This document shows positions 1 to 64,000 of a DNA stretch of 64,000 bases, in pieces; positions within the stretch are counted from its first letter, which is position 1, and every line of letters starts with the position of its first letter. The notes beneath the pieces were generated by a model. It saw only the letters and a program-made list of their open reading frames with translations. It did no database searches and was not told the DNA's origin. This DNA is from Pseudomonadota bacterium. Its GTDB lineage: Bacteria > Desulfobacterota > Desulfarculia > Desulfarculales > Desulfarculaceae. The stretch spans positions 207-64,206 of the forward strand of contig JAHJPG010000096.1 in assembly GCA_018819925.1 (NCBI GenBank), given 5' to 3'. A program made the position numbers and the translations under genes.

Positions 1-1
1 C

Positions 2-655
2 CACGGCAAGAGCGACGCGCCCCAGGTGGCCTACACCCAGGAGCTTTTGGCCCGGTCGGTGCTGGCGGTGATGGACCAGGCCAAGGTGAAGGATGCGGTG
101 CTCATGGGCCACAGCATGGGCGCGGCGGTGGCCCGGCGGGTGGCCCTGGAGCATCCCACGCGGGTGCGGGCCCTGGTGTCCATGGACGGGGCCTTAGCAC
201 GTCCCCCTCAGGACCAGGCTGGCCGGGAAAAGTGGCTCGCGCAAGCGGCCGGCTTTGCGGCCCAATTTCAGGGTCCGGACGGACAGCAGAAGGTGGGGCC
301 GTTTTTTGACGCCGCACAGGCCGCGACCACACCGCAGGCCCTGCGGGAGTGGGTGAAGGCCCAAGCCCTGGCTACACCCTGGCATGTGGGCCGTAGCTCC
401 ATGGCCGAGTTCGTCAGACCCGAGAACTGGGATATGCAACCGTCCAAGGTGCCCGCGTTGGCTATCTGCGCCCAGGGCCCGCATGCGCTGCCGGGTTACG
501 ATAAACAGTTGCGCATCCTGTTTCCCAACCTGAGCTACCACACCGTCAGCGGGGTGGGGCACTTCCTCATGCTGGAGAAGCCGGATAAGATCAACGCCCT
601 GCTGCTGGAGTTCGTGGACGGCAAGGCGGTGCGGGGAAGTAAGGTGGGTAAGTAG
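2..655 (+). CDS. alpha/beta-fold hydrolase (5' partial, runs off window start)
   Basis: Frame open to position 2 (HGKSDAP...); nucleophile elbow GHSMG; C-terminal GVGHFLMLEKP catalytic His motif. Confidence 0.85.
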   Translation, partial: HGKSDAPQVAYTQELLARSVLAVMDQAKVKDAVLMGHSMGAAVARRVALEHPTRVRALVSMDGALARPPQDQAGREKWLAQAAGFAAQFQGPDGQQKVGPFFDAAQAATTPQALREWVKAQALATPWHVGRSSMAEFVRPENWDMQPSKVPALAICAQGPHALPGYDKQLRILFPNLSYHTVSGVGHFLMLEKPDKINALLLEFVDGKAVRGSKVGK

Positions 656-680
656 AGGGAATTGGTTTCCGAGCCATAAT

Positions 681-712
681 GTAGGTTGGGTAGAGCGTAG
701 CGAAACCCAACA
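681..712 (+). repeat. GTAG-type REP-like palindrome
   Basis: GTAGGTTGGGTAGAGCGTAGCGAAACCCAACA: GTAG tetranucleotide followed by GTTGGG...CCCAAC stem, intergenic; matches the general form of GTAG-family REP sequences. Confidence 0.7.
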
Positions 713-735
713 AACCACATTTTGATAGAGTAACT

Positions 736-2595
736 TTGTCCACGACTCAAACCACAGACAAGCCCCGTGGCGCCGAGGTCATAAAACAGGCCCTGGCCCA
801 CGTGCCCCTGAACCCAGGCGTGTATCTCATGAAAGACGCCAGGGGCCGCATCATCTATGTGGGCAAGGCCAAGCACCTCAAGAACCGCCTGACCTCCTAC
901 ACCCGCCCTGTCTCCGGCCCCACCTGGTACGCCAACAAGGTGGCCGCCATGGTGGGGCAGGTGGCCTCGGTGGAGTTCGTGATAACCGCCAGCGAGAAGG
1001 AAGCCCTTCTGCTGGAAAACACCCTGATCAAAAAGCACCGGCCCCGCTACAACGCCGACCTGCGCGACGACAAGTCCTACCCATATTTTCGCCTGAGCCT
1101 GGAGCACGACTTCCCCCGTTTGTCCCTGGTGCGGCGGCCAAAGCTCAACGACGGGGCGCAATATTACGGGCCCTTTGGCAGCGCGGGAGCGGCGCGGCAG
1201 ACCATGTACCTGCTCCAGCGCATCTTTCCCCTGCGCCGCTGCTCGGACCACACCCTGCGCAACCGGGCCCGGCCCTGCCTGGACTATGAGACCGGCCGCT
1301 GCCCAGCCCCCTGCGCGGGCAAGATAAGCCCCCAGGACTACGCCCTGCTGGTCAAGCAGATGCAGGCCTTTTTCGCGGGCCAGGGCGAGGATCTGGCCCG
1401 GCGGCTGCAAGGGGAGATGGAGCGGGCGGCCGCAGAGGAGCGCTTCGAGGAGGCGGCCCTGCTGCGCGACCGCTGGCAGGCCCTGACCCGCACCTTGGAG
1501 CGCCAGCGGGTTTCGGCCCCCCAGGAGGAGGACATCGACGCGGTGGCCCTGCACCAGGCCGAAGACGGCATGCGCCTGGCCCAGGTTCGGGTGCGCGGCG
1601 GCCAGGTGGTGGGTGGCCGGGTGCATGATCTGAGCCGGGCGGCCCAGGAGCCGGGCGAAACCATGGCCCAGGCTCTCTTGGCCCTGTACGAGCATCACCA
1701 GCCACCGCCCTTGGTGTTGGTCTCCCAGATGCCCCAAGACCCCTCCCTGGTGGCCGAGGTGCTGGGCGAGAAGGCCGGGCGCAAGGTGGAGCTGCGCCTG
1801 CCCCAACGGGGCGAGAAGCGCAAGCTCATGGAAATGGCCCAACTCAACGCGGCCCAGCCCCGCCACGAGGGCCCCGGCCCCGGGGCGGCCCTGGATCGCC
1901 TGGCCAAAAAGTTGGGCCTGGCCGAGCCGCCCCAGACCATGGAGTGCCTGGACATCTCCCACCTGGGGGGCAGCCTCACCGTGGCCGGGCTTTCGGCCAT
2001 GCGCGAGGGGGGCGCGGACAAAAACGCCTACCGCCGCTACAAGGTGTTGGGCGGCGAGGGCGGGGGCGACGACTACGCGGCCCTGGCCCATGTCTTGGCC
2101 CGCCGCCTGAGTGGAGACGACCCGCCGCCGGATTTGCTGATCGTGGACGGCGGCAAGGGGCAATTGGCCATGGCCGTGCGGGCCCTGGCCCAGGCCGCTC
2201 CGGAGCACGCCCCGGCCCTGGCCTCCATCGCCAAGGGGCGGGCCCCCGGCGAGCCGGACCGCATCTATCTGCCCCAGCGCAAAAATCCGGTGAAACTGGG
2301 GCCCGGCGACCCGGCTTTGCTGCTGATCATGCGTTTAAGGGACGAGGCCCACCGTTTCGCGGTGAGCTACCACCGTTTACTGCGTAAGAAGGCCCTGACC
2401 CGTTCTATACTGGAGGAAGCGCCGGGCATAGGCCCCAAGAAACGCGCACGCCTGCTCAAGGCCTTCGGCTCCCTGGCGGCGGTTAAGAAGGCTGGCGCGC
2501 AAGAGCTGAGGGAGCGGGGAGGGCTGGACGAGGCCACGGCCCAGGGCCTGGCCTCCTTTTTGGCCGCCCTTGACACTGAACAGCCCCCAAAGTAG
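736..2595 (+). CDS. uvrC: excinuclease ABC subunit C
   Basis: N-terminal GIY-YIG (PGVYLMKD..IIYVGKAKHLKNRL, EALLLENTLIKKHRPRYN), UVR domain, RNase H-like DISH..DLLIVDGGKGQL, RDEAHRFA, C-terminal HhH (GIGPKKRARLL). Confidence 0.97.
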   Translation: MSTTQTTDKPRGAEVIKQALAHVPLNPGVYLMKDARGRIIYVGKAKHLKNRLTSYTRPVSGPTWYANKVAAMVGQVASVEFVITASEKEALLLENTLIKKHRPRYNADLRDDKSYPYFRLSLEHDFPRLSLVRRPKLNDGAQYYGPFGSAGAARQTMYLLQRIFPLRRCSDHTLRNRARPCLDYETGRCPAPCAGKISPQDYALLVKQMQAFFAGQGEDLARRLQGEMERAAAEERFEEAALLRDRWQALTRTLERQRVSAPQEEDIDAVALHQAEDGMRLAQVRVRGGQVVGGRVHDLSRAAQEPGETMAQALLALYEHHQPPPLVLVSQMPQDPSLVAEVLGEKAGRKVELRLPQRGEKRKLMEMAQLNAAQPRHEGPGPGAALDRLAKKLGLAEPPQTMECLDISHLGGSLTVAGLSAMREGGADKNAYRRYKVLGGEGGGDDYAALAHVLARRLSGDDPPPDLLIVDGGKGQLAMAVRALAQAAPEHAPALASIAKGRAPGEPDRIYLPQRKNPVKLGPGDPALLLIMRLRDEAHRFAVSYHRLLRKKALTRSILEEAPGIGPKKRARLLKAFGSLAAVKKAGAQELRERGGLDEATAQGLASFLAALDTEQPPK

Positions 2596-2622
2596 ACTTC
2601 GGCAGAATTATAGGAGGGTTGC

Positions 2623-3084
2623 ATGTTCGGCATCGGCATGCCCGAGCTTTTAATAATTTTGGTGGTCGCGCTGATCGTGGTGGGCCCCAAAAAGCTGCCG
2701 GATATGGCCAAGGGCCTGGGCAAGGGCCTCAGCCAATTCCGCAAGGCTGCCGACGAGATCAAGGATGAGTTCGCCGACAACGAAACCTACCAAGACCTCA
2801 AAGGGCTGAACAAATCCTTCCGCGACACCCTGGACGAGGTGAACCCCCGCAAGCTGCTGGATGAAGTCAATCCTCTGGTGGAGGCCAAGGAGCCCACCCT
2901 GGACCTTTCGGGCCGAGAAGCCCTGATGCAGGAGATCAAGCAGCAGAGCGACAAGCCCCAGGAGCAGGCCACCGTGGAAGTGGCCCAGCCCGAGGCCGAG
3001 CCGGCGCACAGCGAAACGGCGCCGGCCGAAAAAGCCAAACCCGCCCCCCCGGCCAGCACCGACCAAAGCCGCAAAGAATCCTAG
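2623..3084 (+). CDS. tatB: twin-arginine translocase TatA/TatB family subunit (TatB-like)
   Basis: MFGIGMPELLIILVVALIVVGPKKLP N-terminus, long polar C-tail, directly upstream of tatC. Confidence 0.88.
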   Translation: MFGIGMPELLIILVVALIVVGPKKLPDMAKGLGKGLSQFRKAADEIKDEFADNETYQDLKGLNKSFRDTLDEVNPRKLLDEVNPLVEAKEPTLDLSGREALMQEIKQQSDKPQEQATVEVAQPEAEPAHSETAPAEKAKPAPPASTDQSRKES

Positions 3085-3927
3085 ATGTCCGAACAGGAAA
3101 AGACCCCAAAAGCCGCGCTGCCGGAGCCGGAAGAAGATCGCCAGGAGCATCCCGGGGAGGATGAAGAATCGCGCATGCCCTTCCTGTCCCATCTGGAGGA
3201 GTTGCGCTCGCGCCTGGTGCGCTCGGCCATCGCGGTGGGGGTCTGCTTTTTGGTCACCTACCTGTTCAAGGAAGAGCTGTACCAGGGCCTGGCTCAGCCC
3301 CTCAAGGCGGTGATGCCCCCGGAAGCCAAGCTGATCTACACCGCCCCGGCCGAAGCCTTTTTCACCTACTTGAAGATCGCCCTGCTGGCGGCCATCGTGG
3401 CGGCCTCGCCGATCATCTTCTACCAGTTCTGGCGTTTCATAGCCCCGGGGCTTTACGACCACGAGCGCAAGGCGGTTTGGCCCTTCGTGCTGGTCTCCTC
3501 GGTGTTGTTCATCGCGGGCGCGGTGTTCTGCTACGTGATGGTTTTCCCCTACGCCTTCCAGTTTTTCATGAGCTTCGCCACCGACGACATTGTGCCCATG
3601 CTCAGTTTGAAGTCCTATTTGAGCTTCAGCGCCACCTTGCTCTTCGCCTTTGGGATAATCTTCGAGATGCCCCTGGTGCTGGTGTTTTTGGGCCGCATCG
3701 GGGTGGTCAGCTCCAAGGGGCTCAAGAAGAACCGCAAGTACGCCATCCTGATCATGTTCGTGGCCGGGGCCATGTTGACCCCGCCCGACGTGGTGACCCA
3801 GGTCATGATGGCCGTGCCCTTGATCATCCTCTATGAGATTTCCCTCTGGATGGTCGTGGCCACGGAAAAGAAAAAGGCCGAGCGCAAGGCGGCCGATGAA
3901 GCCGAGTTCGCCGACAGCGAGGAATAG
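3085..3927 (+). CDS. tatC: twin-arginine translocase subunit TatC
   Basis: MPFLSHLEELRSRL, PAEAFFTYLKI, FIAPGLYDHER, FGIIFEMP, TPPDVVTQVMMAVPLIILYE motifs; six hydrophobic segments. Confidence 0.97.
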   Translation: MSEQEKTPKAALPEPEEDRQEHPGEDEESRMPFLSHLEELRSRLVRSAIAVGVCFLVTYLFKEELYQGLAQPLKAVMPPEAKLIYTAPAEAFFTYLKIALLAAIVAASPIIFYQFWRFIAPGLYDHERKAVWPFVLVSSVLFIAGAVFCYVMVFPYAFQFFMSFATDDIVPMLSLKSYLSFSATLLFAFGIIFEMPLVLVFLGRIGVVSSKGLKKNRKYAILIMFVAGAMLTPPDVVTQVMMAVPLIILYEISLWMVVATEKKKAERKAADEAEFADSEE

Positions 3928-3938
3928 CCCTCCCGTCC

Positions 3939-3967
3939 TTGACCCGCTTTCGGGCCAGTCTTAGTAT
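3939..3967 (+). promoter_or_regulatory. sigma70-like promoter
   Basis: TTGACC-17bp-TAGTAT upstream of the 4007 ORF. Confidence 0.6.
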
Positions 3968-4006
3968 TCTAATAGGCAATAGATTTCCAAAGGGTGAGGT
4001 GGTGTT

Positions 4007-4621
4007 ATGCCCGCTACGGCGTGGCTGGCCCTGTTGGCGGTTCTGTGTTTCAGCCTTCCGGCGGCGGCCCAAACCGAGATCAAGACCTTTGAGGGCGTGA
4101 AACTCAGCCCTTACCACCGGGACTACGACAACTCCATCCGCGGCCCTCAAAAGGTGGAGAGCGCCTCCTACCGCCTCAAGGTGGACGGCTTGGTGGAAAA
4201 GCCCCTCAGCCTGAGCTACCAGCAGGTGTTGGCCTTGCCTTCGATCCGGGAGGTGGTCAAGATGCCCTGCGTGGAGGGCTGGACCGAGACCCTGCTCTAC
4301 CAGGGGGTGCGCCTGCGCGAGTTGTTGGCTCTGGCGGGGCCCAAGGCCCAGGCCACCTGGGTCATGTTCCACAGCGCCGAAGGCTACTCCACCGGCCTGC
4401 CCCTAAAGCGCCTGCTGGGGGACAAGGTGATGTTGGGGTATAAAATCAATGGCTTGCCCTTGGACGCCGCTCGCGGGTGGCCCTTCCAGTTGGTGGCGCC
4501 GGGCAAGCTGGGCTACAAATGGGCCAAGTGGCTCGTGCGCCTGGAACTCACCGCCGAGCCCCAAAAGGGCTACTGGGAAAAAAGGGGCTATTCCAACACC
4601 GCCGACGCGGCCGGGCGATAG
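4007..4621 (+). CDS. molybdopterin-dependent oxidoreductase domain protein (sulfite oxidase/MsrP-like Mo-binding domain)
   Basis: YRLKVDGLV, MPCVEGW (Mo-ligand Cys), GWPFQLVAPGKLGYKWAKWLVRLE; N-terminal hydrophobic signal ending AAAQ. Confidence 0.85.
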   Translation: MPATAWLALLAVLCFSLPAAAQTEIKTFEGVKLSPYHRDYDNSIRGPQKVESASYRLKVDGLVEKPLSLSYQQVLALPSIREVVKMPCVEGWTETLLYQGVRLRELLALAGPKAQATWVMFHSAEGYSTGLPLKRLLGDKVMLGYKINGLPLDAARGWPFQLVAPGKLGYKWAKWLVRLELTAEPQKGYWEKRGYSNTADAAGR

Positions 4622-4643
4622 GCCTGATATCGCCATAGAGGTT

Positions 4644-4837
4644 GTGCGTCCGGCTGCGCTCGGTCCTCGACGTAGCCCGTCAGCTACGCCTGCGTCCCTC
4701 GCTCGCCCCAGCGCGCCGCTGGGGGCAAAGCGCGTCGAGCAACAGGTTGCTTTCACCCACCTCGACTGCTCCCGGTGAAACTTGTTTGGGAGCCCAGGCC
4801 TTGGGCCGCCTTGTCTGCCGGCGGCTGGCTGTGCCGG
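4644..4837. repeat. degenerate copy of the palindromic MITE-like element core
   Basis: Shares blocks GTGCGTCCGGCTGCGC, CCTCGACGTAGC-loop-GCTACGCC and CCGCCTTGTCTGCCGGCGGCTGGCTGTGCCGG with the 18109 and 61424 elements; lacks their TIRs. Confidence 0.75.
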
Positions 4838-4956
4838 TTTTGCTTCCAAACCTCATTTAATTGTTTTTCCATAAAAATAGCATAGATACTAATGCACCGT
4901 TCGTTGGCTTCCGGCCTTAGGTGGAAAATTATGGTTGGGCCCACCGTTTTTTGCCC

Positions 4957-4984
4957 TTGACAAAAAACGGTCAGGGGCGATACT
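4957..4984 (+). promoter_or_regulatory. sigma70-like promoter of trp leader/trpE operon
   Basis: TTGACA-16bp-GATACT; -35 overlapped by an 11-bp inverted repeat. Confidence 0.6.
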
Positions 4985-5011
4985 GACACCATCAAGGGAG
5001 TTGTATACGAA

Positions 5012-5152
5012 ATGCAAAAAGTCCTAACCAACCCGGCCGACATGAGCGCCCGCCAAATGGCGAAAGGCGCTTTCGCACCGGTGTTTGGTGGCTGGCTTTA
5101 TTGGTGGCGTTCACCCATGACGGTGCGCTCCGCCGGGGAGAAGCCAACCTAG
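5012..5152 (+). CDS. trpL: Trp-rich leader peptide (46 aa, ...GAFAPVFGGWLYWWRSP...)
   Basis: AAGGGAG RBS then ATG at 5012, TAG at 5150-5152; W-L-Y-W-W-R; followed by an intrinsic terminator and trpE. Confidence 0.85.
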   Translation: MQKVLTNPADMSARQMAKGAFAPVFGGWLYWWRSPMTVRSAGEKPT

Positions 5153-5181
5153 GCCTTTAAACTCCCAAGCCAGACAGCGAG

Positions 5182-5214
5182 CCCACCGTCAAAGTGACGG
5201 TGGGTTTTTCTTTT
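5182..5214 (+). terminator. attenuator terminator before trpE
   Basis: CCCACCGTCA-AAG-TGACGGTGGG followed by TTTTTCTTTT; the 5' arm can alternatively pair with TGACGGTG at 5118-5125. Confidence 0.9.
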
Positions 5215-5230
5215 GCCGCGAAGGATAATA

Positions 5231-6619
5231 ATGGGAAGCTTGCAAGCCTACACCAAGGAGCTTTTGGCCGACGCCTACACCCCGGTATCAGCCTATGTGA
5301 AGCTGTGCCAAGGGGAGGGAACCTCCTTCTTGTTCGAGAGCGGGGAGGGAGTGGACAGCGTGGGCCGCTACTCCATCGTGGCCTGGGAGCCCATAAGCTC
5401 CCTGCGCCTGGAGCACGGCCAGACCCTGGTGGAGCACGACGGCCGGGAGCAACAGCGCCCGGAGAACGAGTTTTTCGACGCCGCCCAGGAGGTTGGCGAA
5501 TCCTTGACCGTCCAGGAGCTGCCCCCGCTGCCCTTTGTGGGCTCCTTGATGGGCTACGTGGGCTACGAGGCGGTGCGGCTCATGGAGCGCCTGCCTCCGG
5601 GCCCGGTTCATCACCTGCCCGTGGCTTGGCTTTGCTTCCCGGCTTGCTTCGTGGTGTTCGACCATCTGCACCGCAGGCTGACCCTGGTGGCCCTGGCCCA
5701 GGGGGAGGAGGGGGGCCGGGCCAAGCTGGCCGAGATGGTGGATCGGCTGCACCGCCCCGTGCGCCTGGTGTCGCCTCCGGGCACCTTCGAGGTGGTGCCT
5801 CCTCCCCGGGAGCCTTTCCTGGCGGCGGTGGAGCGGGCCAAGGAATACATCATGGCCGGCGACATCTTTCAGGTGGTGCCATCGGCCCGCTTCACCGGCT
5901 CCACCGACATCGATCCCCTGGCGGTGTACCGTTGGCTGCGGGTCAAGAGCCCCTCGCCCTACATGTTTTTCCTGCGCTTCCCGGGATTTTCCCTGGCCGG
6001 CTCCTCGCCCGAGACCCTGGTGAAGGTCAAGGACGGCATGGTGTACCTGAGGCCCATCGCCGGCACCAAGGGCCGCTCGGCCGACCCGGAAGAAGACCTG
6101 GCCCTGGAGCGGGAGATGATGGATTCGGCCAAGGAGCGGGCCGAGCACATCATGCTGGTGGACTTGGCCCGCAACGACGCCGGCCGGGTGAGCCGCTACG
6201 GCACGGTGCAGGTTTCGCCCTACATGACCGTGGAGCGCTACAGCCACGTGATGCACATCGTCTCCCAGGTGAACGGCCAGGTGGCCCCCGAGGTTTCGGT
6301 GTGGGACGCTTTCAAGGCCTGCTTCCCGGCGGGCACCCTTTCCGGCGCGCCCAAGGTCAGGGCCATGGAGATCATCAACGAGCTGGAGGGAGTGGCCCGG
6401 GGCCCCTACGGCGGGGCGGTGGGTTGCTTTGGGCCGGGGCAATACATGGACACCTGCATCGCCATCCGCATGATCCAGTTCGACCAGGGGCGTTTCACCC
6501 TGCAAGCCGGGGCGGGCATAGTGGCCGACAGCGACCCCCAGATGGAATACGAGGAAATCTGCCACAAGGCCGCGCAGGGCCTGGCCGCCCTGAAGCTGGC
6601 CTCGGAGGGTTTGGCATGA
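5231..6619 (+). CDS. trpE: anthranilate synthase component I
   Basis: LLADAYTPVSAY, FLFESGEG..GRYS, IMAGDIFQVV, SPSPYMF, GSSPETL, PIAGTKGR, KERAEHIMLVDLARND, FPAGTLSGAPKVRAMEII; start taken at ATG 5231 after AAGGA. Confidence 0.96.
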   Translation: MGSLQAYTKELLADAYTPVSAYVKLCQGEGTSFLFESGEGVDSVGRYSIVAWEPISSLRLEHGQTLVEHDGREQQRPENEFFDAAQEVGESLTVQELPPLPFVGSLMGYVGYEAVRLMERLPPGPVHHLPVAWLCFPACFVVFDHLHRRLTLVALAQGEEGGRAKLAEMVDRLHRPVRLVSPPGTFEVVPPPREPFLAAVERAKEYIMAGDIFQVVPSARFTGSTDIDPLAVYRWLRVKSPSPYMFFLRFPGFSLAGSSPETLVKVKDGMVYLRPIAGTKGRSADPEEDLALEREMMDSAKERAEHIMLVDLARNDAGRVSRYGTVQVSPYMTVERYSHVMHIVSQVNGQVAPEVSVWDAFKACFPAGTLSGAPKVRAMEIINELEGVARGPYGGAVGCFGPGQYMDTCIAIRMIQFDQGRFTLQAGAGIVADSDPQMEYEEICHKAAQGLAALKLASEGLA

Positions 6620-7248
6620 TCTTGGTAATCGACAACTACGACTCCTTCACCTATAACATCGTCCAAGCCCTGGGCAGCCTGGGGTGCGAACTAACGGTGT
6701 TGCGCAACGACGCGGTTCAGGTGGAGGCCATAGAGGAGCTGGAACCCGAGGCCATGGTCATATCCCCGGGCCCCGGTCGGCCCGAGGACTCGGGCATAAC
6801 CTGCGCGGCCATCGAGCGCTACGCCGGGAGTTTCCCCATCCTGGGGGTGTGCCTGGGCCATCAGGCCATCGCCCAGGTGTTCGGGGCCCAGGTGGTGCGC
6901 TCAAATAAGCCCATGCACGGCAAGGTGAGCGAGGTGTTCCACGACGGCAAGGGGCTGTTCAAGGGCCTGCGCAACCCCTTCGTGGCCTGCCGCTACCACT
7001 CCCTGGTGGTGCCCGAGGCCAGCGTCAGCGCCCCCCTGATGATATCGGCCTACACCATGGAGGGCGAGGTCATGGGCCTCAGGCACCGGACCTTGCCGGT
7101 GGAGGGGGTGCAGTTCCACCCCGAATCCATCGCCACCGCCCAGGGCATGACCCTGTTCCAGAACTTTTTGCGCCAGCATCTGGGCGAGGCTCCCGTCAAC
7201 GGCCGGTCCGTCCGCGAGCCGGCCCAGGCTTCGCCGCCGCGGGCATAA
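6616..7248 (+). CDS. trpG: anthranilate synthase component II (glutamine amidotransferase)
   Basis: MILVIDNYDSFTYN, ISPGPGRP, ILGVCLGHQ, RYHSL, GVQFHPES; ATGA overlap with trpE stop. Confidence 0.96.
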   Translation: MILVIDNYDSFTYNIVQALGSLGCELTVLRNDAVQVEAIEELEPEAMVISPGPGRPEDSGITCAAIERYAGSFPILGVCLGHQAIAQVFGAQVVRSNKPMHGKVSEVFHDGKGLFKGLRNPFVACRYHSLVVPEASVSAPLMISAYTMEGEVMGLRHRTLPVEGVQFHPESIATAQGMTLFQNFLRQHLGEAPVNGRSVREPAQASPPRA

Positions 7249-7260
7249 AGGAGAAACACC

Positions 7261-8301
7261 ATGGTCATCACCATGCAGCCGGGCTGCCCCAAGGGCGACG
7301 TGGCCCGGGTTATATCGGCCCTGCGCCGGGCCGGCCTGGAACCGCGCATCATCTCCTCGGACCCCCGGGTGGTCCTGGGAGTGGTGGAGGAGATCAGCCC
7401 GGCCGAGGCCGAGCGCCTGACCCAGGATGTGGGTGGCTTGGACGGGGTGGAGGAAATCACCAGTTTCGAGAAATCCTGGAAGCTGGTGTCCAAGAGCTTC
7501 AAGGCCGAAACAACCCAGGTGCAGTTGGGCTCCTTGAGCGTGGGGGGGCCGGAGGTGCTGGCGGCCGCCGGGCCCTGCGCGGTGGAGAGCCGGGAAAACT
7601 TTTTGGAAACCGCCCTCCTGCTGCACCAGGCCGGGGCCGGGGCGCTCCGGGGCGGGGCCTTCAAACCCCGCACCAGCCCATACTCCTTCCGGGGCATGGG
7701 CGAGGAGGGGCTCAAGATCATGGCCGAGGCCAGGGAGATCACCGGCCTGCCCATCATCACCGAGGTGCTCACCGCCTCGGAGGTGGATATGGTGGCCCGC
7801 TACGCCGACGTGTTGCAGATCGGCACCCGCAACATGCAGAACTTCGCCCTGTTGGAGGCGGTGGGCGAAACCGACCGTCCGGTCCTGCTCAAACGGGGCA
7901 TGATGGCCAGCATCAAGGAGCTGCTGCTCTCGGCCGAGTACATCGTGGCCCGGGGCAACTGGCAGGTGATGCTCTGCGAACGGGGCATCCGCACCTTTGA
8001 GACCGAGACCCGCAACACCCTGGACCTCAGCGCGGTGCCGCTACTCAAGCAATACACCCATTTGCCGGTGGTGGTGGACCCCAGCCACGCGGCGGGCAAG
8101 CGCGAATTAGTGCCGGCCCTGGCCCTGGCCGCGGTGGCCGCCGGGGCGGACGGCATCCTGGTGGAGGTGCACCCCCGCCCAGAGGAGGCCCTGAGCGACG
8201 GCCGCCAGAGCCTGAGGCCCGGGCAGTTCACTGACATGATGGCCGGCTTGCGGCGGGTGGCGGCGGCGGTGGGCCGCCAGTTGCGGGAGGCCGGGGCATG
8301 A
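7261..8301 (+). CDS. aroF: DAHP synthase type I-beta with N-terminal ferredoxin-like/ACT regulatory domain
   Basis: [55 protein letters not shown]; about 70-aa N-terminal extension MVITMQPG... Confidence 0.93.
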
Positions 8302-9548
8302 GCATCAAAGGCTCGGTGAACCCGCCGGGGGACAAATCCATCTCCCACCGGGCGGGGCTGTTCTCGCTGTTGGCCACGGGAACCTGCCGGGTGAGCAACT
8401 TCTCACCCTGCGCCGACTGCGCCAGCACCCTGGAGGCGGTGAGCCGCCTGGGGGGGCGGGTGGAGCGCCAAGGCGAAGAAGTGGTGCTGCACGGCGCGGC
8501 CGGCAAGCTCGTCAGCGCGGCGGTGGACTGCGGCAACTCGGGCACCACCATGCGCCTGCTCATGGGCCTGTTGGCCGGGCGGCCGGGGAGCTTCACCCTG
8601 GACGGCGACGCCTCCCTGCGGCGGCGGCCCATGTCCCGGGTGGCCGATCCTCTAATGCGCATGGGGGCCCAGGTGAGCACCACCGACGGCCGCCCGCCGG
8701 TGACCATCGAAGGCGCGGCCTTGAACGGCCAACGCCACGAACTGGCCGTGGCCAGCGCCCAGCTCAAGAGCGCCCTGCTCCTGGCCGGGTTGCAGGCCCA
8801 GGGCGAGACCGTGGTGATCGAGCCCCACCTCAGCCGGGACCACACCGAACGCCTGCTCACGGCCATGGGCGCGGACATCGCCCCGGCCGACGAGGGCGGC
8901 TGGCGGGTGCGGCCCTCGGCTCTGGTCCTCCCCCCCAGCCTGCGGGTGCCGGGCGACGTCTCCGCCGCAGCCTTCATGCTGGTGGGGGCGATAATCACCC
9001 CGGGCAGCGAGGTGACCACCCTGGGGGTGGGGCTCAATCCCGGCCGGGTGGGCCTCATCAGCGTTCTGCAACGCATGGGGGCCAAATTGACAGTGACCGA
9101 GGAAGGCCGCGATCCCGAGCCCTGGGGTAAAGTGAGCGCCGCCTACACCCCGGAGCTGAAGGCCACCGAGGTATTGCCCCAGGAAATTCCCCTGCTGGTG
9201 GACGAGGTGCCCATCCTGGCCCTGGCCGCCACCCAGGCCCAGGGCGTCACCGTGATGCGCTCCATAAACGAGCTGCGCATCAAGGAGTCTGACCGCATCG
9301 CGGCCATAGTCACCCAACTGGGAGCTTTGGGCGCGCGCCTTTGGGAAGAGGGCGAAGACCTTTTTATAGAAGGCCCCGCGCCCTTGAAACCCCAGGGGCG
9401 CTACGATTCCTATGGCGACCACCGCATCGCCATGACCCTGGCCATCGCCGGGGTGCTCTGCGGCCAAACCCTGGAGGTGGCGGACGCTGCCTGCGCCGGG
9501 GTATCCTATCCCGACTTTTACCGCGACCTGGAGGCTCTGCAACAGTGA
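8298..9548 (+). CDS. aroA: 3-phosphoshikimate 1-carboxyvinyltransferase (EPSP synthase)
   Basis: [61 protein letters not shown]. Confidence 0.96.
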
Positions 9549-10363
9549 TTCGTCTGGCGGTGATAGGCGACCAGCGGGTGATCCACTCCTTGTCGCCGCG
9601 CATGCACAACGCGGTGCTCAAAGAGGAGGGCCTGGCGGGCAGCTATGTGGCCATCCCCGTGGAGGCGGACCAGCTGGGCGCGTTTCTGGGAAGCCTGGCC
9701 GGGGGGGGCTTTGCCGGAGTGAACGTGACCGTGCCCCACAAGCAGGCGGTGCTGCCATTTTTGGACCACCTGGGCGAGGAAGCCACTACCTTGGGAGCCG
9801 TGAACACCATCGTGGTCAAGGGTGAACGCCTGGAGGGCGGCAACACCGATTGCCCCGGTTTCGCCCAGGCCTTGACCGAAACCGGCTATGCGGCCTCGGG
9901 GCGTCCCGCCCTGGTGGTGGGCGCGGGCGGGGCTGCCCGTTCGGTGGTGCTGGCCCTGGCCCGGCTGGGGGCCGCGCCCCTGTGGGTGGCCGCCCGGCGT
10001 CCCGCCCAGGCCCGGGCCCTGTGCGCCGAGCTAGGCGGCGAGGCCATAGACATGGAACAGGCCGCCCTGGCCGTGGCCGACGCCCGCTTGCTGGTAAACG
10101 CGGCTGCCGCCTCCAGCCCGAAGGAATCGCCCGAACTGGCCGCCTGGGCAGGATCTCTTAACGCGTCCCGCTTGGAGCAGGTGATGGACATCAACTATGG
10201 ACGCAACGACAACTTCTGGGCCGAACTGGCCCAAGCTCACGATGCCCGCTTTGCCGACGGCCTGGTCATGCTGGCCCATCAGGCGGCCCTGAGCTTCACC
10301 CGCTGGACCGGGCGGCCGGTGGCCGGGGCGCGCTTCCTGGCCGCCCTGGAGGGTGCGGCATGA
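9545..10363 (+). CDS. aroE: shikimate dehydrogenase
   Basis: GTG start overlapping aroA stop; HSLSPRMHN, NVTVPHK, GAVNT, NTD, GAGGAA, DGLVMLAHQA. Confidence 0.93.
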   Translation: MIRLAVIGDQRVIHSLSPRMHNAVLKEEGLAGSYVAIPVEADQLGAFLGSLAGGGFAGVNVTVPHKQAVLPFLDHLGEEATTLGAVNTIVVKGERLEGGNTDCPGFAQALTETGYAASGRPALVVGAGGAARSVVLALARLGAAPLWVAARRPAQARALCAELGGEAIDMEQAALAVADARLLVNAAAASSPKESPELAAWAGSLNASRLEQVMDINYGRNDNFWAELAQAHDARFADGLVMLAHQAALSFTRWTGRPVAGARFLAALEGAA

Positions 10364-11919
10364 GCGGCAACATCTACCTCACCGGCTTCATGGGCGCGGG
10401 CAAGAGCACCGTGGGCCGCCTGCTGGCCCAGGCCCTGGGCCGCCGCCTGGTGAGCCTGGACCAGCGCATCGTCCGCCGTTTGCGCCAGCCCGTCACCGAG
10501 GCCTTCGCCCGCCGGGGCGAGGAGGTTTTTCGCCAAGTCGAGAGCGAGGAGCTGGCTAGAGTGGCCGGGGAAAAGGGCCTGGTGGTGGACCTGGGCGGCG
10601 GAGCGGCGGTCAGCGAGCATAACCGCGAGCTGATGCACGCCAGCGGCGGCATCGTGCACCTGGCCGCCGGCCTGGACACCTGCCGCAAGCGCCTGGGGCC
10701 CCACGAGGTGTCCACCCGCCCCCTGTGGCGGGACAAGAAAGCCGTGGAGCGGCTCTTCAAGGCCCGGCAAGAGGCCTACGCCGATTGCGGCCTCAGGGTG
10801 GAGGTGGATCAGCTTGACGCCGGGCAGGCGGCCCAGGCCGTGGCCGCCGGTTTGTTGGGGGTGGAGGAGTTCACCCTGGAGATGGAGGGCAAGCCCTGCC
10901 TGGTGCATAGCTCCTGGGGAGCCCAGGCGGCCCTGGCCGAGGCCACCGAGGGCCGCCGGGTGGTGCTGCTCACCGACCGCAAGGTGGCCGCCCTGCACGG
11001 GGCCCGCTACCGCGAGGCGCTGGGCGATCATCTGCTGATAACCTTGCCGCCGGGCGAGAACAGCAAGAGCCTCAAAACCGCCGAGAAGGTGTACCAGCAG
11101 ATGCTGGCCGCGCGCATCGAGCGCGGGGACATGCTCCTGGCCCTGGGCGGCGGAGTGATGACCGACCTGGGGGCCTTTGTGGCCGCCACCTACAAGCGGG
11201 GCATGGACTTTCTGCTGGCCTCCACCACCCTGCTGGGCTGCGTGGACGCGGCGGTGGGCGGCAAGGCTGCGGTGAACCTGGGCCCGGCCAAAAACCAGGT
11301 GGGCTGTTTTACTCAGCCGCGCATGGTGCTCCTGGACCTGCAAGCCCTGGCCACCCTGCCCAAGTCCCAGCGGGTGGAGGGCCTGGCCGAGGCCTACAAG
11401 ACCGGCCTGGTGGCCGACCCCGAGCTGGCCCGTTTGTGCCAGCAGGATATGGACCTGTTCTTAAAGGGCGAGGTGCTGGGCCTGGCCCAGGTGGTGCGCC
11501 GCTCGGTGCGGGCCAAGGCCGAAGTGGTGGGCCAGGACTTTCGCGAAGGCGGCCGCAGGGCCATACTTAACTTCGGCCACACCTATGGCCACGCCCTGGA
11601 GGGCTGGCACCGCTACCGCCTGGGTCACGGCCAGGCCGTGGGCGGGGGCATGCTGGTGGCTACGGCCCTATCCGCCGGGCGCGGTATGCTGACGCAGGAG
11701 CAGGCCGAATCGATTTACCGCACGGTCAAGCCCCTGCTGCCCGCTGACCTGGCCTGGGCCCCGGCGGAAGAGGCCTGGGAGATCATGTTGGACGACAAAA
11801 AGAACATCAAGGGCAAGGTGCGTTTCGTGCTTTTGAAGGAAGTGGGCCAGCCGGTGGTGGTGGACGATGTGACCCCCCAGGAACTGGCCCAGGCCCTGGC
11901 CCAGGCGCGAGAGATATAA
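10360..11919 (+). CDS. aroKB: bifunctional shikimate kinase / 3-dehydroquinate synthase
   Basis: N-terminal TGFMGAGKS P-loop, DLGGG, RPL (AroK); C-terminal LGGGVMTDL, TTLLGCVDAAVGGK, LNFGHTYGHALE, HGQAV, DKK (AroB). Confidence 0.93.
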   Translation: MSGNIYLTGFMGAGKSTVGRLLAQALGRRLVSLDQRIVRRLRQPVTEAFARRGEEVFRQVESEELARVAGEKGLVVDLGGGAAVSEHNRELMHASGGIVHLAAGLDTCRKRLGPHEVSTRPLWRDKKAVERLFKARQEAYADCGLRVEVDQLDAGQAAQAVAAGLLGVEEFTLEMEGKPCLVHSSWGAQAALAEATEGRRVVLLTDRKVAALHGARYREALGDHLLITLPPGENSKSLKTAEKVYQQMLAARIERGDMLLALGGGVMTDLGAFVAATYKRGMDFLLASTTLLGCVDAAVGGKAAVNLGPAKNQVGCFTQPRMVLLDLQALATLPKSQRVEGLAEAYKTGLVADPELARLCQQDMDLFLKGEVLGLAQVVRRSVRAKAEVVGQDFREGGRRAILNFGHTYGHALEGWHRYRLGHGQAVGGGMLVATALSAGRGMLTQEQAESIYRTVKPLLPADLAWAPAEEAWEIMLDDKKNIKGKVRFVLLKEVGQPVVVDDVTPQELAQALAQAREI

Positions 11920-11921
11920 TC

Positions 11922-12983
11922 ATGAGCAGCTTCAGCGGCGAAATCCTCAAGGTGGCCACCTTTGGCGAGTCCCACGGCCCGGCCGTGGGGGTGGTGGTGG
12001 AGGGCGCTCCTGCCGGGATCGCCCTGGAGCGCCAGGCCATCCAGGACGAGCTGGACCGCCGCCGCCCGGGAACCACGCCCTTGGCTTCGGCCCGCCAGGA
12101 GGCCGACCAGGTGGAGATACTCTCCGGGGTGGCCGATGGCCGCACCCTGGGCAGCCCCATCGCCTTGCTGGTGCGCAACATTGACGCCCGCTCCAAGGAC
12201 TACTCGGCCCTGGCCGACAAGTTCCGCCCCGGCCACGCCGACTACACCTACTGGCGCAAGTACGGCCTGCCGCCCCAGCCCGGCGGGGGGCGCTCCTCGG
12301 GCCGCGAGACCGTGGGCCGGGTGGCCGCCGGGGCGGTGGCCCGGGCCATCTTGGCGCCTTTGGGCGTGGAGCTTGCGGCCTACACCATTCAGGTGGGGCC
12401 GATTAGGGCTGGGGCCATTGATCCGGCCTTTGCCCGTGAGCATCCCCTGCGCGCCGCAGATCCCAACCAGGCCGAGGCCATGGTGGCCGAGGTCATGGCC
12501 GCCCGCGCCGCCGGCGATTCGGTGGGCGGGGTGGTGGAGTTGGTGATAAACGGAGCGCCAGCCGGTCTGGGCGATCCGGTGTTCGGCAAGCTGGACGCCC
12601 GCCTGGGCGGGGCCATGCTCTCCATCGGCGGGGTCAAGGGGGTGGAGATCGGCGACGGCTTTGCCGCAGCCGCCCGCCGGGGCTCGGCCAACAACGACCA
12701 GATGGACGCGGACGGATTTTTGTCCAACCACTGCGGCGGCATTTTGGGGGGCATCAGCAACGGCATGCCCTTGGTGCTGCGCCTGGCCATCAAGCCCACC
12801 CCCTCCATATCCCAGGTCCAGCGCACCCAAAACCTGGCGGGCGAGGCGGTGGAGATAAGCATCGCCGGGCGGCACGACCCCTGCCTGTGCGGGCGCATCG
12901 CCCCGGTGGCCGAGGCCATGGCCGCCCTGGTGCTGGCCGACGCCTGGCTCATGCAAAAGGCCCAGGCAAGGAGCGAAAAATGA
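11922..12983 (+). CDS. aroC: chorismate synthase
   Basis: TFGESHGPAVG, RRRPG, RPGHAD, GGGRSSGRETVGRVAAGA, GDSVGG, GGILGGISNG, KPTPSI, GRHDPC. Confidence 0.97.
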   Translation: MSSFSGEILKVATFGESHGPAVGVVVEGAPAGIALERQAIQDELDRRRPGTTPLASARQEADQVEILSGVADGRTLGSPIALLVRNIDARSKDYSALADKFRPGHADYTYWRKYGLPPQPGGGRSSGRETVGRVAAGAVARAILAPLGVELAAYTIQVGPIRAGAIDPAFAREHPLRAADPNQAEAMVAEVMAARAAGDSVGGVVELVINGAPAGLGDPVFGKLDARLGGAMLSIGGVKGVEIGDGFAAAARRGSANNDQMDADGFLSNHCGGILGGISNGMPLVLRLAIKPTPSISQVQRTQNLAGEAVEISIAGRHDPCLCGRIAPVAEAMAALVLADAWLMQKAQARSEK

Positions 12984-13420
12984 AGATCCTGCTGCTCAAC
13001 GGACCCAACCTGAACATGCTGGGCCGCCGCGAGTCCGAGCACTACGGCAGCCTGACCCTTGATGAGATCAACCGGCGGATGGGTGAATTGGCCAACGTGC
13101 TGGGCCTGGAGCTGGGCTTTGCCCAATCCAACCACGAGGGCGAGCTGGTGGACATCCTGCAAGGGGCGGCCCCGGAGTACGCCGGGGTGGCGCTCAACGC
13201 CGGGGGCTACACCCACACCAGCGTGGCCATCCGCGATGCGGTGCTCTGCTGCGGGGTGCCGGTGGTGGAGGTGCATCTGAGCAACCCGGCGGCCCGCGAG
13301 GAGTTTCGCCGTTTCTCCTATTTGTCCGGGGCCTGCGCGGGATCAGTGGCCGGTTTCGGTTGGCGCTCCTACGCCTTGGCCCTGCATTGGTTCGCCATGT
13401 TACAAGGCGATGAACAATAG
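12980..13420 (+). CDS. aroQ: type II 3-dehydroquinate dehydratase
   Basis: LLNGPNLNMLGRRE..YG, QSNHEGELVD, NAGGYTHTSVAIRDA, EVHLSN..ARE.FR. Confidence 0.96.
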   Translation: MKILLLNGPNLNMLGRRESEHYGSLTLDEINRRMGELANVLGLELGFAQSNHEGELVDILQGAAPEYAGVALNAGGYTHTSVAIRDAVLCCGVPVVEVHLSNPAAREEFRRFSYLSGACAGSVAGFGWRSYALALHWFAMLQGDEQ

Positions 13421-13450
13421 GGCCGTTGGCGGGGCGTTGTTCTTTTGCCA

Positions 13451-13479
13451 TTGACAAGCCCGGCCCCGAGGGGTTTACT
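13451..13479 (+). promoter_or_regulatory. sigma70-like promoter of Phe/Tyr operon
   Basis: TTGACA-17bp-TTTACT. Confidence 0.6.
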
Positions 13480-13531
13480 TAGCACAACCCAACTCGGTCC
13501 AAAATGGACTGGCAAGGAACCTAAAGTAAAA

Positions 13532-13645
13532 ATGACGGGCAGAGCGGAAATAATGATTGACGGCCAGGGGCGATTTAGCTCCGGGGACGTCTTTTTTTAT
13601 TTTTATTATTTTACCGCCGTCTGCCCAAGGGCTGGGGAGGGTTAA
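13532..13645 (+). CDS. pheL: Phe/Tyr leader peptide (37 aa, ...DVFFYFYYFTAV...)
   Basis: AAGGA upstream of ATG 13532 (alternative ATG 13553); codons TTT TTT TAT TTT TAT TAT TTT at 13592-13612, highly anomalous in a GC3-rich genome; terminator follows. Confidence 0.88.
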   Translation: MTGRAEIMIDGQGRFSSGDVFFYFYYFTAVCPRAGEG

Positions 13646-13672
13646 CGCCGAACTAGGCTAAACCAAGCAACC

Positions 13673-13715
13673 AAGGCCATGGGCAGACTGAGAAAGTCGC
13701 CCATGGCCTTTTTTT
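13673..13715 (+). terminator. attenuator terminator before aroF2-pheA-tyrA
   Basis: AAGGCCATGGGC..GAC-TGAGAAA-GTC..GCCCATGGCCTT + TTTTT; alternative pairing of TGGGCAGAC (13680-88) with GTCTGCCCA (13619-27). Confidence 0.9.
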
Positions 13716-13772
13716 GTTTGGGGCAGGCGGGGCGACCAGAAGTTGGCTCTGGCAATAAGAGGAACGATAAAG

Positions 13773-14675
13773 ATGGCACTGGCAAGTAAAATGGAAAGTA
13801 AAGTGGCAGCGGTCGAGGCGGTGACCGCCGGGGCGGTGGCTCAACGGCTCAAACCCCAGGCGTTGCTGGTAAGCCGCGAGGCCAAATCCGAGGACACCGT
13901 GGTTCACGCCGGGGCGGTGAGCGTGGGCGGCGGCAGTTTTACGGTCATCGCCGGGCCCTGCTCGGTGGAGAACGCCGAGCAGATGCTCTGTACCGCCCAG
14001 TGGGCCAAGCGCTACGGCGCGGCCATTCTCAGGGGCGGGGCTTACAAGCCGCGCACCTCTCCTTACAGCTTCCAGGGGTTGGGCCAGGAAGGCCTGGAGC
14101 TTTTGGCCCAGGCCCGCCGGCTCACCGGCCTGCCGGTGGTCACCGAGGTGATGGACACCAGCGACATAGAGCTGGTGGCCCAATACGCCGACGTGATCCA
14201 GGTGGGGGCACGCAATGTGCAGAACTTCTCCCTGCTGCGCAAGCTGGGCCAGGTGCGCCGTCCCATCCTCATGAAGCGCGGCCTGATGACCACCATCAAG
14301 GAATTCCTCATGGCCGCCGAGTACATCCTGGCTGGGGGCAACGACCAGGTCATCCTGTGCGAGCGAGGCATCCGCACCTTCGAGACGGCCACCCGCAACA
14401 CTCTGGATCTCAGCGCGGTGTGCGTGCTCAAGGAAATGACCCACCTGCCGGTGGTGGTGGACCCCAGCCACGCGGTGGGCAACCGCCGTTACGTCAAGCC
14501 CCTGGCCCGCGCCTCCCTGGCGGTGGGCGCCGACGGCATCATGGTGGAGATGCACTGCACCCCGGAAAAAGCCCTTTGCGACGGCGATCAGTCCCTGACC
14601 CCCAAGGAATTTTCAGCCATGATGGAAGAACTTAAAGCCATGACCGCCCTGCGCCAGGGCTGGTTGGCCTGCTAA
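13773..14675 (+). CDS. aroF: DAHP synthase type I-beta lacking the N-terminal regulatory domain
   Basis: [50 protein letters not shown]; only about 30 aa before the catalytic barrel; start ATG 13773 after AGAGGA. Confidence 0.9.
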
Positions 14676-14687
14676 AGGAACACAGCC

Positions 14688-15821
14688 ATGACTACCATGC
14701 CCAGCCAAGCCATGCCCGAAACCGGCGCCGCGAAGCTTGACAACCCCGCCGCCGAGGGCATCAAGGTGCTTCGCGAAGAGATAGACAGGATCGACAGGGA
14801 GTTGCTGGGGCTGCTCAACCAGCGGGCCCGCCTGGCCTTGAAGATCGGCCGGCGCAAACAGGCCGCCGGAATGCCGGTGTTCGTGCCCGAGCGCGAGAAC
14901 GACTTGTTGGACAAGCTCGCCAAGAGCAATCGCGGCCCCTTGCCCGACGGCTACCTGCGCAACATCTTCCGCGAGGTGGTCTCCGCCTGCCGTTCGGTGC
15001 AGCAGCCCCTACGAGTGGCTTTCCTGGGACCGGAGTTCACCTTTAGCCACCAGGCCGCCTTGCAGCACTTTGGCCATAGCTGCACGCTGGCCCCCCAGAC
15101 CGGCATTGCCGAGGTTTTCCGCGAGGTGGAGGGAGGCCGTTGCCAGGTGGGCCTGGTGCCGGTGGAAAACTCCGGAGAGGGTGCGGTGGGCGCTTCCCTG
15201 GATCAGTTCATGACCACCCCGCTCAAGGTTTGCGGCGAGGTTTTCACCCCCATAAGCCACATGCTCATGTCCCGCGAGGAGGACCTGGACGCCATCGCCA
15301 CGGTCTACTCCCACCCCCAAGCCCTGGCCCAGTGCCGGGCCTGGTTGAGCCGCAATATGCCCCAGGCCCGGGTGGCCGAGGCTCCCAGCACCGCCGCCGC
15401 CGCCCGACTGGCGGCCGATAACGCCGGTTCGGCAGCGGTGGGCGCCGCCGCCGCCGCCGGGCAGCATGGTCTGAAGATTCTGGCCGAGAACATTCAGGAC
15501 TATTCCCACAACACCACCCGTTTCTTGGTGATCGGCACCCAGGATGTGCCCCCTTGCGGCCAGGACAAGACCACCTTGATGTTTTTGACCGCCCACCGCC
15601 CCGGTTCCCTGTACCAGGCACTGGGCGAGTTGGCCGAATTGGGCATAAACCTTAGCCGCATCGAGAGCCGCCCCACCAAGGACCGGCCCTGGGAATACGC
15701 CTTCTTCGTGGACCTGCACGGTCATCGGCAGGATTCGAAGGTGGCCAAGGCCCTGGCCGCCTTGGAGAGTCAGGTGGAGCGCCTAAGGGTGTTGGGATCT
15801 TTTCCCATTGGAGAGATGTAG
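14688..15821 (+). CDS. pheA: chorismate mutase / prephenate dehydratase (P-protein)
   Basis: LREEIDRIDRELLGLLNQR..IGRRK..FVPERE (AroQ CM); FLGPEFTFSHQAA, VPVENSGEG, SHPQALAQC, NTTRF, GINLSRIESRP (PDT+ACT). Confidence 0.96.
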   Translation: MTTMPSQAMPETGAAKLDNPAAEGIKVLREEIDRIDRELLGLLNQRARLALKIGRRKQAAGMPVFVPERENDLLDKLAKSNRGPLPDGYLRNIFREVVSACRSVQQPLRVAFLGPEFTFSHQAALQHFGHSCTLAPQTGIAEVFREVEGGRCQVGLVPVENSGEGAVGASLDQFMTTPLKVCGEVFTPISHMLMSREEDLDAIATVYSHPQALAQCRAWLSRNMPQARVAEAPSTAAAARLAADNAGSAAVGAAAAAGQHGLKILAENIQDYSHNTTRFLVIGTQDVPPCGQDKTTLMFLTAHRPGSLYQALGELAELGINLSRIESRPTKDRPWEYAFFVDLHGHRQDSKVAKALAALESQVERLRVLGSFPIGEM

Positions 15822-15823
15822 CC

Positions 15824-16675
15824 ATGAACTCGGAGGATGATTTTAGAGGCATTGCCTCGCCCGCCCGGCCCGGCTCCGCCGCCGAGCTGACCGTGGGCAT
15901 AATCGGGGCCCAGGGCCGCATGGGCTCGTGGATGCGCCGCCTGCTGGAGCCGGCGGTGGGCCGTCTGCTCACCGCCGACATAAAGGGCGAGCCGGTCACC
16001 CCGGAGTGGGTGGCCGGCTGCCAGGTGATCATCCTGGCCGTGCCGGTGCATGCGGTGGAAGGGGTGATGGAGGCCATCGGCCCCCACACCGACCCCGAGG
16101 GAGTGGTGGTGGATATCTCCTCGCTCAAGCAAATGCCCCTGACCAGCATGCTGGCCCATGCCCGTGGAGAGGTGGTGGGGGCCCATCCCCTGTTCGGCCC
16201 CGGCGCGCCCTCCCTGGAGGGTCAGGTGGTGTTCCTCAGTCAGGGCCGGGGCCGGCGCTGGCTGGCCTGGTTTCGCGGCTTTTTGCGCCAACAGGGAGCC
16301 CGGCCGGTGGTCATGGCCCCAGAGCGCCACGACCGGCTCATGGCCCAGGTGCAGACGCTCAGGCATCTGCTGCTCTACGCCTTTGGCTGGAGCCTGATGC
16401 GCATGGGCTACAGCCCAGAGGCCGACGGCGACATCTCCGGCCCCTGGTTCCGCGAGTTGCTGACCCTTCTGGCCCGCCAGAGCGCCCAACCCGCCGAGCT
16501 CTACGCCGATTTGGCCCTGAACAACCCCGGCGGCCTGGACGCGGCCCGCACCCTGCTGCAAGGCCTGGGCTCCATGGTCTCGGCCCTGGAAGGCAAGGAC
16601 CGGGGGGCCCTGGTGCACACCATGGACGAAGTGGGGGCTTTCATGAAAAACAGCCGAGCCGAACTCTGTGCTTGA
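15824..16675 (+). CDS. tyrA: prephenate dehydrogenase
   Basis: GIIGAQGRMG Rossmann, ILAVP, VDISSLKQ, GAHPLFGP, PERHDRLMAQVQ.L.H; follows pheA. Confidence 0.9.
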   Translation: MNSEDDFRGIASPARPGSAAELTVGIIGAQGRMGSWMRRLLEPAVGRLLTADIKGEPVTPEWVAGCQVIILAVPVHAVEGVMEAIGPHTDPEGVVVDISSLKQMPLTSMLAHARGEVVGAHPLFGPGAPSLEGQVVFLSQGRGRRWLAWFRGFLRQQGARPVVMAPERHDRLMAQVQTLRHLLLYAFGWSLMRMGYSPEADGDISGPWFRELLTLLARQSAQPAELYADLALNNPGGLDAARTLLQGLGSMVSALEGKDRGALVHTMDEVGAFMKNSRAELCA

Positions 16676-16700
16676 CCGGAGCCGAGTTTGGGGGTAATTT
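16672..16700 (+). promoter_or_regulatory. sigma70-like internal promoter for trpDCFBA leader
   Basis: TTGACC-17bp-TAATTT; -35 overlaps tyrA stop codon. Confidence 0.55.
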
Positions 16701-16731
16701 TTGTATACAGAAATTAAACGGAGATTTTGGG

Positions 16732-16803
16732 ATGTTTAACACTGCGTGGCGCTATTGGTGGCGGAACTGGAATAGGAGTGGTCCACCCGCGCCGGGGCGT
16801 TAG
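16732..16803 (+). CDS. trpL: Trp leader peptide A (MFNTAWRYWWRNWNRSGPPAPGR)
   Basis: ACGGAG RBS, ATG 16732, 4 Trp codons in 23 aa, TAG 16801-03. Confidence 0.9.
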   Translation: MFNTAWRYWWRNWNRSGPPAPGR

Positions 16804-16827
16804 GCACCAAAGCTAAAGCAGGCAATC

Positions 16828-16874
16828 ACCGGGGCCGTGGACCACAAGAGGGTTCACGGCCCCGGTTCTTTTTT
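16828..16874 (+). terminator. attenuator terminator A
   Basis: 16-bp stem ACCGGGGCCGTGGACC / GGTTCACGGCCCCGGT + TCTTTTTT; antiterminator GTGGTCCAC(16778-86):GTGGACCAC(16837-45). Confidence 0.92.
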
Positions 16875-16892
16875 GAGGCAAGGCAGGACGGC

Positions 16893-16976
16893 ATGAACAT
16901 CGAGCGGCATACATTCCAAGGCGTTTATGGGTGGCGGTGGTGGCGTTTCACCAAACGGGAGTCCGTTTTGCCCTAG
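16893..16976 (+). CDS. trpL: Trp leader peptide B (MNIERHTFQGVYGWRWWRFTKRESVLP)
   Basis: CAGGAC upstream, ATG 16893, W-R-W-W-R, TAG 16974-76. Confidence 0.88.
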   Translation: MNIERHTFQGVYGWRWWRFTKRESVLP

Positions 16977-17003
16977 ACCGCCCTCAGGCGCCGGGCCAAG
17001 CAA

Positions 17004-17044
17004 CCGCGGACTCCCAAGTGGGGAGTTCGCGGATTTTGTTTTTT
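17004..17044 (+). terminator. attenuator terminator B
   Basis: 12-bp stem CCGCGGACTCCC / GGGAGTTCGCGG + TTTTGTTTTTT; antiterminator GGGAGTCCG(16957-65):CGGACTCCC(17007-15). Confidence 0.92.
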
Positions 17045-17064
17045 AGAGGTGGGAGAAAGCAGCC

Positions 17065-18111
17065 ATGATTCAGGAGGCCATTGCCAAGGCGGTTAGCGGG
17101 CGCGACCTGAGCGAAGAAGAGATGATCGGGGCCATGGACCAGATCATGGAGGGCCGGGCCACCCCCGCCCAGATAGCGGCCCTGCTGGTGGCTCTGCGCA
17201 TCAAGGGGGAGAGCCTGGAGGAGATAAGCGGGGCGGCCCAGGTGATGCGGGCCAAGGCCACCCCGGTGATCTGCCGGGCGGCGGCACGGGGCGAGTTGCT
17301 GGTGGACACGGTGGGCACCGGAGGCGACGAAGCCGGCACCTTCAACGTATCCACCACCACCGCCTTCGTGGTGGCCGGGGCCGGGCTCAAGGTGGCCAAG
17401 CACGGCAACAGGGCCGTGAGCAGTTCCTGCGGGGCGGCGGACCTGCTGGAGAGCCTGGGGGTGCCCCTGGACCTGGACGCCGAACAGATAGCCCTGTGCG
17501 TGGACGAGGTGGGGGTGGGCTTTCTCTTTGCGCCCGCCCTGCACGGGGCCATGCGTCACGCCATCGGCCCCCGCCGCGAGATAGGCCTGCGCACCATCTT
17601 CAACCTGCTGGGCCCCCTCACCAACCCGGCCGGGGCCACGGTGCTGGTGGTGGGGGTCTACGACCCCAAGCTGGTGGAGCCCTTGGCCCACGTGTTGGGC
17701 CGCCTGGGCGCGGTCAGCGCCTTTGTGGTGCATGGCGAGGGCGGCCTGGACGAAATCACCATCACCGGCGCCACCCGCATGGCCCGGCTCAAGGACGGTG
17801 TGGTGGATTTGCTGGAGATAACCCCCGAGGAGGTGGGCTTGACCAGGGCCCGTCTGGAGGATGTGGCCGGTGGCACTGTGGAGCAGTGCCGCGCCCACAC
17901 CCTGGAGGTGCTTTCCGGCCGGCCCGGCCCACGGCGGGACATGGTGCTCATGAACGCGGCGGCGGCCCTGGTGGCCGCGAACCGTGCCCAGGACATGGCC
18001 CAAGGGGTGGCCCTGGCCGCCCAGGTCATCGACTCCGGCGCGGCCCTGGACAAGCTGGAGCATCTGATCTCCTTTGCCAAGGGCCTGCGCCTCAAGGCGG
18101 CGGAGGCCTAG
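17065..18111 (+). CDS. trpD: anthranilate phosphoribosyltransferase
   Basis: DTVGTGGD..TFNVST, KHGNRAVSS.CG.ADLLE, RTIFNLLGPLTNP, HGEGGLDEI. Confidence 0.97.
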   Translation: MIQEAIAKAVSGRDLSEEEMIGAMDQIMEGRATPAQIAALLVALRIKGESLEEISGAAQVMRAKATPVICRAAARGELLVDTVGTGGDEAGTFNVSTTTAFVVAGAGLKVAKHGNRAVSSSCGAADLLESLGVPLDLDAEQIALCVDEVGVGFLFAPALHGAMRHAIGPRREIGLRTIFNLLGPLTNPAGATVLVVGVYDPKLVEPLAHVLGRLGAVSAFVVHGEGGLDEITITGATRMARLKDGVVDLLEITPEEVGLTRARLEDVAGGTVEQCRAHTLEVLSGRPGPRRDMVLMNAAAALVAANRAQDMAQGVALAAQVIDSGAALDKLEHLISFAKGLRLKAAEA

Positions 18112-18369
18112 CCCGCATATTTCATGAGGGTTGGGTGACATTCAACAACAAATCCGTATTCAGAGGGTCGTTATGAAAAAAGTATTCACAATATCAATGT
18201 ACAGTTTGTACCCATCACCGGCACAGCCAGCAGCCGGCAGACAAGGCGTCTGGCAAGCGAGGGCCGCAGGCGTAGCTAAAGCTACGTCGAGGCCCGAGCG
18301 CGGCCAGCAACACCGTATGTCGGTGGCTGGCGCAGCCGGACACACGGCTCTCATGAAATATGCGGGCTA
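18109..18369. mobile_element. 261-bp MITE-like element with perfect 20-bp terminal inverted repeats (copy 1)
   Basis: TAGCCCGCATATTTCATGAG (18109-28) / CTCATGAAATATGCGGGCTA (18350-69); colinear second copy at 61424-61684; no transposase. Confidence 0.85.
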
Positions 18370-18371
18370 AG

Positions 18372-19169
18372 ATGGCCGCATCCGACCTGGGCGTGCTGGC
18401 CCGCATCCTGGAGGCCAAACGGGAGGAGGTGGCCGCGCTAAAGGCCGCCAGGCCCCTGGCCGGGCTGCGCCGGGAGGCCGAGGCCGCCCCGCCGGCCCGC
18501 CCCTTCCTGGGCGCCCTGCGGGGTCACCCCCGCGTGCCGGTGATCGCCGAGATAAAGCGGCGCTCGCCCTCCCGGGGAGAGTTGGCCCCCGGGGAGGGGG
18601 TTCAGGCCAGGGCCCGGGCCTACCAGGCCGGGGGCGCGGCGGCTCTGTCGGTGCTCACCGATATGCCCTTTTTCGGCGGCTCCTTGGAAGATCTGGCCGC
18701 CGCCCGCCAGGCGGTGGACCTGCCCGCCCTGCGCAAGGACTTCATCATCGACCCGGCCCAGATTTATGAGGCCCGGGCGGCCGGGGCCGATGCGGTGCTC
18801 TTGATCGCCGCCTCCCTGGAAGCTCCCTTGCTGGCCGAGTTGTACCACCTTGCCAAGGGCCTGGGCTTGGATGTGCTCATTGAGGTGCATAAGGCCGAAG
18901 AACTGGAGCCGGTGCTGGCCCTGGACCCGCCCCTGGTGGGCATCAACAATCGCGACCTCAAGACCCTGGCCGTGCGCCTGGACACCAGCCTGGAGCTGCG
19001 CCGACTCATCCCGGCGGGCATTACCGTGGTGGCCGAGAGCGGCATTGATGGGCCGGAGCAGGTGAGGGGGCTGCGCGCCGCCGGATTGGACGCCTTTTTG
19101 GTGGGCACCAGCCTCATGCTGGCCCCGGACCCCGCAGCCACCCTGCGCGGCCTGGTGGAGACGGCATGA
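18372..19169 (+). CDS. trpC: indole-3-glycerol phosphate synthase (alternative start 18360 inside MITE TIR)
   Basis: VIAEIKRRSPSRG, ALSVLTD..FFGGS, LRKDFII..QI.EAR..GADAVLLI, GINNRDL, VAESGI. Confidence 0.96.
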   Translation: MAASDLGVLARILEAKREEVAALKAARPLAGLRREAEAAPPARPFLGALRGHPRVPVIAEIKRRSPSRGELAPGEGVQARARAYQAGGAAALSVLTDMPFFGGSLEDLAAARQAVDLPALRKDFIIDPAQIYEARAAGADAVLLIAASLEAPLLAELYHLAKGLGLDVLIEVHKAEELEPVLALDPPLVGINNRDLKTLAVRLDTSLELRRLIPAGITVVAESGIDGPEQVRGLRAAGLDAFLVGTSLMLAPDPAATLRGLVETA

Positions 19170-19730
19170 TTCCCAGGATCAAGATATGCGGCATAACCAA
19201 CTTGGCCGACGCCCTGGCCGCCTGCCGGTTGGGTGCCGACGCCTTGGGCTTCGTCTTGGCCCCCAGCCCCCGCCAGGTGAGCCCGGATCAAGCCAGGGCC
19301 ATCATCGCCCAGCTTCCCCCTCTGGTGGGCACGGTGGGGGTGTTCGTGGACGCCCCGCCGGTGGAGGTGTCCGTGCTGCGGCGTTACTGCGGCCTGGACT
19401 GGGTGCAGCTCCACGGCGACGAAGACGAGGACCAGGCAGCCATGCAGTGGCCCCGGGTGATAAAGGCCCTGAGGGTGGCCCCGGGCCGGGAGCCGGACCC
19501 GGCGGCCTATCCCGGCTGCGCCCTTTTGCTGGACACCTACCACCCCCAAGAGGCCGGGGGCACGGGGCAGAGCTTCGACTGGGGCCTGGCCGTGGACATC
19601 GCCCGGCGACGCCCGATTATCCTGGCTGGGGGCCTGAACCCGGACAACGTGGCCCGGGCCATAGAGCAAGTTCAACCATATGCCGTGGACGTTTCCAGCG
19701 GCGTGGAAAAAGAGAAAGGCGTCAAAGACC

Positions 19731-20956
<1,226 letters not shown>

Positions 20957-20960
<4 letters not shown>

Positions 20961-21760
20961 ATCCCGATCTGCGCGAAAAATTCGCCGCCGCGGCCCAGCA
21001 GGGCCGGGCCGCCTTTGTGCCCTATGTCACCGGCGGCTTTCCCGACGCCGACACCTGCCTGGAGCTGATCCTGGCCCTGGATGAGTTGGGTTCCGAGGTG
21101 ATCGAGGTGGGCATACCCTTTTCCGACCCCCTGGCCGACGGCCCCACTATTCAGCTCTCCAGCCAAAAGGCCCTGGAGGCCGGAGCCACCCCCGCCAAGG
21201 TGCTGGACACCATGGCGCGGGCCGCAGCCAAGACCAAGGCCGCCCTGGTGACCATGACCTACGTCAACCCGGTGCTGGCCATGGGCTACGAGGAGTTCGC
21301 CCGCCGGGCCTCCGGGTCCGGGGTCAGCGGGGTGATAATCCCCGACCTTCCCCCCGAGGAGGCCGGCCAGTGGCTTCAGGCCTGCCAAACCCACGGCTTG
21401 GACCCGGTGTTCATGGCCGCCCCGGGCACCCCCATGGAGCGCCTGGACCGCATCTTGGCGGTGGGCGGTGGCTTTTTGTACTACGTGTCCATGGATGGCG
21501 TGACCGGCGCGGACCTGGAATTGGGCCCGGAGCGCCTGGCGGCCATGCAGCGGGTGCGCGCCCGCTCCTCTTTGCCCGTGGCGGTGGGCTTCGGGGTGGC
21601 CACCCCGGCCCAGGCCGCCGCCCTGGCCCCGGTGGCCGACGGGGTGGTGGTGGGCAGCGCTCTGGTGCGCCAGGTGCATCAAGCCAAGACGCCCCAAGAG
21701 GCGGTGGAGGCGGTGCGGGGATTGGCCGGGGAACTGCGCCAGGCCTTGTTGGTGCGCTAA
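20957..21760 (+). CDS. trpA: tryptophan synthase alpha chain
   Basis: [62 protein letters not shown]. Confidence 0.97.
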
Positions 21761-21991
21761 GGGGCGGGGCCAATGCTCTGCCTAAAACATACCTGCTTGG
21801 TAGAATTTGGGAAGGTCCTGTGATAAAACAATAAATTACATGCGCGGATATCTCTGCCGCCCGCTTTCGGGCCGGCGGATCGTTTCCCATCAAGAACCGA
21901 ACGATCACCCTGGGGCATTTACGTGACCGTCAGGCGCCCCCCTGGCGGTTTGAGGCGTGAAACAGAGGGCCAACCTGGCGCACGGTGATCC

Positions 21992-23317
21992 TTGAACTTT
22001 GAAATAATCATCTTGATGGCCGAGGCGGTGGTGGTCTACCTGCTGGTGCTGGGCACCCACTCCCTGCGCCACCGCTTTGGCTTGGCCCATTATTACGCCC
22101 TCATCGGCGGGGTCACCGCCGTGATGTCCTGGGTCACCGACGCCGGCATCGCGGTCCATGTGTGGGGCGTCACCTTCGTGGTGGGGTCCACCGTCTTTTA
22201 CACCTCGCTGCTCCTAGGCGTGTTCGTGGTCTACGTCTTTGACGGGCTCAGGGCCACGCGCATCATCATCTCCACCGTGATCGGGGTTTCCATCATGGTG
22301 CCCTTGATCGCCGTGGTGCTCAATATTCAGATGAAACTCAGTGGCGCGCCTGCATTGGGTTTCGTGCCCTCGCCCAGTTTTCGCCTGAATGCCGCCTCGG
22401 TGTTCGCCACCACCATGGACATGGTCTTTTTAGCGGTGGCTTGGGAATACATGAACAACCGCTTCCAGTGGATTCCCATGGGCATCCGCGCCTTTCTAAC
22501 CCTGTTGGGAGTGATGTGGCTGGACGTGATTCTCTTTGCCACCGGGGCCTTCGCCGGCACCGGTCAGTGGCTTTCCATAATCCAGGGGACCGCCCTGAGC
22601 CGCCTGATCGTTTCGTGCTTTGCCGCGCCCTTGCTGTGGGCATATTTGTCTTGGCAAAACCGGCGCTGGGGCACCCAGATAACCCAGCGTCCGGTGCTGG
22701 CCATACTGAAGCAGTTCGCGCAGATGAAAAGGGAGCTGACCCAAGCCCAGGAGGAAATCGAGCGCCGCAAACGGGCGGAGCGGGCCCTGCGCGAGAGCCA
22801 GGAGCGGCTGCGCACCCTGGCCTCCACCGATGCCCTAACCGGACTGGCCAACCGCCGGCGCTTCCGGGCGGTGGCCAACAACGAGATTCATCGGGCGCGG
22901 CGCTACGGCACGGAGTTGTCCATGATCCTGATGGACGTGGATAGGTTCAAGCAAGTCAACGACACTTTTGGCCACGACGTGGGGGACCAAGTCTTGCGCG
23001 AACTGGCCGCCATCGGGCTGGCCAACATCCGCACCTTCGACCTCTTGGCCCGGGTGGGCGGGGAGGAGTTCGCCATGGTCCTGCCCGAATCCGACCTGGA
23101 AACCGCCCGCCGGGCGGCCGAGCGCATGCGGCTGGCGGTGGAGGCTCAAACCATCACGGTGGAGCACCACCAGGTCCGCATGACCATAAGCCTGGGGGCC
23201 GCGTCATTCAAGCCGGACATGAAGCAAGTGGATGATCTGTACAAGGCGGCGGATCAAGCCCTTTATCAAGCCAAAAAGAAGGGGCGCAACAGCGTGCAAG
23301 TGGCCGGCGAGCACTAG
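21992..23317 (+). CDS. membrane-anchored diguanylate cyclase with N-terminal VUT/YhhQ-like multi-TM domain
   Basis: C-terminal DALTGLANRR, DVDRFKQVNDTFGHDVGD, RTFD I-site, GGEEF; coiled coil; about 230-aa N-terminal region with about 7 TM segments. Confidence 0.88.
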   Translation: MNFEIIILMAEAVVVYLLVLGTHSLRHRFGLAHYYALIGGVTAVMSWVTDAGIAVHVWGVTFVVGSTVFYTSLLLGVFVVYVFDGLRATRIIISTVIGVSIMVPLIAVVLNIQMKLSGAPALGFVPSPSFRLNAASVFATTMDMVFLAVAWEYMNNRFQWIPMGIRAFLTLLGVMWLDVILFATGAFAGTGQWLSIIQGTALSRLIVSCFAAPLLWAYLSWQNRRWGTQITQRPVLAILKQFAQMKRELTQAQEEIERRKRAERALRESQERLRTLASTDALTGLANRRRFRAVANNEIHRARRYGTELSMILMDVDRFKQVNDTFGHDVGDQVLRELAAIGLANIRTFDLLARVGGEEFAMVLPESDLETARRAAERMRLAVEAQTITVEHHQVRMTISLGAASFKPDMKQVDDLYKAADQALYQAKKKGRNSVQVAGEH

Positions 23318-23506
23318 CCTTCCGGGGGCGCGAAGCTCCTAGTCAAGTATTTGCATTAAAGCCGGCAGGCCATTAAAGCGGTGGAGCAAACGCTTCATCC
23401 GCCCAAGCAGCATGGACGCGACATAGTACGACTATCCGGCGCCCGCTAGCCGCCGGGAGGCGCGAGTCGTCATTAGAGTGTTTGCTGTAACTAGCGCAAC
23501 TAACAG

Positions 23507-25258
23507 CTATTGCGGATCTTTTACTTCAGCCAGCTTGCGCCAAAAGGTGGCGGGATGCACCCCCAGGGCCTGGGCGGCATCGGCCACTGATCCGTAACGG
23601 CCCACCGCGTTTTGAATCAGATTCAGCTCGAATTCCCGCACCGCTTGCTTGAAGCTGGTCTCCTTACCCAGGTGGTCCCGGGCGAGCCGGGCGCCTCCCC
23701 GCAGTTCACTGGGGACATCGGCCAGGGTTATGGTTTCACCCTCGCCCATCACCATCATGGATTCCAGCATGTTCTTGAGTTCGCGGATGTTGCCGGGGTA
23801 ATCGTATTTGCGCAGCACGTCCACCACCTCGGGTCCGAGCTTTTTATTGAGGTTGTGCTGCTCGCAATAGTTTTGCACCATCTGGCGGGCCAGGGCGGGT
23901 ATGTCCTCCCGGCGCTCCCGCAGGGGAGGGATGACGATGGGGATGACGTTGAGGCGGTAATAGAGGTCCTCGCGGAAACGGTCCTGCTCCATCATGGCCT
24001 TGAGGTCCTGGTTGGTGGCGGCGATGACCCGCACGTTCACCGTCTTGGGCTGGGTGGCGCCGATGCGGGTAAAGCGGTTTTCATCCATGACCTCCAAAAG
24101 CTTAACCTGCATGGAAGTGGTCAGCTCGGCCACTTCGTCCAGGAATATGGTGCCTTGGTCGGCGGTTTCGAACAGGCCGGCCTTGCCCTGGGGCAGGGCT
24201 CCGGTAAAGGAGCCCGCCTCATAGCCGAAAAGTTCGCTCTCCATGAGCGACTCGGGAATGGCCCCGCAGTTGATCTTCACGAAGGGCTTGCTCCGGCGGC
24301 GGCTCATCTCGTGGATGATGCGGGCCAACATGCTTTTCCCCACCCCTGACTCGCCGCACAGGAGCACCGAGTTGTCCACGTTGGCCGCCTTCACCGCCTT
24401 GAGCAGCAGGTTCTTCATGGCCTCGCTGCGTATGACCATGCGTTCCAGGGCGTGGTCCAGGTTTATCTGCTCGGTGAGGGACTGGTGGTACAGGCTCTCC
24501 AGCTTGCGGGTTTCCTCCAGGCTGGCCTTGAGCTGGTTGAGCACCGTGAGGTCGCGCACGTTGATGACCACCAGGGAGATTTCGTCATTTTCGTCGAATA
24601 CCGGGGTGCCGGTGACCATCATGTTCCGGTCGCCCTGGATTTTCTGCATGATGGTCACCGGGGCGCGCCGTTTGCGCACCTGCATGGTGACCGAGCGGTC
24701 GATGATCTTGTCGCGCACCAACTCCTTGACGTTGCGGCCCACGATGTCTTCCCGCCTCAAGCCGCTTATGCGTTCGTAGGCGCTGTTCAGGCGCACGGTG
24801 TCGCCCTTGCCGTCCACCACGAACAGACCGTCGAAGGATGACTCGAACACCGCCTCCACCTCTCGGTACAGCTCCTGATAGCCGCGCAGCTGGGAGATGA
24901 TGGCCTCGTAGTCGGAGATGTCCTGAAAAACGCTGATAACCCCGATGATCTTGTCGCCGTCCATGATGGGGTTGCGGTTGGCGATGATGGTGGCCTGGGG
25001 AAGCTCGATTCTCATGCCGAGCTGGGGCTGGCCGGTGCGCAGGATTTCGCGTATGTCGGGCCAGGCCTCGGGCCGCACCTGGCTTAGGTGCTTGCCCACG
25101 GGGTGGGGGTTTTGGTTGCGAAAGATGCGGTGGGCGGCCTGGTTGTAGAGCAGCACGATGCCCTGGGCGTTGGCGATGAGGATTCCGTTGTGGGTGGAGT
25201 TCAGGGCCACCAGCCATTGGAATTGATCGAGGATTTGGTGATGGTGTCTTTGCTGCAA
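23507..25258 (-). CDS. sigma54-dependent transcriptional activator (PAS-PAS-AAA+-HTH)
   Basis: Two PAS-like regions; GESGVGKS, INCGAIP, ELFGYEAGSFTGA, FLDEV, FREDLYYRLNV, GNIREL; C-terminal Fis-type HTH. Confidence 0.93.
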   Translation of the reverse strand: MQQRHHHQILDQFQWLVALNSTHNGILIANAQGIVLLYNQAAHRIFRNQNPHPVGKHLSQVRPEAWPDIREILRTGQPQLGMRIELPQATIIANRNPIMDGDKIIGVISVFQDISDYEAIISQLRGYQELYREVEAVFESSFDGLFVVDGKGDTVRLNSAYERISGLRREDIVGRNVKELVRDKIIDRSVTMQVRKRRAPVTIMQKIQGDRNMMVTGTPVFDENDEISLVVINVRDLTVLNQLKASLEETRKLESLYHQSLTEQINLDHALERMVIRSEAMKNLLLKAVKAANVDNSVLLCGESGVGKSMLARIIHEMSRRRSKPFVKINCGAIPESLMESELFGYEAGSFTGALPQGKAGLFETADQGTIFLDEVAELTTSMQVKLLEVMDENRFTRIGATQPKTVNVRVIAATNQDLKAMMEQDRFREDLYYRLNVIPIVIPPLRERREDIPALARQMVQNYCEQHNLNKKLGPEVVDVLRKYDYPGNIRELKNMLESMMVMGEGETITLADVPSELRGGARLARDHLGKETSFKQAVREFELNLIQNAVGRYGSVADAAQALGVHPATFWRKLAEVKDPQ

Positions 25259-25414
25259 CCTAAAGCTCCTTGGGTTCGGTCTCCGCGCTTAATAGCTTAA
25301 CCTCGCAAAACAGCTAGTCACTTGCATTACTGCGAGACTTACTCATTAGAGTGCAAAATGCCTGTCCGAAACAACACATAAAAGTACAAAGCCCGTAATT
25401 TAGTGTGGATTTGG

Positions 25415-25428
25415 TCGCAAAAATGCGA
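25415..25428. promoter_or_regulatory. candidate upstream activator site TCGCA-N4-TGCGA (second copy TTGCA-N4-TGCGA at 25322-25335)
   Basis: Perfect palindrome about 85-100 bp upstream of the sigma54 promoter, between it and the divergent activator. Confidence 0.55.
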
Positions 25429-25510
25429 GGGGCGGTTTCCGACCCAAACGCGTTTTAAATATATACCTAGCAATATCAATGAAATGGCCTGTTGATTTTG
25501 CCGCTGGCGC

Positions 25511-25527
25511 CTGGCACGCCTATTGCT
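25511..25527 (+). promoter_or_regulatory. sigma54 (-24/-12) promoter
   Basis: CTGGCACGCCTATTGCT = TGGCAC-N5-TTGCT consensus; divergent sigma54 activator adjacent. Confidence 0.85.
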
Positions 25528-25628
25528 CTATAAAAACGAGATCATGTTTCGCGCGCTTCACGGTACTTGGCCACGTGGAGCGACACTGCCAAAGCGGCCA
25601 GGGGGGACTAGCTGGGAAAGGGGCGCCG

Positions 25629-26435
25629 ATGCCGTTCGTGCGGCTCCACGACATTAAAATATATTACGAAACCCTGGGGGATGGGCCACCGCTATTGATG
25701 ATAATGGGCCAGCGGCGCAACCACACCTGGTTCTACCGGCAGACCCAGGAGTTGGCCAAACACTTCAAGGTGATCCTTTGGGACAACCGGGGAGCCGGAT
25801 TAAGCGGCAAGCCCGATCGGCCCTACACCATCTCCGGCATGACCGAGGACGCGGTTAATCTCATGGACGCCCTGGGCCTGAACTCGGCCCACGTGCTGGG
25901 GGTTTCCATGGGCGGCTGCATAGCCCAGGAACTGGCCTTGGAGTTTCCCCAGCGGGTGCGAAGCCTGGTGTTGGCCTGCTCCTCCTGCGGGGGCAGCGAG
26001 GCCCTGGCCACCCCCGAGCACATCATGCAGTTCTACGCCAACCCAAATGGCCTGAGCCCCGAGGAAATCCTGCACCGCAATCTGAGAATATATTTCTCCG
26101 ACCGCTACCTGCGGGAGGCGGGGCAGGAGGTGGAGGGCTTTATCCAGATGGCCCTGGAGGACCAGCAGCCGGCCTTTGCCTTTAAAAGGCAGATGGAGGC
26201 CATGCGGGATTTCGCCTCGGCCAGCCGGCTGCCGGGTTTGTCCCGCCCCACCCTGATCCTCACCGGTTCCGACGACGAATTCATCCCCGCGGAAAACTCG
26301 GTGATTCTGGCCGGGCTCATTACCGATTCTTCGCTGATGATGTTTCCCCAGGGAAGGCATTGTTTCTTTATTGAAATGGCGAATCGGTTCAACAAGGAAG
26401 TCATCTCGTTCTTGCATCAGGTTGACAGGGGCTGA
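25629..26435 (+). CDS. alpha/beta hydrolase (enol-lactonase/esterase-like)
   Basis: Start MPFVRLHDIKIYYE; DNRGAGLS, GVSMGG, GSDD, GRH triad. Confidence 0.88.
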   Translation: MPFVRLHDIKIYYETLGDGPPLLMIMGQRRNHTWFYRQTQELAKHFKVILWDNRGAGLSGKPDRPYTISGMTEDAVNLMDALGLNSAHVLGVSMGGCIAQELALEFPQRVRSLVLACSSCGGSEALATPEHIMQFYANPNGLSPEEILHRNLRIYFSDRYLREAGQEVEGFIQMALEDQQPAFAFKRQMEAMRDFASASRLPGLSRPTLILTGSDDEFIPAENSVILAGLITDSSLMMFPQGRHCFFIEMANRFNKEVISFLHQVDRG

Positions 26436-26542
26436 TTTGTAAGAGTTTTTGGCGGTTGGTTTTTTCGCCTGGACAGGGGGGCAAAACCGGGGATTTTCGC
26501 AAAGAAAAAGTGATCGAAACCCAAAGGAGGGAGGACGAGTAG

Positions 26543-27847
26543 ATGAGAAAGACAATTGCGTTGTTGGCGGTGTTGGCGGTGTTGGCCATGGGGTTGGCCG
26601 CGCCGGCGGCAGCCCAGGACAAGGACTTCAAACTTGGGGTGTTGTTTTCCCTGACCGGGCCCTTTGCCCCGGCCGGGGCCCTGGCGGGCTACCGGGGCAC
26701 CATGGTGGCCGTGGACATGATTAACGCTCGCGGCGGCATTGCCGGTAAATACAAGGTGGTGCCCGTGGTGGCCGACGCCCAGAGCAACCCCGACGTGGCC
26801 ATCCGCGAGGGCCAGCGCCTGATGACCGTGGAAAAGGTGCCGGTGGTGCTGGGCGTGTTCTCCAGCGGCATCGCGGTTCCCCTGGCCCCCATGGCCGATA
26901 GGAACAAGAAAATCTTCTGGGTCATCATCGCCATCTCCGACAAGGTGGTCAAGGACCGCAACCTGAAGTACGTCTTCCGTGTGCAGCCCATGGGCTCCCA
27001 GTGGGGCCAGAGCACGGTGAAGTTGCTCAACGACAACTTTGCCAAGTTCGGGGTCAAAAAGGTCCAGGACCTCAAGGTGGCCATCATCCACGAGGACGGC
27101 CCCTACGGCAGCTCGGTGTCCAAGGCCAACAAGGCCATGGCCGAGAAGTACGGCATGAAGGTGGTTTTGAACGAGGCCTATTCCCACAAGACCAAGGACA
27201 TGTCCTCGCTGATCCTCAAGCTCAAGAGCGCCAAGCCCGACGCCATCCTGCACACCGGCTACTTCCCGGACGTGGTGCTGTTCTTCCGCCAGGCCCGTGA
27301 GTTGGGCCTGAGGACCAAGGCCATCGAGGGCCACGGCGCGGGCCACGCCAACATGCCCAAGCTGGCCGAGGCGGCCGGCGGCGATCTGATGAACTACTGC
27401 TTCAACGTGGACCCGGCCCCGGCCCAGATGCTGGACCGCAAGAAGCTGGCCCCGGGAACCGGCGAACTCATCGGCGAGTTCCTCAAGCGCTACGATGAGA
27501 AGTTCAAGGTGAGCAATCCGCCCACCCACGCCACCCAGGGCTTCGGCCACACCTGGATTTTGCTCAACGACGTGGCCCCCTTGGCGCTCAAGAAGTACGG
27601 CGACCTGAGCCCCGAGTCCATCCGCAAGGCCTCCTTGGAGATCGACATCCCCGAGGGCGGCACCCCCTGCGGCTATGGCGTGAAGTTCGCCCAGCCGGGC
27701 ACCGCCCTGTCGGGCCAGAACCTGCGCTCCTATCCGGTGGTGGTCCAGTCCATCAACGGCAAGCTGGGCATCGCCTGGCCGGCCGGCCTGCAAACCCTGA
27801 GCCCGGTGATCCCGCTGCCTGCCGACAGCCCGTTCGCCGAGAAGTAA
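26543..27847 (+). CDS. LIV/HAAT-family ABC transporter substrate-binding protein
   Basis: Signal peptide, KLGVLFSLTGPFA, INARGGI.G, DAQSNP, YVFR. Confidence 0.88.
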   Translation: MRKTIALLAVLAVLAMGLAAPAAAQDKDFKLGVLFSLTGPFAPAGALAGYRGTMVAVDMINARGGIAGKYKVVPVVADAQSNPDVAIREGQRLMTVEKVPVVLGVFSSGIAVPLAPMADRNKKIFWVIIAISDKVVKDRNLKYVFRVQPMGSQWGQSTVKLLNDNFAKFGVKKVQDLKVAIIHEDGPYGSSVSKANKAMAEKYGMKVVLNEAYSHKTKDMSSLILKLKSAKPDAILHTGYFPDVVLFFRQARELGLRTKAIEGHGAGHANMPKLAEAAGGDLMNYCFNVDPAPAQMLDRKKLAPGTGELIGEFLKRYDEKFKVSNPPTHATQGFGHTWILLNDVAPLALKKYGDLSPESIRKASLEIDIPEGGTPCGYGVKFAQPGTALSGQNLRSYPVVVQSINGKLGIAWPAGLQTLSPVIPLPADSPFAEK

Positions 27848-27951
27848 GACGCCCGGAGCCGGGGGGGCTCTCCCCCCGGCTCCTCAGCCTGATCCCAAAT
27901 CGCGCCTGATTTGGATTGCGAGGAACGGCCAGGAGCGGCTCGGGGAGAGTC

Positions 27952-28677
27952 ATGCTTAATATAGAAAACATCAGTAAAAGTTTTGGCGGGGTCATGGCCC
28001 TGCACGATGTCTCCTTTAAGATCGAGGAGGGGAGCTTCGTGGGGCTCATCGGGCCCAACGGGTCGGGCAAGACCACCATGTTCAACGTGATTTCCGGCGC
28101 CCTCAAGCCCACCCACGGCCAGGTGGCCTACGAGGGAAAGACCATCAGCGGACAGACCCCCAACGCCATCTGCCATGCCGGCATTGCCCGCACTTTTCAG
28201 ATACCCCAGCCCATAAAGAGCCTCACCGTGGCCGAAAACGTCATGTTGGGAGTTTTGTTCGGCCGGGGCGGCAAACGCAAATACCAGGAAGATCGCATTA
28301 AAAATGATGCGATCAAGATGCTGGACTTCGTGGGGTTGAGCCTGGACCCGGATTCCTATCCCGAGAAAATGACCGCCGGCGATCTGCGCAAGCTGGAGTT
28401 GGCCCGGGCCCTGGCCACCCAGCCCAAAATATTATTGGCCGACGAAGTGTTGAGCGGCCTGAACAAGGATGAGCTTAAAGAGGCTTCCGAGATCCTCATC
28501 AAGACCAGGGATGAGCTGGGCGTCACCATCATCTGGGTGGAGCACATAATGCACGTGCTCATGAAGCTGGTCGAGAGGGTGATTGTTCTTAACCATGGCC
28601 TGTTGATAGCCGACGGCGACCCGGACTCCGTGTCCAACGACAAGCAGGTGGTCGAGGCTTATCTGGGCGTAGAGTGA
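27952..28677 (+). CDS. ABC ATPase (LivG-like)
   Basis: GPNGSGKTT, GIARTFQ, LELARALA..P. Confidence 0.9.
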   Translation: MLNIENISKSFGGVMALHDVSFKIEEGSFVGLIGPNGSGKTTMFNVISGALKPTHGQVAYEGKTISGQTPNAICHAGIARTFQIPQPIKSLTVAENVMLGVLFGRGGKRKYQEDRIKNDAIKMLDFVGLSLDPDSYPEKMTAGDLRKLELARALATQPKILLADEVLSGLNKDELKEASEILIKTRDELGVTIIWVEHIMHVLMKLVERVIVLNHGLLIADGDPDSVSNDKQVVEAYLGVE

Positions 28678-28690
28678 TACGGATATCGGC

Positions 28691-29395
28691 ATGCTCACAG
28701 TAGACGCAATCGACACCTTTTACGGCGAGTTCCAGGCCTTGGAGGGCATCTCCCTCAAGGTTGAGAAGGGGCAGACCGTAATCGTGGTGGGACCCAACGG
28801 AGCCGGCAAAAGCACCCTTTTAAAAACCATCCTGGGCCTGCAAAAGCCCCGCAAGGGGAGCATTAGGTTCCAAGGAGAGGAGATCACCGGGGCGCCTGCC
28901 CACAAGGTGGTGGAGCGGGGCATCTCCATGGTGCCCGAGGGCGGCCGGGTGTTCCCGGACCTGTCGGTGCAGGACAACCTCAGGGTAGGGTCCTACAATC
29001 CCGTGGCGCGCCCCAAGGCCCAAACCCAGATGGAGCAGATATTCGATCTGTTCCCCATTCTTTCCGATCGTAAAAAACAGGCGGCGGGCTCCCTAAGCGG
29101 CGGGGAGCGCCAGATGCTGGCCATCGCCCGCAGCCTGATGTCCTGCCCCAAGCTGATCATGCTGGACGAGCCCTCCCTGGGCCTGGCCCCCCTGGTGGTG
29201 AACATGGTCTTCGACTTCATCCAGAAGATGAAGGCCGAGGGCTATGCCATCCTCTTGGTGGAGCAGAACGCCAACAAGGCCTTGAAGGTGGCGGACTACG
29301 CCTACCTGGTGGAGTCCGGCAAGCTGATCTATGAGGGCGACCGGGACAGCTTCGACCAAAACCCCTACATCAAAACCGCTTACCTGGGGTTGTAA
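28691..29395 (+). CDS. ABC ATPase (LivF-like)
   Basis: GPNGAGKST, VPEGGRVF, LSGGERQMLAIAR, LDEPSLGLAP. Confidence 0.92.
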   Translation: MLTVDAIDTFYGEFQALEGISLKVEKGQTVIVVGPNGAGKSTLLKTILGLQKPRKGSIRFQGEEITGAPAHKVVERGISMVPEGGRVFPDLSVQDNLRVGSYNPVARPKAQTQMEQIFDLFPILSDRKKQAAGSLSGGERQMLAIARSLMSCPKLIMLDEPSLGLAPLVVNMVFDFIQKMKAEGYAILLVEQNANKALKVADYAYLVESGKLIYEGDRDSFDQNPYIKTAYLGL

Positions 29396-29397
29396 TC

Positions 29398-30258
29398 ATG
29401 CTCGAACAATTACTAATGGCCTTTATCAACGGCATCCTGCTGGGCGGGGTTTTGGCCCTCTTGGCCTTTGGGCTGAACCTGATCTTCGGGGTGGTCAAGA
29501 TCATCCACATGGCCTACGGCCAGTTCGTGATGCTGGGCTTTTACTTTATCTACTATTTCTACACCGCCTGGCATCTGCCCCTGTTGGTGGCCATGGCCGG
29601 CGGGATCATAGTAATGGGCCTGTTGGGCATGTTGGTGCAGCTGTTGATCATCAACCCACTGCTCGACGCGCCCCGCCTAAACCAGCTCCTGGCCCTGGCC
29701 AGCCTGATCATTGTCCTGGAAAACCTGGCCCAGGTGGTCTGGGGCGCCGACTACCGGGGCATCCCCATCTCCATGCCCATCATCCAGTTCGGCGACATCT
29801 TCATCCGCAGCTCTTACCTGCTGGCCTTCTTGGGGGCCATAGCCACCCTGGGCATCCTCTACCTGTTCCTGCACAAGACCTACTTTGGCCTGGCCATCCG
29901 TTCGGTGGCCCAGGACGTGGAAATGGCCCGGGGAATGGGCATCAACCCCAAGGTCATCTACTACATCACCCTGGCCGCCGGCGGCGCGCTCACCGGCGTG
30001 GTGGCCGCCTTCTTCATACCCATCTACACGGTGCATCCCCACTTCGGGGCCAGTTTTACTCTCATGGCCTTCGTGATCGTGGTCTTCGGCGGAATGGGCA
30101 ACCTGTTGGGCGGATTCATCAGCGCGTTCATCATCGGGGTGGTCACTTCCATCACCGCGGTGCTCGCCTCCACCGAGGTGGCCGACATCCTGGCCCTGGT
30201 CATGTTCATATTGATGATGATGGTGCGGCCCCAGGGCATTTTGGGAGCAAAGGCCTGA
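29398..30258 (+). CDS. ABC permease (LivH-like)
   Basis: NGILLGGVLALLAFGLNLIFGV..HMAYG, G.AIRSVAQD, GGMGN. Confidence 0.9.
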   Translation: MLEQLLMAFINGILLGGVLALLAFGLNLIFGVVKIIHMAYGQFVMLGFYFIYYFYTAWHLPLLVAMAGGIIVMGLLGMLVQLLIINPLLDAPRLNQLLALASLIIVLENLAQVVWGADYRGIPISMPIIQFGDIFIRSSYLLAFLGAIATLGILYLFLHKTYFGLAIRSVAQDVEMARGMGINPKVIYYITLAAGGALTGVVAAFFIPIYTVHPHFGASFTLMAFVIVVFGGMGNLLGGFISAFIIGVVTSITAVLASTEVADILALVMFILMMMVRPQGILGAKA

Positions 30259-30260
30259 GC

Positions 30261-31241
30261 ATGAAGCGCAATAGCACAACCTCCAAATTGATTATGGGCG
30301 GGGTGCTGCTGGTCATCGCGGCCGCGCCCCTGTTTGCCGAGTCGGAGTACCTGATCCACATCGGCACCCTGATTCTGCTCTGGGCCTTCGTGTCCACCGC
30401 CTGGGCCTACATGGCCCGCTTTGGCCTGGTGTCGCTGGGTCACGGGGTGTTTCTGGGCATCGGGGCCTACATACCCGTGCTGCTGTTCAACTACTACGGC
30501 ATCTCCCCCTGGCTGGGCATGCTGGCCGGGGTGATCGCCGCGGTTATCATCGCGGCCATATTGGGCTACGCCTGCTTCCGCTTCGGGCTAATCGGCGACT
30601 ACTTCGCCCTGGTCACCCTGGCCATGGCCGAGGTGGTCAGCCTGGCCATCGTGGCCTGCCGGGAGATTACCGGCGGCTCGTTGGGTTGCACCCTGAAGGC
30701 CTCGGAGGGCTGGGCCGATCTACAGTTCGACGACAAGCGCTATTTCTACTACATCATCTTCGCCTTCCTGCTTCTGGCCCTTTACATCTGGCGGCGCATC
30801 GACAAAAGCCGCATGCGCCTGGCCCTTACCGCCATCGAGGAGTCGGAGCTGGCTGCGGCGTCCATGGGGGTCAGCGTCATCCGCTTCAAGATGGGCATCA
30901 CCCTGCTCAGTGCGGGCCTCACCGCCATGGGCGGGGTGCTCTACGCCCAATACGTCACCTACATCAATCCCGGCACCATCAGCGGAGTGGGCGTCTCCCT
31001 GTCCACCTGCTTCAAGGCCATCCTGGGCGGCATGTTCAACATCTTCGGCCCGCTGGCCGGCAGCGCCATCATGGTTTCCCTGGAGGAGTACTTCAGGGTC
31101 AGTTTTGACACCGGCTTCCTGGGTGTGTCGGAGGTCATCTTCGGCATCGTCCTGTTGGTGATGATCATCTTCCTGCCTCGGGGCATCGTGGGGAGCATCT
31201 CCAAATGGCTGAACAAAAGATTTGACGCGGCAAGGAGTTAA
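30261..31241 (+). CDS. ABC permease (LivM-like)
   Basis: GLVSLGHGVFLGIGAY, GDYFALVTLA, AIEESELAA..MG, ILGG...GP. Confidence 0.9.
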   Translation: MKRNSTTSKLIMGGVLLVIAAAPLFAESEYLIHIGTLILLWAFVSTAWAYMARFGLVSLGHGVFLGIGAYIPVLLFNYYGISPWLGMLAGVIAAVIIAAILGYACFRFGLIGDYFALVTLAMAEVVSLAIVACREITGGSLGCTLKASEGWADLQFDDKRYFYYIIFAFLLLALYIWRRIDKSRMRLALTAIEESELAAASMGVSVIRFKMGITLLSAGLTAMGGVLYAQYVTYINPGTISGVGVSLSTCFKAILGGMFNIFGPLAGSAIMVSLEEYFRVSFDTGFLGVSEVIFGIVLLVMIIFLPRGIVGSISKWLNKRFDAARS

Positions 31242-31243
31242 GC

Positions 31244-32422
31244 GTGAAGACAACTTTTTACGACATGGAAAAACTCAGCGCCTTCTTGGCGAGCAAAAAG
31301 ACCCTGTTGGGCCGGGGGGCCATAGCCCAGGCGGGCCAGGAGGCCAAAAAGTTGGCTGCCGGCAAGGTGTTGGTGGTCACCGACGCGGGCGTGGTCAAGG
31401 CGGGGCTGGTGGCGGCGGTGGAGGAGTCTCTGCGCCGCGAGGGCCTGGAGGTGGGGGTGTTCGACGGCATCCTGCCCGAGCCCCCGGCGCGGGTCATCGA
31501 CCAATGCGCCGACGCCTTCCGCCAGGGTGGATACGACCTGTGCCTGGGCCTGGGGGGCGGCAGCTCCCTGGATTCGGCCAAGATGGTGGCGGCCTTGGCC
31601 GCCAACTCCGGCTCGGTGCTAGACTACGTGGGCCTGGACATGTTGCCCAAAAAGGGCGCGCCCCTGGTCCTGGTGCCCACCACGGCGGGCACCGGCAGCG
31701 AGGCCACCCGGGTCACCGTGCTCACCGACGAATCCGACAACACCAAGAAGGTGGTCTTCAGCGACTACCTGTTGCCGGACTTGTCAATACTGGACCCTGT
31801 CCTGACCCTGTCCATGCCCCCTTCGGTGACCGCGGACACCGGTCTGGACGCCCTGGTGCATGCCATCGAAACCTACGTTTCGGTGAACACCACCCCCTAC
31901 GCGGAGATATTGTCCCTACAAGCCATAGCCATGATCGCCCGCCACCTACCCCAGGCCTATGCCAAGGGCGGCAATCTGCTGGCCCGTTACAACATGCTTT
32001 TCGCGGCCAACATATCCGGCTCGGCCTTTGCCAGCGGCGGCCTGGGCGCGGTGCACGGCCTGGCCTACGTCTTGGGCACCGAATACCACATGGCTCACGG
32101 CCGCTCCAACGCCATCATGCTGCCCCACGTCATGGCCTTCAACCTCAGCGGCAACCTGGAAAAGTACGCCAACATCGCCGAGGCCATGGGCGAGGACACC
32201 CTGAGGCTGTCCCCCTACGAGGCCGCCGCCCAGGCGGTGAGCGCGGTGCGCTCCCTCATGGAGGCGGTGAACGTCTCCGGCCGCCTGAGCGATTACGGCG
32301 TCAGCCGCGACGACCTGCCCAAGCTGGTGCAGGGAGGGCTGGCCCAGGCCCGGTTATTCGTGCCCAATCCCAGAGACCTCAGCGAGGCCGACGTGGAGCA
32401 AATCTACGCGGGAGCCTTTTAG
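31244..32422 (+). CDS. iron-containing alcohol dehydrogenase
   Basis: GGGSSLDSAK, PTTAGTGSE, DALVHAIE, HGLAY.LG..H..HG. Confidence 0.92.
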   Translation: MKTTFYDMEKLSAFLASKKTLLGRGAIAQAGQEAKKLAAGKVLVVTDAGVVKAGLVAAVEESLRREGLEVGVFDGILPEPPARVIDQCADAFRQGGYDLCLGLGGGSSLDSAKMVAALAANSGSVLDYVGLDMLPKKGAPLVLVPTTAGTGSEATRVTVLTDESDNTKKVVFSDYLLPDLSILDPVLTLSMPPSVTADTGLDALVHAIETYVSVNTTPYAEILSLQAIAMIARHLPQAYAKGGNLLARYNMLFAANISGSAFASGGLGAVHGLAYVLGTEYHMAHGRSNAIMLPHVMAFNLSGNLEKYANIAEAMGEDTLRLSPYEAAAQAVSAVRSLMEAVNVSGRLSDYGVSRDDLPKLVQGGLAQARLFVPNPRDLSEADVEQIYAGAF

Positions 32423-32443
32423 GGCCCCAGCTTTCTTGGACCA

Positions 32444-32488
32444 ATAAAAGCGGCGCGCCGTCATCAAGTGGCGGCGCGCCGCTTTTAT
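32444..32488. terminator. bidirectional intrinsic terminator
   Basis: ATAAAAGCGGCGCGCCG / CGGCGCGCCGCTTTTAT between convergent genes. Confidence 0.85.
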
Positions 32489-32510
32489 GGTTTCAGCAAA
32501 GGCGTGGGAG

Positions 32511-33452
32511 CTAATCGGCCATCAATGACCTGAGATAATCTTGCAGGCTTTCGCGGTCCAAATATTGCTCATGCACCGCGCTCCTTATGCCCTCCAATTC
32601 GTCCTTGAAATTCTGAATGACGACTTGGTTGTCGGTGGTGAAGCCGGTGAGCTTGCCGGTGCGCATGCCCTGGAAGCGGTGCGGCGCCAGCCTGGTAATC
32701 AAAAGCTTTTCGCTCTCGCGGGTTTCGGGCGAAGGGGTCTTGAGCACGAAGCTGAAGGTAGGGCAACTGTTGGTCAGGAAAAAATGCCAGTTTTCATATT
32801 GGTCCAGGGAGGTAAGAACGTTTTGCAGATGCTTCAGGCGCCACTGTTTTTCAACGGGGTCCTCGCAGAGCAGCAGGTAATCCTCCAGGCATTTTTTGCA
32901 GATGTATTGCTCCACCGCGTGGTGGGCCAGGTTTTTGTCCATTACCTGTCGGCGCTCGTCCCCGATGGCCTCCACCAACTCGCCGTAGATGGGGTGCATT
33001 TTGGACAGGCGGCGCTCCGAATACAGCCGGTGGCCCTGGGCCCGCAGGCAAACCGTGGGTTCGGAGCTGACCACCACATGGACCCCGGGCAGGCGCTCGG
33101 CCGCCAACATCATCAGGTCCAGGGAATAGCGGTCCCGCACCGGCAACATGGCCGAGGTGATGGTCCCTTTTTCGGCGGTCTGCAAGAAAATGGGAATGTC
33201 CTGCCTAGACAGGGGGGCCCGGTCAAAGATGTTGAGCATCTGGTCGGTTTCGTTCAAATCCAGGTTCAGGGCCACGGCCAAGGCGATCAATTTCTCCCTG
33301 GCCACGTTGGCTATGATGCCCTGCTCAAGATCCCTGATGTAGGTGTTGGACAGGCCCGAAATCACGGCCACTTGGTTGCGAGGCATGGGGCTTTTCGCCA
33401 GAAGTTCCTGGATGAACTCCGCGCTTGCCTTCACCCGGTCAAATGCCTGCAA
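32511..33452 (-). CDS. XRE/Cro-like HTH transcriptional regulator with uncharacterised C-terminal domain
   Basis: N-terminal RNQVAVISGLSNTYIRDLEQG..NVAREKLIALAVAL fits the XRE HTH pattern; divergent from catabolic operon. Confidence 0.7.
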   Translation of the reverse strand: MQAFDRVKASAEFIQELLAKSPMPRNQVAVISGLSNTYIRDLEQGIIANVAREKLIALAVALNLDLNETDQMLNIFDRAPLSRQDIPIFLQTAEKGTITSAMLPVRDRYSLDLMMLAAERLPGVHVVVSSEPTVCLRAQGHRLYSERRLSKMHPIYGELVEAIGDERRQVMDKNLAHHAVEQYICKKCLEDYLLLCEDPVEKQWRLKHLQNVLTSLDQYENWHFFLTNSCPTFSFVLKTPSPETRESEKLLITRLAPHRFQGMRTGKLTGFTTDNQVVIQNFKDELEGIRSAVHEQYLDRESLQDYLRSLMAD

Positions 33453-33744
33453 TCTCGCATCTCCAGTATATGTTCATTTCGCTTCATAATATAGGGCAAG
33501 GCGGTTTTGTCAAACCCAGTGTTTGTGGCAGGCTTGCCTTCATAACAATTGGATACCGTTACGCTTATATTCTTTCATTTGCATTATACATTATATTTTA
33601 AACGTATTTGAAATAAACTGTTGACATGGTTTGAGGGTAATTGCTAACAAAGTAGTGCGGCCGCCGGAAAGCTTCCGGCATCGGCGGCAAGGCGCTGTCG
33701 CCACCATACCCGCCATAACCTTTGATGAGGGGGAGGCCTGCAAG

Positions 33745-34518
33745 ATGAAGGTGCTCTATGAGGTCAAAGACAATATAGCCTACATCACCCTTAATCGCCC
33801 CGAGGTGATGAACGCCATGGATGTTGAAACCTATCAACTGCTTTCCAAGGCCTGGTGCGAGGTGCGCGACAATCCCGAGGTATGGGCGGCCGTGGTCACC
33901 GGGGCCGGGGACAAGGCCTTCACCGCCGGGGCGGATCTTAAAACCGCCATTCCCCGCCAGCCGGAAAAATACGAGTTTTGGCAGACCCAAAAAGACCAGA
34001 TACTCAACCGGGGCCTGGAGGTGTGGAAGCCCATCGTGGCCGCGGTGAACGGCTACTGCCTGGCCGGAGGCATGACCCTGCTGTTGGCCACGGACATCAG
34101 AGTGGCCTGCGAGGACGCGGTGTTCCAGATCCCCGAGGTGAAGCGGGGCATCCTGCCAGCCAACGGCGGCACCCAGCGCATCGCCCGGCAGCTTCCCTAT
34201 GCCGTGGCCATGGAGATGGTGCTGCTGGGCCGCCGCCTTAGCGCCCAGGAGGCCCTGCAATTTGGGCTAATCAACAAGGTGGTGCCCCGGGACCAGCTCA
34301 TGGAGGCGGCCGGGGAATACGCCCTGGCCCTGGCCCAGAGCCCGCCCCTGGCCCTGCAAGCCATCAAGGAGCTGGTGGTTCGCTCCCAGAGCCTGTCCCT
34401 GGACGAGGGCATCCGTTTGGAGACCACCATCTTCGAGTTGCTCAAAACCACCGAGGACGCCAAGGAGGGCCCCCGGGCCTTTGCCGAGAAACGTCCGCCC
34501 CGGTGGCAGGGCAAGTAG
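33745..34518 (+). CDS. enoyl-CoA hydratase/isomerase (crotonase family)
   Basis: ITLNRPEVMNA, AFTAGADL, KPIVAAVNGYCLAGG, PEVKRG..GGTQR, F.EKR.P.W.G. Confidence 0.93.
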   Translation: MKVLYEVKDNIAYITLNRPEVMNAMDVETYQLLSKAWCEVRDNPEVWAAVVTGAGDKAFTAGADLKTAIPRQPEKYEFWQTQKDQILNRGLEVWKPIVAAVNGYCLAGGMTLLLATDIRVACEDAVFQIPEVKRGILPANGGTQRIARQLPYAVAMEMVLLGRRLSAQEALQFGLINKVVPRDQLMEAAGEYALALAQSPPLALQAIKELVVRSQSLSLDEGIRLETTIFELLKTTEDAKEGPRAFAEKRPPRWQGK

Positions 34519-34548
34519 CAAGATCGTCATCATGGCTGGGAGGTAGCG

Positions 34549-35733
34549 ATGAGCGTTTTGAGCCGGGTCAAGGTGTTGGACATGAGCCACGCCCTGGCCG
34601 GCCCCTTTTGCGGCATGCTTTTGGCCGACTTCGGGGCCCAAGTCATCAAGGTGGAGCATCCCCACGGCGACCATTTCCGCCCCTTGCTGGGCGGGGCCTA
34701 CCACGCCGCCGTGAACCGCAACAAGCGCGACATATCCCTGGACCTCAAACAGCCCCAAGCCGTGGAGGTGGTCGAGAAGCTCATCGCCGATTCCGACGTG
34801 CTAATCGAGAGCTTCACTCCCGGCGCCATGGAGCGGCTGGGCCTGGGCTATGAGGCGGCCCGGCAAATCAACCCCCGGATCATCTACTGCTCCATTTCGG
34901 GCTTCGGTCAAACAGGACCCTACCGAAACCTGCCCGGATACGACGTGGTGGCCCAGGCCATGTGCGGCATCATGATGTGCACCGGCCAGCCGGATTCCCC
35001 GCCGGTGCGGGTCGGCGCCTCCTGGATAGACATGGGCGCGGGCATGTACACCATGATCGGGGTGATGGCCGCCCTCATGGAGCGCGAGCAGACCGGCCAG
35101 GGCAAGCAGGTGGACGTGAGCCTCATGGACACGGCCCTGTCCTGGATGTCACCGCTCATCGCCCGCTACGCCATGAGCGGGGAGCTGCCCCAGCGGGCCG
35201 GTTCGGCCCTGGCCGCCTTCTCGCCCTACCAGGTTTTCAAGGCCAAGGACGGCTACTTGTTCATCGGCGCCAGCACCGAGAAGTTTTGGCGGGCGCTGTG
35301 CAAGATACTGGGCCTGGAGCATCTTCAGGAAGACCCTCGCTTTGCGGACAACGCAGCGAGAGTGAAAAACCGCGACGAACTCACCGGCCTCATTGAGCAT
35401 GCCCTGGCGGCCATGGACCGGGATGAGGTGGTGGGAAAACTGCGCCGGGCAGGCATGCCCTGCGGACCGGTATTGGACGTGGGCCAGGTCTTGGATGACC
35501 CCCACGTGCGGGAGCGGGGAGTTTTGCAGAACTGGGAGCACCCCCAGATGGGCACCCTGACCCAGGTGAAAACTCCCATCGCCCTCCAGGGCGAGATGCC
35601 GACGATAAAAACTCCCGCCCCCGGGGTGGGCCAGCACACCCGGGAGGTCCTGGCGGAATTGGGTTACGGCGCGGAGCGGATCGAACAACTGCTGGCAACG
35701 GGGGCGGCCGCTGCCGCGCCTTTGGCTAACTGA
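34549..35733 (+). CDS. class III CoA-transferase (CaiB/BaiF family)
   Basis: LAGPFC..LLADFGA.VIKVE, NRNKR, SISGFGQTGP, GYD, P.VGQHT.EVL. Confidence 0.93.
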   Translation: MSVLSRVKVLDMSHALAGPFCGMLLADFGAQVIKVEHPHGDHFRPLLGGAYHAAVNRNKRDISLDLKQPQAVEVVEKLIADSDVLIESFTPGAMERLGLGYEAARQINPRIIYCSISGFGQTGPYRNLPGYDVVAQAMCGIMMCTGQPDSPPVRVGASWIDMGAGMYTMIGVMAALMEREQTGQGKQVDVSLMDTALSWMSPLIARYAMSGELPQRAGSALAAFSPYQVFKAKDGYLFIGASTEKFWRALCKILGLEHLQEDPRFADNAARVKNRDELTGLIEHALAAMDRDEVVGKLRRAGMPCGPVLDVGQVLDDPHVRERGVLQNWEHPQMGTLTQVKTPIALQGEMPTIKTPAPGVGQHTREVLAELGYGAERIEQLLATGAAAAAPLAN

Positions 35734-35761
35734 CCCTGCATAGCGGAGAGGCGAAGCTAAC

Positions 35762-36643
35762 ATGAGGCCATTGCGCTCGATGTTGTTCGTGCCCGGGCAC
35801 AAGCCGTCCTGGGCGGAAAAAGCCTGGCGGGCCCAACCGGACGCCTTGATCCTGGATCTGGAAGACGCGGTGCCCCTGGCCCAAAAGGAGGAGGCCCGCC
35901 GTCTGGTTAGGCAGACCCTGGACCAGGCCCGGCCCGATCAGTTCTGCTGCGTGCGCATAAACAGCTTGGCCGCGGGCATGATGGAGGAAGACCTGGACGC
36001 GGTGGTCAGCCCCAATCTGGGGGCGGTGCTGGTGCCCAAGGTCTACAAGAGCGAGGAGGTCGCCCGGGTTTCCGAGGCCATCGCCGGGCGGGAGGCCGCC
36101 TGGGGCCTGCCCATCGGGGGCATCGCCATGCCCCTGTTGCTGGAGACCGCCCAGGGCATGCGCCACGCCTACGATATCGCCACGGCCAACCCCCGGGTCA
36201 ACGCCATCCTGATGTCCGCCGGGCCGGGAGGCGACGCGGCCCGGGCCATAGGCTACCAGTGGAGCAAGCAGGGAACCGAGACGCTCTACCTGCGCTCCAA
36301 GATCGTCCTGGACGCCCGCGCCGCCGGCGTGTCCCCCCTTATCAATTCCTGGTACGACGTGGCCGACCTGCAAGGCCTGGCCGTGGACGCGCGCCTGAAC
36401 CGCAGCCTGGGCTACCAGGGCATGGCTCTGATCCATCCCAGCCACGTTCCGGTGGTCAATGAAATCTTTACGCCCACCGAACAGGAGATGGCTTTTTACG
36501 CGGGCCTGCTGGCCGTATTCGAGGAAGCGGAGAAGAAGGGCCACGCCGCGGTGATTTACGAAGGGGACATGGTGGACTACGCCATGGCCCAGACCGCCCG
36601 AGAGTTTCTGGAGTTTGCCCGGGAATTGGGGATCACCGTCTAG
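35762..36643 (+). CDS. CitE-like CoA-ester lyase (citryl/malyl/citramalyl-CoA lyase family)
   Basis: LRSMLFVPG, DALILDLEDAV, VRIN, LLETAQG, LGYQG..IHP..V..VN..F.P. Confidence 0.92.
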   Translation: MRPLRSMLFVPGHKPSWAEKAWRAQPDALILDLEDAVPLAQKEEARRLVRQTLDQARPDQFCCVRINSLAAGMMEEDLDAVVSPNLGAVLVPKVYKSEEVARVSEAIAGREAAWGLPIGGIAMPLLLETAQGMRHAYDIATANPRVNAILMSAGPGGDAARAIGYQWSKQGTETLYLRSKIVLDARAAGVSPLINSWYDVADLQGLAVDARLNRSLGYQGMALIHPSHVPVVNEIFTPTEQEMAFYAGLLAVFEEAEKKGHAAVIYEGDMVDYAMAQTAREFLEFARELGITV

Positions 36644-36716
36644 GGCCGTCCTGACGTTCCCAACACCTTGCGGGCCTCTTCAGCATAAAACCAGTGTTCC
36701 AAGAGGGAGGGAGACA

Positions 36717-37772
36717 ATGAAAAAGTCCGTTTTGCTCATGATGGCGGCCCTTGCCGTGGCTCTGTGCTTCTCGGCGGCAGGCCCTGCCCAAGCGGCCCAG
36801 CCGGAATTCACCCTGGTGTTCGAGTCGGTGTATCCCAAGGGGCACATGCGCTTTTTGGTGGTGGACGACCTGCTGGACCGCATCGAGGCCAATTCCAAGG
36901 GACGCATCAAATTTGAACGCCACTACGGCGGCGAGCCGGTGAGTAAAAAAGAGGCCCTCAACGCCTTGAGCAAGGGGGTCATCGACCTGCTCATGGCCTA
37001 TCCCACCTATTACGACGGAAAGATCGCCATTGGCGACTGGCAGCAGCTGCCATCCAACTTCCGCGGCTGGGAAGATTGCTGGGACCTGACGGTAAACGGC
37101 CCGGTGGCCGCGATAATGGACAAGGCCTACAGCAAGGTGGCCAAGGTGAAGTACATCACCTGCACCCCCGTGGCCCCCTACAACTTCCAGGTGGCCAAGA
37201 AGGCCCACAAGATCCGCAAGGTCGAGGACTTCGAGGGCATGAAGATCCGCAGCGCCGGCGGCTCGGCCTCCATCGCCATCAAGATGCTGGGAGCCTCGCC
37301 GGTGATGACCATCGGCGGCGAGTATTACCAGGCCATGCAAAAGGGCGTGGTGGACGCCGGCCTGATGACCACCTACTCCCTTAAGCAGTACCGGCTTTGG
37401 GAAGTGGCCGACCAGGTGGTGAACCCGCCCCTCATCGGCTACGCCGCCGGCTTCCTGTGGATGAGCAACAAGGCCTGGCGCAAGCTGCCCAAGGATCTCC
37501 AGGAGATGATAATCAAGACCGCCCGGGCCAAGGACCTGTGGTCCAAGTGGGTGGGCATCTATGAAAAGGACCAGGACGGCCCCATCATCGCCGAGGCCAA
37601 GAAGCGCGGGGTTGAATTCTACACCCTGCCACCGGCCCAGGCCGAGGCCATGTACAAGAAAACCCAGCCGGTGTGGGACTGGTACGTGGAGCAATGCGAT
37701 AAGCAAGGCCTGGGCTCGGAAGCCCGCGAGGTGAGGAAGCTCATCCTGGACCGCTTCAACCAAGGCAGGTAG
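36717..37772 (+). CDS. dctP: TRAP transporter substrate-binding protein DctP
   Basis: Signal peptide, GMKIRSAG, YQAMQKGVVDA. Confidence 0.88.
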   Translation: MKKSVLLMMAALAVALCFSAAGPAQAAQPEFTLVFESVYPKGHMRFLVVDDLLDRIEANSKGRIKFERHYGGEPVSKKEALNALSKGVIDLLMAYPTYYDGKIAIGDWQQLPSNFRGWEDCWDLTVNGPVAAIMDKAYSKVAKVKYITCTPVAPYNFQVAKKAHKIRKVEDFEGMKIRSAGGSASIAIKMLGASPVMTIGGEYYQAMQKGVVDAGLMTTYSLKQYRLWEVADQVVNPPLIGYAAGFLWMSNKAWRKLPKDLQEMIIKTARAKDLWSKWVGIYEKDQDGPIIAEAKKRGVEFYTLPPAQAEAMYKKTQPVWDWYVEQCDKQGLGSEAREVRKLILDRFNQGR

Positions 37773-37853
37773 AGACACCCGGCCCCCGGGTGGAGAGGCT
37801 GGGGCTCTCCACCCGGGAGTATGGCCGGCGTGGGCATCAAAGAGGGAGCGAAA

Positions 37854-38405
37854 ATGAGTAGCGCAGTCCCAAAGGGTGGATTCGACCGCTTTGTGGGCGC
37901 CGTGACCTGGTTGTCGCTGCAAAGCGGCTGGCTGGCCGGGTCCCTGGCAGTGATCATGATGGCGGCCCTGGTCCGCGAAGTGGGCGGCCGTTATTTCTTC
38001 AACACCCCCACCGACTGGGCGGTGGACCTCAATGCCTTCCTTCTGGTGGGCATGGTCTACGTGGGCTCGGCCTACACCACCTCGATGGACGGCCACGTGC
38101 GGGCCGATTTCTTTTACGGGCGCTTCCGCAAGCGCGGCAAGGCCCGGCTGGACCTTTTCATCGACACGGTTTGCATTTATTACGCCGCTATTTTGGTCTG
38201 GGAGGGCTGGAAATTGGCCTGGGAGTCGCTGGTGTACGACGAGGTTTCTTCGGGCGGGGTGCGCTGGCCCCTGTTCCCCTTCCAGGTGCTGGTCCCCCTG
38301 GGCTCGGCCATGGTGATCCTGCTGCTGGTGGTCAGGATAATTTGCAACGCGCGCTATCTGCTGGGCAAGGGAGAGCCTTACTCGGTTGAGAAGGGCGGCC
38401 ACTGA
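37854..38405 (+). CDS. dctQ: TRAP small permease DctQ
   Basis: 4 TM, RYFFN.PTDW, HVRAD. Confidence 0.88.
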   Translation: MSSAVPKGGFDRFVGAVTWLSLQSGWLAGSLAVIMMAALVREVGGRYFFNTPTDWAVDLNAFLLVGMVYVGSAYTTSMDGHVRADFFYGRFRKRGKARLDLFIDTVCIYYAAILVWEGWKLAWESLVYDEVSSGGVRWPLFPFQVLVPLGSAMVILLLVVRIICNARYLLGKGEPYSVEKGGH

Positions 38406-39706
38406 TGGAGTGGTGGCTGCTTCTGAGCGTAATCCTGGTCAGCCTGCTGCTGCTGATCTTCATCGGGGTGCCCATCGCCTTCAGCCTGGGAGCCCTTTCC
38501 CTGACCTTGGTGCTGCTGCTGCTGGGGCCGGACAAGTTGATGCTGGCGGCCACCACCGGCTTTGGGCAGATAAACAACTTCGCCCTGGCGGCCATACCCT
38601 TATTCATATTCATGGCGGAAATTATTTTGCATTCGGGGGTGAGCACCGACGCCTTTGACATGCTCTCCAAGTGGACCGGCCGGCTCCCCGGCGGCCTGGC
38701 CGTGGCCAGCCAGCTCACCTGCACCCTGTTCGCCTCGGTGTCCGGGGCCAGCACCGCCACCGCTGCAGCGGTGGGCCGCATCGCCGTGCCGGAGATGCTC
38801 TCCCGGGGCTATGAGAAGCGCCTCTCCTGCGGTTCCATAGCCGCCGGCGGCGCCCTGGGGGCCCTCATTCCGCCGAGCATCTACATGATCATTTACGGCA
38901 CCCTGGTGGAGGAGTCCATCGGGCAGCTTTTCATGGGCGGCGTGGTTCCCGGCCTCATGCTCAGCGCCATGTTCATCGCCTACATCATCATCCGCTGCGC
39001 CATCAGCCCCCATCTGGCCCCCCGGGCCGAGGGAATCACCTGGCGCGAGCGTTGGCGCTCCCTGTACAAGGTGTGGGCCATCCTCTTTTTGGCCCTGGCC
39101 ATGCTCGTCTCCATATACCTGGGCATCGCCACCCCGGCGGAAATCGCGGGCGTGGGCTGCTTCTTGGCCATGGTCATCGGCTTCGCCTACCGCCGGCTCA
39201 CCTGGCAAGCCATCAAGGGAGCCTTTCTGAGCACCTGCCGCATCACCTGCTTCATCGGTTGGGTGTTGGTGGCCGCCTCCCTGTTCGGCTTTGTGCTCTC
39301 CTACTTGCAGCTTCCCCAGCAGCTTTCCCAATGGCTGGTGGAGCAATCGGCCTCGCCCTATCTGGTGATCGTGGGCATCAACATCATCCTCATCTTCCTG
39401 GGCTGCATCATGGACCCCGCCGGCATCCTGCTGGTCACCATCCCCATCTTCGTGCCCATTATAAAGGCCCTGGGCTTCGATCCGGTCTGGTTCGGGGTGA
39501 TGTTCGTGGTCAACACCGAGATGGCCCAGATCACCCCGCCCTTGGGGTTGAACCTCTACATCATCAAGGGAATCGCGCCCTCCAACGTCTCCCTGAAGGA
39601 CATCCTGATCGGGGCGGCTCCCTTCATGCTCCTGGATTCCGTGGGGCTGGCCCTGGTGATAATCTTCCCGCAGATAATCATGTGGCTGCCTTCAACCATG
39701 ATGTAG
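38405..39706 (+). CDS. dctM: TRAP large permease DctM
   Basis: AIPLFI.M, GGLA, SGASTATAA, LIPPSI, ITPPLGLNL. Confidence 0.93.
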   Translation: MEWWLLLSVILVSLLLLIFIGVPIAFSLGALSLTLVLLLLGPDKLMLAATTGFGQINNFALAAIPLFIFMAEIILHSGVSTDAFDMLSKWTGRLPGGLAVASQLTCTLFASVSGASTATAAAVGRIAVPEMLSRGYEKRLSCGSIAAGGALGALIPPSIYMIIYGTLVEESIGQLFMGGVVPGLMLSAMFIAYIIIRCAISPHLAPRAEGITWRERWRSLYKVWAILFLALAMLVSIYLGIATPAEIAGVGCFLAMVIGFAYRRLTWQAIKGAFLSTCRITCFIGWVLVAASLFGFVLSYLQLPQQLSQWLVEQSASPYLVIVGINIILIFLGCIMDPAGILLVTIPIFVPIIKALGFDPVWFGVMFVVNTEMAQITPPLGLNLYIIKGIAPSNVSLKDILIGAAPFMLLDSVGLALVIIFPQIIMWLPSTMM

Positions 39707-39763
39707 GCGTGTCCCGAGTTTGGGCGCGCCGTCCCGGGGTGGGCGGCGCGCAAGGATGAAACC

Positions 39764-40138
39764 ATGCGCAATGTATTCGATATAAGCGACCTCAAGGACA
39801 TCCCGGCCTTTTCGCCGCCCCACCACACCGGCACCGTGGACCGCAAACTGGTTCACGACGGGGCCGGGGCCGAGCACATGGCCATTTGGCACGGAGAGAT
39901 CGAACCCGGCGGCACCGCCGAGGAGCATGTCCACCAGGACATGGAGCAGGCCTTTTACGTCCTGGGAGGGGAGGGGCTTTTCACCCTGGAGCAGCAAGCG
40001 CACCGCCTGGCCAAGGGCGGCCTCATTTTCGTGCCCCCCAAAGTGCCCCACAGCATCGTTTCAACGGGAGAGGTGAGCTTGCAGATGCTCATCATCATGT
40101 CCCCACCTCCCGCCGGCGCCAATGTTTGGCAAGAATGA
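39764..40138 (+). CDS. cupin domain protein
   Basis: HVHQDMEQAFYVLGGEG..GGLIFVPP.VPH cupin motifs. Confidence 0.88.
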   Translation: MRNVFDISDLKDIPAFSPPHHTGTVDRKLVHDGAGAEHMAIWHGEIEPGGTAEEHVHQDMEQAFYVLGGEGLFTLEQQAHRLAKGGLIFVPPKVPHSIVSTGEVSLQMLIIMSPPPAGANVWQE

Positions 40139-40179
40139 TTGCCGTCCAACACGCCGGCAGCGACATCTAAAAATTTATC

Positions 40180-40331
40180 CGCACCCGGCGGCCTCCTTGC
40201 GGGCGGCAGGCGGCCCGGTGTCGCCTTGCGCCTGCGAGGAACACAAAAGAGACGCACTACCGTAGGGAGGCCCCGGGCAACCCGGAGGCAGCCGGACCAC
40301 GCCCGGCCGTGGTCGCGAGCCGGGGGGTGCG
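40180..40331. other. GC-rich multibranch RNA/DNA structure in intergenic region
   Basis: Closing stem 40180-89:40319-31 enclosing stems 40190-202:40260-72 (with inner 40206-12:40229-35), 40273-85 and 40295-314. Confidence 0.45.
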
Positions 40332-40577
40332 CCTGCTTGAAGGATTCGGGGCCGCGTTGCCGTGGAGCGGCGCATCCAAAAAAAGTCCTTGACATCGGCG
40401 GCCCGGCAAAAGTAATAATGTTTGCATATATCGATTATCGGTAATTAGACGTTGGGCGATATAGATTTATAAGGCAAGTAAACAAAGTAGTTACAAATAT
40501 TTTTAATCGCAAACAATGTTACTTTAATTGGGCCGCCTTTGTTTGCCGTCTTGTAGGGACCAGCGAGGGAAAGTCTT

Positions 40578-41213
40578 TTGCCAAGATTGCTTCCATCTGA
40601 TACTCCGCCTTCCCGTTCAGCGGAGTTTTTGGACCCCGAGGTGCATCGCCGCCTCGAGGCGGCGGTCCTCGATGTGTTTTCCCAGTCCGATTTTCACCGG
40701 GCCAACATCCGCACGATTGCCAAAATGGCCGGGATTAGCTTCACCACCATTTACAGGCACTACGGCAGCAAGGAAGGCCTCCTGTTCTCCTTTGTCAATG
40801 ATTGGCTCAGGGGGCTCACCGAGCGAATGGCCGACCACCTGCAGGGCATAGAGGATCTCAAGGAAAAACTGCGCAAGTTTTTCTGGGTGCAGTTGGACTA
40901 TTACGAGAGAAATCCGGGCGTGGGGCGCATCATCTTCATGACCGTGCCCATCACCACCTGGATGGGCGACAAGACTTTTGCCCAAGACAAGATGATCCAC
41001 CTGTTTTTGGATACCCTGCGCCAGGGGCAAGCCGCCGGAGTGCTCAACTCCCGGGTGCGTGCCGGGGTGTTGGTGGATATCTTCAACGGCATGGTGCAAC
41101 GCACCTTTTTTATGTGGGTGTATCGTGGCCAGAACGAGAGCCTCGCCGCCCAGGCCAACGTGCTTTTCGAGATGCTCTGGAGAGCCATAGAAAACCCGGA
41201 GCGCCCCGCCTAG
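40578..41213 (+). CDS. TetR/AcrR family regulator
   Basis: AVLDVFSQSDFHRANIRTIAKMAGISFTTIYRHYGSKEGL HTH. Confidence 0.92.
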   Translation: MPRLLPSDTPPSRSAEFLDPEVHRRLEAAVLDVFSQSDFHRANIRTIAKMAGISFTTIYRHYGSKEGLLFSFVNDWLRGLTERMADHLQGIEDLKEKLRKFFWVQLDYYERNPGVGRIIFMTVPITTWMGDKTFAQDKMIHLFLDTLRQGQAAGVLNSRVRAGVLVDIFNGMVQRTFFMWVYRGQNESLAAQANVLFEMLWRAIENPERPA

Positions 41214-41266
41214 CCGCCGGGCGTTGAGAATTGCCCCCCTGAAGGGGTATTTTGTAGGCGCTGATG

Positions 41267-41371
41267 AGTAACAAAGTTTGCATTATAGTTTAGAATTACG
41301 CTTAAAAGCGATATAAATGTACATAACTAGGCTAAATAATAGATAAAAATATGTAATAACATAGTTTGCGA
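41267..41371 (+). promoter_or_regulatory. candidate operator pair (A.TAACA..GTTTGC)
   Basis: AGTAACAAAGTTTGCAT (41267-83) and AATAACATAGTTTGCGA (41355-71); third copy on - strand at 40507-23 upstream of tetR. Confidence 0.5.
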
Positions 41372-41471
41372 AGCAAGAGGGCGATGCGCAAGGAATGGCC
41401 TGGCAAGGTGCCCGGCCTTGGCTACCAGGCGGGATTTTACGGCCTGCCGACAATTAAACAGGAGGGGTGTG

Positions 41472-42545
41472 ATGAAAAAAGTTGTTCTCATGGCGCTGCT
41501 GTCCCTGGCGATCATCAGTTTGCCCATGCTGGCCTCGGCCGGCGGCATGGGCAAACCCATCGTTCTAAAGGTGCCCAGCGCCTTTCCGGACAAACTGCCC
41601 ATGCTTAACACCATCAACTACTTTGCCAGCGTGGTGGAGAAAGCCAGCGCGGGCAACATCAAGGTCAAGGTTTACGCGCCCGGCAAGTTGGTGCCCGCTT
41701 TCGAGATCTACGGCGCGGTCAGCTCCGGGCAGGTCAACGCCGGCTACACCGCTTCCATGTATCTAGCCGGCAAGATACCGGCTGCCTCCATCTTCACGGC
41801 GGTGCCCTTCGGCCCCAACGTCACCGAGTATCTGGCTTGGTTTTACAACGGCAACGGCCTGAAGCTCGAACAGGAGATGTACGACAGCAACGGATACAAC
41901 CTCAAGGTCTTTCCCCTGGTATTCATGAGCCCCGAGAGCGGCGGATGGTTCCGCAAGCCCATCAACTCGGTGGAAGACCTCAAGGGCCTCAGGCTGCGCT
42001 TCCCCGGCCTGGCCGGCAAGGTGATGACCAAGCTGGGCGCCAGCGTGAGCGCCATTCCCGGCAAGGAGATATTCCCGGCCCTGGAGAAGGGGGCCATCGA
42101 CGGAACCGAATTCAGCCAGCCGGCCATCGACGCCAAGCTGGGCTTCTGGAAGGTGGCCAAATACAACTACTTCCCCGGTTGGCACCAGAGCGCCACCATG
42201 CTGGAGTTGGTTATCAACAAGGACACCTGGAACAAGATGTCGCCCGCCCAGCAGACCCTGATCGAAACCGCGGTCAGGGCATCCAACGCCTGGTGTATCG
42301 CCCTGAGCGAGTCGGCCCAGACGGCCGCCCTCAAGGCCAATGAAAAACACGGCGCCAAGAACATGATCTATCCGCCGGAAGTGCTCAAGGCCCTGAAAAA
42401 GACCTGGCAGGAGGTCATCAGCGAGGAGACCGCCAAGGATGCCTTTTTCCAGAAGACATGGAACGACCTGACCGCCTTCATGGCCGACTACCGCATCTGG
42501 TACTGCCACAGCGCCGGCGCGCTGCCCGGGGCCAGCTGTAAGTAG
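41472..42545 (+). CDS. dctP: TRAP substrate-binding protein (TakP/monocarboxylate-like)
   Basis: Signal peptide; VPFGP, GGWFRKPINSVEDLKGLRLR.PG, LEKGAIDGTE, YNYFPGWHQ. Confidence 0.88.
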   Translation: MKKVVLMALLSLAIISLPMLASAGGMGKPIVLKVPSAFPDKLPMLNTINYFASVVEKASAGNIKVKVYAPGKLVPAFEIYGAVSSGQVNAGYTASMYLAGKIPAASIFTAVPFGPNVTEYLAWFYNGNGLKLEQEMYDSNGYNLKVFPLVFMSPESGGWFRKPINSVEDLKGLRLRFPGLAGKVMTKLGASVSAIPGKEIFPALEKGAIDGTEFSQPAIDAKLGFWKVAKYNYFPGWHQSATMLELVINKDTWNKMSPAQQTLIETAVRASNAWCIALSESAQTAALKANEKHGAKNMIYPPEVLKALKKTWQEVISEETAKDAFFQKTWNDLTAFMADYRIWYCHSAGALPGASCK

Positions 42546-42590
42546 GCATGGCGCACCTTGAGGGCAACAACTGACAAGGAACGCAGCGGC

Positions 42591-43097
42591 ATGACCGGCG
42601 CCCTGGAGAAATTCCTCCTGGGCGTCGGCCACGCCGCTTGCTGGGCCAACGGCATTCTGGTGCTGGTGATCGTGCTACAGGTCATCCTGCGCTACGTTTT
42701 TCACAGCGGCATGGTGATGCTGGAGGAGTTGGAGTGGCACCTCTATGCCGTGGGAATCCTCTTCGGGTTGAGCTATTGCGTGACCAATGGTTCTCATGTT
42801 CGCATGGATCTCATATCCAGCCGCTTCAGCCCCCGCACCCGCGAGATAATCGAGAGCCTGGGCATCCTCATCCTGCTGTTACCCTTCGTGGTGGCCGTCT
42901 TTTTGCACGGCATGGATTTTCTGGGCCGTTCCTGGGTGCTGAACGAGCGCTCCGACGCTCCCCTGGGGCTTCCCTTTCGCTGGATCATAAAGTCGGCGAT
43001 ACCCCTGAGCTTCCTCATGTTGGGCCTTGCCGGCCTGGCCCGGCTGGTCAGAAGCTTCCAGATCATCATCAGGAGAGGCGGCCATGGAACTGACTGA
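42591..43097 (+). CDS. dctQ: TRAP small permease DctQ
   Basis: VILRY.F, ELEWHLY, HVRMD. Confidence 0.88.
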   Translation: MTGALEKFLLGVGHAACWANGILVLVIVLQVILRYVFHSGMVMLEELEWHLYAVGILFGLSYCVTNGSHVRMDLISSRFSPRTREIIESLGILILLLPFVVAVFLHGMDFLGRSWVLNERSDAPLGLPFRWIIKSAIPLSFLMLGLAGLARLVRSFQIIIRRGGHGTD

Positions 43098-44469
43098 TTA
43101 TTTCGTCATACTCATGTTCGCCAGCTTCATCTGCTTTCTCCTGCTGGGAGTGCCCATCGCCTATTGCCTGTGGGGCACGGCCATGATCTTTTCCCTGGTG
43201 GGATGGGGTTCGGATATATATCTGCACACCAACACAGGCCTGGGCTACAACTTCCTGGGCGTGGCGGTTCGGCGCATCTACAACGTGATGAGCAACTGGG
43301 TGCTGGTGGCCCTGCCCATGTTCATCTTCATGGGCCTGATGCTGGAGCGCTCCGGCGTGGCCGAGCGCCTGATGCGTTCGGCCCAAGAGCTCTTCGGCCG
43401 GGTGCGGGGGGGCTTGGCGGTCACCACCGCCCTGATCGGCGTGCTCCTGGCCGCGTCCACCGGCATCGTGGGGGCCTCGGTGGTGCTCTTGGGCATGCTC
43501 AGTCTGCCCACCATGCTGGAACAGGGCTATTCCAAGGAGCTTAGTCTGGGCACCATAGCCGGAGCCGGCACCTTGGGAATCCTCATCCCGCCCAGCATCA
43601 TGCTGGTGATGATGGCCGACCAATTGGCCCTGAGCGTGGGCGACCTCTTCCTGGGCGCCTTCATCCCCGGCTTGGCCCTGGCGGTGCTCTATATCCTCTA
43701 CATACTGGTGTTTTCCTACCTAAGGCCCAAGGCGGCCCCCCTGGCGCCGGAGCGGCACCCCTTCTCATGGCGCATCGTGGTGCGTCTGGCGCGGGACGTG
43801 CTGCCCCCGGCGGTGCTGATCCTGGCGGTGCTGGGCTCCATCTTCGCGGGCATCGCCACGGTGACCGAGGCCAGCGGGGTGGGCGCCATGGCCGCGGTTC
43901 TGCTCACCCTGACCAGCCGCAGGCTGAACTTCAGGGTGCTCAAACAGGTGCTGGTGGGGACCTTCAACACCACCGGCTACATCTTCGGCATCCTGATCGG
44001 GGCCAACGCCTTTGCCCTGGTGCCCAGGGGCCTGGGCGGAGACGAAGCAATAGAGCGCATGCTCACCGCTCTGCCCTTCGGGCCCCTCGGGGTGGTTTTC
44101 TTCCTGATTATCTGCGTTTTTCTGTTGGGCTTCTTCCTGGATTGGGTGGAGATCACCCTGATCATCCTGCCCTTGGTGGCCCCGGTGGTGGCCGGCCTGG
44201 ACCTGGACGTTCCGGGATACGGGGTGGTGGACGACCCCAAGCAGGTTTGGTTCTCCATACTCCTGGCGGTAACCCTGCAGACCTCGTTCCTCACGCCTCC
44301 GGTGGGCTTCAGTCTTTTCTATCTGAAGGGCATATGCCCGCCGGAGGTGACCTTGGGGCATCTGTACAGAGGGGTGATCCCCTTCATCATCTTGCAGATG
44401 GTGGCCCTGATGCTCACCTTCTTCTGGCCCGAGTTGGTTACCTGGCTGCCCGGCGTGGCGTACCAGTAG
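43084..44469 (+). CDS. dctM: TRAP large permease DctM
   Basis: ALPMFIFMG.MLERSG, LLAASTGIVGASV, GTLGILIPPS, QTSFLTPPVG. Confidence 0.92.
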   Translation: MELTDYFVILMFASFICFLLLGVPIAYCLWGTAMIFSLVGWGSDIYLHTNTGLGYNFLGVAVRRIYNVMSNWVLVALPMFIFMGLMLERSGVAERLMRSAQELFGRVRGGLAVTTALIGVLLAASTGIVGASVVLLGMLSLPTMLEQGYSKELSLGTIAGAGTLGILIPPSIMLVMMADQLALSVGDLFLGAFIPGLALAVLYILYILVFSYLRPKAAPLAPERHPFSWRIVVRLARDVLPPAVLILAVLGSIFAGIATVTEASGVGAMAAVLLTLTSRRLNFRVLKQVLVGTFNTTGYIFGILIGANAFALVPRGLGGDEAIERMLTALPFGPLGVVFFLIICVFLLGFFLDWVEITLIILPLVAPVVAGLDLDVPGYGVVDDPKQVWFSILLAVTLQTSFLTPPVGFSLFYLKGICPPEVTLGHLYRGVIPFIILQMVALMLTFFWPELVTWLPGVAYQ

Positions 44470-44496
44470 GACCGGCTCCGGCATGAAAGCACAACC

Positions 44497-45750
44497 ATGA
44501 GAGACATATACATTATCGGCGCGGCCAGCACCCGCTTCCAGAAATGGCCGGACAAATCATTCAAGGACCTGACCCGCGAGGCCTATCTGGAAGTGCTGGC
44601 CGACGCCGGGCTGGACGACGGAGAGGAAATCGACTTCGCCTATTTCGGCAATTGCGCCATGCACCACTGGGGCCAAGGCTTTATCAGGGGCCAGGTGTGC
44701 TTCCTGCCCCTGATCCAGGAAGGCCTCTTTCCGGAGCGCACCCCCATCGTCAACGTGGAAGGAGCTTGCGCGACCGCCTCCATGGCCCTGCACGGGGCCT
44801 GGAAAGACGTGTTGTCCGGCCAATCCCACTTGGCCCTGGCCATGGGCGTGGAGAAGATTTTCTTCCCAGACGATCCGGCCCTGACCTTCTCCCTTTTCGA
44901 CGACGGCCTGGACAATTTCGACCGTCAGGACCTTATAAAGACCTATGAGGATATCGCGGCCAAATGCGGCCGGAGCTTTCTATCCGGGCCGGACCGCACC
45001 ATTTTCATGGACACCTACGCCATGCAGGCCTGCTATCACATGTGGCGCCACGGCACCACCCAGCGCCAGATCGCGGCGGGGGCGGCCAAGAACCATCACC
45101 ACGCCACCATGAACCCCAAGGCTCAGTACCAGTTCGAGGTGCCCGTGGAAAAGGTGCTGGGCGACCGGCTAATCAGCTATCCCCTGACCCGGGCCATGTG
45201 CGCGCCCATCGGCGATGGCGCGGCCGCGGCCTTGTTGTGCTCCGCCGAGTTCCTGAGCGGTCTGCCCCCGTCAACTCGGGCGCGGGCCGTGAAGATCAAG
45301 GCCAGCGTGCTCACCAGCGGCAAGTTTCGCGGGTATGACGAGCCCAGCCTAAGCCACGTGGCCGCCCGGCGGGCCTACGCCATGGCAGGGGTGGAGCCCG
45401 GCGACATCGACGTGGCCGAGGTGCATGACGCCACCAGCTTCTGCGAGATATACCAGGCCGAGATGCTGGGTTTCTGCCCGGTGGGCCAGGGAGGGCCTTT
45501 TGTGGAATCCGGGGCCACCGCCCTGGGAGGCGGCATACCCATCAACACCTCCGGCGGGTTGGTCAGCAAGGGCCACCCCATAGGCGCCACCGGCCTATCC
45601 ATGATCTATGAACTCTGCGCCCAGCTAAGGGGCGAGGCGGGGCCGCGCCAGGTGCCCGGCGCGCGTCTGGCCCTGCAGGAAAACGGCGGCGGGGTCGTCA
45701 GCCTTGAGGAAGCGGCCTGTTCGGTGGTCATTCTGGAAAAGGATGCCTAG
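44497..45750 (+). CDS. thiolase family protein (SCP2/SCP-x-like)
   Basis: VNVEGACATAS (Cys), KNH, AEVHDA, INTSGGL.SKGHPIGATG, ENGGG. Confidence 0.88.
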   Translation: MRDIYIIGAASTRFQKWPDKSFKDLTREAYLEVLADAGLDDGEEIDFAYFGNCAMHHWGQGFIRGQVCFLPLIQEGLFPERTPIVNVEGACATASMALHGAWKDVLSGQSHLALAMGVEKIFFPDDPALTFSLFDDGLDNFDRQDLIKTYEDIAAKCGRSFLSGPDRTIFMDTYAMQACYHMWRHGTTQRQIAAGAAKNHHHATMNPKAQYQFEVPVEKVLGDRLISYPLTRAMCAPIGDGAAAALLCSAEFLSGLPPSTRARAVKIKASVLTSGKFRGYDEPSLSHVAARRAYAMAGVEPGDIDVAEVHDATSFCEIYQAEMLGFCPVGQGGPFVESGATALGGGIPINTSGGLVSKGHPIGATGLSMIYELCAQLRGEAGPRQVPGARLALQENGGGVVSLEEAACSVVILEKDA

Positions 45751-45752
45751 AT

Positions 45753-46670
45753 ATGCAGCGGATAAGATACGACGACAGGGTGGCCATCGTAACCGGGGCC
45801 GGCAGCGGCCTGGGCCGCGATTACGCCAAATTTCTAGCCTCGCGGGGGGCCAAGGTGTTGGTGAACGACCTGGGCAGCGGCTACAACGACCAGCAACGCT
45901 CGGCCTCGCCGGCCCAGCAGGTGGTGGATGAAATCCGCGCGGCCGGCGGACAGGCCGTGGCCAATCATGCCAGCGTGGCGAACTGGGATGAGGCGCAAAG
46001 CATCGTGCGGGACTGCCTCGACGCCTTCGGCACGGTGGACATCGTGGTCAACAACGCCGGCATCCTGCGCGACAAGTCCTTCTGCAAGATGTCCGTGGAC
46101 GACTTTCTATTGGTGCATCAGGTGCACCTAATGGGCGCTTACTACGTGACCCGGGCCGCGTTCCCCACTTTAAGGGACAAGGCCTATGGCCGGGTGGTGC
46201 TCACCACGTCCACCAGCGGGCTGTTCGGGGTGTTCGGCCAGACCAACTATTCGGCGGCCAAGCTGGGGTTGGTGGGCTTCATGAACGCGCTGAAACAAGA
46301 GGGGCAACGCCACAACATTCTGGTCAATGCGGTGGCGCCCTTGGCCTTCACCCGCATGAGCGAACTTACAGGCTTCTTTTCAGAAGAGGCCGGCGCCTTT
46401 CTCAAGCCTGAGTTGGTCACCCCCTTGGTGGCTTTTTTTTGCAGTGAACAATGCGACCGCAATGGGGATATCATAGCTGCTGGTGGCGGCTATTTCGCCA
46501 AGGTTGAGATAATGGAAGGGCATGGGTTGCGCTTTGACCCTAACAGCGAGTTAAGCCCGGAGATGATCGCCGAGCGCTACAACCAAATAAGCGATATGAG
46601 CCGAGGCCGCTCCTTTGCATCAGCCAACCAACACATCCAGGCGGCCCTGGGGCCGCAAGCGCCGCGTTAG
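45753..46670 (+). CDS. SDR 3-hydroxyacyl-CoA dehydrogenase (MFE-2/FOX2-like)
   Basis: TGAGSGLGR, VNDLG, NNAGILRD, SGLFG.FGQTNYSAAK, VNAVAP. Confidence 0.9.
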   Translation: MQRIRYDDRVAIVTGAGSGLGRDYAKFLASRGAKVLVNDLGSGYNDQQRSASPAQQVVDEIRAAGGQAVANHASVANWDEAQSIVRDCLDAFGTVDIVVNNAGILRDKSFCKMSVDDFLLVHQVHLMGAYYVTRAAFPTLRDKAYGRVVLTTSTSGLFGVFGQTNYSAAKLGLVGFMNALKQEGQRHNILVNAVAPLAFTRMSELTGFFSEEAGAFLKPELVTPLVAFFCSEQCDRNGDIIAAGGGYFAKVEIMEGHGLRFDPNSELSPEMIAERYNQISDMSRGRSFASANQHIQAALGPQAPR

Positions 46671-46681
46671 GGGGTGAAATT

Positions 46682-48271
46682 ATGCGACGTTTCGACAATC
46701 CCGATGTGACCATCACTGATGTAATGGCAAGTTACGGCAAGTGGCGGGCGTCCAAGACGGCGGTGGTTTGCGGCCCGGAGGCGATCACTTGGAGGGAGTT
46801 CAACAACCGCATCAACCAGGTGGCCAACCGGCTCATGGCCCTGGGCCTGAGCAAGGGCGACAAGGTCAGTCTGCTGTCGGGCAATTGCATCGAGGTGCTC
46901 ATCGTCCTGTTCGGGATCATCAAGGCCGGCGGGGTGGCGGTCCCCCTGAGCGTCATGGTCCAGGGCGATTCCCTGGCCCGCATGGTGATCGACTCGGACA
47001 GCAGGTTTTTATTCGTCCACTCCTCAATGGCCCCGGTCATGGATCCATTTCGGGATGACTTCAACCGCATAGCGCCCGATGGCTACGTGGTCATCGGCGA
47101 CGGGGCTTCCGGTTGGACTCCGTTGGAAGATTTCCTGGAGGGGGCCTCGCGGCAGGAGCCGGGGGTGCGCTTGGCTTATGAGGACCCCATCAACATCATG
47201 TACACCTCGGGCACCACCGGCGTGCCCAAGGGCATCGTGCATACCCACCACAACCGCCTTCACTTCGCCATGTCCTTTGCCACGGAGTTTCGTTGCGACT
47301 CCAGCGCGGTGAACATCGTCGCCACCGCCCTCTACGCCAACGGCACCTGGCTGACCATGCTGCCCACCATGCTCAACGGTGGGACTCTGGTCATAATGCC
47401 CAAGTTCGACCCGCAGGAGTTTTTGGGCTTGGTCCAGAAGCACCGCTGCACCAACACCTTCATGGTGCCCACCCAGTTCACCATCCTGCTGGAGCAGGAA
47501 AATTTCGAAGAGTATGACCTGAGCTCCATGCGGGTGTGGCTCTCGGCCGGCAGCCCCTTCCGTCCGGCGGTGAAGCGCCAGGTGCTGGAGCGATTCCCCG
47601 GCGACCTCATGGAGCTATGGGGGCTCACCGAAGGGGTGGGCACCATCCTGCGCCCCGAGGAAATGGCGGAAAAAACGGAATCGGTGGGCATCCCGCGCCT
47701 GGGCTGGGAGGTGGGAATCATAGACGAGCAGGGCAACGAGCTGCCCCACGGCGAGATCGGCGAGATCGTGGCCTATAGTTCCTGGCTCATGCCCCAATAT
47801 TACAAGCTCCCCGAAAAAACCGAGGAGGCCATCTGGTTGGACCGGCACGGCAGGACCTACCTGCGCACCGGGGACATGGGAAAGCTGGACCGGGACGGCT
47901 TCCTCTACATCCTGGACCGCAAGAAAGACATGATAATCAGCGGGGGCATCAACATCTTTGCCAGCGACATCGAGGAGGTGGCCTGCCGGCTTCCGGAGGT
48001 GGCCGACGTGGTGGTGATCGGGGTGCCCCACCCCAAATGGGGCGAAACCCCGGTCGCCCTGGTGGTCCCCAAGACCGGGGCCGCCGCCGACCTGGAGGCC
48101 ATAAAGCAACGCCTCAATAATAATCTCGCTAAATACCAGCGGGTTAGCCAGGTCATCCTTCGTGAGGATTTCCCCCGCAATGTTTTGGGCAAGGTGCTCA
48201 AGCGGGAGTTGCGCGATGAGTACCGGGACCTAAACAGTGAGGTGGCCCCCAGGGATCGAACGGTCGTGTGA
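46682..48271 (+). CDS. AMP-dependent acyl-CoA synthetase
   Basis: YTSGTTGVPKG, WGLTEG, RTGD, DRKKD.IISGG.NI, GK..KR. Confidence 0.93.
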   Translation: MRRFDNPDVTITDVMASYGKWRASKTAVVCGPEAITWREFNNRINQVANRLMALGLSKGDKVSLLSGNCIEVLIVLFGIIKAGGVAVPLSVMVQGDSLARMVIDSDSRFLFVHSSMAPVMDPFRDDFNRIAPDGYVVIGDGASGWTPLEDFLEGASRQEPGVRLAYEDPINIMYTSGTTGVPKGIVHTHHNRLHFAMSFATEFRCDSSAVNIVATALYANGTWLTMLPTMLNGGTLVIMPKFDPQEFLGLVQKHRCTNTFMVPTQFTILLEQENFEEYDLSSMRVWLSAGSPFRPAVKRQVLERFPGDLMELWGLTEGVGTILRPEEMAEKTESVGIPRLGWEVGIIDEQGNELPHGEIGEIVAYSSWLMPQYYKLPEKTEEAIWLDRHGRTYLRTGDMGKLDRDGFLYILDRKKDMIISGGINIFASDIEEVACRLPEVADVVVIGVPHPKWGETPVALVVPKTGAAADLEAIKQRLNNNLAKYQRVSQVILREDFPRNVLGKVLKRELRDEYRDLNSEVAPRDRTVV

Positions 48272-48422
48272 GGTGGCCGGCACTATGAGGGCGCTGAAGT
48301 AACCACGAATGGGAGGGCAGGGCGGCCCATGCGCCAGATGGGGCCGGCTTCTTACATCATCATGAGAATTAAGATTTCATTTTAGTTGTGTTATAAGGAG
48401 CAAACTTCTAACGAGGAAAAAG

Positions 48423-48791
48423 ATGATGCGCCCCGCCACGTTGGTTTGCCTGCTGACTCTGCTGGCAGCTCTGCTGGTGGCCACGGCCCAACCCGCCCAG
48501 GCCCAGACGAGCGGTCAGACCACCATGGAGTGCCTGACCCTCAAATGGCAGGTGGTGGGTGACAACGTGGAAGTTGAAGTGATTCTCAATGGTGAGAAGG
48601 TGGACAGCATCACCCTGACCGCCAACGACCCCATCAAGCAGTTCGACCGCCCGGTGAGCGGCTGCTCGGCCCAGGGGCGCCTGACTCTCTTCGCCAAGTC
48701 GACCTGGGGATCGGGCAAGCTCAACGTCGACGTGACCATCAAGAAGGGCTCGGACACCTTCCGCCACTCGGGCACCCTGGCCACCTGGTAG
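48423..48791 (+). CDS. small secreted hypothetical protein
   Basis: GAGGA RBS, signal peptide ending AQA, beta-rich mature part with two Cys, own terminator. Confidence 0.7.
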   Translation: MMRPATLVCLLTLLAALLVATAQPAQAQTSGQTTMECLTLKWQVVGDNVEVEVILNGEKVDSITLTANDPIKQFDRPVSGCSAQGRLTLFAKSTWGSGKLNVDVTIKKGSDTFRHSGTLATW

Positions 48792-48815
48792 CCGGGGCCC
48801 ATACGCCTTAAGCCA

Positions 48816-48860
48816 AAAAAGCCCCGCATCGCAGGCTTACAACGCGATGCGGGGCTTTTT
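48816..48860. terminator. bidirectional intrinsic terminator
   Basis: AAAAAGCCCCGCATCGC / GCGATGCGGGGCTTTTT between convergent genes. Confidence 0.85.
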
Positions 48861-48950
48861 ATGCTCCAACAATGGCCTTGAAAAAATTGATTTAACGCTT
48901 TCCCGCCCCAAGCTGGGTCACGAGCTTCTTCCTCATCCCGGCGGCTGAAG

Positions 48951-49289
48951 CTAATCGCACTTGTAGGCCTTGCCGATGGCCACGGCCCGGCGGTTACCCA
49001 CGTATTCCGCCAGCACCACATGGGTGGCGCCCATGTTTCCGGCACGGCGCAGCATATCGTCCCGCGCGGTCATGCGGGCCAGGGGGGCGTTGCCCGATTT
49101 GGTGGGCTCGGCGTAGCCCCGAACCTCGCCCAGGAGCCGGCAGCCGGTCACCTCTGATGCCTCGGCCAGGCGGGCGGGCGCGGTAATTTCGGTGCTGAAC
49201 ACCTTTTGGGCCGTGGAGTTGCCGCAGGCGGCCAGGCCAATGAATGCGGCGGCCGCGATAATGATTGTCCAAATTTTACGCCTCACCAT
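48951..49289 (-). CDS. lipoprotein, DUF4156-like
   Basis: Lipobox LAAC; C.LLGEV...R.A..MGA.HV...G.AYKC pattern. Confidence 0.7.
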   Translation of the reverse strand: MVRRKIWTIIIAAAAFIGLAACGNSTAQKVFSTEITAPARLAEASEVTGCRLLGEVRGYAEPTKSGNAPLARMTARDDMLRRAGNMGATHVVLAEYVGNRRAVAIGKAYKCD

Positions 49290-49401
49290 TATTGCCTTCC
49301 GTGAAATAATTCCCGGCCAACTCGATCATCTTTTAGCATGGCGCGCGGTGCGAGGCCCAGAGCCGGTTTTTCCGGCTCCGGGCCTCGCGGTTGGGGGATG
49401 C

Positions 49402-50640
49402 CTAGAAGGCCACCGCCAGTTGGGTGGTCACCAGGTCGCGCTCGTCGTCGTTGGCATAATCGCCGCGCAGATACTCCAGGCTCAACCTGGTGTCGGGCAG
49501 CAAGTTCCAGGACACGTTGAAGCCGTATTGACGCTCGGGCTCGAAATCGCCCAAGTCGCCGCTGCCCTCATAGCGCACGGCAAAGGTCCATTTGTCCAAG
49601 GGCATGAAGGCCAACTCAAGATTGTAGGCGTAAGGCTTGGCCTTGCCGCTGGCAAAGGAAAGCTCGCCGGCCTGGAAGTCATCCAAGGCGGTGATGTATT
49701 CGGCGTTGAAAACGGCCCACTTGTATTGGACGTTGAGCATGAAGGACAGGCCGGCCACCAAGTCCTTGAGCTGGTCGTCCACCACCTCGTCGCCCAGGTT
49801 GCCTCCGGCGATGTTGTTGGTGTAGGCAACGCCCGCGTTGATATCCAGGCCATTGGCGATCGCGTCTTGCACCGCGTCGAACTGGGCCCGCACATAGTAG
49901 GTGTTGATGGTGTTGTCCGGGGAGTCGCTGGCCTGGTGCACCGAGGAATTGTAGGTGCCGGCGCCCACGTTGAACCAGTCTTGGGCCCAGCCGATTTCCA
50001 CGGCGGTGGCCTGGGTCTCGAAAACGTTCTTGGTGATGGGGTCGCTGACCATGTAGGTCTCGAACAGGCCTATGGCCGGATACATGCGGCCGCCAAGGAA
50101 GTAGAAGGGCATGTCATCGGTCTGGCCGATCAGGATGAAAGCCTCGTCGATGTTGATGGGATCGGTGTCGCCCTGCTCATAGAGCAGATGCAAGATGCCC
50201 TTGGTGTATTTGTTGATGGTGGCGTCGAAGAATATCTCGGCCGTGGAAAGGGTGAAGTCGCTGTCGGTGACGGACTTGCCGTTGTTGGGCTTGCGGTTGG
50301 AGTAGGAGCCCTCCAGCTCAATGGCGCCGTACACCTTCAACCGCTTGCCGGCCTCGGTCAATAAGCCCTCGGGCTGCTGGGATTTGGTCTTGGCCACCTC
50401 CTGGGACATTTTAAGGGAGCGGCCGGAGGTCGCGTATGCCTCGGCGGCCGCTTTTTGGGCGTCTTGAGCCGACTTTTGCGCCAATTGCAGCTTGTTTTCC
50501 AGTTCGCCCACCCGCATCTTCAGGGCTTGCAGCTCCCGCAGTATGGCCTCCTGGGTTGGGTCGGCGGCAAAGCTCTGCATTGGGCCCAGCAGCAACAGAC
50601 ACAACGCCAGCAAGGCGATTTTGTCCACAGCTCCTTTCAT
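49402..50640 (-). CDS. outer-membrane beta-barrel porin (LbtU-like)
   Basis: Signal peptide, N-terminal coiled coil, G.IELE, LLYEQ..DEAFI..G, C-terminal QLAVAF; last gene of Ni/Co operon; family assignment from recollection of the motif pattern. Confidence 0.7.
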   Translation of the reverse strand: MKGAVDKIALLALCLLLLGPMQSFAADPTQEAILRELQALKMRVGELENKLQLAQKSAQDAQKAAAEAYATSGRSLKMSQEVAKTKSQQPEGLLTEAGKRLKVYGAIELEGSYSNRKPNNGKSVTDSDFTLSTAEIFFDATINKYTKGILHLLYEQGDTDPINIDEAFILIGQTDDMPFYFLGGRMYPAIGLFETYMVSDPITKNVFETQATAVEIGWAQDWFNVGAGTYNSSVHQASDSPDNTINTYYVRAQFDAVQDAIANGLDINAGVAYTNNIAGGNLGDEVVDDQLKDLVAGLSFMLNVQYKWAVFNAEYITALDDFQAGELSFASGKAKPYAYNLELAFMPLDKWTFAVRYEGSGDLGDFEPERQYGFNVSWNLLPDTRLSLEYLRGDYANDDERDLVTTQLAVAF

Positions 50641-50757
50641 TACCAATCTCCTTTCGATGTTTTCATTGCGTCCGCGCCGGTTTTGGGCGCAAACCTCCCC
50701 CTGCCGGGCCATACAGCCCGGATCACGCTGAACGAAAATGGGGGCGTAATTGTTAGA

Positions 50758-51399
50758 TCAGGTCTTCAGGTTTCCATTCTCCAAGCGAAGGATGGTGTGA
50801 CAGGTTCGCTCCAATAGGCCAAGGTCGTGCGAAACCATTGCCCAGGACAGGCTGGAGCGATCCAGCATCTCTTCCATGATCGCGGCCCGCTCTGAATCCA
50901 GACCGGTGCTCGGCTCGTCCAAAAGAAGGGCCTTGGGCTCCATGGCCAGCACCGTGGCCAACGAGACAAGGCGCTTCTCGCCGCCGGAAAGCTGGTAGGT
51001 CAGGCGGCCGCCATAATCGGCCATCCCCAGGCTGGCCAGGGTCTGGGCCACCAGCCGCTGCGCCTCCTGCCGGCCCTTTCCCAGATTCAAGGGACCAAAA
51101 GCCACGTCCTCGGCCACGGTGAGGCAGAACAGTTGATCGTCCGGGTCCTGAAACAGATAGCCCAGCTCCCGGCGCAGGGGGCGAAAATCCTTTTCCCCTT
51201 GGCACAGGCGGCCCCTGGCGTACACCTTGCCCTCCTGGGGATGAAGCAGGCCCAGGCAAAGCTGAAAAAGGGTGGACTTGCCAGCGCCATTGGGGCCCAG
51301 AATGCCCAGCCGCTGCCCCTCGGACAGGGAGAAATCAATGGCGTTGAAAACCGGCGGCCTCCCCGGATAGGCATAGGTCACGCCCTCGAGACGGATCAT
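50758..51399 (-). CDS. cbiO: ECF transporter ATPase CbiO/NikO
   Basis: GPNGAGKST, LFQDPDDQLF..TVAEDVAFGPLNLG, LSGGEKR, LLDEP; ATGA overlap with cbiQ. Confidence 0.92.
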   Translation of the reverse strand: MIRLEGVTYAYPGRPPVFNAIDFSLSEGQRLGILGPNGAGKSTLFQLCLGLLHPQEGKVYARGRLCQGEKDFRPLRRELGYLFQDPDDQLFCLTVAEDVAFGPLNLGKGRQEAQRLVAQTLASLGMADYGGRLTYQLSGGEKRLVSLATVLAMEPKALLLDEPSTGLDSERAAIMEEMLDRSSLSWAMVSHDLGLLERTCHTILRLENGNLKT

Positions 51400-52199
51400 C
51401 TCCACGAAATTCCACTCCATTGCAACAGTGCCAAGGCGATGAGCACACCGCCCGAAATCAGACAAAACCACGTGTCGGCCCGCCGCCAAGTGAAGTGGTC
51501 CAGCAACCAGAAGGTGCCGCTGAACCCCCGGCAGAGCATGGCCTGGTAAACCCGCTCCGAGCGATCCAGGCTGCGTATCAGCAAGATGCCCGTGAGTTGC
51601 GCATAGGTGCGATAGGTGTGCATGTTGCTGGCGGGCTGGAAGCAGCGCACCTGCATCGCTTGGCGCAACCGCAGGTATTCCTGGCGCATCACATGCAGGT
51701 AGCGGTAGAACAACAGGAACATGGTGACCAGCTTGGACGGCACCCGCAGATGGGCCATGGCATGAAAGATGTCCTTGACCGGACTGCTCCCCAACAGGGC
51801 CAGCAGGGCCAAAAATATGGCGTTGGCCTTTAGGGTGATGAGAAAGGCCAAGGAGAGGCCGGATGGATTGTAGGTCAGGCTCAAACCCAGGAAGCCATGG
51901 CCCAAGGACAGTTGCCAAGGCATGAACAGCCATAAAAAGGCGGTGAACAGGTTCACCGCCACTAGGCGGCTTAGAAACAACCTCCAGCCAAGCCGCGCCC
52001 AACCAACCAGGGCCAAGCCCAACAGCACGCCCAGGGCGGGCATCAGGGGCGAGTGGGCCAAGGCCATCTGCAAGCTGTAGATGAACACCACCACCACCTT
52101 GGCTCTGGGATCCAACCTGCCCACCGGACCCGGGGACAAGGCGTTGTCCAGGGAAGGCAGGAGGCCGCGGCTGGGGGCCTTGGAGTTGGCGTTGCTCAT
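51396..52199 (-). CDS. cbiQ: ECF transporter T component CbiQ/NikQ
   Basis: LDPRAK, LRVPSKL, YRY, RSLDRSERVYQAMLCRGF. Confidence 0.92.
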   Translation of the reverse strand: MSNANSKAPSRGLLPSLDNALSPGPVGRLDPRAKVVVVFIYSLQMALAHSPLMPALGVLLGLALVGWARLGWRLFLSRLVAVNLFTAFLWLFMPWQLSLGHGFLGLSLTYNPSGLSLAFLITLKANAIFLALLALLGSSPVKDIFHAMAHLRVPSKLVTMFLLFYRYLHVMRQEYLRLRQAMQVRCFQPASNMHTYRTYAQLTGILLIRSLDRSERVYQAMLCRGFSGTFWLLDHFTWRRADTWFCLISGGVLIALALLQWSGISWR

Positions 52200-52786
52200 C
52201 TAGCGCCCTTGGCCATTTTGCGAGCCTTCAAGTAAGCGGCCAGGCCCAGAAGCCCAGCGATCCAGCCCAGGCCGCCGATGATGTCCTTAAGGCTCGCCTT
52301 CTCCGAACGAGCCGTCATCTCCGCCAACTGGGCGCGCATGGGGGCCAGGCTTTTTTCGACGGCTTGCTGGACGAGCACGCATAGCTCCGGGGCGCTGACT
52401 CCGGCCATGGGGGCCTGTTTGGCCGCCGGCGCGGGCTTTTGCGCCGCGGCCGGTTTCTCGGGGACGCCGAAATCAGCCGGTTTCAGATCGAAAGTAGCCC
52501 GGTGACCGGCGCCGGCATTCAGCACCAGTTGAAATGGCGGCTGCCCATTGGGCACTGGCAGGGAAAAGCTTCCGTCTTGGGCGGTCTTGGTTTCGGCCAG
52601 AACCTTGCCGCCGGCATCCAGCAACTGCACCGGCTGGTTGCTGACCTTGCCGCCGCCCGGCATATAGCCCTCGCCCTTGATCCACCCGCCCTCCACATAG
52701 GCGTACACGCTGGTGCGATGGGCTTGGGCCAGGCCGGCAACCGCCATGATCAGGCAGAAAAAAATCACCGAGGTAGCTTGACGCAT
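52196..52786 (-). CDS. Ni/Co transport accessory protein (CbiL/NikL-like)
   Basis: Signal peptide then AH.., GEG, T..DG.F, GH, C-terminal DIIGGLGWI.GL TM; between cbiM and cbiQ. Confidence 0.75.
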   Translation of the reverse strand: MRQATSVIFFCLIMAVAGLAQAHRTSVYAYVEGGWIKGEGYMPGGGKVSNQPVQLLDAGGKVLAETKTAQDGSFSLPVPNGQPPFQLVLNAGAGHRATFDLKPADFGVPEKPAAAQKPAPAAKQAPMAGVSAPELCVLVQQAVEKSLAPMRAQLAEMTARSEKASLKDIIGGLGWIAGLLGLAAYLKARKMAKGAR

Positions 52787-52793
52787 ATTCGCC

Positions 52794-53408
52794 TCATTTC
52801 AGGGTGGGCCCCTTGCCGAAAAGCTCCGGCCTCACCTTTTTGAGAAACACCACCGCCAGGGAAGTGATAACCCCTTCCAGAACCATGCCGGGCAGGTTCG
52901 CCGCCAGAATGGCCCAGGCCGCCCCCAGGAATTCTTCCCCGCTGCAATAGAGGCTTACGGCGGTGAGAATGGCGGAGATGAGAATGGCGCAAAAGCCAGC
53001 CGCGAAGGCGGCCAGCAGAGGGGCGAGCTTTCCGCTTCGGCGCAGGAACGGGCCGAACAGGTAGTAGCAAAGCACCGCAGGCAAGGCCATGGCGGCGGTG
53101 TTGACCCCCAGCACGGTGAGGCCGCCGAATTGGAACAGCACGGCCTGCAACACCAAGCCCACGAACAGGGCCGGGAAAGCCGACCATCCCAGAATGACCC
53201 CCACCAGGCCGTTGAGGACCAGGTGAATCGACGAAGGCCCCACCGGCAGGTGAATCAGGCTGGCCACGAAAAACACCGCCGACAAGAGGGCCACCCTCGG
53301 CAGGCTTTCGTAATCGATTTTTTTGAGCCCCAGGGCCAGGCCGGCGGCGCTGATAATGGCGCCGCCGGCCAGTACCGGCCCTGAAAGCACGCCTTCGGAA
53401 ATATGCAC
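52794..53408 (-). CDS. cbiM: ECF S component CbiM/NikM
   Basis: MHISEG metal-binding N-terminus, SIHL, LQAVLFQFGGLTVLGVN. Confidence 0.92.
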   Translation of the reverse strand: MHISEGVLSGPVLAGGAIISAAGLALGLKKIDYESLPRVALLSAVFFVASLIHLPVGPSSIHLVLNGLVGVILGWSAFPALFVGLVLQAVLFQFGGLTVLGVNTAAMALPAVLCYYLFGPFLRRSGKLAPLLAAFAAGFCAILISAILTAVSLYCSGEEFLGAAWAILAANLPGMVLEGVITSLAVVFLKKVRPELFGKGPTLK

Positions 53409-53410
53409 CG

Positions 53411-54199
53411 TTAGCGGCCCGTTTCCGAGGACAGGGCGGGATGCGCGTATATCCAGAATACGCCGCCCAACTCAACGTCCTTGTCCTTGCCCTGATGCTT
53501 CAGCTTGAAGTCCTCGGCGGTGTGCAGGGCCGCGAAACCCCACCATCCCGGCCAGGGCATGCTCCAGTTGAAGACGCCGTTGGCATCGGTTTTAACCAGC
53601 TGGGCCACATAAGCGCCCGCCGGGGCCTTGAGTTTGCCGTCGGCGTTATAGAACTCCACCTCCACAGTGGCGTTGGCCAAGGGCTTGCCCTTGTAGAGGA
53701 CCTGACCGCAGAAATTGTTGCCGGCGTAGACCCCAAACGGCCTGGTGAGAGGCACGATCTCCATGGGCAGGCCCACGGGCTCGTCCCAGCCCTCCTCCGC
53801 CTCCAAGGCATCAACCACCGTTTTGGTGTAGTGGATTATGAAGCAATCTTCGGAAGGCTCCCAATACGGCTGGGGAATCATGTAGAAGATGTAATCGCCG
53901 GGGGCCTTGACCCTGTACTGGCCTTGCCAAGTGGTGAAGCCGTTCACCTTTTTTTCTTTGAGGGCGGTCAGCAGGCTGGTTTTCTTGCCCTTTGTAAACA
54001 CCCCCGCCTCGGCCGGCTTGACCAGGTTCATGCCTTGGCCTTCCATGGGGTGCCAAAAGCGAAAATCAAGATTGACCACCCCGGGGCGCCCCAAAAGATT
54101 GCTGTCGGGGATAACCATTCCAAAATGGGCCAGCGCCGGCGTGGCCAGCAGCAAACAAAGCGAAAATACCGCCATCAAGATTCGCCCGATCATTCTCAC
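53411..54199 (-). CDS. periplasmic DUF4198/NikK-like protein
   Basis: Signal peptide then HFGM, HPMEG, PQPYWEP.ED..I.HY.K, EIVPLTRP, KTDANG.F, WWGFAAL. Confidence 0.82.
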   Translation of the reverse strand: MRMIGRILMAVFSLCLLLATPALAHFGMVIPDSNLLGRPGVVNLDFRFWHPMEGQGMNLVKPAEAGVFTKGKKTSLLTALKEKKVNGFTTWQGQYRVKAPGDYIFYMIPQPYWEPSEDCFIIHYTKTVVDALEAEEGWDEPVGLPMEIVPLTRPFGVYAGNNFCGQVLYKGKPLANATVEVEFYNADGKLKAPAGAYVAQLVKTDANGVFNWSMPWPGWWGFAALHTAEDFKLKHQGKDKDVELGGVFWIYAHPALSSETGR

Positions 54200-54291
54200 G
54201 CTCCTTTAACTAATGTTTTTGCTTCGTGTTTGAACGGCACTTCCGTGACCGTTAATGTGTAAAATTCGTCTTTCAATAGTCGTGATCCGTG

Positions 54292-54337
54292 AAAACAAAA
54301 AGCCCGGAAGTCTGCGGCCAGCAGACTTCCGGGCTTT
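54292..54337 (-). terminator. strong intrinsic terminator within the 5' region of the Ni/Co operon
   Basis: Minus strand AGCCCGGAAGTCTGC-TGGCC-GCAGACTTCCGGGCT-TTTTGTTTT. Confidence 0.85.
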
Positions 54338-54425
54338 CTTAACCCAATTTTTCCGAAGCTTACGTCTTAGGTCAAAGAGGCTTCTGCCTCTTTATTTGGC
54401 AAAAACGACGCTCTATGCGTATGGA

Positions 54426-54454
54426 CTGATAACTCATCGAATCGGTCCTGTCAA
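54426..54454 (-). promoter_or_regulatory. sigma70-like promoter
   Basis: Minus strand TTGACA-17bp-TATCAG. Confidence 0.45.
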
Positions 54455-54560
54455 CATTTTTTGGCCAAGGGAGGCGGCTAGGCCGCGCCCACGACCTTGG
54501 ATTGACAAATACAACTGGTGAGATGGCTGCGGTAAGGATTTGCTAAGGCGTCAAAAACAC

Positions 54561-54595
54561 AACAGGCGGTTAGCGTGACCCGCTAACCGCCTGTT
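54561..54595 (-). terminator. terminator downstream of tRNA-Val
   Basis: AACAGGCGGTTAGCG / CGCTAACCGCCTGTT followed by GTGTTTTT on the minus strand. Confidence 0.8.
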
Positions 54596-54602
54596 ATCGT
54601 TT

Positions 54603-54677
54603 TGGTAGGCCAGAGGGGATTTGAACCCCTGACTTCCACCGTGTGAGGATGGCACTCTCCCGCTGAGTTACTGGCCT
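54603..54677 (-). tRNA. tRNA-Val (anticodon CAC), CCA encoded
   Basis: AGGCCAG acceptor stem, D arm ACTC/GAGT, anticodon arm CCATC-CTCACAC-GGTGG, T arm AGGGG-TTCAAAT-CCCCT, ends ACCA; 75 nt. Confidence 0.96.
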
Positions 54678-55516
54678 TTAATCTCTCTTATGCGGCGGGG
54701 GCTTTGCCTACGCTTGCGGCCCCTAGCTTGTTCAGCTTTGCCTTGCGGAGTTTTTTTTACACCATCGCCGCTAGGTTTGCAAGCGTCCTTAAGGCCCAAC
54801 GCTTCTTTAAGGGCGGCAATTTCGCCTCCGCTAAGGCGCCGGGCCTGCCCCAGGGGCAGGTCGCCCAGGCGCAGGGGGCCGATCCCCACCCTGACCAGGC
54901 GCTGCACCCGGTGGCCCACCTCGGCGCACATTCGCCTGATTTCGCGTTTTCTGCCCTCGATTAGCATGAAACTCAGCTTGCTGGTGGTCTTGCCCGAGGC
55001 CTTGATCCCCACCTTGGCCGGGGCGGTGACGCCGCCCTCGATCTCCACCCCATTGCGCAAGCGACTGAGCACCACCGGGCCCGGCCGGCCGTCCACCCAC
55101 ACCAGGTAGCGCTTGGGCACCTGATGGCTGGGGTGGGTGAGCCGCTGGGCCAACTCGCCATCGTTGGTGAGCAGCAGGAGGCCCTCGCTGTCATAGTCAA
55201 GGCGCCCCACCGGGTAGAAGCGGCCGGTGGCTTCGGGGGGCAGCAGGCTCATCACCGTGGGGCGGCCCTGGGGGTCGCTCACCGTGCTCACATACCCCGC
55301 CGGCTTGTTGAGCAGCCAGTATTCCTTGGCCGTCGGGGAGGGCAGGGGCTTGCCGTCGATGGTGATCTCTTGGCGGCTGGGGTCGGCGGAGGCCCCGGGT
55401 TGGCGAACCACCACCCCGTTCACCGCCACCCGTCCGGCGGCGATCATGTCCTCTGCCGCCCGGCGGCTGGCCACCCCGGCCTGGGCCAGGATTTTGTGTA
55501 GGCGTTCAGCGGTCAT
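54668..55516 (-). CDS. rluB: 23S rRNA pseudouridine synthase (RluB family)
   Basis: ERLHKILAQAGVASRR S4 domain, LNKPAG, VGRLDYDSEGLLLLTNDG, EGRKREIRRM, RVGIGPL.L. Confidence 0.92.
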   Translation of the reverse strand: MTAERLHKILAQAGVASRRAAEDMIAAGRVAVNGVVVRQPGASADPSRQEITIDGKPLPSPTAKEYWLLNKPAGYVSTVSDPQGRPTVMSLLPPEATGRFYPVGRLDYDSEGLLLLTNDGELAQRLTHPSHQVPKRYLVWVDGRPGPVVLSRLRNGVEIEGGVTAPAKVGIKASGKTTSKLSFMLIEGRKREIRRMCAEVGHRVQRLVRVGIGPLRLGDLPLGQARRLSGGEIAALKEALGLKDACKPSGDGVKKTPQGKAEQARGRKRRQSPRRIREIKGQ

Positions 55517-55522
55517 GGCATC

Positions 55523-56377
55523 CTAGGTTGGTTCCGGTTCGGGTTTGATGGGCATGGCCCCCGGCTCCTGGCCGCCGCCCTCTGGCTTCGGTTCCGGGGC
55601 CGGGGCGTTTTGCTCCTCTTGGGCCGCCTGTTCATCCTCGGCGGCAGGCTGGCTCGCCTGGGACGGAGCGGGCTCACCCTCCGGGGCCTCGCCAGCCGAC
55701 TCGGGCGGCTGGTCCCACCCGTCGTCTTCGCCGTCCTCGGCCTCCACCAGGGGAGGCAGGCCGCCCTCCACGGGGATCAGGTCGTCCAGGGTGGGCGCGG
55801 ACGGGTTGCCCAGGGGTAGCTCGTCGTCCTGGTAGGAGGGGCCCCCCTGGGAGACCCCGGCCAAGTTCTCGATCTCCTCCACGGTGGGCAAGTCCTTGAG
55901 GTCTTTCAGGTCAAAGACCTCCAAAAAGCGGCGGGTGGTGGCGTAGATCAAGGGGCGGCCGGGAAGGTCTTGGCGGCCGGCCACCCGCACCAGGTTTTTT
56001 TCCATGAGGGTGCGCAGGATGCCTCCCACCTCCACCCCCCGGATGCGCTCTATCTCGGCCTTGAGCACCGGCTGCTTATAGGCCACCACCGCCAGAGTTT
56101 CCAGAGCGGCCTTGGACAGGCGGGTGACCTGCTGCTTCTTGAGCTTGCGCAGCCAAAAGGCCATCTCCTTGCGGGTGCGAAATATCCAACCCCCGGCCAC
56201 TTGCACCACCTCGAAGGCCCGCTCGGACTGCTGGTATTCCTGGGCCAACTCTTCCAGCGCCCGCACCAGCGCGTCTCGATCGCTGGTCTCCAGCACCTGA
56301 TTGAACTGGGCCAAGCTCAGGGGGGTCTCCGCGACGAACAACAGGGCCTCGATTATCCTTTTAAGGTCGCGGCTCAA
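55523..56377 (-). CDS. scpB: SMC-Scp complex subunit ScpB
   Basis: IEALLFV, VAGGW..RT, LSKAALETLA.VAYKQP, GRP..Y.TT..FL..F.L..L..LP; acidic tail. Confidence 0.95.
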   Translation of the reverse strand: MSRDLKRIIEALLFVAETPLSLAQFNQVLETSDRDALVRALEELAQEYQQSERAFEVVQVAGGWIFRTRKEMAFWLRKLKKQQVTRLSKAALETLAVVAYKQPVLKAEIERIRGVEVGGILRTLMEKNLVRVAGRQDLPGRPLIYATTRRFLEVFDLKDLKDLPTVEEIENLAGVSQGGPSYQDDELPLGNPSAPTLDDLIPVEGGLPPLVEAEDGEDDGWDQPPESAGEAPEGEPAPSQASQPAAEDEQAAQEEQNAPAPEPKPEGGGQEPGAMPIKPEPEPT

Positions 56378-57147
56378 GCCTCGTCCTCCTCACGCCGATC
56401 CGAAGCCTGGAAATAGATGCGCATGACTCCCCATTGGGTCGGCTCTCCCGGGGCCGCGGCCAGGCGCTCCTGGTAGAGTTTTATGAGCCCCACCCGGGTA
56501 AGCTCCAGCAGGGCCAAAAAGGTGACCACCAACTGGGGCCGGGTGTGCGCGTCCGTAAAAAATTCCTCGAAAGTCATGGTCTGGCAGCTTCGCAGCTTGT
56601 CCAGCACTTCGCCGATGCGATCATCCAGGGACACCCGGTCCCGGGGAAGCTCCAACACCATCTGCTCGTGGCGGCGGGTCATGAGGCGGCGGAAGGATTC
56701 GATGAGCTCGAATACCCCGGCCTCGATCACCTCCTCTTCCCCGGCGCGCACCTTGTCCAGTTCGCGGCGGCCGCCCCCCCTGGAAAATACGTCGCGGTCC
56801 AGCAGGTCGCGCTCCCCCAGCTTATCAGCCGCCGCCTTTATGCGCATATGCTCCTTCAGCCGCTCCACCAGGTCCTGGCGGGGGTCCTCGCCCTCGTCCT
56901 GGTCCTCGGAGGAGTCGTAGGAGGGCAGCAGCTGGCGGCTTTTGATGTGCAAAAGGGTGGCGGCCATCAGCAGGAATTCACCGGCCACGCCGATGGACAA
57001 GTCCTGCATCAGGTCCAGGTATTCCAGATATTGCTTGGTTATCAAGGCCACCGGGATGTCGTATATGTCCACCTCGTTTTTACGGATGAGGTGCAACAAC
57101 AAATCCAGGGGGCCTTCGAATATCTCCAGCTTTACCGCTACGTCCAT
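56374..57147 (-). CDS. scpA: segregation/condensation protein ScpA
   Basis: FEGPLDLLLHLI, IT.QYL.Y, EFL.MAATLL.IKSR.LLP, FLALLEL. Confidence 0.95.
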   Translation of the reverse strand: MDVAVKLEIFEGPLDLLLHLIRKNEVDIYDIPVALITKQYLEYLDLMQDLSIGVAGEFLLMAATLLHIKSRQLLPSYDSSEDQDEGEDPRQDLVERLKEHMRIKAAADKLGERDLLDRDVFSRGGGRRELDKVRAGEEEVIEAGVFELIESFRRLMTRRHEQMVLELPRDRVSLDDRIGEVLDKLRSCQTMTFEEFFTDAHTRPQLVVTFLALLELTRVGLIKLYQERLAAAPGEPTQWGVMRIYFQASDRREEDEA

Positions 57148-57158
57148 GCGGCCACCAT

Positions 57159-57830
57159 CTAATAGGGTAACAATAGGTTTAGCACGGATTGGGCCGGTAA
57201 TAGAACCAGGTAGCTCACCACGTTGGGCATGCCCGGCAGCCAGCGGGGCAAAAAGATCAGGGCCAGGAGGATGACAAACCCGTATCGGTTGAGCTGCTGG
57301 TAGCGCCAGGCCGCCTTTGGGGGCAAAAGGCCGGTGAGGATGCCCGAGCCGTCCAGGGGAGGCAGGGGGATCAGGTTGAAAAAGGCCAGGATCACGTTCA
57401 CCGTGACCCCCACTATCATCATTTGCCCGAAGTACCATTTCCATTGGGCGTAGCCGGCGAAAACCCCAGCCTGGACCAGCAGATAGAGCGCAGCGGCAAT
57501 GATGATGGCGAACAGGATGTTGCTCAGGGGGCCGGCGGCGGAGATCCACACCATGTCCCAGCGGGGGTCGCGCAGGCGGCGCGCGTCGATGGGCACCGGC
57601 TTGGCCCAGCCGAAGCCCGACCCGAACCAGGCGGTGACGAAAAACACCAAGGTGCCGGCCATATCCAGGTGGCGGATGGGGTTCAGGCTCATGCGCCCCC
57701 GCTGCTTGGCCGTGGGGTCGCCCCGCAGCCAGGCCACCAGGGCGTGGGAGGCCTCGTGCACGGTCAGGGCCATGAGGATGGGCGGGGCCAGCATGACCAG
57801 TTTGAGCAGAAAATCGGTCAGCCAGCCCAT
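57159..57830 (-). CDS. site-2 protease (M50 family)
   Basis: HEASH, GDPT, GWAKPVP, AGP.SN, FNLIPLPPLDG. Confidence 0.93.
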   Translation of the reverse strand: MGWLTDFLLKLVMLAPPILMALTVHEASHALVAWLRGDPTAKQRGRMSLNPIRHLDMAGTLVFFVTAWFGSGFGWAKPVPIDARRLRDPRWDMVWISAAGPLSNILFAIIIAAALYLLVQAGVFAGYAQWKWYFGQMMIVGVTVNVILAFFNLIPLPPLDGSGILTGLLPPKAAWRYQQLNRYGFVILLALIFLPRWLPGMPNVVSYLVLLPAQSVLNLLLPY

Positions 57831-60511
57831 CAGGCGCGCTCTCCGGGGATTTTGAATTCTTTCATCACCAATTGCTCCTCTTGTTCCCGGGTAAGCACCT
57901 CGCCGTCCAGGCGGGCGGCCATCAGCCGATCCAGGATGCGCTTGAACAATGGCCCCGGGGCAAAGCCCAGGGCCTTGAGAGCCTCGCCGTCCACCTCGGG
58001 CCGCACCCGGGAAAGACTGAGCATGTACTGGCTCACCGCCCGTTTGGCCCATTGCCGAGTGGCCTTGGCCATGATGTAGAGTTGGAACTCGGGCCTCTGG
58101 GAGTGCAGCAGGAAATATATCTCCGAAGCGGCCGGTTTCTTGCGCTGCATATGGTTCATGGCCTTCAGGGCCCGCTGCCGCTCGCCCTCCAACTCATCGC
58201 GTTGTTTGGGCGACATGCCCAGGCGGCGGCCCAGGGCCTGGCGATCCTTGGGCGGCAAGGGGTCGCTGAGGCCCAGGTAGTATACCAGCCACTGCTGCAC
58301 CGGGTGGTCCAGAAAGGACAGGCGGTGCCAGGCCAGGGCCTCATCCAAGTCTTCCAGAAGCTCCTCGTCCTTGGGCTCCAGCTTCAACTCGGGGTGGAAG
58401 ACGTAGAGCAGCTTCAAGTCCCTTAGACGTTGCAGGCAGGCCACGGCCCGCTCCTCCTCCAGCATCTGGCGGAATTCCCCAAATAGCCGGCGGGGGGACA
58501 GCCGCTTGAAGGCGTCTATTTTAATGGCGTTTTTCACCAGGCCCTCGGTGAGCTTGCCGATGCGGAAACCGAAGCGCTGCTCAAAGCGCACAGCCCGAAA
58601 CACCCGGGTGGGGTCCTCCACGAAGGAAAGGTTGTGCAGCACGCGCACGGCCTTTTCCTTGATGTCGCGCAGGCCGTCGAAGAAGTCGATGAGTAGGCCG
58701 AAGCCGGGTGGATTGAGCTGCACCGCCAAGGTGTTGATGGTGAAGTCGCGGCGGTATAGGTCCAACTTGAGGCTGGAAAGCTCCACCACCGGCAGGGCGG
58801 CCGGGGAATCGTAGTACTCCAGGCGGGCGGTGGCCACGTCCAAGCTCAGGCCGCTTTGTTCAAAAACTATTTTGGCGGTGCTGAATTTTTTGTGGGTGCG
58901 CACCCTCACCTCCGGGTGCATCTCCCCGAAGCGGCGGGCCAAGGCCATGCCGTCGCCCTCCACCACCACGTCCAGGTCCAGGTTTTCCCGTCTGAGGAAC
59001 AAATCGCGCACCGAACCGCCCACCAAAAAGACCTTGAAACCCAACTCCTGGGCCACTTGGCCCATCTCCTTGAGAATGGCCATGACTCGCCGGGGCAGGC
59101 GCTCGGCCATGATGCTCTTGACGTTTTTGTGGCGCACCGGGCGGGGGCCTTCGTAGCGGTCCACCAGGCGCTCGGTGACCAGGGGATTTTCGATAAGGGT
59201 GTTCAAGAGGTCGGTGCGGGTGATGACCCCCAGCAGTTGGCCGTCCTCCATCACCGGAACCAGGCGCTGACGGCGCTCCACCACCGCCCGTTCCACCTCC
59301 AGCAAGCTGGCCATGGGCGAGAGCATCTCCACGTGGGGGGTCATGTACTCCACCACGCTCAAATGGCCCAAGCCGTGGTACACCGCCTTCTCCACGGTCT
59401 GGCGGGTGATAATTCCTTTCACATTGCCGTCCTGGCTCACCGGCATCACGTTGACGTTGTAGCGGGTGAGCACCTGCTCCGCCTCCTTGAGGGTGGTTTC
59501 GGCAGGCACGGTAATCACCGGGCTGGTCATCAAGTCGCGGGCCAGGATGGTGGGATTGATGGAGGATCGCAGCACGTTTTTCAGACGCTCGCTGGCCTCG
59601 ACCAGGGTCATGTCCTTGAGGGTGGCGCTGGCCGCGGTGGGGTGGCCCCCGCCGCCCAGGGACTGGGCGATGGCTCCCGCGTCCACCTCCGGCAGGCGGG
59701 AGCGGGCCACCAGATAGATGCGCCCCTCCATGCGGGCCAGGGCGAACAGGGCGTCCAGGTTCTCCATGTCCATGAACTTATGCACCAGCACCGCGAATTC
59801 CGGTACGTAGAAGTCGCGGCTCACCTGGCTAACCACCAAAGAGGTGCCGCCCACGTTGAGGGTTTCGGCCGAGCTTATCAGGTCGTTCAAGAGGCCCACT
59901 TCCTCGGCGCTGAGTTCGCGGGTGATGAGGTTGGCGACCACGCCGAGCATGGCCCCTTGACTGAGCAGCCAGGCGGCGGCCTCGTAGTCGGCCGGGGTGG
60001 TGGAACTGAAGGTGAAGCTGCCGGTGTCCTCGTAGATGCCCAGGGCCAACAGGGTGGCTTCGTCATCGTTGAGGGTGATCCCCTGGTTGCGCAGCAGTTG
60101 GCTGAGCACGGTAACCGTGGCGCCCACCGGCTCCACGATCTGGTAGCTGGTCTTTACGTCGTTGCCGCTGTCCGGGTGGTGGTCAAAGGCATGCACCTCC
60201 ACCTCGGGGTCCTCGGCCAGGGGGCCCAAGGGGCCGATGCGCTCCTTTTGGCGGGTGTCCACCAGGATCAGGCGGCGCACCCGCTCAAAGGGCACCTGCT
60301 TGACCTTTACGAAGTTATAAAGAAAACACACCGAATCCACGAAGAAGTTGCGCAGGTTGCGCTCCTGGGACCCGGGCAGCACCAACATGGCCTCGGGGTA
60401 GAGCTTGGCCGCGGCCAGCATGGAGGCCAGGGCGTCGTAGTCGGCGTTGACGTGGGTGGTTATGACCTCCACGTCCCGGACGGGGCCTTTTTTGCTGGGA
60501 GCCGGGTTCAT
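57830..60511 (-). CDS. DHH-DHHA1-CBS-tRNA nucleotidyltransferase (CCA/A-adding class II)
   Basis: THVNADYDA, DHH, DTG.F, GGGGH..AASA (DHH/DHHA1); two CBS; GGSVRD..DLD, RRDFTIN, EDPTR. Confidence 0.9.
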   Translation of the reverse strand: MNPAPSKKGPVRDVEVITTHVNADYDALASMLAAAKLYPEAMLVLPGSQERNLRNFFVDSVCFLYNFVKVKQVPFERVRRLILVDTRQKERIGPLGPLAEDPEVEVHAFDHHPDSGNDVKTSYQIVEPVGATVTVLSQLLRNQGITLNDDEATLLALGIYEDTGSFTFSSTTPADYEAAAWLLSQGAMLGVVANLITRELSAEEVGLLNDLISSAETLNVGGTSLVVSQVSRDFYVPEFAVLVHKFMDMENLDALFALARMEGRIYLVARSRLPEVDAGAIAQSLGGGGHPTAASATLKDMTLVEASERLKNVLRSSINPTILARDLMTSPVITVPAETTLKEAEQVLTRYNVNVMPVSQDGNVKGIITRQTVEKAVYHGLGHLSVVEYMTPHVEMLSPMASLLEVERAVVERRQRLVPVMEDGQLLGVITRTDLLNTLIENPLVTERLVDRYEGPRPVRHKNVKSIMAERLPRRVMAILKEMGQVAQELGFKVFLVGGSVRDLFLRRENLDLDVVVEGDGMALARRFGEMHPEVRVRTHKKFSTAKIVFEQSGLSLDVATARLEYYDSPAALPVVELSSLKLDLYRRDFTINTLAVQLNPPGFGLLIDFFDGLRDIKEKAVRVLHNLSFVEDPTRVFRAVRFEQRFGFRIGKLTEGLVKNAIKIDAFKRLSPRRLFGEFRQMLEEERAVACLQRLRDLKLLYVFHPELKLEPKDEELLEDLDEALAWHRLSFLDHPVQQWLVYYLGLSDPLPPKDRQALGRRLGMSPKQRDELEGERQRALKAMNHMQRKKPAASEIYFLLHSQRPEFQLYIMAKATRQWAKRAVSQYMLSLSRVRPEVDGEALKALGFAPGPLFKRILDRLMAARLDGEVLTREQEEQLVMKEFKIPGERA

Positions 60512-60518
60512 GTTCTGC

Positions 60519-61433
60519 CTAGCCTCGGGGGTGGTGGCGGCGATGCACCTGCACCAGCCGCTGGCGGGTGACGTGGGTGTAGACCTGGGTGGTGCCGATG
60601 TCGCTGTGCCCCAGCATGAGCTGCACGCTCCTGAGGTCGGCCCCGCCCTCCAAAAGATGGGTGGCGAAGGTGTGGCGCAGGGTGTGGGGGGTGACCGGCC
60701 CGTTTATGCCCGCCTTTTGCAGATATTTGTGGATGATTTTCCAAAGACCCATGCGGCTCAGGGAGTCGCCCCGGTTGTTCAGAAAAACCTCCTCGCGCCG
60801 CTTGCCCTTGAGCAGGCGGCTCCGGGGGCCTTCCAGATAGGCGGTCAGGACCTTGATGGCGGTTTCATGCACCGGCACCAGGCGCTGTTTGTCGCCTTTG
60901 CCATGCACCAAGAGGCAACCCACCTGGAACTGCACGTCGCCCACTCCCAGGCTGATGACCTCGCTCACCCGAAGCCCGGCGGCGTACATCAGCTCCAAAA
61001 TGGTCCGGTCCCTTTGCCCCAGATCGGTCAGTGGGTCCGGAGCGTCCAAGAGGCGTTCCACCTCGTCGCGGCTGAGGAAATAGGGCAGGCCGCCGGGCAG
61101 GCGGGGACCCACCAGGCCGGCCAGGGGGTCGGCGCCCAACTCGCCCCGGCGCAGCAGCCAGGCCACCAGGCCCCGGGCGGCGGACAGGCGCCGGGCCCGG
61201 GTGCGGGGCGAGAGCCCATTTTGCGCCGCCCGGGCCAAAAAGGCCACCATGTGCACCGATTCCACCTGTTCCCAGCCAGCCACCCCCTCCTTGAGCAAGA
61301 AGCCGGTGAGGTCGGCCAGGTCCTCGGCATAGGAGGCCACCGAGTTGGCGGCCAGGCCCCGCTCGGCGGCCAGGTGGGCCAGATAGCTGTCCACCGCCTG
61401 GTGCAAGGCCGGGGCCTGGGGATCAGCCCGCAT
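60519..61433 (-). CDS. xerD: site-specific tyrosine recombinase XerD (alternative start TTG 61406)
   Basis: ERGLA.NS..SY..DL, RDR.ILELMYAAGLRVSE, GKGDKQRLVP, PHTLRHTFATHLL.GGADLRSVQ.MLGH.DI.TTQ.YTHV. Confidence 0.95.
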   Translation of the reverse strand: MRADPQAPALHQAVDSYLAHLAAERGLAANSVASYAEDLADLTGFLLKEGVAGWEQVESVHMVAFLARAAQNGLSPRTRARRLSAARGLVAWLLRRGELGADPLAGLVGPRLPGGLPYFLSRDEVERLLDAPDPLTDLGQRDRTILELMYAAGLRVSEVISLGVGDVQFQVGCLLVHGKGDKQRLVPVHETAIKVLTAYLEGPRSRLLKGKRREEVFLNNRGDSLSRMGLWKIIHKYLQKAGINGPVTPHTLRHTFATHLLEGGADLRSVQLMLGHSDIGTTQVYTHVTRQRLVQVHRRHHPRG

Positions 61434-61684
61434 ATTTCATGAAGGCCGTGTGTCCGGCTGCGCCAGCCACCGGCATATGGTGTTGCCGGCTGCGCCCGGG
61501 CCTCGACGTAGCTATGGCTACGCCATCAGCCCTCGCTTGCCGGCCGCCTTGTCTGCCGGCGGCTGGCTGTGCCGGCGATGGGTACAAACTGTACCTCGAT
61601 AATGCGAACACTTGCTTCATAATGGCCCCATGAATACTGATCCGTTGCTAATTGCCACCCATCCCTCATGAAATATGCGGGCTA
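61424..61684. mobile_element. 261-bp MITE-like element (copy 2, inverted relative to copy 1)
   Basis: CAGCCCGCATATTTCATGAA (61424-43) / CTCATGAAATATGCGGGCTA (61665-84); colinear with copy 1, about 86% identical by manual alignment. Confidence 0.85.
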
Positions 61685-62782
61685 GGGGAGGTCATAAAAG
61701 CGGTCCAGGCTCCCCAGGCGGCGGCATCCCTGGCTGGTGAGCAGCACCATGTCCTCCAGGCGCACCCCGCCCCAGCCGGGCAGATATATGCCCGGCTCGA
61801 TGGTGAAAACCATGCCCGGCATCAGTTCGTCGCCGGAGCGGGGGCCCACCCGGGGGTCCTCGTGGGTGGCCAGGCCCACCCCGTGGCCCAGGGAATGGCC
61901 GAAGCGGGGTCCGAAGCCGCCTTCCTCGATGACTTCCCGGGCGATGGCGTCGGCCTCCTCCCCCAGCATGCCCGGCATTATCTCGGCCATGGCCTTTAGC
62001 TGGGCCTTGCGGGTGAGGCCGTATATCTGGGCGAATCGCTCGTCGGCCGCCTCCAGGCCGCCGGCCACCACGGTGCGCGATATGTCCGAGCAGTAACCGC
62101 CCAACTTGGCCCCCACGTCGAACACCACGGGGTCGCCCCGCTTGATGATGCGCGAGCCGCTTTCGGCGTGGGGTTCGGCCCCGTTGGGTCCGCTGGCCAC
62201 CAGGGGAGGGAAGGAGACCCCCTCGGCACCGGCGTCCTCCACCGCCCGGGCGATGGAAAGCGCCACCTCCCGTTCACTCTTGCCCACGATATCTCCGGCC
62301 AGGGTATCGTCCAGCACCTTTTCCATTAGGGCCAGGCTGGCGGTCAAGGCCTTTATTTCCGCTGAGTTTTTCATCACCCGCAGCTTGGAGGCCAGGCCCA
62401 GGGTGGGCTTGAGCTCCACTTCGGGCAGATTTTCCTCCAGGCGCTGGCGCCAAATGTCCAGCATGGCCTCCGACTCGTAAGCCAGGGTATTGATCCCCAG
62501 CTCCGGGGCGATCATGCCCATCAGGGTGGCCAGGCCCTGGTGGTAGATCAGGGTTTCGAAATAGGGGGCCTGGGAGCGGGCCGTGAGTTCGTAGCGGAAG
62601 TCTGTTAGCAGTAACGCCGCGTTTTGGCTTACGAAAATGGCACCGGAGCTTTCGCCCCACTGGCCGTCGTCCGGGGAGAACCCGCTGAGGTATCGCCGGT
62701 TGGCGGGCAGGGTGACCAAAATAGCGTCCAGCCCCTGTTTTTTGAGCAGTCTGCGCAGCGCGGCGATACGGGATTTTATCAT
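61682..62782 (-). CDS. pepP: Xaa-Pro aminopeptidase (M24B)
   Basis: Creatinase N-domain, TDFRY, PH, DVG....YCSDISRT, HSLGHGVGL.THE.P, TIEPGIY..GGVRLED. Confidence 0.92.
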   Translation of the reverse strand: MIKSRIAALRRLLKKQGLDAILVTLPANRRYLSGFSPDDGQWGESSGAIFVSQNAALLLTDFRYELTARSQAPYFETLIYHQGLATLMGMIAPELGINTLAYESEAMLDIWRQRLEENLPEVELKPTLGLASKLRVMKNSAEIKALTASLALMEKVLDDTLAGDIVGKSEREVALSIARAVEDAGAEGVSFPPLVASGPNGAEPHAESGSRIIKRGDPVVFDVGAKLGGYCSDISRTVVAGGLEAADERFAQIYGLTRKAQLKAMAEIMPGMLGEEADAIAREVIEEGGFGPRFGHSLGHGVGLATHEDPRVGPRSGDELMPGMVFTIEPGIYLPGWGGVRLEDMVLLTSQGCRRLGSLDRFYDLP

Positions 62783-62930
62783 GGCGGCCTCCTGGGCCCT
62801 GTTGGGAATTTCTCCAGCATGCATAAGATTTTATAGCATTGGGCCCCTTGCGTGGCAAGGCCGGGAGCGGCTGCTTGCGCGGGAGCCGGGGCCTGGGGTA
62901 TGTAGTAGGGACTCTTGAGGAGGGGCAGCA

Positions 62931-64000
62931 TTGCAAGCATCCCAGCGCGTGATCTTGGCCGCCGCCGCCAACCTGGCATCCCGCCTGGCCGGGGATGGGG
63001 CCAGCCCCCGTCCCGTGGTGGCCGAAAGGGCCCACACCCAGGCTCCGCCCCAGGGGTTGGACCCGCTGGGCCGCCAGGCGGTGGAAAAGCTGGCCCGCCA
63101 GTTGGTGGAGACGGTTTTGACCCTGATGGGCCGGAATTATGGCTCGGATCAGATCAGGGAGGCCGTGCGCCGGGAGGTTCACAAGCGGCTCATGGGCCGG
63201 CCTGAGCTGGAGCGGGCCGTGGCCGCCCGCCTGGAGGGAGCCCTGCCCCAGCTGCTTGATTTGGAGCGCCTGGCGGATCTGGCCGGGCGGGGGGTCAGCC
63301 TTCCGCCGGCGGTGGCCGCCCTGGAAGAGCAAGAGCTGGTGGCCGGGCCTTCGCCCGCCTTCCGCCGGGTGCTGAAGGACCTGGGCGAGGTGGCGGTCAG
63401 CGATTTTCCGGTGCTGCTGGTGGGCGAGAGCGGTACGGGCAAGGAGCTTTTGGCCCGCCGCCTGCACCGGCTCTCTCCCCGGCGTGAAGGGCCCCTGGTC
63501 ACCGTGAACTGCGCGGCCATGCCCCCCAGCCTGTTGGAGAGCGAGCTGTTCGGCCACGACAAAGGGGCCTTCACCGGGGCCGAGACCGCCCGGCCGGGCT
63601 ATTTCCGCCAGGCGGGCGGCGGCACCCTGTTCCTGGACGAGATCGGCGAGGCCCCGCCGGAGTTGCAGGTGCGCCTGCTCAGGGTGTTGGAGAGCCGCCG
63701 GGTGGCTCCGGTGGGGGGCGGGGGCGAGGTGCCGGTGGACTTCCGCCTGGTGGCGGCCACCCACCGCGACCTGGCCCAGGCTGCGGCCCGGGGCGAGTTC
63801 AACCAGGCCCTGCTCTACCGCCTCCAGGTGGTGCCTCTGTATCTGCCCCCCTTGCGCGAGAGGCGCGAGGACCTGGACCTGCTCCTGGACCACTTCATGG
63901 CCCAGGCGGGGCTTTTGGCCAAGAAGACCCGCCGCCTGGCCCCGGAAACCAGGCAGCGGCTAAAGGCATATGCCTGGCCGGGCAACGTGCGCGAGTTGCG
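62931..64000 (+). CDS. sigma54-dependent transcriptional activator (3' partial)
   Basis: GAGGAG RBS then TTG 62931; [41 protein letters not shown]; not in ORF track because it runs off the window. Confidence 0.88.

Follow-up and report, generated by a model that had tools for sequence, protein, structure and literature searches.

According to our analysis, the RNA leader that precedes the nickel/cobalt uptake operon on the minus strand of the window (the whole 64,000-nt stretch of DNA under study) is most likely a nickel-responsive terminator/antiterminator switch. It appears to be a cis-acting, divergent member of a family of attenuators built from hairpins with GAA-ending loops, and we put the probability of this assignment at roughly 0.9. 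The earlier note on this DNA had proposed, as one of two alternatives, a candidate novel metal/cofactor-responsive attenuator; a cis-acting terminator leader of no known riboswitch class is indeed present, and its tie to metal status is very probable in view of the genes that follow the family's members, the complementarity of the family with the repressor NikR, and the link to the gene pair encoding DUF3842 and CooT proteins.

The gene for tRNA-Val(CAC) (54677-54603, minus strand) lies upstream of the leader and has a strong terminator of its own (54597-54559), which is separated by 104 nt from the TTGACA box of the leader promoter. From this box onward, the region is organized as follows.

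54454-54426, minus strand: promoter as read from the sequence, with the -35 box TTGACA (54454-54449), a 17-nt spacer and the -10 box TATCAG (54431-54426).
54420-54408, minus strand: 5'-terminal hairpin ACGC-AUAGA-GCGU (-3.3 kcal/mol), outside the conserved core.
54397-54293, minus strand: extent of the match to the covariance model R1 (48.3 bits).
54394-54373, minus strand: hairpin P1, UAAAGAGGC-AGAA-GCCUCUUUG, with the loop AGAA at 54385-54382 (-11.5 kcal/mol).
54347-54329, minus strand: hairpin P2, the putative antiterminator, UUGGGUU-AAGAA-AGCCCGG, with its loop at 54340-54336 (-6.4 kcal/mol).
54337-54292, minus strand: intrinsic terminator with the 17-bp stem AAAGCCCGGAAGUCUGC / GCAGACUUCCGGGCUUU, the loop UGGCC and then UUUUUGUUUU (-32.4 kcal/mol).
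54253-54233, minus strand: P2-like third hairpin AACGGuCAC-GGAA-GUGCCGUU, 3' of the terminator (-8.9 kcal/mol).
54206-53411, minus strand: Shine-Dalgarno sequence AAGGAG (54206-54201) and nikK (Pfam DUF4198, E = 3e-60).
53408-49402, minus strand: rest of the operon, assigned by NCBIfam and Pfam matches and comprising the five genes below.
53408-52794, minus strand: nikM/cbiM.
52786-52196, minus strand: nikL.
52199-51396, minus strand: nikQ/cbiQ.
Ending at 50758, minus strand: nikO/cbiO.
50712-49402, minus strand: LbtU-like porin, the last gene of the operon.

The promoter that had been claimed upstream of the leader is present, with a weak -10 box, and the TTGACA/TATCAG pair was absent from the output of a consensus scan; TTGACA is found at the matching relative place in nearly all related leaders. 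Judged by its sequence, the promoter would be of the sigma-70 type and would drive a leader of about 130 nt on the minus strand, with transcription predicted to start near 54420. The sole open reading frame that could encode a leader peptide (ATG 54437) begins 5' of this predicted start and is unconserved, and a leader peptide was rejected. The placement of the leader in front of a nickel/cobalt uptake operon was confirmed by the Pfam and NCBIfam matches, which gave the order nikK-nikM-nikL-nikQ-nikO-porin, with the genes abutting or overlapping. NikKMLQO is known as the nickel ECF importer of delta-proteobacteria (PMC545781, PMC2667541). The gap from the leader terminator to the first gene is 92 nt if nikK starts at GTG 54199 and 98 nt if it starts at ATG 54193; the Shine-Dalgarno sequence stands 1 nt from the former and 7 nt from the latter, and ATG 54193, being the better placed, is the most likely start.

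The whole 236-nt region has a fold z-score of -5.7 against shuffled sequences. The hairpins reported in the earlier note fared differently. The hairpin AAAGAGGC-AGAA-GCCUCUUU corresponds to P1 and is conserved as an NGAA-loop stem; its inner part (GAGGC-AGAA-GCCUC, 54390-54377) is an upstream hairpin with a GAA-ending loop. The 5'-terminal hairpin was found as described, but its sequence varies among close relatives, which have a different small hairpin, and distant relatives have none. The third hairpin, UUGACCUAA/UUGGGUUAA, can be drawn at 54375-54339 (-6.9 kcal/mol) and is part of the minimum-energy fold, but it is absent from the closest relatives and was rejected as a conserved element; it uses the UUGGGUU arm, which is differently paired in the conserved P2. 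The terminator is real, with a stem-loop at 54337-54299 and a U-tract that reaches 54292; its stem has 17 bp, and it ends 98 nt before the likely ATG. A simple terminator scan missed it, probably because the closing U's of the stem use part of the T run. In close relatives, the sequence of the terminator stem differs and its pairing is kept.

The 3' arm of P2 is also the base of the 5' arm of the terminator, so the two structures cannot coexist. In the fold computation, the nascent RNA up to 54316 forms P1 and P2, and the complete leader reaches -57.3 kcal/mol with the terminator versus -43.2 kcal/mol with P2 forced. The third hairpin with an NGAA loop that follows the terminator, just 3' of which lies CACGAAG (54228-54222), is also present in the same-genus relatives L012, L014 and L017.

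The reported lack of cobalamin and NiCo riboswitch motifs was borne out by the Rfam scan that the note had suggested. Scans with Rfam 15 at the gathering score, which covered the window and 40 related loci, gave no cobalamin, NiCo or other match to the leader. At E ≤ 10, the region 54150-54620 yielded 13 chance-level matches, among which were neither cobalamin (RF00174) nor NiCo (RF02683); these matches (such as Thr_leader, rimP and miRNAs) all fall on the terminator hairpin. Control through CsrA-type GGA sites was considered and rejected, as most loops are GAA and not GGA.

A DNA similarity search reached only two same-genus relatives, and nikK loci were gathered via the protein, which gave 25 loci in relatives and, in GTDB genomes, 80 named ones. 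Leaders collected in this way, as had also been recommended, revealed one design that recurs upstream of nikK. It begins with a TTGACA promoter, followed by a hairpin with a GAA-ending loop, typically GGC-WGAA-GCC, and by an unconserved linker of about 25-93 nt that is often A-rich. Then come the words RCCANGAAGGY, foldable as RCC-ANGAA-GGY (P2), and in many cases a third hairpin, P3, whose loop is AWGAA. The 3' part has YUCGUGGY and a U-tract; here a long terminator can form, at the base of which CCANGAA is paired with UUCNUGG. The loops are (N)NGAA throughout the family, and the conserved bases are limited to these purine-rich loops and the switch sequence. In many relatives, the terminator ends 3-31 nt before the start codon, with only a Shine-Dalgarno sequence in between. 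In most members, P2 and the terminator share the 5' arm and the loop CCANGAAGG; the window and its closest relatives represent a variant in which the shared element is the 3' arm of P2, and the window copy has its mutually exclusive P2 and terminator in this form. Among the named carriers are Desulfonema magnum and numerous MAGs of Desulfobacteraceae, Desulfococcaceae, Desulfosarcinaceae and Adiutrix. DUF3842 or the leader was seen in three cultivable species, Desulfarculus baarsii DSM 2075, Desulfoferula mesophila and D. magnum. Rfam 15 has no entry for the family.

Covariation was assessed on a MAFFT alignment of 33 leaders (A3) and on 60 distinct model-aligned sequences (A4). P1, P2, P3 and the terminator all covary, above every shuffle and slid control. 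In P1, all six pairs changed on both sides (in the 33 as well as the 60 sequences), and none of 500 shuffles reached the observed score. In A3, P2 and the base of the terminator are each paired in nearly all sequences, and both exceed all 500 shuffles and every slid control. In A4, P2 (RCC-ANGAA-GGY) is paired in 99% of cells. The base before CCA forms the outer pair of P2 in all 60 sequences (GC 30, AU 20, GU 10, unpaired 0), and the same base is paired just as completely with its partner in the terminator (GC 27, AU 20, GU 13, unpaired 0); a further covariation links N, the variable loop base of CCANGAAGG, to the 3' arm of the terminator (CG 48, UG 5, UA 3, GC 2). P2 had been left out of the structure of R1, so its support is not an effect of alignment fitting. 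Such covariation of a single base with either of two alternative partners directly attests a two-state switch.

The proximity of the terminator to the start codon in relatives also bears on the suggestion that the leader is an independent sRNA, with a second promoter downstream serving the operon, or a terminator that is not regulated and only shields the operon from the upstream tRNA-Val/rluB unit. In the window, such an arrangement could find room in the 98 nt between the U-tract and ATG, and this spacer holds TTGAAA (54276-54271). However, no acceptable -10 box follows TTGAAA, the scan found no promoter there, and the corresponding spacer of most relatives leaves no room for one. In addition, tRNA-Val has its own strong terminator, and the motif is tied to the function of the downstream genes across families. 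We regard this reading as very unlikely. Since the terminators of relatives usually stand so close to the start codon, the operon would have to be expressed by read-through, and the sRNA with a second promoter proposed earlier is not supported.

The covariance model R1 was built from the leader alignment, with a 33-sequence seed that includes the window copy. In the 4.03-Mb genome, the nik leader was the sole match (48.3 bits, E = 1.9e-4; as it is a seed member, this score is partly by construction), and two descriptor searches agreed that there is no second copy. In a sample of 151 genomes across the phylum, 16 strict carriers (E ≤ 0.001) hold 22 R1 matches, some with two or three copies; R1 misses divergent copies, for example those in the window's own family. 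The genes that follow the motif encode nikK/DUF4198, nikM, CbiM-PDGLE, a NikA-like SBP_bac_5 protein, a BtuF-like Peripla_BP_2 protein, five TonB-dependent receptors, OprB- and MetA-type porins, a CooC-like P-loop ATPase, an FmdE-domain protein, a flavin-reductase-like protein, and DUF3842 followed by nikM. The R1 targets are a metal-acquisition regulon, and its most specific members point to nickel. We consider it likely, with some reserve, that the leader answers to nickel status. All open reading frames upstream of 56 nikK loci were clustered, and no regulator gene conserved beside nikK was found; the clusters comprise only trmFO, argS, and CBS- and SPOR-type neighbours.

The distribution of NikR is complementary to that of the leader. 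The NikR_C domain was not found in this genome (96% complete), and the best candidate for a NikR operator in 54150-54620 has 5 mismatches of 14; control through a NikR operator was rejected on both counts. NikR is present in 72 of the 151 genomes overall and in one of the 16 carriers (G148), and 12 of the 13 families with carriers show no NikR, counts in which related genomes are not independent. Likewise, NikR occurs in 9/58 DUF3842-positive versus 63/93 DUF3842-negative genomes. It seems that the leader family stands in for NikR in many sulfate-reducer-type bacteria. The context of the family is found here as well: a nickel-acquisition operon, no NikR detected, and a DUF3842-CooT pair.

Of the 151 genomes, 58 have DUF3842, among them every one of the 16 strict carriers. 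At the relaxed threshold (E ≤ 0.05), convincing copies of the motif were recognized in 23 of 40 further DUF3842-positive genomes and in none of 40 DUF3842-negative ones; no R1 match was obtained in 17 of 56 DUF3842-positive genomes. Among the resulting 39 carriers, DUF3842 is present in all and CooT in 38, the one in which CooT was not found (G070) having DUF3842 and a good motif copy. DUF3842 is the better correlate of the motif. Within one genus, G169 and G102 differ in the motif and in DUF3842 together. The two genes are adjacent in 13 of 13 loci, with cooT second and usually overlapping by 4 nt, and fusions of the two proteins exist (P0130, P0142). In the genome under study, the pair lies on another contig than the nik operon (G000:C25; DUF3842 at L147:3744-4163 and CooT at L147:4156-4350). 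In eight genomes, the motif is located within a few hundred bases of the pair: between cooT and transporter genes in G083, G121, G169, G062 and G084, divergent from the pair in G138, and on both sides of it in G090 and G145. The last layout (motif-pair-motif-transporter) may be called typical of autoregulated antiterminator operons, by analogy with known examples.

Other CooT proteins have been described as 7-kDa dimers that bind one Ni per dimer via Cys2, with a Kd of 9 nM, and the role of CooT in CO-dehydrogenase maturation has been called unclear (PMC6006190). All CooT homologues considered here begin with MCE. The structural model of CooT superimposes on ChCooT (6FAN) with a TM score of 0.9; its good matches are to CooT alone, the nearest non-CooT structures being weak RimM-type barrels. 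The model of DUF3842 has a Rossmann-like sandwich fold of a generic kind, with Foldseek matches at E ≥ 1.8e-3 and a VIA Z of about 9 to many unrelated families. Taken as models, the two folds would neither support nor exclude RNA binding. To our knowledge, no RNA-binding activity has been described for DUF3842 or CooT.

Based on these results, we propose the following scheme. From a start near 54420, P1 and then P2 would fold first. The emerging 3' arm of the terminator would displace the weak P2 (an advantage of 14 kcal/mol), and RNA polymerase would stop at 54292. Termination would be the default, and read-through would require that P2 be held. When nickel is scarce, a multimeric RNA-binding factor may grip the similar GAA loops of P1, P2 and, in leaders that have it, P3, and at plentiful nickel it would let go. 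Our best candidate for this factor is DUF3842, a small protein that would work together with CooT, to which it is translationally coupled. We infer that the leader responds to nickel, in which direction it does so and what reads it. A multimeric protein would suit a design in which separate hairpins present identical loops and the linkers between them are not conserved, and these features, together with the complete co-occurrence with DUF3842, lean toward a protein reader. That this reader is DUF3842, with or without CooT, is our tentative choice, at somewhat less than an even chance; the specific division of labour, in which DUF3842 binds the GAA-loop hairpins and blocks termination at scarce nickel and CooT is the nickel sensor, is a still more tentative assignment of candidate roles. 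Against such a reader, the pair could equally be nickel-chaperone cargo of the nickel regulon, and shared descent confounds any co-occurrence seen inside a single phylum.

The same features can be read as those of a direct riboswitch, in which the GAA loops of two hairpins meet around Ni2+/Co2+ or a nickel complex and in this way decide between P2 and the terminator; DUF3842-CooT would then be merely co-inherited or co-regulated nickel-handling genes. The leader is self-contained, none of the 56 nikK loci has a conserved regulator gene at its side, and only purine-rich loops and the switch sequence are conserved. Purine-rich loops with G-A pairs are also known from in vitro-selected Ni2+-binding RNAs. 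The placement of the motif before DUF3842-CooT in G090 and G145 is that expected of cargo, and G070 is a carrier in which CooT was not found. The logic of such a device is, however, awkward: P2 is the antiterminator, and a ligand that stabilises the contact of the loops would turn the importer ON with nickel, unless only P1 and P3 were involved. Moreover, the terminator of the window copy lacks a GAA loop, neither a junction nor a pocket is conserved, and the length of the linker varies about four-fold. Beyond shared ancestry, this reading leaves unexplained the restriction of the motif to DUF3842-positive genomes (39/39 versus 0/40), and the joint difference between G102 and G169 also speaks against it. 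We judge a direct riboswitch to be rather unlikely.

Another trans-acting factor, whether protein or sRNA, could read the leader in response to nickel or, for instance, to general metal or energy status. It would share the structural evidence for a DUF3842-type reader, DUF3842 and CooT are only candidates for this role, and the FmdE-domain, flavin-reductase-like and BtuF-like targets imply that the signal need not be nickel alone. On the other side, ANTAR proteins fit neither by distribution nor by loop type (see below), no other candidate shows an association, and DUF3842 already accounts for the distribution of the motif. This makes a different factor decidedly improbable in our view.

Nickel import must be kept within tight limits, a task that textbooks assign to NikR, a repressor that binds DNA. 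NikR is missing from about half of the sampled Desulfobacterota, and the leader family offers an RNA-level answer to the question of how nickel uptake is controlled in these bacteria. The known nickel/cobalt-sensing RNAs act on exporters, and in the literature searched we found no RNA element for nickel import; nor is a riboswitch for nickel uptake listed in a 2024 review of metal homeostasis in bacteria (PMC11672702). The literature searched on nikK, nickel and riboswitches contained no report of the motif, DUF4198 was never mentioned there alongside a riboswitch, and DUF3842 appeared only in an unrelated context. With either a protein or an RNA as reader, the leader would represent a new class of metal-responsive attenuator. 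The element marks the nickel regulon without regard to the genes themselves, and this regulon includes binding proteins, porins and TonB-dependent receptors whose substrates are unknown. A candidate role is likewise suggested for DUF3842 (about 5,200 proteins, none with an assigned function) and for those CooT homologues whose genes do not lie beside CO dehydrogenase.

In comparison with known systems, NikR governs the same kinds of genes as the leader family, namely nikKMLQO, nikMNQO and outer-membrane nickel uptake (Rodionov et al., 2004, PMC545781), and among genomes the two are nearly mutually exclusive. They differ in that NikR is a DNA-binding protein that recognizes GTGTTAC-N13/14-GTAACAC (PMC545781), whereas the leader would act after initiation. 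The NiCo (czcD) and cobalamin riboswitches resemble the leader in being leader RNAs of Ni/Co-related transporters, but the former is a four-way junction that turns exporters ON, and the latter is an element of about 200 nt with a B12 box. In the guanidine-II riboswitch (mini-ykkC, RF01068), as here, conservation is confined to the loops of two small hairpins with a variable linker, and it provides a precedent for a ligand that bridges two loops. Its ACGR tetraloops, however, form C-G pairs between the loops, which NGAA loops cannot do, and it mostly controls the translation of guanidine exporters. A guanidine-II element was rejected for the leader: Rfam gave no match, and the base after A in P2 varies (C, U, G) and covaries with the terminator.

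The ANTAR dual-hairpin leaders (targets of EutV, NasR and AmiR) share with the present family the tandem small hairpins with look-alike loops and a variable linker, as well as the overlap of the second hairpin with the 5' side of the terminator, such that holding this hairpin means antitermination and termination is the default. The stems of ANTAR targets have 3 bp and carry hexaloops in which position 1 is A and position 4 is G (Ramesh et al., 2012, PMC3369931), whereas the loops described here have 4-5 nt and end in GAA (AGAA and AAGAA in the window), which departs from the hexaloop type. The ANTAR targets belong to nitrogen and ethanolamine metabolism, unlike the nickel uptake genes considered here. 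Two ANTAR proteins are encoded in this genome, but of 10 other carriers, 97-100% complete, 6 yielded none; an ANTAR reader was rejected on the grounds of loop geometry and protein distribution.

In hut operons with HutP and in BglG-type operons, an RNA-binding antiterminator is encoded just upstream of its terminator. The order regulator, terminator element, structural genes recurs with DUF3842-CooT in the five genomes that have the motif between cooT and the transporter genes, and the order element, regulator, element, structural genes in the two that have it on both sides of the pair. The differences are that HutP and BglG have no sequence or fold relation to the candidate RNA binders DUF3842 and CooT, that their RNA elements (UAG triplets for HutP, the RAT hairpin for BglG) are unlike the GAA-loop hairpins, and that in the genome under study DUF3842-CooT is unlinked to the operon. 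If DUF3842 does bind the hairpins and CooT is its nickel sensor, nickel uptake in bacteria without NikR would be under a new kind of metal-sensing RNA-binding system, two uncharacterised or poorly understood families would gain a function, CooT having so far been regarded only as a nickel chaperone of CO dehydrogenase, and DUF3842/CooT would be the nickel counterpart of TRAP, PyrR or HutP.

Past the terminator, the leader of the nik operon contains one more hairpin that resembles P2.

54222-54253, minus strand: P2-like hairpin AACGGuCAC-GGAA-GUGCCGUU and a free CACGAAG word, both located after the terminator and ahead of the ribosome-binding site

An NGAA hairpin in this post-terminator position is also present in the leaders of three same-genus relatives (L012, L014, and L017). 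The element may add a second control layer at the level of translation, or it may be the remnant of a duplication. In the adjoining initiation region (54191-54206, minus strand), the mechanically called nikK reading frame begins with GTG at 54199, only 1 nt past the Shine-Dalgarno sequence AAGGAG; at 54193, an ATG in the same frame lies at the proper spacing of 7 nt, and the product read from it (MIGRILMAVF...) carries a signal peptide.

Three leaders of Desulfobacterales MAGs (L047, L056, and L064) have an additional CCACGAAA word, which precedes the main CCACGAAGG by 20-45 nt. This extra word could pair with the same 3' arm of the terminator, as a decoy or as an alternative 5' arm.

Upstream of the nikK leaders L018 and L022, from G001 and G007 of the same genus, lies a gene in divergent orientation that starts with MAGVQRDGLSSNLEDYLETIF.... 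By eye, it looks like a metal repressor of the DtxR/MntR type; if it is one, two control layers may coexist at these loci.

The candidate reader of the leader, the DUF3842-CooT gene pair, is unlinked to the nik operon in the source genome. There, DUF3842, which has 139 aa and starts at a TTG, and CooT, which has 64 aa and begins MCE..., overlap as ATGTGA and occupy positions 3744-4350 of locus L147 (G000:C25), between a divergent plsY on one side and a gene of the metallo-beta-lactamase fold on the other. Two representative proteins, P0130 (202 aa) and P0142 (207 aa), appear to be single polypeptides in which DUF3842 is followed by CooT; they may be true fusions or artefacts of gene calling. 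In such a fusion, Cys2 of CooT would no longer be N-terminal, which bears on the mode of nickel binding.

One motif copy, which has no typical P1 (L124; G081:C13:92629-92723 and downstream), stands immediately before a gene for a CooC-like P-loop ATPase (MKICVCGKGGSGKT...), which connects the element not only with uptake but also with the insertion of nickel into CO dehydrogenase. On the side of uptake, the operon closes with a porin gene.

49402-50712, minus strand: LbtU-family porin, final gene of the nik operon (NCBIfam E = 2e-81)

In the relatives L011 and L015, a porin gene is instead located upstream of nikK. A dedicated outer-membrane channel seems to be a regular component of these nickel importers.
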